A stretch of DNA of 64,000 nt from Eledone cirrhosa (Eukaryota), in contig OZ024740.1 of assembly GCA_964016885.1 (NCBI GenBank), positions 148,180,001 to 148,244,000 on the forward strand, written 5' to 3'. A program made the position numbers and the translations under genes. Below, one piece after another: positions 1 to 64,000 of the stretch. The number at the start of each line of letters is the position of its first letter. Within the stretch, counting starts at the first letter, position 1. The notes under the pieces are model-generated. The model was not told the DNA's origin. It searched no databases and was given only the letters and a program-made list of their open reading frames with translations.

Positions 1-473
1 CCAGGACAAGATGTCGACTCTGACGACCGACTACGGCACCTCCCTCAACCACCGGTCCTCCCTCCCTCTGTCCCGTCATCCCTCCAGTCCTCCTTCTCCC
101 CCTTCCTGTACCAGAAAGCTGTGGCACGCATTCATCTGGACTGCCGGACTTGAACTCAAGGACAAGATGCAAGGAGAAGATGGACGGGTTGGTCAAGATC
201 AAGGATGAGCGGGACGACAAGACTGTCCGCTGCTGCTCAAGATCTGTGCTCATGGGCCCATGGGTCCATTCACATTATGCATGACACTTAAGGCGTGTCG
301 CCGAATGATGAAATAGGGGTATGGTTATGGCCCAATTGGTGTTCAAACCAGGATCAAATGATCCCCCCGGTCTGACGACGACCTCTGAATGTGGAACCCA
401 GAGCCTATTAATGTGGAACTCGATTTTTTACCAATAAAAATTTTGCCACTAATATTATTGTAAAATTTTTTAT

Positions 474-605
474 TTCTTGTCCAATTCTTTAAAGTTTTAT
501 CTTAGTTTCTTGTCCTATTCTTTTAAAGTTTTATCTTAGTTCCTTGTCCTATTCTTTTAAAGTTTTATTTTAGTTTCTTGTCCTGTATTTTTAAAGGTTT
601 ATATT
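474..605. repeat. 34-bp tandem minisatellite, ~4 copies
   Basis: Unit TTCTTGTCCTATTCTTTTAAAGTTTTATCTTAGT repeated head-to-tail with no spacers. Confidence 0.85.
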
Positions 606-1489
606 CCAACAATATTACTTTTTTTTGCTGTACGCATTTTTCTATCTGGTATATATATATATATATCAGTGTCAACCCTAATAGAGCAGACCTGTCTTTT
701 CGTGTATTTCTTCTTTCTTCATTTATATCACATCATGTCTGATTATTGTCAAATAAGCAATGAACAATCTGATGAAATATGGTCCATCGACATGTTTCCA
801 TACACAGAACCTCTTTGGCAGCGCTTGGAGGTGAGGTTGGTTCGGTGCCTTTCGTGAATTTAGTATTATATTATCCAATATATTTTTCCTTTTCTGTTTT
901 AAAAACAATAGTTGTGATGTGAAGATCACTGGGCTGTTATTTCTAGCAGGTCAACAAATTACACAGAAGCTTCTTTGTTGACTTGATCGATGGGAGCCGT
1001 TCTGCAAGCTACATTTTCCTATTGGAGTTGAGTTCATGAACCGGTTTTCATTCATGGTTAACGATAACTCAATTAATTAATTCTGTTAATATGCTTTTTG
1101 TTTTTATTAAATTTCACGGCTTGGCATTTACTTTCTTTTTTTGTCCTTGTTGAATCGATTAAACAATATATTGGTAGATTCAATAGATTTTAATTTTTTC
1201 TCTTACTACAAAAAAAAATATTTTCCTATACTAGAATGATATCTCTGGTTTATAGGAGAGAAAAGGTGGAGAAATTATGCCGTTGTTATTTTTACCAGTG
1301 GCATTAGTACCATTAATTATATCACGAACCTGAATACTGAGTTTTTAGCTTTGTTTATGTTACCTTATTGACAAATAGCATTAATTAATTCTCTCTCTAG
1401 ACCCCCTGTTAACTCTCACCAGGTTCATACGATAAAATAAGAACCCAGAACTTGGAGTGCGGGTAATGCAAGACTATGAAAAAGACACT

Positions 1490-1528
1490 TTAAGTAAAAC
1501 ACCACTTTAAAAGTGGTGTTTTACTTAA
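1490..1528. repeat. Perfect inverted repeat (19-bp arms, 1-nt loop)
   Basis: TTAAGTAAAACACCACTTT-A-AAAGTGGTGTTTTACTTAA. Confidence 0.9.
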
Positions 1529-2320
1529 CAAGGCACGACGACATGAGAAAATAATTCAGAAGAAAACGGAAACTATTTACAACTAAACCAGTTTCTAATA
1601 GCTAATTATTAATAGCTATCGGCGTAACAATTATTTGAAAATGTGGGTTGCAATGTCCCTGCATTGTCGAGGGCTTTAATGATAGAAAAGAAATTAGCTT
1701 TGGATCTACAGCGAATGATGATTACTCAATTCTCCTCTCTACCTTTTACTACGTATATTTCTTGTCTCTTCCTTCTCCTATCTAGTTATAAATATACACA
1801 GGCATCACCATTTCTTCTCATGATGCAATAAGTGTGTGCTTGTTTGTTTGTCTAAGTAAAAGATAAAAAAAAATAAGTAGAGAAGGAAAAAGTAAAAGTA
1901 GACGGAAAAGAAATGAAATAAAATTATTATATAGTATGATTATTGGCCTTCGAAATGTATAGATACGTACATCAGACAGACAGCACATAAACATAGATAA
2001 ATACAACCCACCCCTGACACACCAGACGAAGATACTTGAAAACAAAACATACTAATACATACACAGCACGCAGGCATAGATAAATTCATATACACTTCAA
2101 TAGATAAACATTTGGATAAACAAACTCAGGCTGCTAAAAAAAGTTTCTTTGCGGCAGTGCGCTATCTTTAAGGTCGAGTACTAGCACTAATCTACACACG
2201 CGCACGCACATGCTTCCTCGTGCGCATACCTCATCATATAGTGCATGGTCAACAATGAAAAACAGTGAAAACAAACACAGAGAGCAATTGACAAAAGTGT
2301 TATTAGGTGAAAGATGGAAT

Positions 2321-2355
2321 TTTAACGTATCGGAGGTTAGTACTTCATCAGGAGA
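2321..2355 (-). ncRNA. Degenerate minimal hammerhead ribozyme (same family as 51281-51316)
   Basis: Minus strand CTGATGAAGTACTAACCTCCGATACGTTAAA aligns to the intact CTGATGAAGGACTAGCGTCCGAAACGTTAAG; GAAA is mutated to GATA. Confidence 0.55.
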
Positions 2356-3103
2356 GAAACGAGATTAACAGAGAAGTTAGGAATCACACACATTGAAAGA
2401 GAGAGAGAGGGGGGGGGGAGAAAAAAAACAAACTGTTCGAGTAGGGGTCATATCATGAGAGGATATGTGGACATGTATGGGTGTTTTTATGGCTGCATAA
2501 AGGTGTATCTGCAGTAGTGCTGGCCAAGTGTTTGGCTCTATCAGTGATGCTGGTGTATCTGAACGGTTGAAGTTCATCGTTTGAGTGTGTCCATCTGTCC
2601 AAAGGAGTGTGTATGTATGCCTATAAGTGTATGTTGATCTATATGTGTGTGTGTATATGTGCGTGTGTCAAGTGTGTGTATTTGTGTTTGTGTGATACGA
2701 TATAGATGGCGTTTGGAATTTGCGCGTGCATTTAAGTGTGTGGTGGATTTGTGTGGTTATGTGTGAGTGTCGATTCCTATATGTCTGTTTATGAATGTAT
2801 CGGCTGATGTCAATCGTTTATTAACAGAGATATGGGTGTCAATCCTTATACGTGTATGAGGATGTTTGTATATACATCTAGCGTACTATATGAGCGTTCT
2901 GATGTTGTTCGCCATGTCGAATTCACTGGAAGATGGCTCCTCTGAACTCCAGATGCACAGAGAGGAGTTGACCGGCCGTGCATCACCTTAAAATCAATTA
3001 TCGAAATGGACACAGGCCACAAAAAGAACGGATCTGCATGCTGCAATGGACGACCAGCATCGCATCACTCAACGAGATGTATGTCTGTCTGTATGTATGT
3101 ATG

Positions 3104-4835
3104 TTTTCTCTTTCTCTTAATTTCGAGTATATTTTTTTGACCGGCCACCTTCCTGGTGGCAAGGTTGTAAAAGAAAAGAAATTGTCATCCCTTGAATCGC
3201 AAGAATGTTTTGCAAATTTTGAAGGTGCCAGCTATCGCAGCCATTTGTAGACTATGAATTAGGGAGCTGCGCTTTTTGTCCGCAAATCCAAGTTCAGTCA
3301 TACTTTGGTCCAAGCGGGTTGGTATATAACCCGTAGCACCAATAATGATGGGTATGAAGCTAAAGGTGTATCTTGGATACTGGATTTGTAAACTCCTCAT
3401 CAATGGTCCGTAGATGTCCTCCTTCTCCTGTATTTTTCTGACAACGTTTACATCAAGTGGGCAGCTGATCTCCACAACAGAACACGTTTTCAATGTGTGG
3501 TCCCAAACTACAATATCAGGCCGGTTGTGCTTTAATTTGGTGGCAGTTTTTATTTTCAGGTTCCACCAGTATTCCTTAGTGCCATCTGTCTCAATATATT
3601 CTTCCTCGTTTGTTGTTAATTTTGTTTTCCGAAGTGCGTTCCAGATGGTTCTAGCTATCCCATCGTGTCTCATGGGGAGGTAGTAGCGAGATGACATTCT
3701 TTCGCAGCTGGCAACAATGTGGCTTACATCCTCGATCTTTGTTTTACATAGCCTACATTTATTGTCAGCTGCTGGCCCTCCTCTTTTGTGCAGCAGATAT
3801 TTGGTAGGGAGTTCTTGTTCCTGTATTGCATAGAGATATCCCTCAAGGTGTTATGTCATAAACTTGTCGGAACTCCATGCCAGGCTTTTTGAGTGGTTTA
3901 TCCCCTCTATGGTCTGTGTTTTACGCCTCAAGTATCCATGCACAACTTTTTCTGTAAATTGGTCAATTTTTTTATCTTGTTTGAACATTGAATAGGATCT
4001 TCCGATTTCTCTGGGTGAGAGATTTATATCAGGCTTTATTCCATATCTCTCCTCCAGATCAGTCGCTATTCTAATGATATTTCTTTTTTCATGGTCATAA
4101 ACCTGGGCAAGATGGTTGCCAACCTTTTTCCTCTGTTGAAGGTGTTGCTTCAGTGTTACTATCCGGGTCTCATATGTTGTTAATATTGATTTTAGACCCC
4201 GGCCACCTTCCTTGCGTGAGAAGTATAGCCTATCCACATCACTATTGATGTTAAAGTTCCCAGTAACACTGAGAAGTTTTCGAGTTCTAACATCCATCTC
4301 ACTTAGTTCTTGCAATGACTAGTTCAGTAGGCCAAATGTTGGCGTTAGAATTGGCACAGCATAAGTATTGTGGGCAATGTATTTGTTGTATGATGACAGT
4401 TCTGATGACCATATTTTCTTTACTCTTCTGAGGTATTCAGTTCTGGTTCTCTCCTTATTTATGGGTCCATCATATCTGACATTCTCATCCTGTCCAAGAT
4501 ATCTGTAGTTGTCACCTGACTGCAGAGGTTGTATTGTCAGGCCGTTCATCTCTAGATTTCTAGAGGAGGGCACAGCTCTTCCACGTTTTACTGCCAAATA
4601 TGCACACTTGGACTCACCAAATTTCATTTTGATGTCGGTTGAAAATTGTGTAATGAGGTCCAATTGTTTCTTGATGTCATTGATATTTGGCCCATACAAC
4701 TTCAGGTCATCAACAAAGAAAAGATGGGAGATACTTCTGGGCCCACTTCTTTGTCCACCTTGTTTCCTGAGTAGGTAAGATAGTGGATTCAGTGAGAGAA
4801 CGAAGAGTAGCACCGACAAGCTATCACCCTGAAAG
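3104..4835 (-). mobile_element. 5'-truncated R4/Dong-like non-LTR retrotransposon, family A (RT + CCHC + restriction-like endonuclease)
   Basis: ORFs 4319-4819 (LFFVDDLKLY), 3851-4315 (GGRGL) and 3185-3697 (RHD, RPDIVVW, KE..Y, PIIIGATG); both ends abut (TATG)n. Confidence 0.9.
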
Positions 4836-4836
4836 A

Positions 4837-4926
4837 TGTATGTATGTATGTATGTATGTATGTATGTATGTATGTATGTATGTATGTATGTATGTATGTA
4901 TGTATGTATGTATGTATGTATGTATG

Positions 4927-4959
<33 letters not shown>
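4837..4959. repeat. (TATG)n microsatellite
   Basis: Direct reading. Confidence 0.95.
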
Positions 4960-5565
4960 CAGGTCACCAGTTGGTGCTACTGGTAACATGTATCCCAGTA
5001 CAACCTGTCTCATGGTCGGGTCGTTGGCGACTAAACTGGCAATCCCACCATGGTTTCTTGGTGAGGAGGGTGACTTTGGATATCCTGCAGGACTAAAAAC
5101 AAAACCTGTCAAAGGGCAAAGGAGCTCTTAAGAGTCAATGGCCATCCAAAATCACCGGGAGAGTTGACCCCTTAGCCTTTGTCAAGGCAGAATTCTAGGA
5201 GAAGGAAAACTCTGATGTAACACCTGCAACCCTGATGGTATCCAATGATGTTGACTTGTTCTTCTTTTTGGTAAATATCATCTTGGTTAAGAGAGTGGGA
5301 CTGGCTTTGTGCAGTGCCTTTGCTCACTATAAAAGCTTCACGGCACAGGCATTGATTTATATCTGGAGATCTCTCTGCACTTGTCGTCACATGGTACCAA
5401 GGGCCCAGCACTATGTGTCAATAATTGTCACAGGTGTAGTGTTTGTACCAGAGTTTTCAAGTCGCTGGCTGGACTAAAATGTCACACTCGTTCAGCGTAT
5501 CGGTAGGGGTTCTCCTATATGGATATAAAGTAGTGGCCGTACTCAAAAACGAGTTGGAAGCCACC
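4960..5565 (+). mobile_element. Bipartite RTE-derived non-autonomous retroelement (~600 bp)
   Basis: RTE-type 5' region (CTAGGAGAAGGAAAACTCTG) fused to a 3' part encoding a C2H2 finger remnant CSVCTRVFKSLAGLK.HTRS; 3' CTCG-N4-CGAG hairpin (mutated in this copy) then (TATG)n. Further copies at 28067-28631, 28990-29300 and 29397-29916. Confidence 0.75.
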
Positions 5566-5574
5566 ATGTATGTA

Positions 5575-5665
<91 letters not shown>

Positions 5666-5669
5666 ATAA

Positions 5670-6440
5670 AAAAAATAATGTATCAATCCCCACAGATGGC
5701 AATACATCTACCAAGGAATTAAAGAAATTATCCAAATATAAAGATTTACGAGGGTGCTTCAAAAAGTTCATGGAAAAGGGACAGTTGAATAAAACGGTTT
5801 AAGTTATGATGTTTATTTTTCAACATATGCTCCATCTAGGTCAATACACTTTGCAAGTGTTGATACCAGCCTTTAGGTCCCTCTGTGTAAAACTGAAGGC
5901 CATGCGCTTTAAGCCATGTCAAAGCAGCTTTTTTTACAGCTTCAACTGGGAGTCATCTTCAGTCTCATCTCTTCCACTACTAAAACGACTTATCCATTGT
6001 TGATTTCTTACGGACATAGTCCCCATAAACTTGTTCCAGAGCGTCAATGATTTGACTGCTCTTCCACCCAGCTTCACCATCATTTTGATGGAGGCCATGC
6101 TGCTCGAGCAGGTGCTGACTTCCGACTGGCGGCGCTGCGTTACAACACGAATTGTTAATGTTAGAACATGTTAGTACGAGAACATACAGGTGCATTGGGA
6201 TCAAAATCCCTGCATATGATTTTTAGTTATGTACTTTTTCCACGAACTATGTACTTTTTCCCCTCGTATTAATAGAAATAAACCGTATGTGGATGATGAA
6301 AACTAAAGGATAACTGTAATAATCAGTACTCTGGAGGTGACAAAAACACACACAGACAGATATGTAACCCAGTACATAAAAATATATGCATCATACAAAA
6401 ATAGCACTATTAGGTACTACACTCATATTAAGATAAGTAC
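5670..6440 (+). mobile_element. 3' relic of a restriction-endonuclease LINE, split by a mariner insertion
   Basis: VSIPTDGNTSTKELKKLSKYKDL ends at the TA at 5747-5748 and continues after 6268 as LIEINRMW...IQKIALLGT (with frameshifts). Confidence 0.65.
5749..6266 (-). mobile_element. Internally deleted mariner (Hsmar2/irritans-like) element
   Basis: TA-flanked ends CGAGGGTGCTTCAAAAAGTTCATGGAAA / CCCTCG; minus strand carries the N-terminal HTH piece GWKSSQIIDALEQVYGD and the C-terminal KCIDLDGAYVEK*. Confidence 0.8.
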
Positions 6441-6544
6441 TTTTAATACTATAGAAATCTCACCAGCAAAAATCACACTGTACATACCCGAGTCGCACAG
6501 ATTTGTGCTCGGTAATGCAGTGACTACACGCAAAAAACAAACAA

Positions 6545-7460
6545 ACATGGTTTCTTATATAGGCACAAGGCCAACAATTTTTGGGGGAGGGGAAGTCTAT
6601 TGTTTCGACCCCAGTGCGTTACTGGTGCTTTATTTTATCGACCCCGTAAGGATGAAAGGCAAATTTAACCTCGGCAGATTAGGATTTAGAATGTAAAGGA
6701 CCATAACTATATGCCACAAAGAATAATGTACTGCCAAACCACCGTCCTAATAATATTTGTTTCTACTTTAGGCACAAGGCCAGCAATTACCCAGTGCATT
6801 ACTGGTAGTTTATTTTATCGACCCGGTAAGGATGAAAGGCAAAGTCAACCTCGGCGGGATTTGAACTCAGATCGTAGAGGGACGTAACTATGCTGGAAAG
6901 CATGGCGTCCGACCCTCTACTGCTACTGCCAATCCACCGTCCTAATAATATTGACAATTGATTCTACTTTAGGCACAAAGCCAGCAATTTGGAGGTGGGG
7001 TGGGGGTGGGTGGGGGGGGGGGGGGAGGGGAGAGTCGATTAAATCAACCCCTGTGCATTACTGGTGCTTTATTTTATCGACCCCATAATAATTGTTTCTA
7101 CTATTGACACAAGGCCAGCAAATACCCAGTACATTACTGGTACTTTATTTTATCGACCCCGTAAGGATGGAAGGCAAAGTTAACCTTGATGGGATTTGAA
7201 CTCAGACCGCAAAGGGGTGTAACTATGCCAGAAAGCATGGCGTCCAACCCTCTACCGATACTGCCTATCGACCCTATAATAATTGTTTATACTATTGGCA
7301 CAAGGCCAGCAATTACCAAGTACATTACTGGTACTTTATTTTATCGACCCCGTAAGGATTGAAGGCAAAGTTAACCTCGGTGGGATGTGAACTCAGACCG
7401 TAACTCTATGATGCAAAACATGGTTCCCGACGCTCTACCGATTCTGCTAATCCACCAATA
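6545..7460 (-). mobile_element. Cluster of ~5 tRNA-derived SINE copies (octopus OR-type)
   Basis: Repeated TTTATCGACCCCGTAAGGATGAAAGGCAAAGTCAACCTCGGCGGGATTTGAACTCAG; A box TGGCAGTATCGG and B box GTTCAAATC on the minus strand. Confidence 0.85.
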
Positions 7461-7534
7461 AAAACAATTTCTGTATTAGCCAATACAAAAAGACAGGGAC
7501 AGTAGGGGTTTACTATCAAATCGAGTAAATATTA

Positions 7535-9320
7535 TAAAAAACAATAACAATAAACAAGAAAAATACAAACAACAGAATTCTTCAATGGGGGAGGGGAGAA
7601 CGATACAGGGGCTACACAAATCAACCAGCCTACAGGCGCATGCTCAGAGTAGACCCATTCACACCGGCCATTCTCACCACATTCACCGTCTTTTAGCAAA
7701 TGTATTGCTTGGCTGCAATTCATCTTCTTTTCCAAGCGAAACTCGAAAAAGTTGATGAGGGATTGGTCGAAAGAGGAAGTGTCTGTCTTCAGTCTTTTCA
7801 GCCTGGTGCACCCAGCAACCTCTTCCGTTACAAGACAGAGAAAAACTGCCCCCTCCCCCCCGCTTCCAGACCAAAAGAAGATGGCAGGGCGAACTTCGCT
7901 ATAGACTAGGTCGATAACGGGATCCGTGCTATACGCGACAACAGCTATTCGACATAACTCCACTAGTCAGTAATGCACGGACACTGGACGAGTGCGGGCA
8001 GAATGCTTTCGTCGCTTTGTGCACATCTCCGGCAGATCCGTTAGACAGCACTTCCGTGCCTGAAGAGTTTATCTCGAACTGGCAAAGCCTTCAGTAGCAC
8101 TGCCAAGCGAGGAATTTCTCGAAGTTATCCATCATCCCAGGCTCGAAAGTCCTCCGGAACAGACAGGTCAGTTCGACTCCCAGTCGACGCCCAAAGCCTC
8201 TCATCTATAGAACTCTAGAGTGGAAGTTCCACTGACCGCATTGCCTGCTTGGTAGAGCGCAGTGAGTGCCTGGAAACACTCTAGATGCCAGGCGCTCAGT
8301 CTCGGTCTCTTCTTGACCCAGGACTGCAGCTCGGTCAAAGATACGAGCTGCGGAAAGGCCTATTTCACAAACGGTGACCAAATTTGTTCACCGTTTAGGC
8401 AGAATATCAGGAGAGGCCGCAGCCTCAGCACATGTTTGCGCATCATTAGCCACGGCATGCCTAGCCCTCACCAACAGAACCTGTCCCCTCCACTAGAAGT
8501 GGAAGAGGAACTGTTCCAATTTTGTGAGGCCCGAACGGGGGCACGGTACGGCGGTCAGGCGGCAGTTGATGACGGACGCGATGTAGGCGTTTTCCACCTC
8601 GGCCCGACCTTTCAGGGACAGCTTTCGCTCGGTTCATTTCCGAGTGAAAGTGTTTACCCTGTTCTTAAACTCGTCCCAATTTTTATCCACTTGGTCCGAA
8701 CCAGACTCCGAGAAATTTTACTGGTCCGTCCGTCCAGCAACCGTCGGCGCTGTTGAACGCCATAGACTTGCCTCTTCAGGTGCCGAGCTGCAAACCCACC
8801 GACTTTTCTGGATTTAGTTTTACTCCCTTTAACTTTTCATATTCCTTCAAGAAGGTGACGAGCACCTCGATTTCCGAGGTGTTTGACACCATGACGATGA
8901 TGTCGTCCGCATATGCCGATACAGCCTTTACTCGACCCGGTTCGAGCGGAATACCCTGCAACAACTCCACCTTCCACAGTACAGAAGGGAGGAGAGAGAG
9001 CACCCACGAGGACCGATCGGGAGATTTGAAACGATTCCGAAATGTGACCATTAACTTTGATCAGCGATCAGATGCCACAGTGCATTGCATCGTTCTGGCC
9101 TTTGGAAACCGGACCGAAGCCTGCTGCCTTAAGGTCAGTCTCCAGATATCGATTGATCTATACTGATCAGAGTCCCGGTTTTCAGCCTATCCTCTCTATG
9201 ATGTATCGCCTGAGGTGGAGGTTGCTATATATGAACTGGGTCTGGATTGCACAACTTTGCACGACTTCTACCAAATCCTCGACGACAAGCGCCAACCTCT
9301 TCGCTAACACCTTGGTGATC
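7535..9320 (-). mobile_element. Degraded Tx1/L1-clade LINE (RT through 3' end)
   Basis: ORF 8776-9051 SAYADDIIVMV...KLNPEKSVGLQLGT; further frameshifted fragments toward 7600. Confidence 0.75.
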
Positions 9321-9329
9321 ACTGTTACT

Positions 9330-10265
9330 TATCATATTATAACATCTTTACACAGGGGAAAATGTCGACCATACTTAAATATAGAATGATACGCAGCCCC
9401 CCCCCCCCCCCCCCCACAGGCCTGGCGGTCAGAATGGAGAAGGTGTTTCCCCGGAGGACGGCAAGGGAGATGCGCTGGAAAAGCCACTAACTCGTGGGGC
9501 TCACACCTGCGGCTGGCCAGCTCAGCGCCTTTGGTGGTTGGTGGGGAGGTAGCCATAGGGCCGAGGACACCAGAAGTCTCCACTGCCAGGAGTACAACCG
9601 CAAACCTGTCGGAGAGCGAACGGTATTTGAGGAGTTTAGCCTCCTCAGCTCGACGTGCAGCAGAACCCGGGTTAGTCGCAGACTGCACCAGGTTGCGACT
9701 GCAGAAAGTGCCGGTTTGCCACTGCGGAACGGGAAAATGGTCATGCCATCTGGCCTTTTGCCGTCCCCTCGGTCCAGCCCCAGAGAAGCCTGGGCGTCCA
9801 AGCCATGCTTTATGACCTCGTTGAAGACAGCATGGCGTGGAAGGCGGCCGGCACAGTGGCGACAGGAAAGCGGGTGGATGCTGAAAGAGTCCACGGTGGA
9901 TCCGCAGCGACATTGGTGTGGCTCGCAGATCCGGAGGCCGAGTCTCAAGGAAACGTCGATGCGCAGGATATTGTTGTCTAGCCGCGTGCCAGTGGAGAAG
10001 GAGGGCGGGACATGGAGCCAAGCACCACTGTGGGGTTTGGAGACCGCACGAAAACAGGCAGGGCGGTGCTGGTCGAGCTGGCGCGTGAGCCTATCTGAGG
10101 CCAGGCTACACTGGATGGCATTCCAAGTGCTTTGGGACTTGACGTCAACAGTGGGAGAAGGAGGAGTGACGTCTACTGGGCTAAACCCCAGCCGGTCCCA
10201 CGTCGGCCAAAGACTCGTCAGGCAGCTCACTGCTCTCACCCAGTCTGTCACACCATGGCTGCTGA
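9330..10265 (-). mobile_element. CRE-clade LINE 3' fragment (CCHC + REL endonuclease)
   Basis: SGAWLHVPP, RLGL, CRCG..H.LSC, RH, GKRPDG, AEEAKLLKY and AVETSGVLG in overlapping minus-strand ORFs; GC-rich relative to flanks. Confidence 0.8.
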
Positions 10266-10638
10266 CTTGCCTTTCTCTTTCTCTATCTCTTCTTTCTGTA
10301 TCTCTCTTTCTCTCTCTCGCCCACACTCTATCTCACTCAATCTCTCTTTCACACGCTTGTAATGATACCTAACACATAACGTATACGCTCAGTGTTGTTA
10401 GTTACTGTGAACACGAAATTAATATAAGGTTAATGAAAATATTGTTATTTTGAAATATTCTACATTTCTGATGTGTTAAAATGTTTATTAAATGACTATC
10501 TATTAATATCTTTTTGTTTCCTGCTACGTCACAATATGGATGGTTACGTGACAAAAATTATTTATGATAATCACTCTAATCACTAAAATGAACAAGAATT
10601 GTACGTGAATGCGAGTGTGTTTGTGAGTGTGAGTGAGT

Positions 10639-10754
<116 letters not shown>

Positions 10755-11111
10755 GAGTAGTGATTCCTCCCCCTTCTCTGTTCGGATACAGAGTCATGAA
10801 ATAACCGTAATTGTGGTAATAGCAGTTATGATAGTTTCATTACATATCAATTTATACGTCAAAGGCTGATTAATTTTCTTCTTGGTTCATTAAACGGTCA
10901 ATATAAATTATTTGGGCAAATCACCTTCCTGACACAATTAATTAGTAATTCTCGGAAAGGATACCATTGATGAAGGTAATTACAATAATAGCTGCTCCCG
11001 ACACTTGGATTTGGGACAGCTATCATACCTCCTTGTACAACCAAATCAACAAATTATTTCATCTACAAAATGGTTACTCTCGACGTGCTATTTACATAAT
11101 AAGAATATCTG

Positions 11112-11178
<67 letters not shown>

Positions 11179-11327
11179 ACAGTGGCGAACTGGCCATGTC
11201 TGTGTTATTTTAGGGGTCAATGCAAAAACTTTGCTTTCAAAGTCCTAGAGAAAAAATAAAAATCTAAGAAAAGAGTATGTACAAAGAAGACCGTCTCTCT
11301 TATTCATAAATATATATATATATATAT

Positions 11328-11445
11328 AACGAAGGAAATGTGGTAAGGAACCAGGTGGACCATAACGCACCAAAGTACTCAATACTTAGAGTAGTAGAGT
11401 GGGTAATAGGAACAAGTAAGACCCCGGGGTCTTACTTGTTCCTAT
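11328..11445 (-). repeat. HHR-associated repeat family B, copy 1, ending in a perfect 40-bp palindrome (11406-11445)
   Basis: Homologous to 12174-12273; palindrome ATAGGAACAAGTAAGACCCC|GGGGTCTTACTTGTTCCTAT. Confidence 0.8.
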
Positions 11446-11458
11446 ATATATATATATA

Positions 11459-12111
11459 TAAGTATGTATACGTACATACATATATGTATACAGACGCACA
11501 GTAATATGTATATATATATACATACATGCACACACATATATATGTACGTATGGATTCACAGAACATTTATTATAATGCTCGGTGTGTTTGTAAACAAACA
11601 TCCTGAATTAAGCCGTACAGTGTATAGCAACCATCGTTGAACGTCTGAAAGTATAAACTTTCCTTATGCTTATTAACGGCTGAGCAGCCTAATTTGCATA
11701 TCGAGTGAGTTAATCGGCCGGGGTAGCGAAAACGATAAACGGAAAAAATGAAACGAAATTTCATTTCTCAGACGTTCAACCATCTGGCAGGAAGGTATAC
11801 GTTGCTGACGATAGCTAATAAGCTTGAAACTAGTACAGCGTTCCTTTGTCAGTGTTGAACAAATGAGCAACCATGGTTGCTAGACACTGTACGGCTTAAT
11901 TCGGGATGTTTGTTTACAAACACACCGAGCATTATAATAAATGTTCGGTGAATCCATACGTACATATATATGTGTGTGCATGTATATATATATATATATA
12001 TATACATATTACTGTGTGTCTGTATACATATATGTATGTACGTATACATACTTATATTTAAGTAACAGCCGTACTAAGAGTGAGATATGAAATTTCGTTT
12101 CATTTTTTCCG

Positions 12112-12112
<1 letters not shown>
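11459..12112. mobile_element. Inverted pair of partial ~430-bp retrozyme-like units (family A)
   Basis: 11459-11770 forward with the HHR segment deleted, 11770-12112 inverted; homologous to the array at 16689-18197; flanked by (TA)n. Confidence 0.75.
11799..11841 (+). ncRNA. Minimal type I hammerhead ribozyme (family A)
   Basis: ACGTTG-CTGACGA-T-AGCT-AATA-AGCT-T-GAAA-CTAG-TA-CAGCGT; 6-bp stem I, palindromic stem III. Confidence 0.75.
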
Positions 12113-12146
<34 letters not shown>

Positions 12147-12173
12147 TATATATATATATTTATATAAATATAT

Positions 12174-12328
12174 AACAAAGAAAGTGTGGTAAGAAACGAT
12201 GTGGACCATAACGCACCGGAGTACTCGATACTTAAGGTAGTTGAGTGGGTAATAGCAAAAGAGTCAGGACCCCGACGGCTGAGCTCCAGCCGTTTCGACA
12301 GCTAGATCCGAACAGTTCGGATCTAGCT
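12174..12328 (-). repeat. HHR-associated repeat family B, copy 2, with the 3' half of a hammerhead and a terminal 29-bp palindrome
   Basis: Minus strand GAAAC-GGCTG-GAGCT-CAGCC-GTC-GGGGTCC; AGCTAGATCCGAAC-A-GTTCGGATCTAGCT at 12300-12328. Confidence 0.7.
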
Positions 12329-12439
12329 CTTTATTTATTTATTTATTTATTTATTTCCTTTATTGGTTTCACAGTTCTCATGCTTTTCAAAAGTAGAATT
12401 GAGATAGAGGATTTGTGGTTTGTCTCGCATCTCAATCCA

Positions 12440-12930
12440 TAAAGGGGTGGAACTCTATGCTGGAAAGCATGGCGTCCGACCCTCTACCGATACTGCCAAT
12501 CCAATACGAATAAATAATGGTTTCTTATATAGGCACAAGGCCAGTAATTTGGGGGGAGGGGAAAGTCGATTAAATCGACCCCAGTGCGTGACTGGTACTT
12601 TATTTTATCGACCCCATAAGGATGAAAGGCAAAGTTAACCTCGGTGGGATTTGAACTCAGATCATAAAGAGCCATAACTCTATGCTGCAAAGCATGGCGT
12701 CCGACTCTCTACCGATATTGCCAATTCAATAAGAATAAATAATTGTTTCTACTTTTGGTACAAGGCCAGCAATTATCTCAGAGCATTACTTGTACTTTAT
12801 TTTATCGACCCCGTAAGGATGAAAGGTAAAGTTAACCTCGGCGGGATTTGAACTCAGAACGTAAAGGGCCATAATTCTATGCTGTAAAGCACGGTGTCTG
12901 ACGTTCTACCGATGCTGTCAATTCACTGCC
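12440..12930 (-). mobile_element. Cluster of OR-type tRNA-derived SINEs (2 full copies + 1 head)
   Basis: Same consensus as 6545-7460. Confidence 0.85.
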
Positions 12931-13581
12931 AATACAAATAAATAATGAAAATATGTTTATTCAGAAATATAGGCCAGCATTGAATATAGTTTAATATAGG
13001 GGGCCGACGATCCAAATAACGCCAAGTACCTTGTTAACCTTTCACTCTATCTTTCTATCCGTCTCTCAAACGCTCTAGTCCACATTTTTCTCTCATCTCC
13101 TCTTCTCCTCTCTCTCCCTTTATCCCTCTCTTTTCTTATCTCTTTCTCCCCCTCGCTCTCTCACACTCTCCGTTAGATTTATGGTTATATCTTAACCCCC
13201 CCCCCCATAAAAAAATTACTTTCCAAATAGTATACAGCTGGCAACGGCTACCTTCTGCGCTGAGAATACTCAAATTTTACGAATATTCATACCTTTCCAA
13301 TTAATGTTGTATCTCATATCTGTTATTTCGCCTGAGAAAATATCTCTATGTGTCCTTAAACAGTACACACATATATTTATCTTTTCATATCCAATTGAGT
13401 TCTTCGCACAAGACTTGAATTCTTGTCAGAGTTCAATGACCTGCGTGTGCATTATTTTTCACGGTAGCCTCCTCCTCCCATTTTGGAGACAGTGTGAGAT
13501 TTCCTTTCGAACTGCTGGACTTACAACTTAACAGCTCCTTCTACCACTGATGGTGATTATCGCTAAATATTGGGCTCTTAC

Positions 13582-13835
13582 ATTCTGTGACCTCTTCAGT
13601 GACTGGGGATTCTTTTCTTTGTTTTGTGCCTCTTCTTTGTTCTGTCCTACGCCATCTTATTTTTGCGTGTGTGTTGTGTGCAAACTAAGCACAAAAACAA
13701 GATGGCCTAGGACAGAACAAAGGAGAGGCAAAAAAAAAGAAAAGAATCCCCAGTCACTGAAGAGGTTACAGAATTTGTGACGAAAGAACTTTGACAATAT
13801 ATGAACAACCGTCCGGTTGTTCATATATTGTCAAA
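13582..13835. repeat. Imperfect ~80-bp inverted repeat (13582-13774) followed by a 22-bp-arm perfect hairpin (13790-13835)
   Basis: ATTCTGTGACCTCTTCAGTGACTGGGGATTC... / ...GAATCCCCAGTCACTGAAGAGGTTACAGAAT; TTTGACAATATATGAACAACCG-TC-CGGTTGTTCATATATTGTCAAA. Confidence 0.85.
13753..13795 (+). ncRNA. Minimal type I hammerhead ribozyme (family C)
   Basis: GTCA-CTGAAGA-G-GTTACA-GAATT-TGTGAC-GAAA-GAAC-TT-TGAC; 4-bp stem I, 6-bp stem II. Confidence 0.65.
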
Positions 13836-15315
13836 CCAACCAACCGGAAATTTATAAATTTTTAAATTTATAATTTAATTTATAATAAATTGGAGTGAAA
13901 GCAACTGGTGTGTGTGTTTCTTATTGGCAACATGACCCTCCCAAAGTATAACAATATCGGTTTCAACGCACGTTTCCAGATGAAGAATCTTGCTAAACAA
14001 ATTCAGAACAGGTAGGTACGAACTAGAACTTCTTTCTGATGTAGAGTCACCATTTTACATTTCTGCAAATATTTAATGAGAATGTATAACAAACAGTCAC
14101 CCTCGCTGACAAACTAACAATCGTGTTATTACACTTATAATCGGATCAATAACCGATTATAATAACCAAAACCAGTTTGTTCCAGCAAGCAGGGAGGTGC
14201 AGTTGTTAACCAAACATTCTGGCCCTCTCCACAAGGACCAGTTAGCTTTGTTTCCACTGGCACATAAACAAAGTCAGTCCAAACATAACTGTAAATATCA
14301 TCTTTTGAATTGTTGCATACATAACAACAACATTGCCTTGTTTTCGTAGTAGGTTATTAAATTAATAAATATATTTCAGTAGTGATTTAGTTTATATTTT
14401 ATTACCTATGTGATCAGGGTAAATCACTTACCCAAGAAATCACCACATCACCATCATCATAATGAACACTGTAACTCAATGTCACACCCGCAATCTCTGG
14501 CCACACACGAATAGGCACACCTATCTCCCTTCACTTTAACACTACGCAACGTGACCACATCACAAAGCAATGCACAAGTGAACAACGAACCACAATACCA
14601 ACTCTCCTCTTGCTACAATCCAAATAACCTTTCTATCTACAGATTTGCACCAGTTTACATGGACTTCAGATTTTACTGTTATTGCAGATTAGGTTTATGA
14701 TAATAGTATTTATCCTATCAAAATATTGTAGTTTAAATTTATATTTTTGGAATTTATTTTAACAATTCAGAAATAGTGAGATTAGAAATCAAAAGGTAGA
14801 GAAACGAAATTAAGTTGTTTAGTATACATCTTTGTTGCCTCTGGTGCCTCGCTATAGTGGTTTTATCTAATAGCAATTTTTAACAGTCACACATTTTGAA
14901 GGGCCGTGTTCAGTCAATTTTATCACACCTGGCACTTGACAAGTACTTTATTCTATTGACTTTGTTAGAATAAAAGAAAAGTTCAGTGGAATTTGAACGC
15001 ATAATATAATGGGACGAAACTGAATATCTCAAGGCATTTTCTCCGGTACTCTACTGATTTTCTTAATCCATTGTCCTTATATGGTTTCATCTAATAACCA
15101 TAACTCACTTCGTCTCACGATCACAAATTTGTAAACAAATACACGTGCTTGATTTATATGCATCCTTGTTATTGTCGTTTATCCCGAGGGTCAGAGATAT
15201 TTCAACCATTACTATTCTTTAATGTTTTTCAAGCATAGTGTATCTATGTTGTCCACTGTCTCTTTCCTTCTTTTAAGTAGATTGTATGGTGTGATAAAGA
15301 GGCAACATATATAGA

Positions 15316-15460
15316 AGACGGACGGGGCCCCGGGACGATGGAATCCCGGGGCCGCAATGTGCGTTCGAGGTGTCGATGTTCACTGAGTCCTGCAATTCGC
15401 ATCAGTTCACGCGGATAGCCGCGCTCTTCATCGACGGACGAGCCGAGTGTTCCCCGTCCA
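15316..15460 (-). rRNA. Isolated 5.8S rRNA copy (pseudogene)
   Basis: Minus strand CACTCGGCTCGTCCGTCGATGAAGAGCGCGGC...GAATTGCAGGAC...GAACATCGACACCTCGAACGCACATTGCGGCCCCGGG with the GC-rich 3' arm; no 18S, 28S or ITS context. Confidence 0.9.
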
Positions 15461-15463
15461 GGT

Positions 15464-15580
15464 GAAGGCGTGTGGCTGAATGGTTAGAGAATTGGATTCG
15501 CAAACGTGAGGTTGTGAGTTCGATTCCTGGACCAGGCTATGCGTTATGTCCTTGAGCAAGACACTTTATTTCACGTTACT
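15464..15580 (+). mobile_element. tRNA-derived SINE, second family (5' part)
   Basis: A box TGGCTGAATGG, B box GTTCGATTC, core GTCCTTGAGCAAGACACTTTATTTCACG; relatives at about 49590-49840 (-), 56302-56420 and 63665-63910. Confidence 0.75.
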
Positions 15581-16615
15581 CCTTCTACCTGGAGTTGCGA
15601 CCGATAGATAGTATTAGCAATTGGAAAGACCAACGGAAACATTGTTTCCATGGTCCGATTTGACGAAAGTAGATCGTTCTTAATATATAGAAATCAACTT
15701 CACCTTTTATCGGACCTGTGTCAACAATATATGTATATTGTGTTGTTGAACTCAGAGTAAAGAAAGACAAAGTCGACTCTTTTTAAGGCCTCCCAAAGTT
15801 TTAGTAATTAGTTCGCACAAAAACTTAGTTGTGCGATGTTTTTTTCTGTTACAAAAGTTTATACGCAGTGAATTATTGATATATATGGTCATTAATCACT
15901 ACATTATTTCATGTAGCTGACCTACGTTTTGTGAGTACATTATTTTCTTATGAAGACATTCATTTCTTGTGAATACATTAATTTTGTTTGTGCGTCGCAA
16001 AGAGATTAAATCTATTTGCAAAACGTATATGCGTGCGCACAAATGCGCAGCCGAGAGGGAACGCAGCTTCGTATCTTGAACACAGCGACACGAAATTAAA
16101 TAATTTAATGTTGTACTTGTTATACTATATACTTACCTTGCCTCTATAAGTAATACTGATTTCTTTCTAGTTATCTTATAAAGGCTCTCTCTTTGTCCCA
16201 TTGAAGTGGCTGCAAACTTAGTTGATACGTGGTATTCAGCATATATTCGTTCCTTACAATCGGTTCAATGTCAGAAATTTGGAGAAGAGATATTATTGAT
16301 TGAGTAGAGCCCTGTGGGTTTCTTGAACATTTGATAAAATATTATCCGGCAAAGCTAACCCCGGCGAGATTTGTAGCACATTTAGTTCGATACACGTTTC
16401 AGTTTCTCGGCCCATTATATTGTTTTCGGGCTGTATGAATTATATTATGGCGACAGAAAACAAAGATATTGATACAAGTTACTCATCTAGTTGAGAAATA
16501 ACACGTCTTGACTTTGATCACAAAATAAATCTTTGTTCGGGTTGTCGGAAGTAAACAACCAATTGAGTTAGATCACTTAACAGAAGACATCACCGGAAGG
16601 AAATAGTCTCCGTAG

Positions 16616-16690
<75 letters not shown>

Positions 16691-16812
16691 AAAGAATGAA
16701 ACGAAATTTCATTTCTCACTCTTAGTACGGCTGATACCAAAATATAAGTATGTATACATACATACATATATGTGTACAGACGTACAGGAGTATGAATATA
16801 TATACATACATG

Positions 16813-16893
<81 letters not shown>

Positions 16894-17430
16894 GTATGGG
16901 TTTACCGAACATTTAGTATAATGTTCGGTTTGTTTGTAAACAAACAGCCCGAATTACGCCGTACAGTGCTCGGCAACCATCGTCGCCCTTTTGTTCAACC
17001 CTGTCACAGGAACGATGTACTAGTTTCAAGCTTATCGTCAGCATAGTTTACCTTTCTATCAGATGATTGAACGTTTGAAAGTATATACTTTCCTTATGCA
17101 TATTAACGGCTGAGCAGCCTAATTTGCATATCGAGTGAGTTAGTCGGCCGGGCGTACCGAAAACGATAAATGGAAAAGAATGAAACGAATTTTCATTTCT
17201 CACTCATACTACGGCTGATACCTAAATATAAGTATGTATACCTACATACATATATGTGTGTACAGACGTACAGTAGTAATATACATACATGCACACACAT
17301 ATATATATGTACGTATGGGTTTACCGAACATTTAACATAATGTTCGGTTTGTTTGTAAACAAGCAGCCCGAATTACGCCGTACAGTGCTCAGCAACCATC
17401 GTCGCCCTTTTGTTCAACACTAACACAGGA

Positions 17431-17473
17431 ACGATGTACTAGTTTCAAGCTTATTAGCTATCGTCAGCATCGT
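17431..17473 (-). ncRNA. Minimal type I hammerhead ribozyme (family A)
   Basis: Reverse complement of ACGATG-CTGACGA-TAGCTAATAAGCTT-GAAA-CTAG-TA-CATCGT; a copy with stem II deleted lies at 17012-17047. Confidence 0.75.
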
Positions 17474-17885
17474 ATAGCTTTCTGTCAGATGATTGAACGT
17501 TTGAAAGTATATACTTTCCTTATGCATATTAACGCCTGAGCAGCCTAATTTGCATATCAAGTGAGTTAGTCGACCGGGCGTACCGGACATTATAATATAT
17601 GTTCGGTAAACCCATACGTACATATATATATGTGTGAATGTATATATATATATACATACTACTGTACGTCTGTATACATATATGTATGTACGTATACATA
17701 CTTATATTTAGGTATCAGCCGTACTAAGAGTAAGAAATGAAATTTCGTTTCATTCTTTTCCATTTATCGTTTTCGGTACGCCCGGCCGACTAACTCACTC
17801 GAGATGCAAATTAGGCTGCTCAGGCGTTAATATGCATAAGGAAAGTATATACTTTCAAACGTTTAATCATCTGACAGAAAGGTAT

Positions 17886-17928
17886 ACGATGCTGACGATA
17901 GCTAATAAGCTTGAAACTAGTACATCGT
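17886..17928 (+). ncRNA. Minimal type I hammerhead ribozyme (family A)
   Basis: ACGATG-CTGACGA-T-AGCT-AATA-AGCT-T-GAAA-CTAG-TA-CATCGT; predicted cleavage after GTA (17922). Confidence 0.75.
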
Positions 17929-18236
17929 TCCTGTGTCAGTGTTGAACAAAAGGGCGACGATGGTTGCCGAGCACTGTACGGCGTAATTCGGGCTGTTTGT
18001 TTACAAACAAACCGAACATTATACTAAATGTTCGGTAAACCCATACGTACATATATATATATATATGTGTGCATGTATGTATATATATACGTACTACTGT
18101 ATGTCTGTATCATATATGTATGTAGGTATACATACTTACATTTAAGTATCAGCCGTACTAACATTGAAAAATGAAATTTCGTTTCATTCTTTTCCATATA
18201 TATATATATATATATAATATATATATATGGAAAAAA

Positions 18237-18703
18237 TTTGCTGAGATCAAAGTGAGTGAATTTGTCACTACTTTAAAACAATAGCTTACGGTCTTCAAAA
18301 TGCTTTTAATTAAGCATAAAGTGTATTGCAAAATACATTATATATACATCCATATATATATTGCTATTTCAGAGCTCCAATTCTAATTTTTAATTTCTGC
18401 CTGACCAACAACCGCTCTGCATAATCAGCTCCTGATTATTTACTAGATTTCTATAAGAATATAACATCAATGATCTCAGTAAACAGGTGGGGTAGTTGGC
18501 CTTGATAAGCTTCAACCAAAGCGAAACAAGTCTTGTCGGCTTATCTCCCCTGTTTGCTGAGATCAAAGTGAGTGAATTTGTCACTACTTTAAAACAATAG
18601 CTTACGGTCTTCAAAATGCTTTTAATTAAGCATAAAGTGTATTGCAAAATACATTATATATACATCCATATATATATTGCTATTTCAGAGCTCCAATTCT
18701 AAT
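18237..18703 (+). mobile_element. Retrozyme-like element (family D): identical 151-bp direct repeats, 316-bp period, HHR between them
   Basis: 18237-18387 equals 18553-18703; (TA)n on both sides. Confidence 0.8.
18481..18555 (+). ncRNA. Type I hammerhead ribozyme with U3-A8 variant core
   Basis: GGCC-TTGATAA-GCTT-CAACCA-AAGC-GAAA-CAAGTCTTG-TC-GGCT, plus extended stem I AAACAGG/CCTGTTT; predicted cleavage after GTC (18537). Confidence 0.75.
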
Positions 18704-18724
18704 ATATATATATATATATATATG

Positions 18725-18834
<110 letters not shown>

Positions 18835-19200
18835 CATTTAAACAACAAAGAAAGCCATCTATGCTGTGTTCTAAGTGTCTTGGGTTGTAAAGGAGTGTTT
18901 ACTCATATTTTTTCCCCAGTTTACCTGATAAAGCACCAATAAAACAATACAGTCAGTGACTTCTAGATTGGAAGCATTTTCATTGGACTACAGTATGTTT
19001 GTCGGCCAGGAAATTTGAGTCAGAGTAAAATATAGGCTGATTGAGACTAAAAAAGACGAAAATAAATACAAAACGAAAGAAAGCAAAAACGAAAGAGTGA
19101 CAGAATTATAAATTTGACGTCCTTTGAGATTAACATGCAAGATGTGTGTGCGTGACAGTGGTAATGTATGTAAGGTAGTTTTACGATGTATGTATGTATG

Positions 19201-21444
19201 TTCTTCTGGTTTTATAATTTCACAAATTTTTTCCCAATAGAGAGAGAGTCGGTTTCTAACATAGATACAAGACTCTCTCATTGGAATTTGCACAACATCA
19301 ACTAGGTAGATTATGTATGCATGCATGCGTAGATATAGATGTTATTGTATGTGTGGATGTGGATGTTTTGAGTTGTATGTGTGCATGTGTATATGCTTTG
19401 TATCTGTACATGTGTATATGCAGTTATTAGATGCAAAGTGTTTGGAATGTTTTACATATGTTTACTGTTCCATTAATGGATTGTATTTGTAATTTCCTAA
19501 CTAGTTGTAATCTTTCTGTTCCTGTGAAGCCTAGCTTCTCAAGATTTGTATTGAGGCAGTTACTAACATACCCCAGTGCCCCAATAATCACAGGCATAAA
19601 TCTGAAGGTGTAATCAGGGTGGAGTATCTGCAGATTTCTCATCAGTTCTGCATAAATATTCTCCTTTTCGCTAATCTTTGATATTATATTGGCATCTGCT
19701 GGGCAGCTAATTTCCACTACTGTGCATGTTTTCTTCTCCCTGTCCCATATCATAATATCTGGTGTGTTATGCATTTTACTGGGGTTTTTACTGGAACATT
19801 CCACCAGTACTCTTTCATATTATGTACGTGGATGTCTTCCACATTGCTGTCGCTTTTAACGTGTTTATTATCAGAGCTATCTTTTTTACGGACTGCATTG
19901 TACAGTGTTTTCGTCACTACATCATGCCTCATAGGTAGATAGTACCGCGATGACATCTTTGGACAGCTGCTGATGACATGTGTGATATCCTCGATGTTAG
20001 TTATGCAGAGTCTGCACTTATTATCACATCTAGGTGTTTTGCCTGCATCCCTATCTCTTTTGTGAATCAGGTATTTCGTGTTGATTTCCTGTTCTTGGAT
20101 TGCAAAAGCGAATCCTTCAAAGTGGGAGCCAATATAGCGGTTGTTGGTCCAAGATAGACTACTTTCCTTATCTATATTACTCTCACCCTGGAGCTTCCTT
20201 GCAACATACCTATGCATAATTTTTTGCTGATAGGCATGCAGTTTTTCATCCATGGATTCACTGCGATACTGCTGAGCGATTTCCCTGGGTGTGAGTCTTT
20301 GATTATCGCACAGGGAATATCTCTCGAGGAGTTCCTTTCCAACTTTCATGATCTAATATGTTTCATGCAGATAGACTTGCTCGAGAGACCGGCTTCTACG
20401 CTTCGAGGTTCGTAGATGTTACCGGAGGGATATGATGCGACATTCAAATGCTGTCTGGACTGATGTTAGGCCTCTACCTGCCTGCTTACGTTTCAAGTAA
20501 ATGCGGTCTATGTCGCTGTTGATGTGGAATTTCCGGTGTTGTTTATTATCTTTCGAGTTCCAACATCAACTGCTCGGATTTTGTCTATCGTCCAATTGAG
20601 TATTCCAAACGTTGGTATTAAGACAGGCACAGCAAACACATTGTGAGCCACTGTTTTGTTTTGCGCAGAGAGTTCCGATGACCAAATCATTCTTAATCGG
20701 GTGTAGTATTCCCTGGTTACGCGTTCCTTATTACAGATACCATTATAGGATATGTTCTCATCTATACCCAGGTATCTGTAGCAGTCCTCATCAGATATCG
20801 GTTAGGCCATTGATGATAATGTTGCTAGATTGGGTTGTTGTTTTTCCCCGCTTTACAGTCATGTATGAACATTTATCTTGGCCAAACTCCATTCCTATAT
20901 CCTTTGAGAACGTTGTAACCAGGTCAAGACTTTTCTTCATCCCATCCATGTTCTTGGCATAGAGTTTCAGATCGTCCACAAAGAAATTATGGGTTAGGTT
21001 CGTATTTCTGTCCTCCTGTGAGCTAATGATGTATCCTTCACATTTCTTGAGCAGAAAGGACAAGGGGTTTAATGACAAGATGAATAATATCACAGAGAGA
21101 CTGTCTCCCTGAAATATACCCCTGCGATATTTTATTTTATCAGTGAAAATAGAGTCCTCCCTCTCTAGCCTTAGGATAGTAGCCCAAGAAGAAGACAACT
21201 TCTCTATGGCTCTGACAATAATGTCTGGGACTTTAGCAAGCTGGAGGGCCTCTATCAACCAAGAGTGGGGAACAGAATCGAAAGCTTTCCTGTAGTCCAG
21301 CCAGACTGTCGCCATATTCCTCCTAAGTTGTCGCACCTCCGGCATCGCAGTTTTGTTGTGCACATCCCCAAACCCCTTTCTTTTCCAGCTGCTTGTTCAT
21401 CTGTGATGATTTTATTATTTTCACAGTGATCTTGGAGGAATAGG
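19201..21444 (-). mobile_element. 5'-truncated R4/Dong-like LINE, family B
   Basis: Frameshifted copy of 58555-60804 (DYRKAFDSV, IFQGD, FFVDD, CRLC..H...C, RHD, PDIMIW); (TATG)n at both ends. Confidence 0.92.
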
Positions 21445-24400
21445 TATGTATGTATGTATTTATGTATGTATGTGTATATGTATGTGTATATGTATGTGTA
21501 TATGTATATGTGTGTCCATATGTATGTATGTACGTATGTATGTATGTGTGTATGTATGCGTGTATGCGTGTGTGTATATATGTATGTGTATACATATATA
21601 CACACACGCATACATGTCTATATGTATGTATACACAAATCTATAGGTTAATGATGTAGCCATAACTTGCCATGTGTGTGGTGATGTTTGCAGGTCCATAT
21701 CGGACGTAAATCGCCTTGTCAATAAAAATGCATACATGTTGGTATGTTGCTGTTCCCTTACTTGCTAATGAAGGACAAAAGATATGTCCTATATGTAACA
21801 TTCAATATAAATCACTTGCTGGTTTAAAAAGTCACTATAGAGCTCGTCGTGGTACCAATGGAATATATTTATCATTTTAGTAGGAAAGTCGTCAAACCTG
21901 AAATTGAGTAGACAATTATGATATAATGTGTGTAGACGTGGTGTGATTAATACTTTCATTTCGCGATCCTGTTGTTCCGGGTTTAACCAACTGAATTGCA
22001 CTTTGAGCAAGTATCTTTTAGTATAGTCTCGACTTGACTATTACCTGGGGAGTGGAAGTTGGTAGTTGAGGCATATACGTATATATATTTCGCTCGACGA
22101 AGAGTGTAAAAAATGAAATTCCAGTGAAGCGAATTCTTTTGCGATATTTGTTCTGATTAGGTACAAACACTAGCTTGACTCTCTAGCCGTCAAAATGAAC
22201 CAGGGATTTTACGATTTTAAACATTTATCCAGCGATCGAACCGTCATTTCAACGTGGTTTCGATTCTAGATTCTAGATTGAAGCAATTTTATTTCACTTG
22301 CATCAATAATGCGGTTGTAAACACTTGAATATAACCAGTTCTCATATTATCCTCTCTCTAACATATAAATCCGTATGCCATATCAAAGGACCCATTTAAC
22401 GTCTTAGGCTATCCCTATAATGTATGTCGTCGATTTCTATATATGCGTCCAATTCTCCCAAAATAAAATAACTTCAACTTACAGTTTGGCAAGCTAAACA
22501 AATTTCTTTCCTTTTTTTTACATTTCTTGTTTTGATCACATCAAAAAAATTACTTAGACTACATTTTCTACTACACAGCTCACACTCATCCATAAGACCC
22601 TCTCCACCACTGTGGTCATTTTCACAACATTGTTACGCAGCAAAAATATTTAATGATTTTGAACACAGTGGGCCATTATATATCTAATTCATTCATGTAA
22701 ATTGATATAAAACTATGGTCCTTTAAGGTTCACTGGTGATCTGTATTACCTGGTTGGCTTTAAGTTATCGTTGGCTCTGTCAATTATAACAACTATATAT
22801 CAATGAACACGGACATTTTTTGTTTATAATTCTTCGATATACTATTGTTATAATGGGTAGAGTTGCGCTAACTTTAGGCCAACTGGACAGTCACTTAGAG
22901 TGTCAGGAGGTAGCATAACCATAAGGGATTACAGTTTTACACAGATTTGTATAAATGATTTAAATATATAACTTACTACAATAAATAAATAAATAAACAT
23001 CATTGCTACGTAGCAACTACTCATATGTTGTACTTTTGTATATATTTTATTGTATTAATTGCATTTTTTCTGTTAGGAGGTACATTTTTATGTGAAATGT
23101 TTGAGAATAGCCATTATTTTATTAAATTAAGAGGAATGAAAAGCGATTGTGTTTGAAGCAAAGCATTGAAAAATACACTTTTATGTATTTCATCTTTAAT
23201 ACGTTATATTTTCTATAAGACTGGGCAGAGGTATTGAATTAGTTATATATATACAAAAGCACGACATGTGACTTGCTGTAAAGGATATGAAAGTATATGA
23301 AAAAGGGATTTTTTAACATTAGGACAAAGTTACAAAATGAAGAAGCAGAAGAGTATTGTCGATTGAGTTTAATTCCAATATATAATTAGCGCTATTTGTT
23401 TTTCGATAACAGATGAATGAAAGACCTTAACAGAAACTGAAGATAGAAGAATGTAATTTAGTCTTATGGTGTGCTGGAGTTGAATTCGTCACGTTATCAT
23501 ATTTATTTATTTCTTAGAATATGTGCGTGTGTGTAATGATGGCAGGATGTTGTTTGAGGGAGATTATTTGTTATTTTTAGCTGTTTCAGTAACCGTGAAA
23601 TCTCAGAATTGGTTGGAGACCGTAAAACTAAGAGATGGTATATATATTATAAGTTATAATTTATAACATTTTTATCGCCTTCGTTTTCTGAATACAATTC
23701 CTACCAAGGTTAACTTTATCATTCATCATTCTAGGTTTGATAAAATAAAGTACCTTTTCAACATAATCTACTGCTATCCACCCACCTCAACTTTATCATA
23801 TTGCCCTTATATAATATATAAATAAAATTATTAAAATATTTGTAGCACGATAATAAATATAATGCTAAAAATTGAAAATAGTTCAAGGGAAACAACTTTT
23901 AAAAGTGCATTAAACACACCTTGAGTGGTCTCCCATTAAATATATTTTCCTTGGTAAGTATGATATTTTTTGTTAAACTTATTTCAGATACAATTCAAAC
24001 TGAATATATTACTAGCCTACCGAATTCTAATTGTTTATGTTGCTGTTTAATTTCTAGGTTGATATCTGAATGCAAAAGTAATGGTTTAAAATATAATTAC
24101 ATTAATCAGACAGCCGTATCTTTCCTTCGCGTGTTACTTGTATTATTCTGGGAAATACTTCCAGCCCTACTATATGGAGATATTGTACGCATATAGGAGC
24201 AGAATTTCACCCATGCTTGTTTTTCTGCCTGGACTAATTAGGATCTTAAGATTATAGTCACATTAATTAGATCAGTCGAGCTTCTACACACTATCACATA
24301 AACACTAATGCTTCCTACCACTGTTGACTGGGATATAATCGATATACTTTTTACGCAAACTCAACGTCTTTTATATTTCTGGACAATGCAGGAGGATCCA

Positions 24401-24533
24401 ACAAATAAATGAACATTACTGGCCTGAAGCGATTATTTTTGCACCTTTGATTATTTGTATACTTTTATATCTATGAACGTCTACATAATCAATGCACACA
24501 CACGTCTCCCAAACTGCAGAGCTTGTTTTACCG

Positions 24534-25454
24534 AGGGTTAGGGTGAGAGGTTAGGTGTTAGGTGTTATGTTTAGGGTTAGAATTTGGGTTAAGGTTTTGG
24601 GCTACTGTTAGGTTTAGGGTTAGTATTAGCGTTAAGACTATGGTTAAGGTTAGTTTGGTGTAAGCGTTAGGATTAGAGGTTTGGGTCAAGGTTAGGATTT
24701 AGTGTTTAGGTGTAGGGTTAGGTTCAGGGTTAGGGTTTAGGGTTTAGGTATAGGGTTAGCATTAAGATTAGGTTTGGAGTTAGGTTTAGTTTTATGGTTT
24801 GACTTACGATTTGGGGTTAGAATTAGGATTAGTATTATGGTTATGTTAATGTAAGGATTAGGGTTAGAGGTTAGGCTTAGGCTTAGAGGTTAAGGTTAGA
24901 GTTTAGGGTTAGGCTTAGCGTTAGGATCAGTGTTAAAGTTATTGTTAGGGTTAACGTTAGATATAGAGGGTTAAGATTAGTGTTACTGAGAAGTTTATGG
25001 TCAGGTTTAGGTTTAGGGTTTGGATGAGAGGGTTAGATTTATGGTTAGGGTTAGCGGCTTAGGTTTAGGGTTAGTGGTAGCCTTACAGGGTTAGGGATAG
25101 AATGACAGGGTTAGGGTTTGAGTTAGGGTTAGATTCAGTGTTAAATTTAAATTTACGGGTTAAGTATTATGGTTAAGGTTAGTGTTAGCGTGTTAGTTTT
25201 AGAGGTTAGGCTTAGTGTAAGGGTTAGAGGTTAGGATTAGAGTTTATGATTTAGGGTTACGGTTCGGTTTTGGTAAGGGTTAGGGGCTGGAGTGTTGTTT
25301 AAGTGTTAGTATTAATGTTAAGTTTAGTTTTAGAATTAGGTTTAGGGTGAGTGTTAGGCTTAGTGTTAGGGATAGGGTTGGTTTAGCATTAGTTTTATGG
25401 GTATGGTTAGGGTTAGAGTTATAATGTTTGGGTGAGGGTTTGATTTAGGTTTAG
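24534..25454 (+). repeat. Degenerate (TTAGGG)n telomere-like tract
   Basis: Continuous G/T-rich tract of TTAGGG, TTTAGGG, TTAGAGG and TTAGG variants. Confidence 0.85.
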
Positions 25455-25805
25455 TCGACAGCGTGAGCTACTGTTACGACTTGATTCCAGCTGGAAACTA
25501 ATTGAAACAGCAAGGCCTGTCGTTAGGATCATTCTTCTTCAATATACTCGCTCTACATCTTATCATGTATTAATAACTTCCCTGATTTAAGGTATATCTA
25601 GTCTTAGCACCGCAGACACTCCATCTACATATATCTTTATAATAAAACGCAAGTATCAAATGACAACCAGTTTGTTCTAGATTTGTTTAAGAAATGGTAA
25701 TTTCATATTGTCCTCTGTCGGTTTCACCCCCCCTCCCTCTTTCTCTCTCTATATATATCGACATACTACCTAAGACGGAAATAAGCTAAAAGCTTTGCAT
25801 TTATG

Positions 25806-26066
25806 TTTATGAACACTGGCCGATGAAGCTCATATGCATACAGTGAAAAAGTTGGGGGGTTCTAATTAATGAGAGGTAGTAATGCTATGACATAGCATGA
25901 ATGATACATGACTGGGGTTGTAAAGTTTTATTGCCTTGCTATGAATGTTCGTATATTATTCAATATACTATCCCAGTCACGTATCAATCATACTATGTCA
26001 GAGCATTACTACCTCTCATTAATTTGCTCTGTATGCAAATGAGCTTCATCAGCCGATGTTCATAAA
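25806..26066. repeat. Imperfect ~100-bp-arm inverted repeat with degenerate HHR cores
   Basis: Arms 25806-25916 and 25972-26066; the minus strand of the right arm reads CTGATGA-A-GCTC-ATTTGCATACA-GAGC-AAA. Confidence 0.8.
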
Positions 26067-26168
26067 TACTATATATTACTATATATATATTACTCTAATG
26101 CATGTTCCAGACCACAGGCTGCGGCCATGCTGGGGAACCACCGTGTATATAAGTTATATATGTATGTA

Positions 26169-26218
<50 letters not shown>

Positions 26219-26480
26219 GTATGGTTGCAAGAAAAATGCGTCTGTAGGCGGTATACCGGTTGAGCATATATATATATAATCATATATTGTTATATTTGGG
26301 GAGGGTCATATTGTTATAACATTCCCAGAAATAATAATAATAAAACACACTCACTGTTTGGTTTGGATTGGTTTTCGCTTCTGTATATTTTATATCTCCA
26401 TAGTTAATTCTGCTGGCAATCGATGTTTATCATTGATTGACCAACGGTTGAAAATATAGATATAATATACATATATAGTC

Positions 26481-26524
26481 TATCAAACTTCTTTCGTGAC
26501 ACACCTGTGACATCATCAGTGGTA
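26481..26524 (-). ncRNA. Degenerate hammerhead, family C-like
   Basis: TACCA-CTGATGA-T-GTCACA-GGTG-TGTCAC-GAAA-GAAG-TT-TGATA; resembles 13753-13795. Confidence 0.55.
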
Positions 26525-27106
26525 CTATTATATTTCCTCTCGTTGTATTGTAATGTCTACTCCATTTTTTTTTTAAAGAAAAAATATAATTATATATGCG
26601 TATGTAATTAACTTATAAAACATTGATCTTACGAAACTTCTAATCAACCCATGGAAGTTCCACGGGTCAGATAGATTATATGATAGCATTATACGCTATA
26701 GAATTAAATCATGACCATTTTCCCCCTAAATTCATGTTAACGACGCTTGAATTCAAAGGTGAAGTCAAACTCAACTGAAAATAAAGGCACACATCTACTC
26801 ACAGCAAGGCAATTTCCCGGTGACTTTGCCACCTCTACAAATCCTTTGTCAATTCACAAAAACAAAACAAAACAATAATAATAATTCAACATTGTTTCTA
26901 TGCAATGTTTAGGCGTGTAAATCTTTTTATTTTTCTAAAATGTCATTCTAAGTTATTCCCCTTAAATTAAATTATAATTTACTTGTTTAGTATTTACAGC
27001 TAAAATTGATATTTTGCTCATTGGTAAATTGGATGTATATAAAATATGTGTATGTATGTATGTATGTATGTATGTATGTATGTATGTATGTATGTATGTA
27101 TGTGTG

Positions 27107-27441
27107 TGGGGACATAGAAATAATCGGGCTGGATACCCAATCACGCGGTTAAAACACTGGGAGTGAAGGACCCTAGCCTTTGTCAGGGTATTCTTCTAGG
27201 AGAAGGCAACTCAGGAAACTGGGATAACTCCGACATAAAACCTGCGGCTCAGTAGTTACCGATCATGTTGATCTTTTCTTCTTTTCGGGTTGCTCAGAGA
27301 ATGGGATTGGCTCAGTGCACAGTCTTTCCTCACTTTAAAAAGAATCTTCATGCACAGGCATTGCACAATAGCATTAATTGATAATTATTAATTATCGTAT
27401 ATCTTGCAATGCCCATACTCGATAACGAGGGGGCAGCCCTC
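27107..27441 (+). mobile_element. Related short RTE-derived element
   Basis: Shares TAGCCTTTGTCA, CTAGGAGAAGG and CACAGGCATTG with 4960-5565 and has the 3' hairpin CTCGATAACGAG followed by (TATG). Confidence 0.6.
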
Positions 27442-27456
27442 ATGTATGTCTGTATG

Positions 27457-28070
27457 TTATCTCTTTCTCTTAATTTCGAGTATATTTTTTTGACCGGCCA
27501 CCTTCCTGGTGGCAAGGTTCTAAAAGAAAAGAAATTGTCATCCCTTGAATCGCAAGAATGTTTTGCAAATGTTGAAGGTGCCAGCTGTCGCAGCCATTTG
27601 TAGACTATGAATTAGGGAGCTGCGCTTTTTTGTCCGCAAATCCAAGTTCAGTCATACTTTGGTCCAAGCGGGTTGGTATATAACCCGTAGCTCCAATAAT
27701 GATGGGTATGAAGCTAAAGGTGTATCTTGGATACTGGATTTGTGAACTCCTCATCAATGGTCTGTAGATGTCCTCCTTCTGTATTTTTCTGACAACATTT
27801 ACATCAAGTGGGCAGCTGATCTCCACAAGAGAACACGTTTTCAATGTGTGGTCCCAAACAACAATATCAGGCCTGTTGTGCTTTAATTTGGTGGCAGTTT
27901 TTATTTTCAGGTTCCACCAGTATTATTACTTAGTGCCATCTGTCTCAATATATTCTTCCTCGTTTGTTGTTAATTTTGTTTTCCGAAGTGCGTTCCAGAT
28001 GGTTCTAGCTATCCCATTTTGTCTCATGGGAAGTAGTAGCGAGATGACATTCTTTCGTAGCTGGCAACAA
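27457..28070 (-). mobile_element. R4/Dong-like family A 3' fragment
   Basis: Near-identical to 3104-3717. Confidence 0.9.
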
Positions 28071-29916
28071 CCTGTCTCATGGTCGGGTCGTTGGCGACTA
28101 AACTGGCAACCCCACCAAGGTTTCTTGGTGAGGAGGGTGACTTTGGACATCCTGCAGGACTAAAAACAAAACCTGTCAAAGGGCAAAGGAGCTCTTAAGA
28201 GTCAATGGCCATCCAAAATAACCGGAGAGATGACCCCTTAGCCTTTGTCAAGGCAGAATTCTAGGAGAAGGAAAACTCTGATATAACACCTGCAACCCTG
28301 ATGGTATCCAATGATGTTGACTTGTTCTTCTTTTTGGTAAATATCATCTTGGTTAAGAGAGTGGGACTGGCTTTGTGCAGTGCCTTTGCTCACTATAAAA
28401 GCTTCACGGTACAGGCATTGCTTTATATCTGGAGATCTCTCTGCACTTGTCGTCACATAGTACCATGGGCCCAGCACTATGTGTCAATAATTGTCACAGG
28501 TGTAGCGTTTGAACCAGAGTTTTCAAGTCGCTGGCTGGACTAAAAAGTCACACTCGTTCAGCGCATCAGTAGGAGTTCTCATACATGGATATAAGGTAGT
28601 GGCCGTACTCGAAAACGAGTTGGCAGCCACCATGTATACATGTATGTATATATGTGTGTATGTATGTTCTTCTGGTTTTATAATTTCACAAGTTTTTGCC
28701 AATAGAGAGAAAGTCGGTTTCTAACATAGACACAAAACTCTCTCATTGGAATTTACACATCAACTAGGTAGATATGTATGCATGCCTGCATGCATGCATG
28801 AGTAGATATGGATATTATTGTATGTGTGGATGTGTAGGTTTTGAGTTGTATGTGTGCATGTGTATATGCTTAGTATCTGTACATGTGGATATGCAGTTAT
28901 TAGATGAAAAATTGTTGGAATGTTTACATATTTTTACTGTTCCATTAATGGATTATACTTGTAGTTTCCTAACTAGTTGTGTTCTTTCTGTTGTTCTTCT
29001 TTTTGGTAAATATCATCTTGGTTAAGAGAGTGGGACTGGCTCTGTGCAGTGCCTTTGCTCACTATAAAAGCTTCACGGCACAGGCATTGCTTTATATCTG
29101 GAGATCTCTCTGCACTTGTCGTCACATGGTACCATAGGCCCAGCACTATGTGTCAATAATTGTCACAAGTGTAGTGTTTGCACCAGAGTTTTCAAGTCGC
29201 TGGCTGGACTAAGAAGTCACACTCGTTCAGCGCATCGGTAGGGGTTCTCCTACATGGATATAAAGTAGTGGCCGTACTCGAAAACGAGTTGGCAGCCACT
29301 ATGTATGTATGTATGTATGTATGTATGTATGTATGTATGTATGTATGTATGTATGTATGTATGTATGTATGTATGTATGTATGTATGTATGTATGTCGGG
29401 TCACTCTTGAGTGCTACTGGTAACATGTAACCCAGTACAACCTGTCGCATGGTCGGGTCGAAGGCGACTAAACCGGCAACCCCACCAAGTTTACTTGGTG
29501 ATAGAATATGTAGCTAGGGAGAGATGACCCCTTAGCCTTTGTCAAAGCAGAGAAGGAAAACTCTGATATAACACCTGCAACCCTGATGGTATCCAATGAT
29601 GTTGACTTGTTCTTCTTTTTGGTAAATATCATCTTGGTTAAGAGAGTGGGACTGGCTTTGTGCAGTGCCTTTGCTCACTATAAAAGCTTCACGGCACAGG
29701 CATTGCTTTATATCTGGAGATCTCTCTGCACTTGTCGTCACATGGTACCATGAGCCCAGCACTATGTGTCAATAATTGTCACAAGTGTAGTGTTTTTACC
29801 AGAGTTTTCAAGTCGCTGGCTGGACTAAAAAGTCACACTCGTTCTGCGCATCGGTAGGGGTTCTCCTACATGGATATAAAGTAGTGGCCGTACTCGAAAA
29901 CGAGTTGGCAGCCGCC
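28067..29916 (+). mobile_element. Three further copies of the RTE-derived element (28067-28631, 28990-29300, 29397-29916) separated by (TATG)n and an R4 fragment
   Basis: Direct alignment by eye to 4960-5565. Confidence 0.85.
28667..28991 (-). mobile_element. R4/Dong-like family B 3' end
   Basis: Matches 19201-19520 and the reverse complement of 60512-60804. Confidence 0.9.
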
Positions 29917-30654
29917 ATGTATGTATGTATGTATGAATGTATGTATGTATGTATGTATGTATGTATGTATGTATGTATGTATGTATGTATGTATGTATGT
30001 ATGTATGTATGTATGCATGTATGTATATGTGCGCACAAGTGCGTGTGAATATTTACAGAGAGAGAGAGAGAGAGTCAGAGAGGGGGGGGGGGATTACTGA
30101 CATAATTTAAGCAGGATCTCCGGGAGAAAGTTGTAAGGCAGAACAAGGTTAATTTTTAATCCTGGGTTGGGAGATGTGGCTCGTCTCATTTACACGGTTA
30201 TCTCCATGGCTCTTGGGTCCTAGATAGGCTGAATGCCCTTTATATAGGTCTTCATTTTAAATTTATTGCTTTATTCCCTCAGGACATCCCTGCTAAAGCC
30301 GAAATCGAAGGTATTTCTCGATGGTCGTCGTTTCATATCATAACTCTATTTCTGTCGATCATTTGAGACGGATGGTAAATCCTAATTTAATAAAAAGGAG
30401 AAAAAGGTAAAACAAAATAAAATACTTCCTTTAATGGTGCTGGAGGAATGTCTAAAGAGAATTGACGTCATGTGACATGAACGTACCCTAAAGGCAACTT
30501 TGGATGATGATGATGATGCCGATCTTGTGTCTAGCGAAGGTATTTTTTTCTTTACTTTTGTAAGCTTGTATGTATATTATGGTATTATTTATACACTTTT
30601 GTTGTGAGTTCCTTTATCAGTCCACCTACTGGCACGATTTTCATTTACTAATTA

Positions 30655-31400
30655 TTTTCATCCCCAGAAAACTGAGGCCATCACCTTCCCTGCAGATGAA
30701 ATGACTTTGACCTTCTTCAGAGCAGGCGAGAAGAGGTGTTTCCGCAGCATGGATTGTTCCTTTGTCTCTGGCTCAAAATGATGAATTCAACACTCATTCT
30801 GGGTTAAGAAACATTCAAGGAAACCAACTGGATCTGCCTCAAACAATATCAGATTTTCCCGTGATATGATCAGCCAGGAGCGCTTTTGATCAAGTATTAA
30901 AAGTCATCCACGGAGCAAAAACCTTCGTCATGCTAAGTTCATTGTGCAGAATATTTTCAACTGTCTCATGAGATATGCTAATATCATTGGCTATTTGATT
31001 TATAGTCAATTGCCTGACATCTCTCACCATGTGGTAATACGGTCAATGTTTACCTCGGTTGTGGCAGTTGCAGGACATCCAGACTTTGGGTCATCTTCAA
31101 GACTCACCCTTCCCTGCCTAAATTCAGCTTCCCACTTTAGCACTGTTGATAAACCTGAAGCAACCATGTCAGCATGAATGTCCTTGGGTGCTAAACCCTT
31201 TTTTTTGCAGGTACTTGATAACACCCCGATGCCTAATTTGTCCATTTTCAGGAGAAGTCGTTACCAGTTACTTTTGAAGTCTTCTTTGAACAGTCAGATG
31301 TTTGTTCACCTGGGGAGAAACAATGCAGTCATTAATGAGAAGGGTTGAAATAATGCATGCAATATTTCACAGATCTAGCATCATTCGTTCATAGTCAGCA
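30655..31400 (-). mobile_element. Degraded mariner transposase
   Basis: ORF 31024-31245 has the HTH region (STVLKWEAEFRQGRVSLEDDPKSGCP); a downstream frame reads EC*IHHFEPETKEQS...AGKVMASVF. Confidence 0.85.
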
Positions 31401-34400
31401 TTTATTTCTATTGGGGTATTATGGAGTGCGATTTAGATTTATAACATTTGTATTTCCTTAACATTGTTCTTATCTAAATAGTTTTCGTTGGCGTGATTAA
31501 GTTTTAGCTTGCACATTGTTGCTTTCTAATATATAAGGAAGTTTGTTTTCTTTATGTTCCTTCATTGTATTAATTAGTTTTCATTTGTTTTCTTTTCAAA
31601 ATTTTTCTAGATTCACCGTCGTTACATTCTAACAACTCTCTAGTCTGATATATTATCGGGGTATTAGAGTTACTTTATTTATGAGTTAGGTATTTCAGAC
31701 GGAAACCAGGGAGGTGTTCCCGTTGCTTTCATTTTTTCATATTGTTGATTTCTGTTAGACCATACTTTTGGTTTGTGGTTAATAAAGAAATCATTATTGC
31801 ATTTTCTTCTAATTTTCTCTCCTCATCTTTGATTGAGCTAAATGCTTCTGTTGTGTATATATTCTTCTACCTGAACTAATTGTACAGATTTCGTTGCTTC
31901 GTGTCTTAGGGCACGTATCACAGATCTAACAACGCAAACTTCCCGTTTCGTGAAGAAATGGTTGAAGACTTTTCTCACTGCTAGTACGTCGATTACAATA
32001 ATTTCGTAATAATCTTTTTTAATTTGGTCATAACTACCCCGAATTTAATTTTTCTATCGCTACTACGTCTTTGCTAAGATCCATTGTATTTACTCTAATC
32101 ATTCTTCTCTCTGTCAATCGCTGCCTAACTAGTTGACAAAACCAGTCTCTGTAGGCGTTGCACGCTGGAAAGACACATTTAGCTTCCAATCATTATACAG
32201 AGGCGATCATCGTTATTTGTTAGGTGTACTAGTAACCGCTTTCGGCTCCGTTTTCAGAGTATAGATAACGTCAAAGTACAGCGTCATTTACTCAGTGGGT
32301 CAGTTTAAATGGCCACTTATCGAACTGTTTCAAATCACGCGCTCGATCTGACAAGAGTATTTCCATTCATCTTGTCTGTATTTACAGGTTATTGAGTCAA
32401 TACTCCCAAAACTGGAGATATCAAGCCGTGTCGCCACGGGAGCATTGTCAATATATGTAGAAGAGGATACCGTAATGGTTTGGTATACCACGAAAGCTGA
32501 GGTGGTCTACCCAATTCCAAAGGAATACGATGTTGTGATAGGGCATATATAAACTTGGGCCGGATTGACGGAACGGTCAAGCTGTTTGGTGTTTGATTTG
32601 GTCTGCACCTCTAAGTCGAGAGGAACTAAAAAAAGGTCATGAGCATGGTGGCCAATCTAACCAAAAAATGAAGGGAGAGGAAGCTCTTCCTAAAGGTTTT
32701 TGTGTGACAATACTGGAGCACCTGCTCTTTCAATTCCTGTGTAAGGGACGCCATTTGAAAGTTATGAGGCCCACCGGCTGCTAATATCTTCTATGTGGAG
32801 GGCACGATACACTGTTTTTAATGAAGCACATATATATGCTGAGGTTGTGGTATCTGCAGAGATTCCTTTATTGTGAACGTGTTTGAACGCCTTTCATCAG
32901 GCATATCTTTCCATAGCTTGTCTCTTTCACCGTGCTACAGTCCTAGGTTACGTGAAAACCAAGACTGTACGTCTGACATTTGCAATATTGGCACACGATT
33001 TTAACCTTCTATTAGTTAGGTAATGCTGCCGATGAAACCTCCACTTTAATATTCTATAGAAGGAAATCCGCAGTTGATAGGTTATTGGTCATTCTAAGTA
33101 ATAATCCAAGAATCATACCCGATTATCAGCATTACTCGATACGCTATGGTCAACATATACAACATATACAACATATACAACTCTCTGTGTCTAAACAGAT
33201 GTAAATAATCATCGTATGTAGCTTATAGTATTTTTGCAGGATTATATTTTTCTCTTTTTCTTTAGATTGCAGCTATATATAGATATACATTCCGTAAGAA
33301 TATTAATGCTTCATGGTAACAAAATCTTCAATCATTACACAGTAATGAATTTATGACTGAATAATTTAAGGGTCTTCGTCAAATGAAATGACTCTCGAAA
33401 ACAACATAAGCAATATTACAGATGATTATTTTAAAATTATAATATGAATTGATACATTTGTCACTATGAAACCGTTTTGGCGCAAATTAATGTAACAAAT
33501 TTTACGGCAGCTTCTATTTTTATTTTATTCTGGCATATATACTTGAAGTCCCCCATACAAGCATAATTACATGTCACATATAATACAACTCCCCCTCGAC
33601 TTTTTTACAGCTTGTAAATAAAAAATGAAACGGGTCTTATTAGGATGCGATATCGTATATCTAATATATCATCACCTAGACTTGTGCAATAATTATATAA
33701 GTATAGTTTTCTGGATTACATATTAGCATTTCTCAATTCAATCATACATGCACTATATAATATTGGATAGGAGAACTTTTCTTCTCAAGAAATCTATAAC
33801 CTATCAAGTATATTGAAGGTAGTACTACCAATAGACATGACGTTTCTCCTTTCGAAATGTACCCGCTTCTAGGAACCATTAATCTATTTTCATAGTTGTA
33901 TTACCAACCATATTTGGTGTGGTTTGATTAATATTAGAAAATAATCAGTTTCTGATAGTACTTACTTCTTACAACATCTTGTACTTAGATTTTAATTAGG
34001 ACAAAATAATTCACTTTAGTAAAAGTAGTTTCGTTAGCTATCAAGTAGAAGATGATATATAGGGGATTTGCTTCAAGTTTTTAGGTCTGAGCATGTATAT
34101 ATCCTATTTTGAAAATACACGAAAAAAAAAAAAAAAATTAAAAGACATGAAGCTTTTAAAAAAATTATGGAAGTGTTTAAGAACTATTTTTAGTGGATGA
34201 TTAATTCCAAATATCAGTAAAATAACAATGCAAGTGTGTAAACTACAGTTTAGAGTGTTCTCTCTGTTATCAGGAACATGATCACAGTTATCTTAGTCAA
34301 CTGTATTCTATTGTAACGATACACTAGCCAGCCAGTTGCTCGTTGATTTGTCCTCTCCAATCAGGTCCAATCAAAGCATGGATATTTAGTTTGTAAAGTT

Positions 34401-34775
34401 TTGAAACGAATGACGAAAATGTTACTGTGTCCGATGATTATGTTGTATATCATTGAAACTCTTTATTCCAGCTTTTATAAATTGTATGCGTGAATATTAC
34501 ATTTAACTTTCAAATACTCACGCTGGGTTTTTTGCCTTGATTGATTGCCATCGCAAATAGTGTATTTATCCAGTTTACTATACAACATCTCTTTACTAAC
34601 AAAATAAATGTAAGGATGTAATGAATACTGTGTTTGCTAATCCATCGTTTGTAAAATCCATATAAGTATTTACGACGCATCAACTTTTAATAATTTGCAA
34701 CCACTTCATCTTTTTTTCTAAATAAGACACACATATTTCAATTTCATTCTACAACGCCTCTGCTATTGCACCATT

Positions 34776-35347
34776 GTGGATTGGCAGTATCGGTAGAGGG
34801 TCGGACGCCATGCTTTCCAGCATAGTTACGTCCCTTTACGATCTGAGTTCAAATCCCGCCGAGGTTGACTTTGCCTTTCATCCTTACGGGGTCGATAAAA
34901 TAAAGTACCAGTAATGCACTGGGTAATTGCTGGCCTTGTGCCTAAAGTAGAAACAATTATTGTAATTAGTGGTTTGGCAGTATCGGTAGAGAGTCGGACA
35001 CCATGCTTTATGATCTGAGTTCAAATCCCGCCGAAGTTAACTTTGCCTTTCATCCTTACGGGGTCGATAAAATAAAGTACCAGTAATGTACTGGGTAATT
35101 TCTGGCCTTGTGCCTAAAATAGAAACAATTATTGTAATTAAAGTAGGGCGGTGGATTGGCAGTATCGGTAGAGGGTCGGACGCCATGCTTTGCAGCATAG
35201 AGTTAGGCCACTTTACGGTCTGAGTTCAAATCCCGCCGAGATTAACTTTGCCTTTCATCCTTACGGGGTCGATAAAATAAAGTACCAGTTACGTACTGGG
35301 GTAATTGCTGGCCTTGTGCCAAAAATAGAAACAATTATTGTAATTAG
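34776..35347 (+). mobile_element. Three tandem OR-type SINEs
   Basis: Same consensus as 6545-7460, plus strand. Confidence 0.9.
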
Positions 35348-36418
35348 TTTTAATCTTTCTTCTCTAGTAACTTTAACAATTTACCTTAGAGATATTAACT
35401 ATACTAATTTTATCCTATCATTCTTATCGGTCAAAGCTTTGGACTTTGCTCCCTTTCCCCAAAACTAAAAAAACAGGTCATTGGCTCAGCTGCAAACCAG
35501 CATATTCAAGGAGAGTGGTTATTTTGTGGTTTCAATGACCAAAAGAACACAGATGTGAATGACTGACAAGTAAGATTATTATGTCCCGGGCGGTCTTCAT
35601 ATCTTGGGCTACATTATACAAAGTACAAAACAAATATGTTTAACAAAGTTTCAAGGTATATTTATTATAAGTAAAGGTAAGAAAAACCAGCAAAAATAGT
35701 TGATAACAACAAACTAACAAACAATACAACAACAACCGCAAGAAGGAGCCATGCTGCAAGGAAAATATGACAATCTTAGCAACATCAATAATTTCAGCTT
35801 CTGTATTCCGTCACCTATTTCAGTCATATTTCTATTGAAAATAAGTCAGAGTTTGGGGATAAGAATTATAGTTGACGTGAAAGAGAAGAACAATTTTCAG
35901 TTGGACACTGAATTCCACTTGAAGGATGTATAGACTGCTTTGGAATTACACAGTTTGGAAACGACTGTTCTGATTATACCACTCCTGTTGAAATATCTCA
36001 TCACCGACTCTGATACAGGCGTGTGAGTCTTTATTATAATGGTTCAATTTATTCGAAAGAGCAGCAGAATCTCATCCAAATCGTGTCTTGAGTTAGAATG
36101 CAATAAATATTGTAGCGTTAGATGCCATAAAAGATGAAGTGGTCTTGTTTGGAACACTAGATTAGATCAACCTCAGGGCTAAACAACCATACCAATAACA
36201 ACGTAACATTATTTATACAAAAAAGAAGGATATACTGGATGTGTTTTTTGTCCGAGCTCCACTAAGAATAGATAATTATATCTGGAATGCTTTTGTTCAT
36301 AGATTTTCATGATCAGGACCAATCGAGGGTTAAAACAAAAATAAAAATGATAACAACAAAAGCATCCAACACCATTACGAGTCAACATCGTAATCATAAA
36401 GTTCATTATCATTATTTT

Positions 36419-36603
36419 TGGATTGGCAGTATCGATAGAGAGTCGGACACCATGCTTTGAAGCATAGAGTTACGTCCCTTTATGATCTGAGTTCAAATCC
36501 CGCCGAGATTAACTTTGCCTTTCATCCTTACGGGGTCGATAAAATAAAGTCCAGTAATGTACTGGGTAATTGCTGGCCTTGTGCCAAAAATAGAAACAAT
36601 TAT
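36419..36603 (+). mobile_element. OR-type SINE
   Basis: Same consensus. Confidence 0.9.
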
Positions 36604-38115
36604 TTTCTTAGCTTGTTCATCTATATTGTTTGGGCGAGAAATAAAAGAAAAAAGGGAAAACATACATAATAATAAAAATGAAGAGAAAAAGAAACCAATA
36701 AAAGAGGAAAAAAGAGTTTGATAACAACGGATTTTTTTAATATATTCTTGAATGAAGTTCTGTGTTTGATAGATATTTCTCAATATACTTACTGGTGCCA
36801 TCACTAATGCAAATGTATATTTTTAGAGATGAATTAAATGACGTATTTCTAAAATAAACAAACAAAAGTATAAAAGTATAATTGAAAAACTAGATATCAG
36901 ATTTTGGGATCAATTTCTTGCCATTTAATTATTAATATTTTCGGCCTGGGAAATTTTATAGTTGTTTCATAAAACAGTTTCTTTACTTAAAATAAAATAA
37001 AATAAAATAAAATAAAATACAACAAAATATTATATCGTTGTTATATCTATTTTCTTCCTTGATTCCAAGCTGTCTGGCGAAGTCAGTGGACATAAAAGAT
37101 CTACTAATTAAAAAGCGTGAGAGCAACATAACATTTCTACGGGGTTAACGATGAATTAAACGAATTAGCAACACTAACAATATTGTCAGTATCAAATATA
37201 TTTAGTTGGTTACAAGATAAGAATTTCTTGACGATTTCAAATGGAAATCGAAATCAGATCATGAATTCTATTTACTGAAAACTTAACTCTAGCTTACAGT
37301 GCTCACCTCTGTTGGTTAAAGATAATATATTAACAGGGAAAAGTAAAATGATATCATGTCATTCTGAAGCACATGGTTAACGTAAGTGTTATAGAATGAC
37401 TTCAACTTGTACTAAGGGAGCTTCTAGGCGACCACTTACCTTCTTAGATCAGCCAAATCTTTGTTTTTCAAATCATACTCTCTCGTCTGAAATATAATTA
37501 TTTATTGTATTCTTAGTAAGAGAAGACGATATGGTCACGCTGGAATATGTCAGATCATGGTTCTGCTCGATCAAGGTTAAAATGAGTCTAAACAACAAGT
37601 CACAGATACAGACTTCTCCATTTAATGACGCTTGTCTTTCTATGATTTCTAATATATACAAAAGTACACCGTTTGATGCGATGTTGAAGGTGCAGCCGAT
37701 TCAATCGGTATCCAGTACATGTGTATTTAATTTTATCGAACACAGATGGATGAAGGCAAGTTTGAACACTGGCGAGGTATAAACACATAACCTAAAAGGG
37801 TGCCAGTAAGCATCATAAGGTATTTTGTCTGTTGTTTGACCAATTTTGCTAATCCACAGCCCTTTGCTCTTTATACGTACGTTCGACGTGCTAGGAGATA
37901 TCCCCAAGGCTGCATATGCTTCATATATATGATGTTTCTGTAATTCATGTAATCGCCTATTTTTTTTTCTTTTTTCCTTTGCTAATTATTCGTTTTGATT
38001 AGCAAGTAGTCATTGATGATTGAAGATTTTGCTAGGCAGTGGCCATGCTAGCATAGAGAAAAACGATAAAGAATTTAAACGTCCTTTTTGTTTCATTCGC
38101 CTCCTCCTCCTCTTC

Positions 38116-38154
<39 letters not shown>

Positions 38155-41100
38155 CTGATTTTATAGTTGCAACTATTATTATAACCATAGTCATAGGACA
38201 GAGAAACTATGAAACAAATTACATTAAATATTTTAGCTGCGTCTGTCTGAATTGCTAGTTCAAATCGGGCTGAAGTTAACGTTGAGTCCAGAGTCAATAA
38301 TTAAACAGGGTTAGCATTATCATTAAGGCCAACTTGGCAGCTGCTCAAGGTGTAAACCACAGAAAAGCGCAATGCTGATCATTCTAATACAAATCTGTGT
38401 GATTAAATTTAATGTATACTAATTTCCTGCGATAAAAACACTGAACATTTTTGCCACGTAATTATATCGTAGACGATCGTATGGTGTTATTCACTTGTTA
38501 CATGATTTTGCGTGGGTGAGTGTGGACCGTGAAGTGGAAAGTGCAGGCTTAGCAATTTTCTTAGTGTGATCAGAGCAAGAATTGAGTGTCATAACTAGGT
38601 TCATCAGCTTACCAAAGTGTAAGTTGAAATTATTTTATTTGGGAAAACGAGGCGTCTAAGTGGGAGAAGGGTCGTACATTACAAAACTAGCCTATGGCGC
38701 TAATGTGATAAGTCACTATTTGTATTTTCTTTGATAAGCAATATATCGATTTAGTTTCGATCGTCGGATGGAACCTTATTAGCACACTTATGTCATCATG
38801 ATTTAATGAGAAACGAATCAAAATACAATAATTGATTTTTTATATATTGTCTATAGTCTCAGGAATTGATACGTTTGTACGTTCATAACTTTATTAATGA
38901 TATTGATAATGAAAGTAAAGAGAACATGTTCCGGCTTTCAATCGAGAATCGAAACAGTCTCTGCGTCCACAACGGTTACTATAATAATTCATTGCATATG
39001 CAAATTATTTAGGGATGAATAAGAACACGCCTCTTAACTACAGTAGCAATATCAGAAACTACAGTAGCAGCAGTAACATCTCACTTCCCTACTAACATCA
39101 GCCACAAAAACAACAGCAATTAACATGCAATAACAGTAGCAATGTCAGCAGCAACACTATTAAGATTACTACTTCCAGCAAGAGCAACTGCAACTAGAAC
39201 CACTATGCAACAACAATAACTAGAACAACAACTTCAATGATACTATATAGTTTACATAATACATTACCAACATTGAAAAGAAGAATAGGCCCTAAGTGGG
39301 GGAACTGTAGAGGAGATGGAGAGACGGCTCTGGTGCAAGGGCGATATAAAAGTAATTTAGTAGGAGAAGGAGTTTATATTGCAGACGATGGCCTATATAA
39401 CAAATGCCACTGAGCTGATATTTAGCAAAGATGTCACCAAAAAGCAATTTAAATGAAAGACATTTGTTCTGTGATTCTATTTTAAACGAAAACAACCCCA
39501 ACCACCATATAAACAAACTCTGCTACCATAAAAAAAATTAACAAAAAGAAAGGAAAAAAGCCTAACTTCTATCATCACAGAAACAAATCTACCACAACCG
39601 CTATTTCTACCACCAACACCACCACCAAAAAGAAAAAAGAACAACATAAAATTACGACTCCATTTATTTTCTAATAAAGCCAATCGTTTCTTATTTCTTT
39701 TCTATTATTTCAGATATCATATTGCTTAGATTCATCAATCTCCTGATTTTTTCTTTCAAAGTTTATGTAATAGAGTAATGAAATGATGTTTAATCTCAAC
39801 AGAGACTATTATTGCTATTGAGTAGAGGCGAAATCTCTGCAAAACCCCATCAGTGACTATGTAACAATTCCTTGTGATAGTTTTTATATATTTTAAATGC
39901 ATTCAGAGAAAGGCATAATTGTTACATTATATCAACTCCTCTTCTTTTATAAGCCCAAATCATTGTAGGGATTTAAGAAACTAATATTAAACTGAAGTGG
40001 TGAGTTATAGAGAGCCAGAGATAAGCGTTTACAAATAGGTTTAGAAAAAGCATGAACGTCACAGAATCCGATTTCGAGCTTCCCGATAACATAGAACTAT
40101 TTGTCATTAAAAACGAAAGCAATATAATGAAGAGCTTTGGATTAACAGAATAATTAGAGCGACCGACAATCTGTCAAGTGGTATTTAGTTATGGCTTTTA
40201 ACTTCCGAGTTCTAATCTTACCCAGATGTACTTTACTTTTCAATACTTTTGGCTCGATAGACTAAAGTACAATATATTGCTGTTGATTTAACTGTCTATT
40301 CCTCCGCCCCTCCTGCCGCCAGCAAAAATACCACTCTGTGCGGATTTTAGAAATTATCATTAAGTCAGTGTGTAGAGAACCGGCACTTGGGTATTTATCA
40401 CCCTGCGCCTCCCATTCCACCAAATAATTTTGGTAAATTAACTATCCTAAACTAGGTGTTGATAACTCTTGCTCTAACCTCACTGAGAAAATTATCAAGC
40501 CTGCATTGTCTACTACACAGTCCATACTAACCCATATCAAATTGCCTTACATGTGATAGCACCATATGACTCTCTCCACCGCTTTAGATATTTCTGCAGC
40601 ACTGCTTTGCGGTAAAGATATTTTGTGATTTATTCATTGATCACAGGAAATTATTATATATTTAATGATACAAATTTGCATATAATTGTAGTCTTTTATG
40701 TGTTGTAATGTGCTTCTGTGAGGTCTTCACCCTTGCTGGTGGCCTAGTTGTCCTATATGCTAACACCGACCTTGAATGAATAGTATTCTCAAAGCCTGCT
40801 TTATATGAAATGTATTCAGCACTAGCTAACTTTCGCAATTTCTCAAGATTTCACAACCACTATTTCAATGAAAAAAGTGTTAGTACAAAAATTAAAGGAA
40901 AGCAATATAAAGTAAAATAAATAAAGTATTGAAGTTAGTCAACAATACAGGAGTTTATGTCATTGCTAGATAGCATAAGATTCAACCCATCTGTTGGATG
41001 AATACCCACACTCTACTCGACAAGAACTGATTTCTTTTCAAAGTATTATGTCAAATACTATGTACAATTATGTGTCTCTATAATCAAAAGTTTGTTGTGA

Positions 41101-41865
41101 AAATGTTATTATTTCTTCTATGTTGCTGCAAATTAAATTATTTTTACAAGTCTAATGTGCAGCAATTTTGTTTGTTGTTTGTTGCTGCAGGCTTTAACAT
41201 TGTTGTCTGTGTGCTGTTGGACAACATCAGAACCTCTTCAATCTTGTGGACCACACAGCAGAATGTTTTTTTAAGTAAACAAGCCAACGCATGTATTTAA
41301 AAAAAAAAAAATGACCCAGTTTCTTCAACAACATTATGACAGAAACAGTTGATAAGCTGTACAACATTTTAGATTAATGTACAACACTGACGTAAGCTAA
41401 CCGGTTAGACTATTAGTAGAGTATAGACAATCAATATCTGTCATAAGTTGATTCTGAAAGTTTTATAATTATTACATGTTTGCGGCACTTTCAACCCATG
41501 AAACCAGAGAAAAAATCACATGCAGTGTTTTCTTTTTAGTTATTTACTTATTTGATATTTTACAATGGATAAAGAGTATAATTCAGCTTGATAATAGTTT
41601 AACCCTAATATGACCCCTAATTAGTTGACGTGCGTTTTATTTATGTTTCCTCGAATCATCACACAGAGAAGTAAAAACCAGATATATTACTGCTTAACCT
41701 CTTTCATTTGATGGAAAACAGATTTCTATCAATGACTGGCTGAAATCGTACACATATGCAAGCACACACCTATACACAAATATACACATACACATGCGGA
41801 TGCACATACACGCATACATACGTACACACACACACACTCGTGCAGACACACATTTATTCACAAAC

Positions 41866-41922
<57 letters not shown>

Positions 41923-42367
41923 CAATGTAAAGTCAACCCTGTAACTCAGTGAAACTTGTTACACTGTCAGGTCATCGGTGTCTAAATCAGTCTATAGGGA
42001 TATTTTACTTGATTTATAAAGCTATTATTTAGAGCAATCGACTATATATACAGACAGACACACACACACACATATATAGATAGATATGTGTGTGTGTGTA
42101 TGTATGTATGTGTGTATGTGCGTGTGCGCATGCGTTTATATACATACATATAAAATGTATCAGTATGCACAGGAAGTCACTTACTTTTACACTCCTGTAC
42201 ATATATACATATGTACAGATGTGAGTACGCACAAAGAAGAAGAAGAAGAAGAAGAAGAAACAGTTTTATCAACTTCAGTCCACTGAAGGAGATTCCTGTT
42301 AATCTTGTAGTAGATCAGATCGACTCTAATCACTTTTTAAATTAATGCTTAAAAATTTAATTATCAA

Positions 42368-42447
42368 CCGAAATGGAATTGATCCCCCACCTTACTTCTT
42401 TCACTGGCCTCAACAATCTAGGCGCCTCACCACTTGGCTATACTAAC
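42368..42447 (-). pseudogene. tRNA-derived relic
   Basis: Minus strand GTTAGTATAGCCAAGTGGTGAGGCGCCTAGAT...GGATCAATTCC has A-box and B-box-like motifs but no clean cloverleaf. Confidence 0.35.
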
Positions 42448-43458
42448 AACGTCAAGAGTTTTAAGTTTTAAAGTTATTATTATAACCTTAGTGAATAAAC
42501 GCTTGTGTTCAGGCGTAACCTTAGATTCCGCCAATTTTCTTTGATAACAGCTGATATAATAGTTCTGATTTCCTCATAGTCACTGCACAGCATTACTAAA
42601 ACCATTAATGCAATTTCTTCGTCCAACCACTATACAACGCCATTCATAATTATAAAGCAATGTTTATTCTGTAAGTAAGTGAGAGGTCATTGATATGAAA
42701 ATGGTTTTCGGGAAAATTTTATTTATATATTTATTAAATATATTATTTATTTTGTTATTCATTTTATTTTATTTTATCTATAGTGAGAAAGCATGATGGT
42801 GGAGATTCTAAAAGAAGAATAATTAAAAATAATTATAGTCCTGTAAGAGATAAATTAACTATAAACGTTTCAGTTATCTATAGTTGACTACTGACTTGTT
42901 TTCTATGAGTTCGTTTCATGCCACTGGCGATACTTACAATGTCATCATGATCCTGGACAAACGTTTACTTGCTAAAGACTTTATGTCCGTGGGAATGCTT
43001 TTGCGCAGCCCCTTTACCGCAGCGCCCTAGGCCCAGAGCCCAATCATCCCCATTCTTCTGTGACACTAGAGTCCTTGTAATTCCCTCCCTTTTCCGTTTA
43101 TTTTTCTTTCTCTTTTCTCTTTATATTTTCCTATTTTAGATTCCATTCTTCTCAATCTAAATTTCCTTTTTTCTTTTTCTATTAAACTGTATTTACATAA
43201 TATATTACGAAAATATTTACTACTTATTAAAAGATAGTAGTTTGGGGCATCGACTAATATATATTTATATAGAGACAGAGAGAGGGAGAGGGTGTACGTA
43301 TAAACATATACACGCATTAAATAATAAATGCCTATATAGAACATGGTGATTTTAAAGAAAAATGTAAGTAGATAAACGTTTTTTTTTTAAATTAGAAACT
43401 TTATTGTGAAAAGAAGGAAATGCAAACAATTCTTCCGCTATTCTCTCCTTACGCATTA

Positions 43459-43498
43459 TCTTTACGCGTTTCAGAAATTATTGTATCTCATCGGAAGA
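43459..43498 (-). ncRNA. Degenerate minimal hammerhead
   Basis: TCTT-CCGATGA-GATACAATAATTTCT-GAAA-CGCG-TA-AAGA; stem I and palindromic stem III intact, core U4 mutated. Confidence 0.55.
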
Positions 43499-43859
43499 TA
43501 ACTGTCCTTAACTTGAACCGGGAAATGCATAACATATTCTCCGTTCTAGTTAATCTAAAACATTAAATAACATATGGTATTAAAATTCTACCCCATTAAT
43601 ACAAAAGATGTAATTTAAACACAATATATTTATACCAGTTGTAAAATATTCTCTATCAATAATTAAACCCTAAATAGCTCAATTAGAATTGCCAATCGGG
43701 AGACACCTGAAGACGCACATCAAAATTTTAGACTTTCAGACGACCTATCAATGTAAGACGATTAATACCTTATTAGTTTTTGCACGACGTCTATACTAGG
43801 ATATACTCACACTTTGAATATGTTAATTGGGGAAAACAAACTTCAATAAAATCAGGCCC

Positions 43860-44190
43860 TTCTTCTTCGCCCACGTAATCCTGAAAGGGATTTGGGGCAG
43901 AGTCCTCAAACACTTCTTCCAGCGGGACCTGTCAGAAGCAACAGTCTCCAACTGGATCCCCAAGCGAGACCAGCCAAGTTATGGCTGTTATCTAACAATC
44001 TCGCTCGGGGTCTACCTCTGGATTTCCTGCCGGTTGGTTTTGGCCATAAAATCTGTCCAGCGATTTTTCCTGAGACATATTTGATGGGCAAAACTAACCG
44101 GCAGGAAACCTAAGGGTAGACACCGAGCAAGCTGGTTGGATAACATCCATGAGCTTGTTTGGTCTCGCTTGGGGATAAGCCGGATCAGGC
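43860..44190. mobile_element. Inverted pair of RTE LINE 3'-end fragments
   Basis: KPTGRKSRGRPRARLLDN on the minus strand; a diverged mirror copy on the plus strand; inverted repeat spans 43956-44176. Confidence 0.65.
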
Positions 44191-44757
44191 TAACCTCACG
44201 ATTTCAAGACTGAAACTTCCTTTATAGTGTCCAGATAATAAAGCTGCGAGCATAGTCTCAGGGGATTGGATTTCCAACACGCCTCATTCAAATTGAGAGA
44301 CTTTATTTGTATGTTTACACACCCTGAGGTCTGGGATCTTTTTGATCGACTGTCGACATATATATATAAAAGTTGGTTTATTGACAAGATCTAATATCCT
44401 TGCATTGGTTTAAATTGTTTCAAAAGACTTGGATCAGCTTAGATTGGAATTTTCTCCCTTGCTTGTGTCTCATTATCAGAACACATCTAAAGAGAGTTTC
44501 TGTGTTGAAAGTCTCATTTGTTTGAACTTTCCTCATAAGCCGTATTCATACTATGGGACTCTATTTTTTTTTTGTACACAAAGACACACGCAGGTTCACA
44601 CAATCTACGTAGACAGACACACACGGTCACAAGCACAGACACATACAAACACACACGCACACATCCACACACATATTAAAATTAATTGAGAAAAACTCTA
44701 ATTATGGGAGATGTTTAAGTATTAGAGACTAATTAAACTTTAATTAATATACATATG

Positions 44758-44828
<71 letters not shown>

Positions 44829-45276
44829 CTTCCACAACACATTTATTTTTACCCTCATTTTCTCTACCATGCTGTCTCTCTACGAAGTCATCTACTCTCC
44901 TCCTCTCTCTTACACTATTATTAGTGTTATTTTATTTATCAGTTCGCTTTCTCTTCAAAGTCATCTACTCCTATCCATCTATTTTGCCATGAGATGCTAC
45001 AGGCCATGATGGCTACCTACCTCACAATTTCTCTCCCACCCACCCCCTCACACCACCATAGCCTATTCGACCAATCAAACTTCAGCATGCCCCCCTCACC
45101 CACTACCAATCCCAACAAACTCTGCCATTTCTACTACTACCTACCTCTCTTCTCCCTCCGTCACAGCCCAACACACCCTGCCATTATTACCACCACCACT
45201 GTTCTTCTAGCCCTGAATTTTCCTACCGTTATGTATGGATGAGCTGAGAATAAATGGAGCAACCCTGAATTAATAA

Positions 45277-48200
45277 ATGAAAATGAATATGAATCCGCGA
45301 GCTACCAAGCACCCATGTGAAGCTTCAATTCAGAGACAGGAAGCACACGCACAACCCTGCAAAAATCGACCATTCCCCACGAATGTTGACAAATGCCCAA
45401 AACTCCGAGTTCGTACCATCAATGTAAGCACAATGACAGGAAGAGCAGGAGAAATCGTAGAGATGCTGGAGCGAAAGAAAATTGATGTATGCTGTGTGCA
45501 AGAGACTAGATGGAGAGGAGGGTCTGCTAGAGTCCTTGTAGAAAAAAGTCAGTGCTACAAATTTTTCTGGGTGGGAAATGACGATGGGATGGGTGGTGTA
45601 GGTATAATACTAGCTGACAAGTGGGTAGATAAAGTAATCTCAGTGAACAGAGTAAATGCAAGAATCATTAAACTCAGACTAGTCCTGAATAAAACAATTA
45701 CCACAATAATATCAACTTACGCACCCCAATCGGGGTTGCCAGACGAACTTAAGGATAGGTTTTACGAGTCCCTAATGCACACTACTGCTCTAACAAACGA
45801 CAATGACTTCCTAATCATTGCAGGAGATTTTAACGGACACGTAAATAAACACTGTGACGGCTTCAATAGAGTCTATGGAGGCCATGGGGTTGGCACAAGA
45901 AATGAAGAAGGATTCAGACTTCTAGAATTCTGCGACACCAATGACATGTCGATATGTAACACAAACTTAAAAAAACCCGACAACCACCTGATCACCTATA
46001 GATCAGGGGAGCATTCTAGTCAGATAGATTTTATCCTCATCAGAGGAAGTGACAGATGGACGGTCGTAAACACAAAAGCCTTCCCTAGTGAGGAATGTAC
46101 CGCCCAATATAGCTTAGTTGTCAGCGACCTCACGGTCAGAACTAGACGAACCTGGAAACAGAGGCCAACCTGGAGAAGAAAGATCTGGAAGCTGAAAGAC
46201 CCCTCAGCCAGTAACAGATTTAAAGATATATTACTCAACGCCTACGACAGAAAAGAAGAACAGATAGAGACATTCAATGTAGAAGAGCACTGGGAATTCC
46301 TAAAAAATAACTTACTAGAGGCGACGGATGAGATCTGTGGCTGGAGTAAGACCACAAGCAGGAGGAGAGTGACTTGGTGGTGGAACAATAAGGTAGATGA
46401 GGCAGTTAAGGCCAAGAGACAGGCATGGAAAGAATGAAAGAACGGGGGAAGCAGGGTACATTACATAGAGACCAAGAGGGAAGCTAGGCGACAAGTATAC
46501 TTAGCTAGGAGGGAAGCAGAGGATAGAAAATTCAAGCATGTTTTGCAACGTGAGGACCAGAAACAGGAGGTGTTCAAGATTGCGAGGCAGTGTGTCAGAG
46601 AGAATTGTGATGTCATTGGAGAGAAGTGTGTCCAGAATGATAAAGGTGAGCTTGCCCTCACAAGTGATGAGAAGAAAGATGCATGGAAGAGCCATTATGA
46701 TAGATTACTAAATGAGGAGAATGCATGGGAAGAAGAGACCCTACTCCAAGTAGACCTCATAGAGGGGCCAGCAGTACAAGTCAGCAGCAGCGTAGTAAGT
46801 AAGGCAATCAAAGATATGAAGATGGGGAAGGCAACCGATCCATCGGGTATAGCTGCCGAGATGCTGAAGGCATATGGGTCTGTAGGTCACACTATAACCA
46901 CACGTATTGTTAACCAGGTAATACTAGAAGGTGTCATACCAAAAGATTGGTGCAGTAGCATCATTGTTAACTGCTACAAAGGTAAAGGTGATGCACTAGA
47001 TAGAGGAAACTATAGAGGTATAAAGCTGATGGACCAGGTCATGAAAGTAACAGAAAGAGTTATAGCACAGTTGATTAGGGACCGGGTGAAACTAGATGAG
47101 ATGCAATTTGGGTTTGTACCAGGAAGAGGCACCACTGATGCCCTCTTCCTTGTGAGGTAGTTACAGGAAAAGTACCTAGCTAAAAGTAAGCCACTCTACC
47201 TGGCATTCGTCGATCTCGAGAAAGCCTTTGACAGAGTTCCATGTGCTATAATCTGGTGGGCTCTTAGAAAACTAGGAGTAGATGAATGGCTTGTGAAAGC
47301 TGTACAAGCCATGTATAGAGGAGCAGTCAGCAAAGTTAGGATTAGCAATGACTATAGCGAGGAATTTAGCGTACAGGTTGGTGTCCACCAGGGCTCTGTT
47401 CTTAGCCCTCTCCTGTTCATCATAGTCCTGCAGGCAATAACGGAGGAGTTTAAGACCGGATGCCATTGAAAACTCCTGTATGCAGATGACCTCGCACTTA
47501 TAGCTGAATCTATGGTAGAACTAGAGAAAAAATTCAAAACTTGCAAGCAGGGATTAGAAAGAAAGGGTCTCAAAGTCAACCTGACAAAGACTAAGGTCCT
47601 TGTAAGTAGACTAGAAAACAGAACCCAGATCCCCTCAGGGAAATGGCCTTGCTCAGTATGTAGGAAAGGTGTAGGTAGGAACTCCATTCTCTGCCCCAAA
47701 TGAAAACAATGGGTACACAAGAGATGTAGCGGGATCTCAGGAAGCTTAATTAAGAATGTAGGCTTCACATGTAGCAGCTGTGCTGGGACAGCAAGCAGCA
47801 AACAGCCATAGGAAACGAGTACCACCAATCTCTGGGAGGGCTCTGTAGAAACAGTAGACAGCTTCTGCTACCTAGGTGACTGAATTAGCAGCGGAGGTGG
47901 GTGTTCAGAAAGTACAATAACTAGGGTAAGAACGGGATGGAAGAAGTTCATGGAACTACTGCCACTGCTAGCTGCAAAAGGCTTTTCCCTCAAAATAAAA
48001 GGCAGACTGTATGATGCGTGTATACGAACAGCAATGTTACATGGTAGTGAGACCTGGGCGCTGAAGGTGGAAGACTTACGTAGATTAGAAAGAAACGAAG
48101 CCTGCATGCTCCGATGGATGTGTAATAGTAATATACGCGAGCGGCAAAGCATAAATGAATTGAGAGAGAGACTGAGCATAAGAGGAATCAAATGCTGTGT

Positions 48201-48750
48201 GCAGGAGAGGCGGTTGCGTTGGTATGGACATGTGATGCGTATGAAGGATGACAACTGCATAAAAAGGTGCAGAGCACTAGAAGTCAATGGAAACTGCGGA
48301 GTGGGGAGACCCAAGAAAACCTGGGATGAGATGATAAAAGCCGACCTTACCCAATTACACCTCTCAAAGGCGATGACACACGACCGTGATCTCTGGCGTC
48401 ACGCAGTAAAACAGAGTACCCGACCTCCCATGGGTACAAACTGAATTATATAGACAATATGCCCCCACACCCTCCCACTGCAAGGTGGTCGTGGAGGTGC
48501 CACGGCAAAAAAGCACCCAGCCCACACTGTAAAGTGGACGTGTAGGCGCCACGGAAAAAAGCACACATCACTCACTGTAAATGAGGTCGGTGTTATGACG
48601 GGCATCCAGCTGTAGAAATCAAGCCAAAATCAGTTCCTGTATGAGCAAGGCATGGTCAGCCGACCAGACACTGCCCACAACAGGACAACCCGTCTAACCC
48701 ATGCTAGCATGGAAGAACGGACGTAAAACGGTGATGATGATGATGATGAT
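45277..48750 (+). mobile_element. Apparently full-length RTE-clade LINE (APE endonuclease + RT + PHD-like finger), inactivated by nonsense codons
   Basis: One frame 45277-48444 with internal stops; VQETRW, GDFNGH, SQIDFIL, NYRGIKL, QFGF, DLEKAFD, HQGS, YADD, LRWYGHV, GRPKKTW; (GAT)n tail at about 48732-48750. The 5' UTR boundary is uncertain. Confidence 0.95.
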
Positions 48751-49418
48751 ATATATATATAAATATACATATACATACATACACACAGACACACAGACAC
48801 ACACACACACACAGACAGACACACACACACACACACACACTCTCACACACACACATATATATATATATCACCGTGACTAGAACGATAAATAAACTGTTTT
48901 AAGACATTAGCTTAATACTATCTGCATCATTAAGAAAATATTGTTTCTCACAATTTCCATCCACCACTGTTATTAAGTAGTTAATTCATATTTGTTATTT
49001 TAATATTTAGGCACACATGTTTCGCTGTTAAAACGAATGCATTGCTATCTCATATTTACGTGTAAATTGAAAGGCACCCGGCTGTCTACTGGCGTGCGTT
49101 TGGACGTTAATCGGTTTTCACCCGGCTTTCTCATGATCTAAAATGGCCGAAACAGACAAAACAGCCATTCATAACAGGTAGCTTCTACGTTCTTGAGAAC
49201 AGAATCACTTGTTGCAGCCACATACACACGTACACGTGCTCGCGCATACACGCACTTACTCACACACATACTCAAGGGCACATGTACGTAAACTCACATT
49301 AGAACATTGCTTCATATATATTTACGCACACATGCATATGTATAAATAAAATCACACACACGCATATAAAAATAGCCTTGTTTGCACGCCTGTAAAAGAT
49401 ATACACTGTATGGGAGTT

Positions 49419-49490
<72 letters not shown>

Positions 49491-49883
49491 TATACATACA
49501 CACACACAAGCATATATATAGCCATATGTGTGTGTATATGTGTATGTGTGTATGTGTGTATGTATGTGCATGTGTGTGTGTGTGTGTGTAAAGGGTAAAA
49601 GACTCCCACTAGTTGTGAATGACGATGGGAGTTGCATCTAGAAAGTTCCCCTCCGAGGTTCAAGCCCGAGGAAGGTGTTTATGTGGAGGACCATTCATAA
49701 CAGTCTCCACCCTCCACGCCACCCACACTGGGAAAGGTCAAAGAACGATACAACTTAGCACCAGTGACGTCGCAACTCATTTCTACCTCTCAGTGAACAG
49801 GAATAACGTGAAGTAAGTGTCTTGCTCAAGAACACAAATCATCACCCGATCTCCAGCAATTCATGATTGTCAATCCAACTCCC

Positions 49884-50001
49884 GTGAACTTTTTAAAATT
49901 TATTTTAAAACTTTTTCTTATTTGCTAAACCTTGATTATATATATATAATCAAGGTTTAGCAAATAAGAAAAAGTTTTAAAATAAATTTTAAAAAGTTCA
50001 C
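49884..50001. repeat. Perfect 118-bp palindrome centred on (TA)n
   Basis: Arms checked base by base. Confidence 0.95.
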
Positions 50002-50234
50002 TGTACCTGCTGTAATTACCCTTACCGTACGTTTTCAAGTCTCGAAATAAATGGATAATCCATGCGGAAATCCATTGAAAAGCAAGACTTTCGTCAGAGG
50101 GTTCTTTTCGCTAAGAGAATATAAAATTCCCGAGTTCAAATCACGAACTGGCGCCATTCAAAATTGTTATATATATATAAATATATATATATATATTTAT
50201 TAAAATAACAGATTAAAGTTTAAGCAAAGAATCG

Positions 50235-50273
<39 letters not shown>

Positions 50274-50284
50274 TATATATGTCA

Positions 50285-50327
<43 letters not shown>

Positions 50328-50400
50328 CTTGTGTGTCAGTATATATACATATATATGTGTGTGTGCTTATGTGTGTGTGTGTGTGTGTGTGCGAACGAAC

Positions 50401-50441
50401 GCCAGACACGAGTTTCTGGTTAATTATCCGTCGTCAGTAAC
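50401..50441 (-). ncRNA. Degenerate minimal hammerhead
   Basis: GTTA-CTGACGA-CGGATAATTAACCA-GAAA-CTCGTG-TC-TGGC. Confidence 0.45.
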
Positions 50442-50594
50442 ATTTACTCACCCGTTGCTGAGACAAGAATAAACTATAGCTTATAAGTTCCTTTGCTTAT
50501 GGAACATCAGCAGGAGATGCTCATCTTTATACAATACGAATATGACCAGATAGGTATAATTACCAGCGGCACTGCCATACCTGGTTTATAATAG

Positions 50595-50643
<49 letters not shown>

Positions 50644-50801
50644 TGTATGGTTGCAAGAAAAATTGTGTCTGTAGGCGGTATGCCAGGTGAGCACTCGATG
50701 TTCGCGCAGAGCAGAGTATAATACTATAAGAAAAGGAACAAAGATTTGAGACGAGCTCACATACGGAAGCATATCTGACGAACTTTCGATTACTGAGTCA
50801 G

Positions 50802-51035
50802 GTTCGTTCAATAATAGGTCGTTCCTCGAGCTGATCGATAGTGAAACATTTGTAATATGTTATTAAATATGTTATGATACAACACTGAATCTTTGTTCCT
50901 TTTCTTGTAGTATATATATAAATACTATACGGATAAAGGAACAAGGATTCAGTATTGCATCATAACATAATTAATAACATATTACATATGTTTCCCTATC
51001 AATCAGCTCGAGGAACGACCTATTATAGATCGAAC
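50802..51035. repeat. Imperfect inverted repeat, ~100-bp arms
   Basis: Arms 50802-50903 and 50935-51035; an extra partial copy lies at 50728-50746. Confidence 0.85.
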
Positions 51036-51280
51036 TATATATATATCAGATCAAGAGTTATGTTTGATAGACCTGTGGATACACAGATAAAATTCCAGTT
51101 TAACCGCAATCTGACTTGACCTAAATATCTCTTACCAATCTCTACTGTGGTATCTCATTCTCGTGAGCCTCAATAATAAGCGTATATATATATGTAAAAG
51201 TTAAACAGAAATAACAACACAATCGGTACAGTATATGGAAGGAATATATTACGTTAACGCTTGAAATAGCAGGAAGAGGG

Positions 51281-51316
51281 TCTTAACGTTTCGGACGCTA
51301 GTCCTTCATCAGAAGA
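51281..51316 (-). ncRNA. Intact minimal type I hammerhead (Penelope-type)
   Basis: TCTT-CTGATGA-A-GGAC-TAGC-GTCC-GAAA-CG-TT-AAGA; palindromic AACGTT stem III. Confidence 0.75.
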
Positions 51317-54299
51317 AAGAATGAGAAATTAGATAGATCGAAGGGACGGGTGGGGTAGAATTGGAAAACACGTCTTTAGATAAAAATAACAGGTCCATTC
51401 ATGTTACCAAAGAGAGAGAGACAGAGAGAGAGAGAGAAAAATATAGATATAGATGCGCGCGCGCGCGTGTATGTGTGTTTTTGGCTGTGTGTGTGTGTGT
51501 CTGTGTGTGCGTGCGTTGTTATGGTACATGTACGCAAATATTTATTTTCTGATTATTCACAACGAATAAGGAAGTGAGATGTGTGAAATGGTTTCAATAA
51601 AATGAAACTGTTGTAAGGGGTTAGCGCATTCGTTCGTCAGTACGAAAAACATTGTTCGATTTCAGTAGCGTGTTTGTCATCCATAGCTCTTTTGAATTAT
51701 TTTATTATTTAAGAACAATTATCGTGGTTTGATGTTATGATTTACATTTTCACAGTTACATCGTTGTTATCCGTTAGTCACAGAGGCTTTACAAAGCTTT
51801 GTCCATACCAAGAAATTATCAATCTTTTCGAAGAAGAGGCTGAATTGAAATGCGATTCTTTATAACATCTTTTATTGGCAATAATGTGTCACCAAGCATT
51901 CGGTTATACATCATCCTATATTTATATATCCATATATTCATTCCTAGTATTTACATCTGGAATATGAAGAAAGTGAGTGTAAAAGTTGCTAAATGTTTTT
52001 ATCTGCAAATCTAACAGTATATTTTTCGAATTTAAATTGAAAACGTGAAGGGTATAAACTAAATATTTCAATTCATGTAATCCAACATTCTGTTATTTCC
52101 ATCAACTTTAACTATCGTAATACGTCTTTCAACAATTCACAAGTTTAATATTCACATGGTTTATGCACATTCAATTATCTTGAACCTAGTAATATAAATA
52201 TATTTATTTTACCAGTTATAGAGAGATAAAAGAGAATGTTGCTCTCACGGGATATAAACGCAGGATATAATACTCGAGGACATACTGTAAGTTCTGTAAG
52301 GCCCACAGCTTCTCTTATCAATGCACTGTGCCTAATGTTGATTAACATATTCATATAACTTCCAAAAAAAGTTGTTACTGGAGCAAGTTTCAATCTAGAA
52401 TATCCTAAAATAGCTATTTGTAGTTCTCATCTTAGACTAACAAATTATTTTTTCAATTACAACTATTCAACAAGAAAGTTGTATAACTGTAAAATACTAC
52501 TATAATTTCAATTTATTGTATATGCTACTTATGCCAATCTGGTTGTGATAACAACACTAGCTAAAATGTAAGTCATTTATTTAACACATTTCTTTCTCTT
52601 TACAATATAATTATATTCAAGTAGATAAGAATAGTTAAGTATCTACGTCCGAAGCATTTTATATAGCTTTTTAGTATACTCCGTTCTTATCTTTGGAAGT
52701 ATATCCTTTCTATAGTAAACCAGTTTTTATTTATTAAATTTTTTTTATAGTTTTTGGAGTAATGTTCTATGGTCGTACTTAGTTTATGCCGGCCAAGTGA
52801 TTTGATCCTTCACATCAAACAGCCAATGATAATATTATTAGGGTGTATTTGAAAGAATGTGTAAGCAAAACCAGTGATAATTGTAATAATGGTATTGATG
52901 GCGTCGGCAACATCAACAGATGAAAGCACTGTGAGTCGAAAGCCGTTTTCTATCCATCCTCTAGAATTACAGAAACAAAGATTTGTGTGAAGCTGAATGG
53001 GATGGCAAATGGCCGCAAAGGTAAACAAAGGCCGCCTCTTGTTACGTTTATTATAATCAATGCTCTGGCGTTGGGGAAGGGCAGCTTGTTGCCATATTGC
53101 CAGGCTTAATTTCCTTAGCACATACGAGTGCCAAACTGACGGGGAAGATTTTGTAAACAGTGTTATTCTGCTGCAAACATTTAAACTTTTGAAGGTGACC
53201 CGAGCGTTAAAGGTTCAGATCATATGATATTTCTTTGTCTTGTTGTAAGGGTTTGCTGAGAGAAAATCGCCATCTTGCAAAGAAAAAGTAAAGAGAAAGA
53301 AAGAAGCATCACTGTCATTTTGAGAGAAATAGAAGAGCTTGATAAAATTAACTAGAAATAAAAAAAGATACACAGATATATTTAAACAGGGTGAGAAAAG
53401 CGAGAAGCTGGAACCTGTAAACTGATTGATATGAAACCATTTCATTTGTAGTGGAAAGGAATATTTTACGATTAGTTTTGGCCTCATTCTGGACAATCCT
53501 AAGCGACGTAAATTTTATTCACCCTTTCTAATAAATATGTCAGCAACTAGTCTCATCTTGTTAGTATGTGTATATAGATAGCTTCACATAGTCTTCCTTT
53601 TATATAAACTGTTTCTAAAAAAACCGTACCGTTCGCGTAAACATTTCTGCAAACATACACGCGTAGATATACACTTATACTCACATATATATACGCTTAG
53701 TCACCATTCACACAAAACACATAAAAACATATACACACAAGTGCAGCTGTGTATATATATTATATTCGACTGTATATCCTAATGTATATTACTGTATATA
53801 AGGTTTTATATACATAATCATTATAATTATATTATACATTTATATGAGAAGTGAGAGAAATAAAGACGGGAGGAAATTGAAAGGAAGAAAAAGTGTGTAA
53901 AAAAGAAGTGGAGTTGAATAGAGAGATACAGAAAGTATGTGTGTATATGAGAAACTGACAAAATAGAAATATATTTTAAGTACCATCTTCTGTTTACTAC
54001 AGTGGCATTGCGTAGCCAGGTTAATAGACCATAGATGGTTACTGTTTAATATTAATATTGTTGTTGTTTGGTAGAGTTGGTAGAGCGACAAATAAAATGC
54101 CTGTTGGTATTTAGTTGAGACTCTTTACATTCTGAGTTCAAAACATGCAAAAGTCATCTTTCCTTTTTATTTTTACGTGTATGATAAAATAAGGGACTAG
54201 TTAAATATTGGAGCCGATTTAATAAGCTGTAACATTCTCCTTAAATTATGTGTTTGTATGAAATAAGTATTATTTTTATATGGTAATATTATTCCTATT

Positions 54300-56270
54300 T
54301 TGATGACCAAATGTTGAAGCTGGCGCATTTCTACATAATTCAGTCTACTGCCTTCCATCACTCGTGGACACGGCCTAAAGAACTTGTACTTCTCCATTTG
54401 CTTCAGCGGAACTCCTTTCACATGTAGAATGCACAGCGCAGGCTTCCTTGGGAAGACGAGGGTCTCAATCTTCGCAGTTCTGATTTTCATTCCTTCCTGC
54501 CGCGCAGCACACGGCAGCACACATCACGTGCATGTTGGAGATCACCTATTGATGAATTAAGTAATACCATGCTATACACAAATTCCAACCGACTTATCCT
54601 ACGCTTGTCTGTCGTCATACCACTCTCAGCCCGGCTGCGCATGTCAATACTGTCCATAAAGATTATGAACAAGAATACGCACCCACAATAGTTTCGAATT
54701 AGCACCATTTATGCGAACACTAGGGAATTCGTATAGTAACATCGGGGAAATAAGGAATTGCACATCAATCCCATACTCCTGCAGAACATTCCACAACAGG
54801 TCCCACGGAAGACGGTCGTATGGCCTTTCGAACTCTGTGAAACAAGTATATACCTCTTGGTAATATTTGCCGCAGTTTAGATATTTGGTCGGCTATGTTG
54901 CGACCGGAGCGAAGACCACACTTCGTCAGCTAACTTGGATTCGACAATATCCCTACATCTATTTGCCAGACACTTAACATAAAATTTACCGGGGAGGCTT
55001 AATAAGATCCCTCTTTAATTGGAGCAATTTCTCTTGTCTCATTTTTTTTTTTTTTTTTTTTTAAATTGGGGTTATCACTCCCGATTGCCATTGCTTAAGT
55101 GCTTTTCCAGAGATTCAGACCACCCATCACACACGAGTCAGGCAAAGAATACCTTCTTTATTCAAGGCTTTTTACATCTCAGGCGGAAATTCCTCCTCCC
55201 CTGAGGCGTTACCATATTTGAGCTCATAAATTGCTCTTGTGACCTCAACCTACGAGAGTCATGGTTCCTAGATGTATCTCATGTACATCAGAAAATGCGG
55301 ATGTCATCGGGTTTAGGAGATCAGCGGAGTGTTCTCTCCATCGTGTGAGGATACACCTCTCAGAAGAGAGAACCCAAACGAGTTCCTGACAAGTAGGCGT
55401 GAAGAGGATTTCTTATTACGAAGTCGGTGGCTGACCTGTTAGACTACTTTATTTGCTAGTCGGTTTCCAGCTTAAACTCAAAGTCCTCTTTGCTGTCTCT
55501 GTTACCATTTTTGGAGGCCCGCTTATACTACAAGTGCAAAAAAAGAGGGCGTATTTCCAAACCAAGCTTTGTAAGCCTCCTTCTTTGCTCGGATGGTATC
55601 TTTGACCACTTGATTGAACCAACATGTTTTCCTGCTACCCGGTAATGCACTTAATCGCTTCCAACCACAGTACTTAAGAGCCGAAGCAGAAATTGTCGAG
55701 TTGAACAGTCTCCACTCCGTTTCAACATCCTCACTTTGCTCGGGCTCCTTTCTTTCAGTCTAAGCTTCAAGAGGCAAATCCTCCCTCTCAATGGGATCCA
55801 GTCTATAAAACATTGTGACAGCCGGAGGCTTGTGAGTACTCTTACTCACGCCTGTGCTATCATTTCTGAAGCATATCAGACCTGAATAGTGGAGTTTCCA
55901 TCTTCCATCGAAATCTACAGTACCAGCGCCACGGAAATATTTTGAAGAAACCCCGATTACATGTAGCGGGTAGCCTCTGTCCTCCTCCATTAGTTCTTGA
56001 TACTTACCCCTAAGAGTTGTAACGTTTCAGTTACTAACTGTCAAGGTTTGCTCTATTCCAGCGCTTTTTGTGGTCTCAGGATACTTCGTGCATCCATCTC
56101 ACGTCTTCCAGGATGGGTTGTAGGTCCATCGCCAGTTCTTACAGCGTTATAGTTTACTGTTACTGATCGTTGGTCCGTGGTTGCTTATTCGGCTCGTAGG
56201 ATCTCGCTTATATCGCAACTAACAATCATATTTGATAGCCATATCGCTATTCGCTACTTGCGACCCATTC
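54300..56270 (-). mobile_element. Heavily degraded RTE-type LINE
   Basis: Fragments GRWKLHYSG (endonuclease region) and GMKIRTAKIETLV...KGVPLKQMEKYKF (RT C-terminal part); boundaries approximate. Confidence 0.65.
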
Positions 56271-56724
56271 TCTAGCAGAACGGCTCTACCGAGAACGACG
56301 TGAAGGCGTGTGATATAATGGTTAGACTCTTCTGCTCACTATCGTAAGGGCCTGAGTTCGATTGTCGACTGAGTATTATTTCCTCGAAAAGGAGAAACCT
56401 TAATTCACGTTTTAACAGTTCACTCCGTAGAAAGGAGATGCGATGTCACTGGTATCAAGTGACATTGGCCTTTATCTATCCTATTTCCTTGAGTTAATTG
56501 AACCTATTGTTCAAAGGTCCTGCTTTCTCACCTAATCTATTATGCTGAATCTCTGTGACAGCTGCATTTGTAGTACACGCGTCTGTGAATCGCTCAGTCT
56601 CATGTGCGGTAATTTCATGAGGAGAGTATTTCACTGGTCAAACAATTGTAACACTCGACATCGGAACCGACTGATGTCCAACAACGTATATAATACATTC
56701 ATAAATTCACATACATACATACAT

Positions 56725-59700
56725 GAGACAACGTGATCAGTCGCATATTTTGGCGTGGGAGACTATTTATTAAATTTAAGATTAATACTATCTCCGACAG
56801 TAATGCCACAACTACAGCCAGGTTGAATAACTGGTTATTCTTTTAACTATCCCTTCTGAAGACACATTTTATTCGAATTCGTAGAGATATCCGACTAAAT
56901 ACATAATTCATTTTACAAGGATTTGCTACAAACAGCATGGCTGAACACAACTTCAACAAAAAAATTAAGGAAGTATCGAAGACAAATAACAAAGAAGGTA
57001 ATCAAACTTTATTCAGTTGTAGCTACAGAAGAAACCGAAATTATAAATCGCATTTCTCTTGCAGTTGCGAACTTAATAATGATTTATTTAATTGTTATAA
57101 AATGGCAAAAAACAATCTCTCCATTGGCTATATGAATAGAATGAAGCTACACCCAGAGCTAAATTATTTCACAGCGAAACAATTACGCCAACAAGCGACG
57201 TTTGTTGAACGTAAAATTAAGATAAATATTATTAATTGTAAGTCCCCCACAACAAACATGGAATCAACAACACGTGCTACAGATTGCCATGCTACTAGAC
57301 TTCCTAGAAGCCAGGTCGAACAGCGCCTTGAAACAACTATGCCTGTAAGAAACTTGACACCACCTGTACCATCTAAGTCTACCTCGAATGCTGGGGAAAA
57401 CACTATCGATAATAATATTAATCGAAGAAATAATAATAATAATCGTATAAATGTGACACCACGTATACCATCCGAGTCTACCTCGACTGTTGTGGAAAAT
57501 ACTATCGATAATTATAATCAAAAGTATAAACAATTGAAAATTTCTCTCAACGAAATCTTCCAGAGAGAAATTAACTCATGTATAAATATCTCTCTGGCTG
57601 AACGTGTTAAAATGACAATGGTGAATAAAAAACCAAATAATGAAATACTACATGTTATTGACGAAATAGGGGATGAATATTTACGACGGATAAAAACCCC
57701 AACATTTTGGCAAATCAACGCCTGTTTATATGCCTTAGCAACGACAGTGAAGCATTATCTTGGTGATAGCAGAGATATTAACAAGAACAAAACACCACCA
57801 AAAATACCATCATATATAACTAAAATAGAAAAAAAGAGTGCTGACCTACGAAAAAACATAGGACATGACAATGCTCCTTACATGCAAACAAACACAAAAA
57901 ACCTCACTCCTCACCAACAAAGAGTGAAAAATAAAATAGAGACGATGTTTGGTAACAGTAGAACCAGAACTCTTCAATATAAGCTGATCACCCTCAAACA
58001 AGAATTGAGAGCTGTTAGCGAAAAACGCTGATACCTGAAGAAGGTAGATGAGAGAAAAATGCTTAATAAAAGATTCAGACGAAACCAAACATCAGTCTAT
58101 AGAGATATGAAGGGCAAAATAATAAGTGTCACTGAGGCCCCATCCCAGAAAGACATAGATTCCTTTTGGAGAAAAATATGGGGTGAAAAGAAGAATTTCA
58201 ACAAAGATGCAGTGTGGCTAAGAGAAATCCGAAAGAACTATTGCTCCTACACTACAACAAAAACATACGAAATAAGTGAGGGTACCCTTGAGACTGTGAT
58301 AGGAAAACTCCAAGATAAGAAAACACCAGGAAGAGACATGATTTTCGGCTACTGGTACAAAAAACTAATATTCTATCGGAGGTATCTTACTGACCTCTAC
58401 CAACAAGTTCTTAAGGGAGATACACTTATACCAGTATGGTTGACATTAGCACAAACGTTACTGGTCCCCAAGAACAAAGACACCCACTTGGCAAAAAACT
58501 ACCGACCCATTGCATGCCAGAACCTGATGCATAAGATGTATACAGCCTGCCTGAACCTATTCCTCCAAGATCACTGTGAAAATAATAACATCATCACAGA
58601 TGAACAAGCAGCTGGAAAGAAAAGGTTTTGGTGATGTGCTGAACAACTCCTAATCAACAAAACTGCGATGTCGGAGGTGAGACAACTTAGGAGGAATATG
58701 ACTACGGTCTGGATGGACTACAAGAAAGCTTTCGATTCTGTGCCCCACTCTTGGATGATAGAGGCCCTGCAACTTGCTAAAGTCCCAGACATTATTGTCA
58801 GAGCCATAGAGAAGCTGTCTTCTTCTTGGGCTAATATCCTAAGGTTAAAGACAGAGAGGGAGGACTCTATTTTCACTGATAAAATAAAATATTGCAGGGG
58901 TATATTTCAGGGAGACAGTCTCTCTGTGATATTGTTCATCTTGTCATTAAACCCCTTGTCCTTTCTGCTCAAGAAATGTGAGGGATATATCATTAGCTCA
59001 CAGGAGGACAGAAATACGAACCTAACCCATAACTTCTTTGTGGACGATCTGAAACTGTATGCCAAGAACATGGATGGGATGAAGAAAAATCTTGACCTGG
59101 TTACAACGTTCTCAAAGGATATAGGAATGGAGTTTGGCCAAGATAAATGCTCATACATGACTGTAAAGCGGGGAAAAACAACAACCCAATCTAGCAACAT
59201 TGTCATCAATGGTCTAACTGTTTCATCGATATCTGATGAGGACTGCTACAGATACCTGCGGATAGATGAGAACATATCCTATAATGGTATCTGTAATAAG
59301 GAATGCGTAACCAGGGAATACTTCACTCGATTAAGAAAGATCTGGTCATCGGAACTCTCTGCGCTAAACAAAACAGTGGCTCACAATGTGGTTGATGTGC
59401 CTGTCCTAACACCAACCTTTGGAATACTCAGTTGGGCGATAGACGAAATCCGAGCAGTTGATGTTGGAACTCGAAAAATACTGAACAACACCGGAAACTT
59501 CCACATCAACAGTGACATAGACCGCCTTTACTTGAAACGTAAGCAGGGAGGCAGAGGCCTAACATCAGTCCAGACAAAATTTGAATGTCGCATCATATCT
59601 CTCCGACAACATCTACGAACCTCGAAGCGTAGAAGCTCGTTTCCCGAACAAGTCTATCTGCATGAAACAGATAAGATCATGAGAGTTGGGAAGGAACTCC

Positions 59701-60804
59701 TTGAGAGATATTTCCTGTGTGATAATCAAAAACTCACACCCAGGGATGTCGCTCAGCAGTATCGCAGTGAATCCATGGGTGAAAAACTGCATGCCTATCA
59801 GCAAAAAATCATGCATGGATATGTTGCCAGAAAGTTCCAGAGTGAGAGTAATATAGATAAGGAAAGTAGTCTATCTTGTACCAACAACCGCTATATTGGC
59901 TCCCACTTTGAAGGATACGCTTTTGCAATCCAAGAACAGGAGATTAGCACGAAATACCTGATTCACAAAAGAGATAGGGATGCAGGCAAAACACCTAGAT
60001 GTGATAACAAGTGCAGACTCTGCAGAACTAACATCGAGGATATCACCCATGTCATCAGCAGCTGTCCAAAGATGTCATCGCGGTACTATCTACCTATGAG
60101 GCATGATGTAGTGGCCAAAACACTGTACAATGCAGTTCGTAAAAAAGATAGCCCCGATAATAAACACATTAAAAGCTACAACAGTTTGGAAGACATCCAT
60201 GTACATAATATGAAAGAGTACTGGTGGAATGTTCCAGTAAAAACCCCAATAAAATGCAGGCATAACAGACCAGATATTATGATATGGGACAGGGAGAAGA
60301 AAACATGCACAGTAGTGGAAATTAGCTGCCCAGCAGATGCCAATATAATATCAAAGATTAGTGAAAAAGAGAATATTTATGCAGAACTGATGAGAAATCT
60401 GCAGATACTCCACCCTGATTACACCTTCAGATTTATGCCTGTGATTATTGGGGCACTGGGGTATGTTAGTAACTGCCTCAATACAAATATTGAGAAGCTA
60501 GGCTTCACAGGAACAGAAAGAACACAACTAGCTAGGAAACTACAAGTACAATCCATTAATGGAACAGTAAAAATATGTAAAACATTCCAGAAATTTTGCA
60601 ACTAATAACTGCATATACACATGTACAGATACAAAGCATATACACATGCACACATACAACTCAAAACATCCACATCCACACATACAATAACATCCATATC
60701 TACCTAGTTGATGTGTAAATTCCAATGAGAGAGTCTTGTGTCTATGTTAGAAACCGACTCTCTGTCTATTGGTAAAACTCTGTGAAATTATAAAACCAGA
60801 AGAA
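56725..60804 (+). mobile_element. Near-intact, apparently full-length R4/Dong-like LINE (family B) in a (CATA)n tract
   Basis: Single frame 56937-60605 broken by two TGA codons (58029, 58632); TPGRD, NYRPIAC, DYKKAFDSV, IFQGD, FFVDD, GGRGL, CRLC..H...C, RHD, RPDI, KE..Y; CATA repeats at both junctions. Confidence 0.95.
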
Positions 60805-60819
60805 CATACATACATATAT

Positions 60820-61519
60820 TTACTGAAGATGGCCATCTCGTCAACGAATTCCCTACTATGAACTTCAGCCCACTGCAGACTGCTGGCCTGTTTGATGACT
60901 GAACAGGCTTTGTTCAGGTCACCTATTCTAGCCTTTTTCTATGTGGTATGCGTGAGTAGTGCGTGCCCCCCCCCCCCACAAAAGCTGCTTAGACACTCAA
61001 GACGCCGCCGAAACATGCTGTTCAAGTTAACAGTGCAGCGACATTAGGACAAGACTTGAGTCGCCCACGTGTAGATTTGTGACTATGAGCTTCTAACCGG
61101 TCGAGTCGGCACCCGTTGCCACTCCTACACCGCCATAGGACTTGTGAAGAAATATTTGCATATAAAGATGGCAATGCTATGTGCTTGTGCTACACGCGTA
61201 GCAACCACTCCATCCCCGCAGCTAGGTGTCCAATGACAAGCCAAGGCAAGATAACAGGACAGTTACGAGGATCGCATGTGTCACTGTCATGGAATTTAAC
61301 CTCAAGGAAGTGTAATCGTACTCACCACGCTTGGACAATTACGGGTTGATGAGGCTAGGAGTTCATCCGCCCTTTGAAAGCCCTTGATTTTCTGCTGCTG
61401 TGTTTCGATTTACCCTCCTCAGAGTCTGGTGTGGGAGCCGGTTTAGTCACCAACCACTCGATCAAGAAACAGGTTGTACTGGGTTTCATGGTACCAGTAG
61501 CAGGCAGAAGCCTGACCTG
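60820..61519 (-). mobile_element. Diverged RTE-derived non-autonomous element
   Basis: The 5' head is homologous to 4960-5050; a 3' TCG-N4-CGA hairpin lies next to (TATG)n; the interior is not alignable by eye. Confidence 0.55.
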
Positions 61520-61551
61520 ACATACATACATACATACATACATACATACAT

Positions 61552-61600
<49 letters not shown>

Positions 61601-61629
61601 TACATACATACATACATACATACATACAT

Positions 61630-61660
<31 letters not shown>

Positions 61661-61681
61661 TACATACATACATACATACAT

Positions 61682-61714
<33 letters not shown>

Positions 61715-61719
61715 TACAT

Positions 61720-61756
<37 letters not shown>

Positions 61757-61776
61757 TACATACATACATACATACA

Positions 61777-61805
<29 letters not shown>
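61520..61805. repeat. Compound (CATA)n/(CA)n microsatellite
   Basis: Direct reading. Confidence 0.95.
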
Positions 61806-61807
<2 letters not shown>

Positions 61808-62488
61808 GCATTGCGATCATTCCAAGTAAAGGCCTTAGAAATTCAAATTTCTTATTAGTAATATAGTTAACACTAATTTCTAAGCTATTGTGCATTTGTA
61901 ATATAATGTTACAAAACAGTTTCTAATTGTACATTTAAAATTCTTCAATTTTAATTCCCTAGAATCACTGACTTGTGAAGAACACTTAACTTAGTGTGTT
62001 GACGAAGATTGATACGTGATATTTCCCCACTGGTTCTATCGAACGTTATCGCTGTATAACCATAAGTACTGACTCGTGGATTTTTATTTTGTACTGCTTT
62101 GTTTTGTGTTGCTTGCTGTTAAATTGTTTATACAACCGATTACACTCGCAGATTACTGACATGTTCATTCAAGAAAAGACTGAAAGCGTTCTTTGAGTGA
62201 CTGCGTCAATTTACTTTGCTACCAATTATGAGATGTAAACTAGAATGCTAATCTTGCTGAATATTCACATACACACGCTTGCGCTCCCGCATATAGACAC
62301 ATAGACACATAGACACATACACACATACACACACACACACTCTCTCTCTCTCTCTCACCCATGAGAATGACGATAACTGAAAAAGATGACAACCAGCAAT
62401 GGTAGACAGCTTTACTTCACTTCCATTAACTTGATATATATAAGTATGCATATTTACCCGCAACATACGCTGTCGCGGATTTACGACA

Positions 62489-62667
62489 AATAATTGTTTC
62501 TACTTTAGGCACAAGGCCAGCAATTACCCAGTGCATTACTGGTACTTTATTTTATCGACCCCGTAAGGATGAAAGGCAAAGTCAACCTCGGCGGGATTTG
62601 AACTCAGATCGTAAAGGGACGTAACTATGCTGGAAAGCATGGCGTCCGACCCTCTACCGATACTGCA
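62489..62667 (-). mobile_element. OR-type SINE
   Basis: Reverse complement of 34780-34960. Confidence 0.9.
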
Positions 62668-62765
62668 AATAATGTATTGCTGTTAGGTTTTGTCTTTTGG
62701 ATGATTTTACCTCCAATAAATGGCCATAACTAAAGCAATATGTATTAATTATACGCAATACACTG

Positions 62766-62829
<64 letters not shown>

Positions 62830-62922
62830 GTAAATATGCATATATATCATATATAGATAGATAAAATAAAATAAAATAAGTAAGTCAAATATTTAAAATT
62901 TGGCTTCGTTTATTAGAGGTGT

Positions 62923-62977
62923 ACTGCTATATATATTTTGGTGACAGCTATCTTTGGCTGTGACCTCTTCAGGCAGT
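62923..62977 (-). ncRNA. Degenerate hammerhead inside 34-bp inverted repeats (62867-62900 / 63090-63123)
   Basis: ACTGC-CTGAAGA-GGTCACAGC-CAAAGATA-GCTGTCACC-AAAA-TATATA-TA-GCAGT; G12 is mutated to A. Confidence 0.6.
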
Positions 62978-63188
62978 TCGAATTGGTGTGGTAGAGACGG
63001 GTACACATGTTGTTGAGGTGTTTAACTCCGTCAATACTCGGATATGCCCAGTTCCTGGTTGGGTTGTTATTTCTCTGAGGAACTGATTCAATTTTAAATA
63101 TTTGACTTATTTATTTTATTTTACATTACTCCAGAGTAACCAAACCAACCTGCGCATTTCGTCGGTAAACAACCAACATATACTCTAA

Positions 63189-63245
<57 letters not shown>

Positions 63246-63402
63246 TAATGCGTCGATGGAGGTGTGTCCCTCGTTCAAACATATCAACAAAATTATATTT
63301 GTTCTTGTGTAACCTCTGTCTGATTAATACCCGTCAGTCTAAGTTACGATTACATAATAACAATGCGCTGGCATTGCAGAAATGTGCATAATTGAATGAA
63401 GT

Positions 63403-63434
<32 letters not shown>

Positions 63435-63576
63435 CATATATCCAATATATATATGTATCCAATGAATTATATCGTTGAAAATTTTGTATTTTAAACTTTG
63501 CTTCACGACATCTACATACGGATTACATTGAGTTCTTCATACGGTTTAGACCCTACCATTAATTGGTGGATTTATC

Positions 63577-63664
<88 letters not shown>

Positions 63665-63667
<3 letters not shown>

Positions 63668-63910
63668 CGGTTCTCAGACCGGTTGATGCGTTGTGTCCTT
63701 GAGCAAGACACTTTATTTCACGTTGCTCCAGTTTACTCAGCTGTAGAAATGGGTTGCGACTCACTGGTGGCGTGGAGAGGGGTGACTGGTATTTATAGGC
63801 GACTGCTGGTCTTCCACAAAACAACCTTGCCCGAACTTGCGCCTCGGAGGAGAGCTTTCTAGGTGCAAATCCAATTGTCATTCGTGACCCTGGTTGGTAT
63901 TTACCCTACC
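63665..63910 (+). mobile_element. 5'-truncated SINE of the second family
   Basis: GTCCTTGAGCAAGACACTTTATTTCACGTTGCTCCAG core; the tail is shared with 49590-49700. Confidence 0.7.
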
Positions 63911-64000
63911 CATACATATATGGAAAAACAGCGCCAGATGACAACATATTATGATAAGAGTATATTAGTACAATGCTTCAATGAATTAATAAAACGAATT

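Follow-up and report, generated by a model that had tools for sequence, protein, structure and literature searches.

A putative non-LTR retrozyme of Eledone cirrhosa with a U3-A8 hammerhead and paired insertion ends resembling those of Penelope-like elements

Retrozymes, Penelope-like elements and the U3-A8 hammerhead

Animal non-LTR retrozymes consist of short tandem units, each with a type I hammerhead ribozyme; they are low in GC and non-coding, occur as monomers to multimers, and are found in genomes that also hold Penelope-like elements (PLEs), and the element described here shares all of these properties (PMC7229834; bioRxiv 10.64898/2026.07.22.740005). It also shares the weak palindromic stem III of the axolotl retrozyme. 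Cleavage that depends on dimers is known for such ribozymes (PMC7229834), and of nine retrozyme dimers from Xenopus only one showed cleavage in vitro (bioRxiv 10.64898/2026.07.22.740005). PLEs have been proposed as the mobilisers of retrozymes, on the grounds of shared ribozymes and co-occurrence (PMC7229834) and of similarity to PLE pLTRs in Xenopus (bioRxiv 10.64898/2026.07.22.740005); both reports call the mechanism of mobilisation still to be shown.

PLE insertions are 5' truncated and partly tandem, often with an adjacent inverted copy, and carry a tail of 30-40 bp at one end only (PMC8557442). The purified anole PLE protein, a predicted dimer, cuts both strands at AT-rich DNA, and its cDNA is begun inside the RNA, at two sites between which the tail lies; it inserts in vitro from uncleaved RNA, its own ribozyme not being needed (PMC11167929). 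With Neptune-type PLEs, and with the mechanism described for the Poseidon element PAc, our element has in common the 5' truncation, the partial tandems, the adjacent inverted copy, the one-ended tail, the AT-rich or (TA)n target and a hammerhead that stands 120-230 nt upstream of where the 3' ends fall (PMC8557442; PMC11167929). It differs from PLEs in having no ORF (the RT and GIY-YIG frame of autonomous PLEs is absent from the 316-bp element) and in consisting entirely of a tandem 316-bp unit.

The double change to U3-A8 at the 3-8 pair of the hammerhead core has been described as occurring naturally and as active in vitro (PMC3088659; PMC4209133), and about 1,300 U3-A8 matches have been reported in Schistosoma PLEs (PMC4209133). 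The ribozymes of the Schistosoma Cercyon PLEs carry the same change as ours. The Schistosoma motifs are heterogeneous and mostly single and minimal, whereas here a homogeneous tandem family has U3-A8 as its fixed variant, and the genome also contains closely related sister families with C3-G8.

The element has every sequence-level feature of the class and is very probably a non-LTR retrozyme. The features of plant-type LTR retrozymes (a type III hammerhead, two LTRs and a unique core) were not found in it; it has a type I hammerhead and head-to-tail units. It departs from the animal non-LTR retrozymes in combining a U3-A8 core with a full-size type I ribozyme and in targeting (TA)n. In Xenopus, 24 of 57 families match known repeats, nearly all of them PLEs (bioRxiv 10.64898/2026.07.22.740005), whereas here we found no homology to the pLTRs of the three PLE families searched. 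U3-A8 itself was already known; in the open-access literature we found no description, for any retrozyme, of a footprint of fixed, paired 3' ends and head-to-head arms.

The window copy, its ribozyme and its family

We analysed a stretch of 64,000 nt (the window) in which the following features were placed. Unit positions are counted on a reference unit taken from 18237-18552, with the 5' truncation of the window copy at unit position 1.

18196..18236, no strand: (TA)n and short 5' junction
18237..18703, plus strand: retrozyme insertion, a single arm of 1.48 units with a long 3' end (unit position 151)
18237..18387, plus strand: 151-bp repeat, copy 1
18352..18361, plus strand: AU tract (unit positions 116-125), where other copies have their "short" 3' end
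18394..18418, plus strand: block just 3' of the long site, kept across sister families
18476..18560, plus strand: type I hammerhead fold; stem I is extended and has an internal loop and a distal helix of 16 bp
18502..18508, plus strand: catalytic core strand UUGAUAA (U3 at 18502, A8 at 18507)
18509..18522, plus strand: stem-loop II (pairs 18509-18512/18519-18522, two-sided changes in all four)
18526..18536, plus strand: stem III, a self-complementary 11-nt near-palindrome and predicted dimer interface
18553..18703, plus strand: 151-bp repeat, copy 2, terminating at the long 3' site
18702..18790, no strand: (TA)n target at the 3' junction

The direct repeats with a 316-bp period that the sequence-only reading had described are indeed identical across exactly 151 bp (18237-18387 and 18553-18703); a second repeat comparison gave a 156-nt pair at 99% identity. 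That this duplication might be an assembly artefact can be set aside, because the 316-bp unit recurs at many loci on many contigs and a contig of run X1 spans the unit junction, and the earlier claim of a recent retro-insertion was likewise supported. (TA)n lies on both sides of the copy. The 5' junction at 18196-18236 is ambiguous and can be read as flank sequence copied by fold-back or as a short inverted arm of 13 nt. The AU tract of 18352-18361 recurs at 18668-18677, and the block at 18394-18418 is a candidate RT-binding element.

The unit has a GC content of 0.342 (34%), below 50%, and its period lies within the range of about 150-450 bp typical of retrozymes. The longest frame in the element, of 85 aa, is antisense and has a TTG start. 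A tblastn comparison of four PLE proteins with 128 retrozyme loci gave no match on the elements themselves, only fragments in their flanks. With one ribozyme only, the window copy cannot itself excise a monomer; genome-wide there are many dimers and multimers with at least two ribozymes, which should be able to release one. Elsewhere in the window we noted a repeat of about 430 bp at 17000-18200, in direct and inverted copies 90-95% alike, with the retrozyme at the end of the last copy; an isolated, diverged 5.8S rRNA copy at 15313-15466 on the minus strand (Rfam, 93 bits); and a degenerate TTAGGG-type array at 24534-25421, in the contig interior.

The hammerhead was located and structured as first described, with stems I to III, a GUC cleavage triplet and the UUGAUAA core. 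Stem I is formed by 18498-18501/18538-18541 and its 16-bp distal helix by 18476-18492/18545-18560; stem III pairs 18526-18529 with 18533-18536 around a 3-nt loop, GAAA stands at 18523-18526, and the predicted cut falls after 18537 (unit position 301). The segment 18475-18560 has a folding z of -5.33, with none of 200 shuffles equally good. An Rfam search at the gathering threshold did not find the ribozyme: the match to Hammerhead_HH9 (18488-18558, 24.6 bits, E 0.00097) lies under the gathering score of 52. The sequence-only reading had taken U3-A8 to be a natural covariant, which the published work cited above had already established, and searches for CUGANGA undercount retrozymes.

To follow the structure across relatives, we compared 19 rows chosen to span the closer subfamilies and sister families. 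Across these, 96.1% of cells were paired and two-sided changes were seen in 10 of 28 pairs, including all four of stem II, with the reservation that kinship among the rows makes shuffles overstate significance. The 3-8 pair was U-A in 17 rows and C-G in two, and as to the direction of the 3-8 swap, a tree of the 19 rows (7 of 26 loci lacked the full stretch) goes no further than placing the distant C3-G8 family outside. Sister families diverge at 10-35% of positions yet retain the hammerhead fold. As judged from these alignments, the ribozyme is under structural constraint, and the C3-G8 and U3-A8 sister families amount to a natural rescue experiment for the 3-8 pair.

Folding predictions bear on how activity should be assayed. 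Stem III is near-palindromic in the common variants; in a monomer its predicted pairing probability is 0, with no hairpin in the window's variant, which is predicted to self-pair at -10.1 kcal/mol. The catalytic fold of the monomer is predicted to lie 6.2 kcal/mol above an inactive fold that pairs U3-U4-G5 with stem III, and in a dimer the active fold (-73.1) comes within 2.1 of the cofold optimum (-75.2), in a prediction made without tertiary contacts. Because the stem III palindrome is predicted to act as a dimer, a cleavage assay on the monomer 18481-18555 may be falsely negative, and because the monomer is predicted to misfold, dimers are needed for cleavage tests. We consider the ribozyme quite likely to be active. 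Two more minimal hammerhead-like motifs stand in the window, at 13752 (plus) and 51317 (minus), the former matching the ribozyme found in the pLTR of PLE family L129/L169; and at L198:1864-2482 a hammerhead-like motif is repeated at 460-bp spacing, possibly representing a different retrozyme or pLTR family.

In the 3.0-Gb genome the core pattern was matched 1,947 times and its reversed control twice. Among the first 100 core matches listed, 97 belonged to the window's 316-bp family, and another base stood at position 7 in 54 of the 1,947. Retention of U3-A8 across genomic copies, which had been put forward as a check on the variant core, was confirmed: a genome search with family flanks found about 1,890 U3-A8 motifs as against four without U3 (three G3-A8, one C3-A8) and one without A8 (U3-G8), and no C3-G8 within the 316-bp family. 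A DNA search gave at least 214 matches at 95-100% identity (40 of 730 candidates scored, among the 150 listed), many of them in 316-bp tandems. The window element is a copy of a young, dispersed, non-coding 316-bp repeat family.

A block that the window's family shares with its sister families was matched 19,205 times; most of the first 100 matches listed belong to a 310-311-bp family with a canonical core. This sister retrozyme (L210-L225, L093, L107) is homologous, has a stem III of 1-2 bp, and appears to be far more abundant and very young; its two-arm arrays comprise as many as 17 units that are almost identical. Runs X4-X6, whose labels name three other organisms, also contain near-identical pieces of 18237-18703: one example is a 284-nt piece at depth 4 that has 1 difference, another is pieces of 105-110 nt at a depth of about 70 that have 0 differences. 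Relatives, contamination and horizontal transfer could each account for these.

Insertion ends, arms and the RNA template

We mapped 70 insertions, 47 of them consecutive on contig C1 and 23 the best BLAST hits, with one duplicated pair counted twice. Of their 119 3' ends, 106 fell into two intervals, 52 at unit positions 118-127 (short) and 54 at 146-163 (long); together these intervals cover 28 of 316 positions and were picked after the first 30 loci had been seen. Outer 5' ends were otherwise scattered, with 1 of 21 inside the intervals, and by a strict test (TA)n adjoined 87 of the 119 3' ends as against 2 of the 21 5' ends. The sequence-only reading had suggested looking for permuted ends, and in this it was contradicted: 3' ends are fixed at two sites (about 125 and about 151), and only 5' ends vary. 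The 151-bp overlap therefore reflects a fixed priming site and not random entry into a circle.

Head-to-head two-arm insertions made up 49 of the 70. Both ends lay in the intervals in 39 of these, and all 39 paired one short with one long end; in the remaining 10 at least one end was outside. Either arm can exceed the other (the long-end arm was the longer one in 18 of 39), and junction pairs differed in all 39 two-arm loci listed. The same pairing was seen in the sister family with C3-G8: of its 21 loci, 15 were two-arm insertions in which both ends could be seen, and all 15 combined a short end with a long one. In the terminal short unit of that family the tract is usually replaced by pure TA, and the short end proper may be as much as 10 nt further upstream, giving a tail of 26-36 nt. 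Classic twin priming on one linear RNA is not favoured, long-arm 5' ends showing no clustering near 125.

The arms traverse the cleavage site, reaching 6.5 units in the 316-bp family and about 9.5 units in the sister family. A cleaved linear monomer was rejected as the template, given that no 3' end lies at 301/302, no 5' ends pile up there and arms exceed one unit; this holds unless the RT jumps between monomers. In 45 two-arm loci of 62, with artefact-prone columns masked, the difference between arms was 1.8%, compared with 3.0% in shuffled pairs (minimum 2.3%, 300 shuffles), and subfamily alleles were present in both arms 70 times and in one arm 9 times. By this allele sharing, both arms appear to be copied from the same or near-identical RNA.

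In the sister family there was no non-singleton polymorphism within any of 21 loci, even in arrays of up to 17 units plus part-units, and single-locus alleles were fixed in all 8, 10 and 12 units, as a monomeric circle predicts. The 310-311-bp family is the best material for a test of the circle. Rare alleles in the 316-bp family (1 fixed in all units, 160 singletons, 18 partly shared) hint at most weakly at a monomer bottleneck. The earlier claim that the element was copied from a 316-nt circular RNA stands in part: the template was not a cleaved linear monomer, since the arm crosses the cleavage site, and the circle itself is what we infer. A circular template is favoured because the arms cross the cleavage site and share template alleles, and we regard it as probable from these patterns.

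Candidate helper elements and alternative explanations

GIY-YIG elements are numerous in the genome (150 scored of 10,596 candidates). Three co-resident PLE families have an RT with a C-terminal GIY-YIG domain, a linker of CX4CXXC type, minimal hammerheads and ends in (TA)n; by their sequence features they are of Neptune type under the definition of PMC8557442. One of them is young and has a U3-A8 minimal hammerhead in both pLTRs (11,747 motif matches; loci include L170:3280-8460 on the minus strand, L171, L174, L177 and L178), with RT-endonuclease frames free of stops in 51 of 64 scored copies at 98-100% identity. Among 13 inverted pairs of this family, 9 were short plus long (7 by automatic calling and 2 by eye), 3 were unclear, and one was long plus long, possibly from more than one insertion. 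For the remaining two families there are 6,005 and 15,504 motif matches, and these families too are two-ended. The spacing between short and long ends, or tail, is about 64, 40 and 60 nt in the three PLE families, as against 26-36 nt in the retrozyme.

We searched for a pLTR homologous to the retrozyme with a profile of 14 natural units, in 44 loci and the window and then in 78 further PLE loci, and found none; this search covered three PLE families, a small part of the PLE diversity that 10,596 GIY-YIG candidates represent. The strong profile hits L231, L260 and L121 proved on reading to be retrozyme copies, and other strong hits were taken from their coordinates as nested retrozyme copies. 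At two loci (L231:1124-1710 and L049:1351-2080) retrozyme arms are fused to PLE ends with no TA tract between them, and at L231 the retrozyme arm directly meets an arm of the PLE family with the 40-nt tail, the two having 3 bases in common at the join. The L231 junction is suggestive of co-mobilisation; we did not count either fusion as evidence, since insertion beside a PLE followed by deletion also explains them.

The retrozyme's ends in (TA)n, short paired with long, match those of the co-resident PLE families; on this sequence footprint, mobilisation in trans by a PLE is likely, and we judge PLE-type mobilisation as such very probable. The ends of its insertions bear the footprint of the PLE reaction, strictly one short and one long, amid young and intact PLEs.

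Our preferred explanation, to which we assign a probability of roughly 70% on the sequence data, is that non-LTR retrozyme RNA, probably a circle, was copied into (TA)n by a PLE enzyme. Arrays with at least two ribozymes would be transcribed, and adjacent ribozymes, paired by way of their palindromic stem III, would cleave after unit position 301, yielding 316-nt monomers. A host ligase would circularise these, and a lone circle would stay in the inactive fold. A Neptune-type RT/GIY-YIG complex would then nick both strands of (TA)n, and cDNA would begin inside the RNA at two fixed sites, one for each nick, which lie 26-36 nt from each other. Each cDNA would run round the template for a variable length before the two were joined head to head, the outcome being an inverted array that has a short end on one side and a long end on the other; in the single-arm case, as in the window copy, the 5' end of the sole arm would be joined to the flank.

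A more specific version, in which one RNP primes both nicked (TA)n strands at two sites on one ribozyme-made circle and rolls round it in both target directions, we hold tentatively, at slightly less than an even chance. If true, this two-site reaction would explain both the movement of animal retrozymes and the inverted, single-tailed insertions of PLEs, and it would provide a 316-nt template for reconstituting the PLE reaction. A template of 316 nt, with both of its start sites mapped and (TA)n as its target, fits the published in vitro PLE assay, whether supplied as a circle or as a linear multimer.

The alternative closest to this explanation retains the PLE enzyme and replaces the circle: insertion would proceed from an uncleaved linear multimer of an existing array, with the ribozyme a dispensable feature inherited from a pLTR and circles mere by-products. 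Ribozyme mutants leave anole PLE insertion in vitro unaffected (PMC11167929), long source arrays are present, 18 rare alleles are common to only some units, and the monomer is predicted to be inactive in its fold. Yet a multimer would require a one-unit bottleneck or conversion to produce the sister-family alleles that are fixed over 8-12 units and in both arms, and source junctions are absent from the progeny, with 39 distinct junction pairs. Related animal retrozymes, moreover, accumulate as circles (PMC7229834), and compensatory change is seen in the stems and the 3-8 pair. We consider a multimer template unlikely, but a real rival.

Two further alternatives dispense with PLEs. A non-PLE retrotransposon that targets TA repeats, such as a LINE with a restriction-like endonuclease, would be expected to use the same sites as any TA-targeting element, and ORF fragments near TA tracts (L061, L068) resemble what we take to be restriction-like endonuclease domains. 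LINE-type priming, however, begins at the RNA's 3' end, and in classic twin priming one arm stops at the start of the other, whereas here the junctions are scattered; the two fixed internal ends and their strict short-plus-long pairing match the co-resident PLEs, and we regard a mobiliser of this kind as very improbable. That the family is a satellite with a decaying ribozyme, dispersed as DNA by recombination between (TA)n tracts, is scarcely plausible: recombination would not be expected to give ends that are strand-polar, with the 3' ones fixed and the 5' ones scattered, nor inversions arising de novo, nor covariation, and as an account of dispersal this is contradicted. It may nonetheless apply to the growth of the largest arrays. 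Two large unit arrays (G000:C1:293.635-293.643 Mb and C3:114.92-114.95 Mb) have a higher-order periodicity of about 6 units, a sign of local DNA duplication, which suggests later satellite-like local amplification at these two places.
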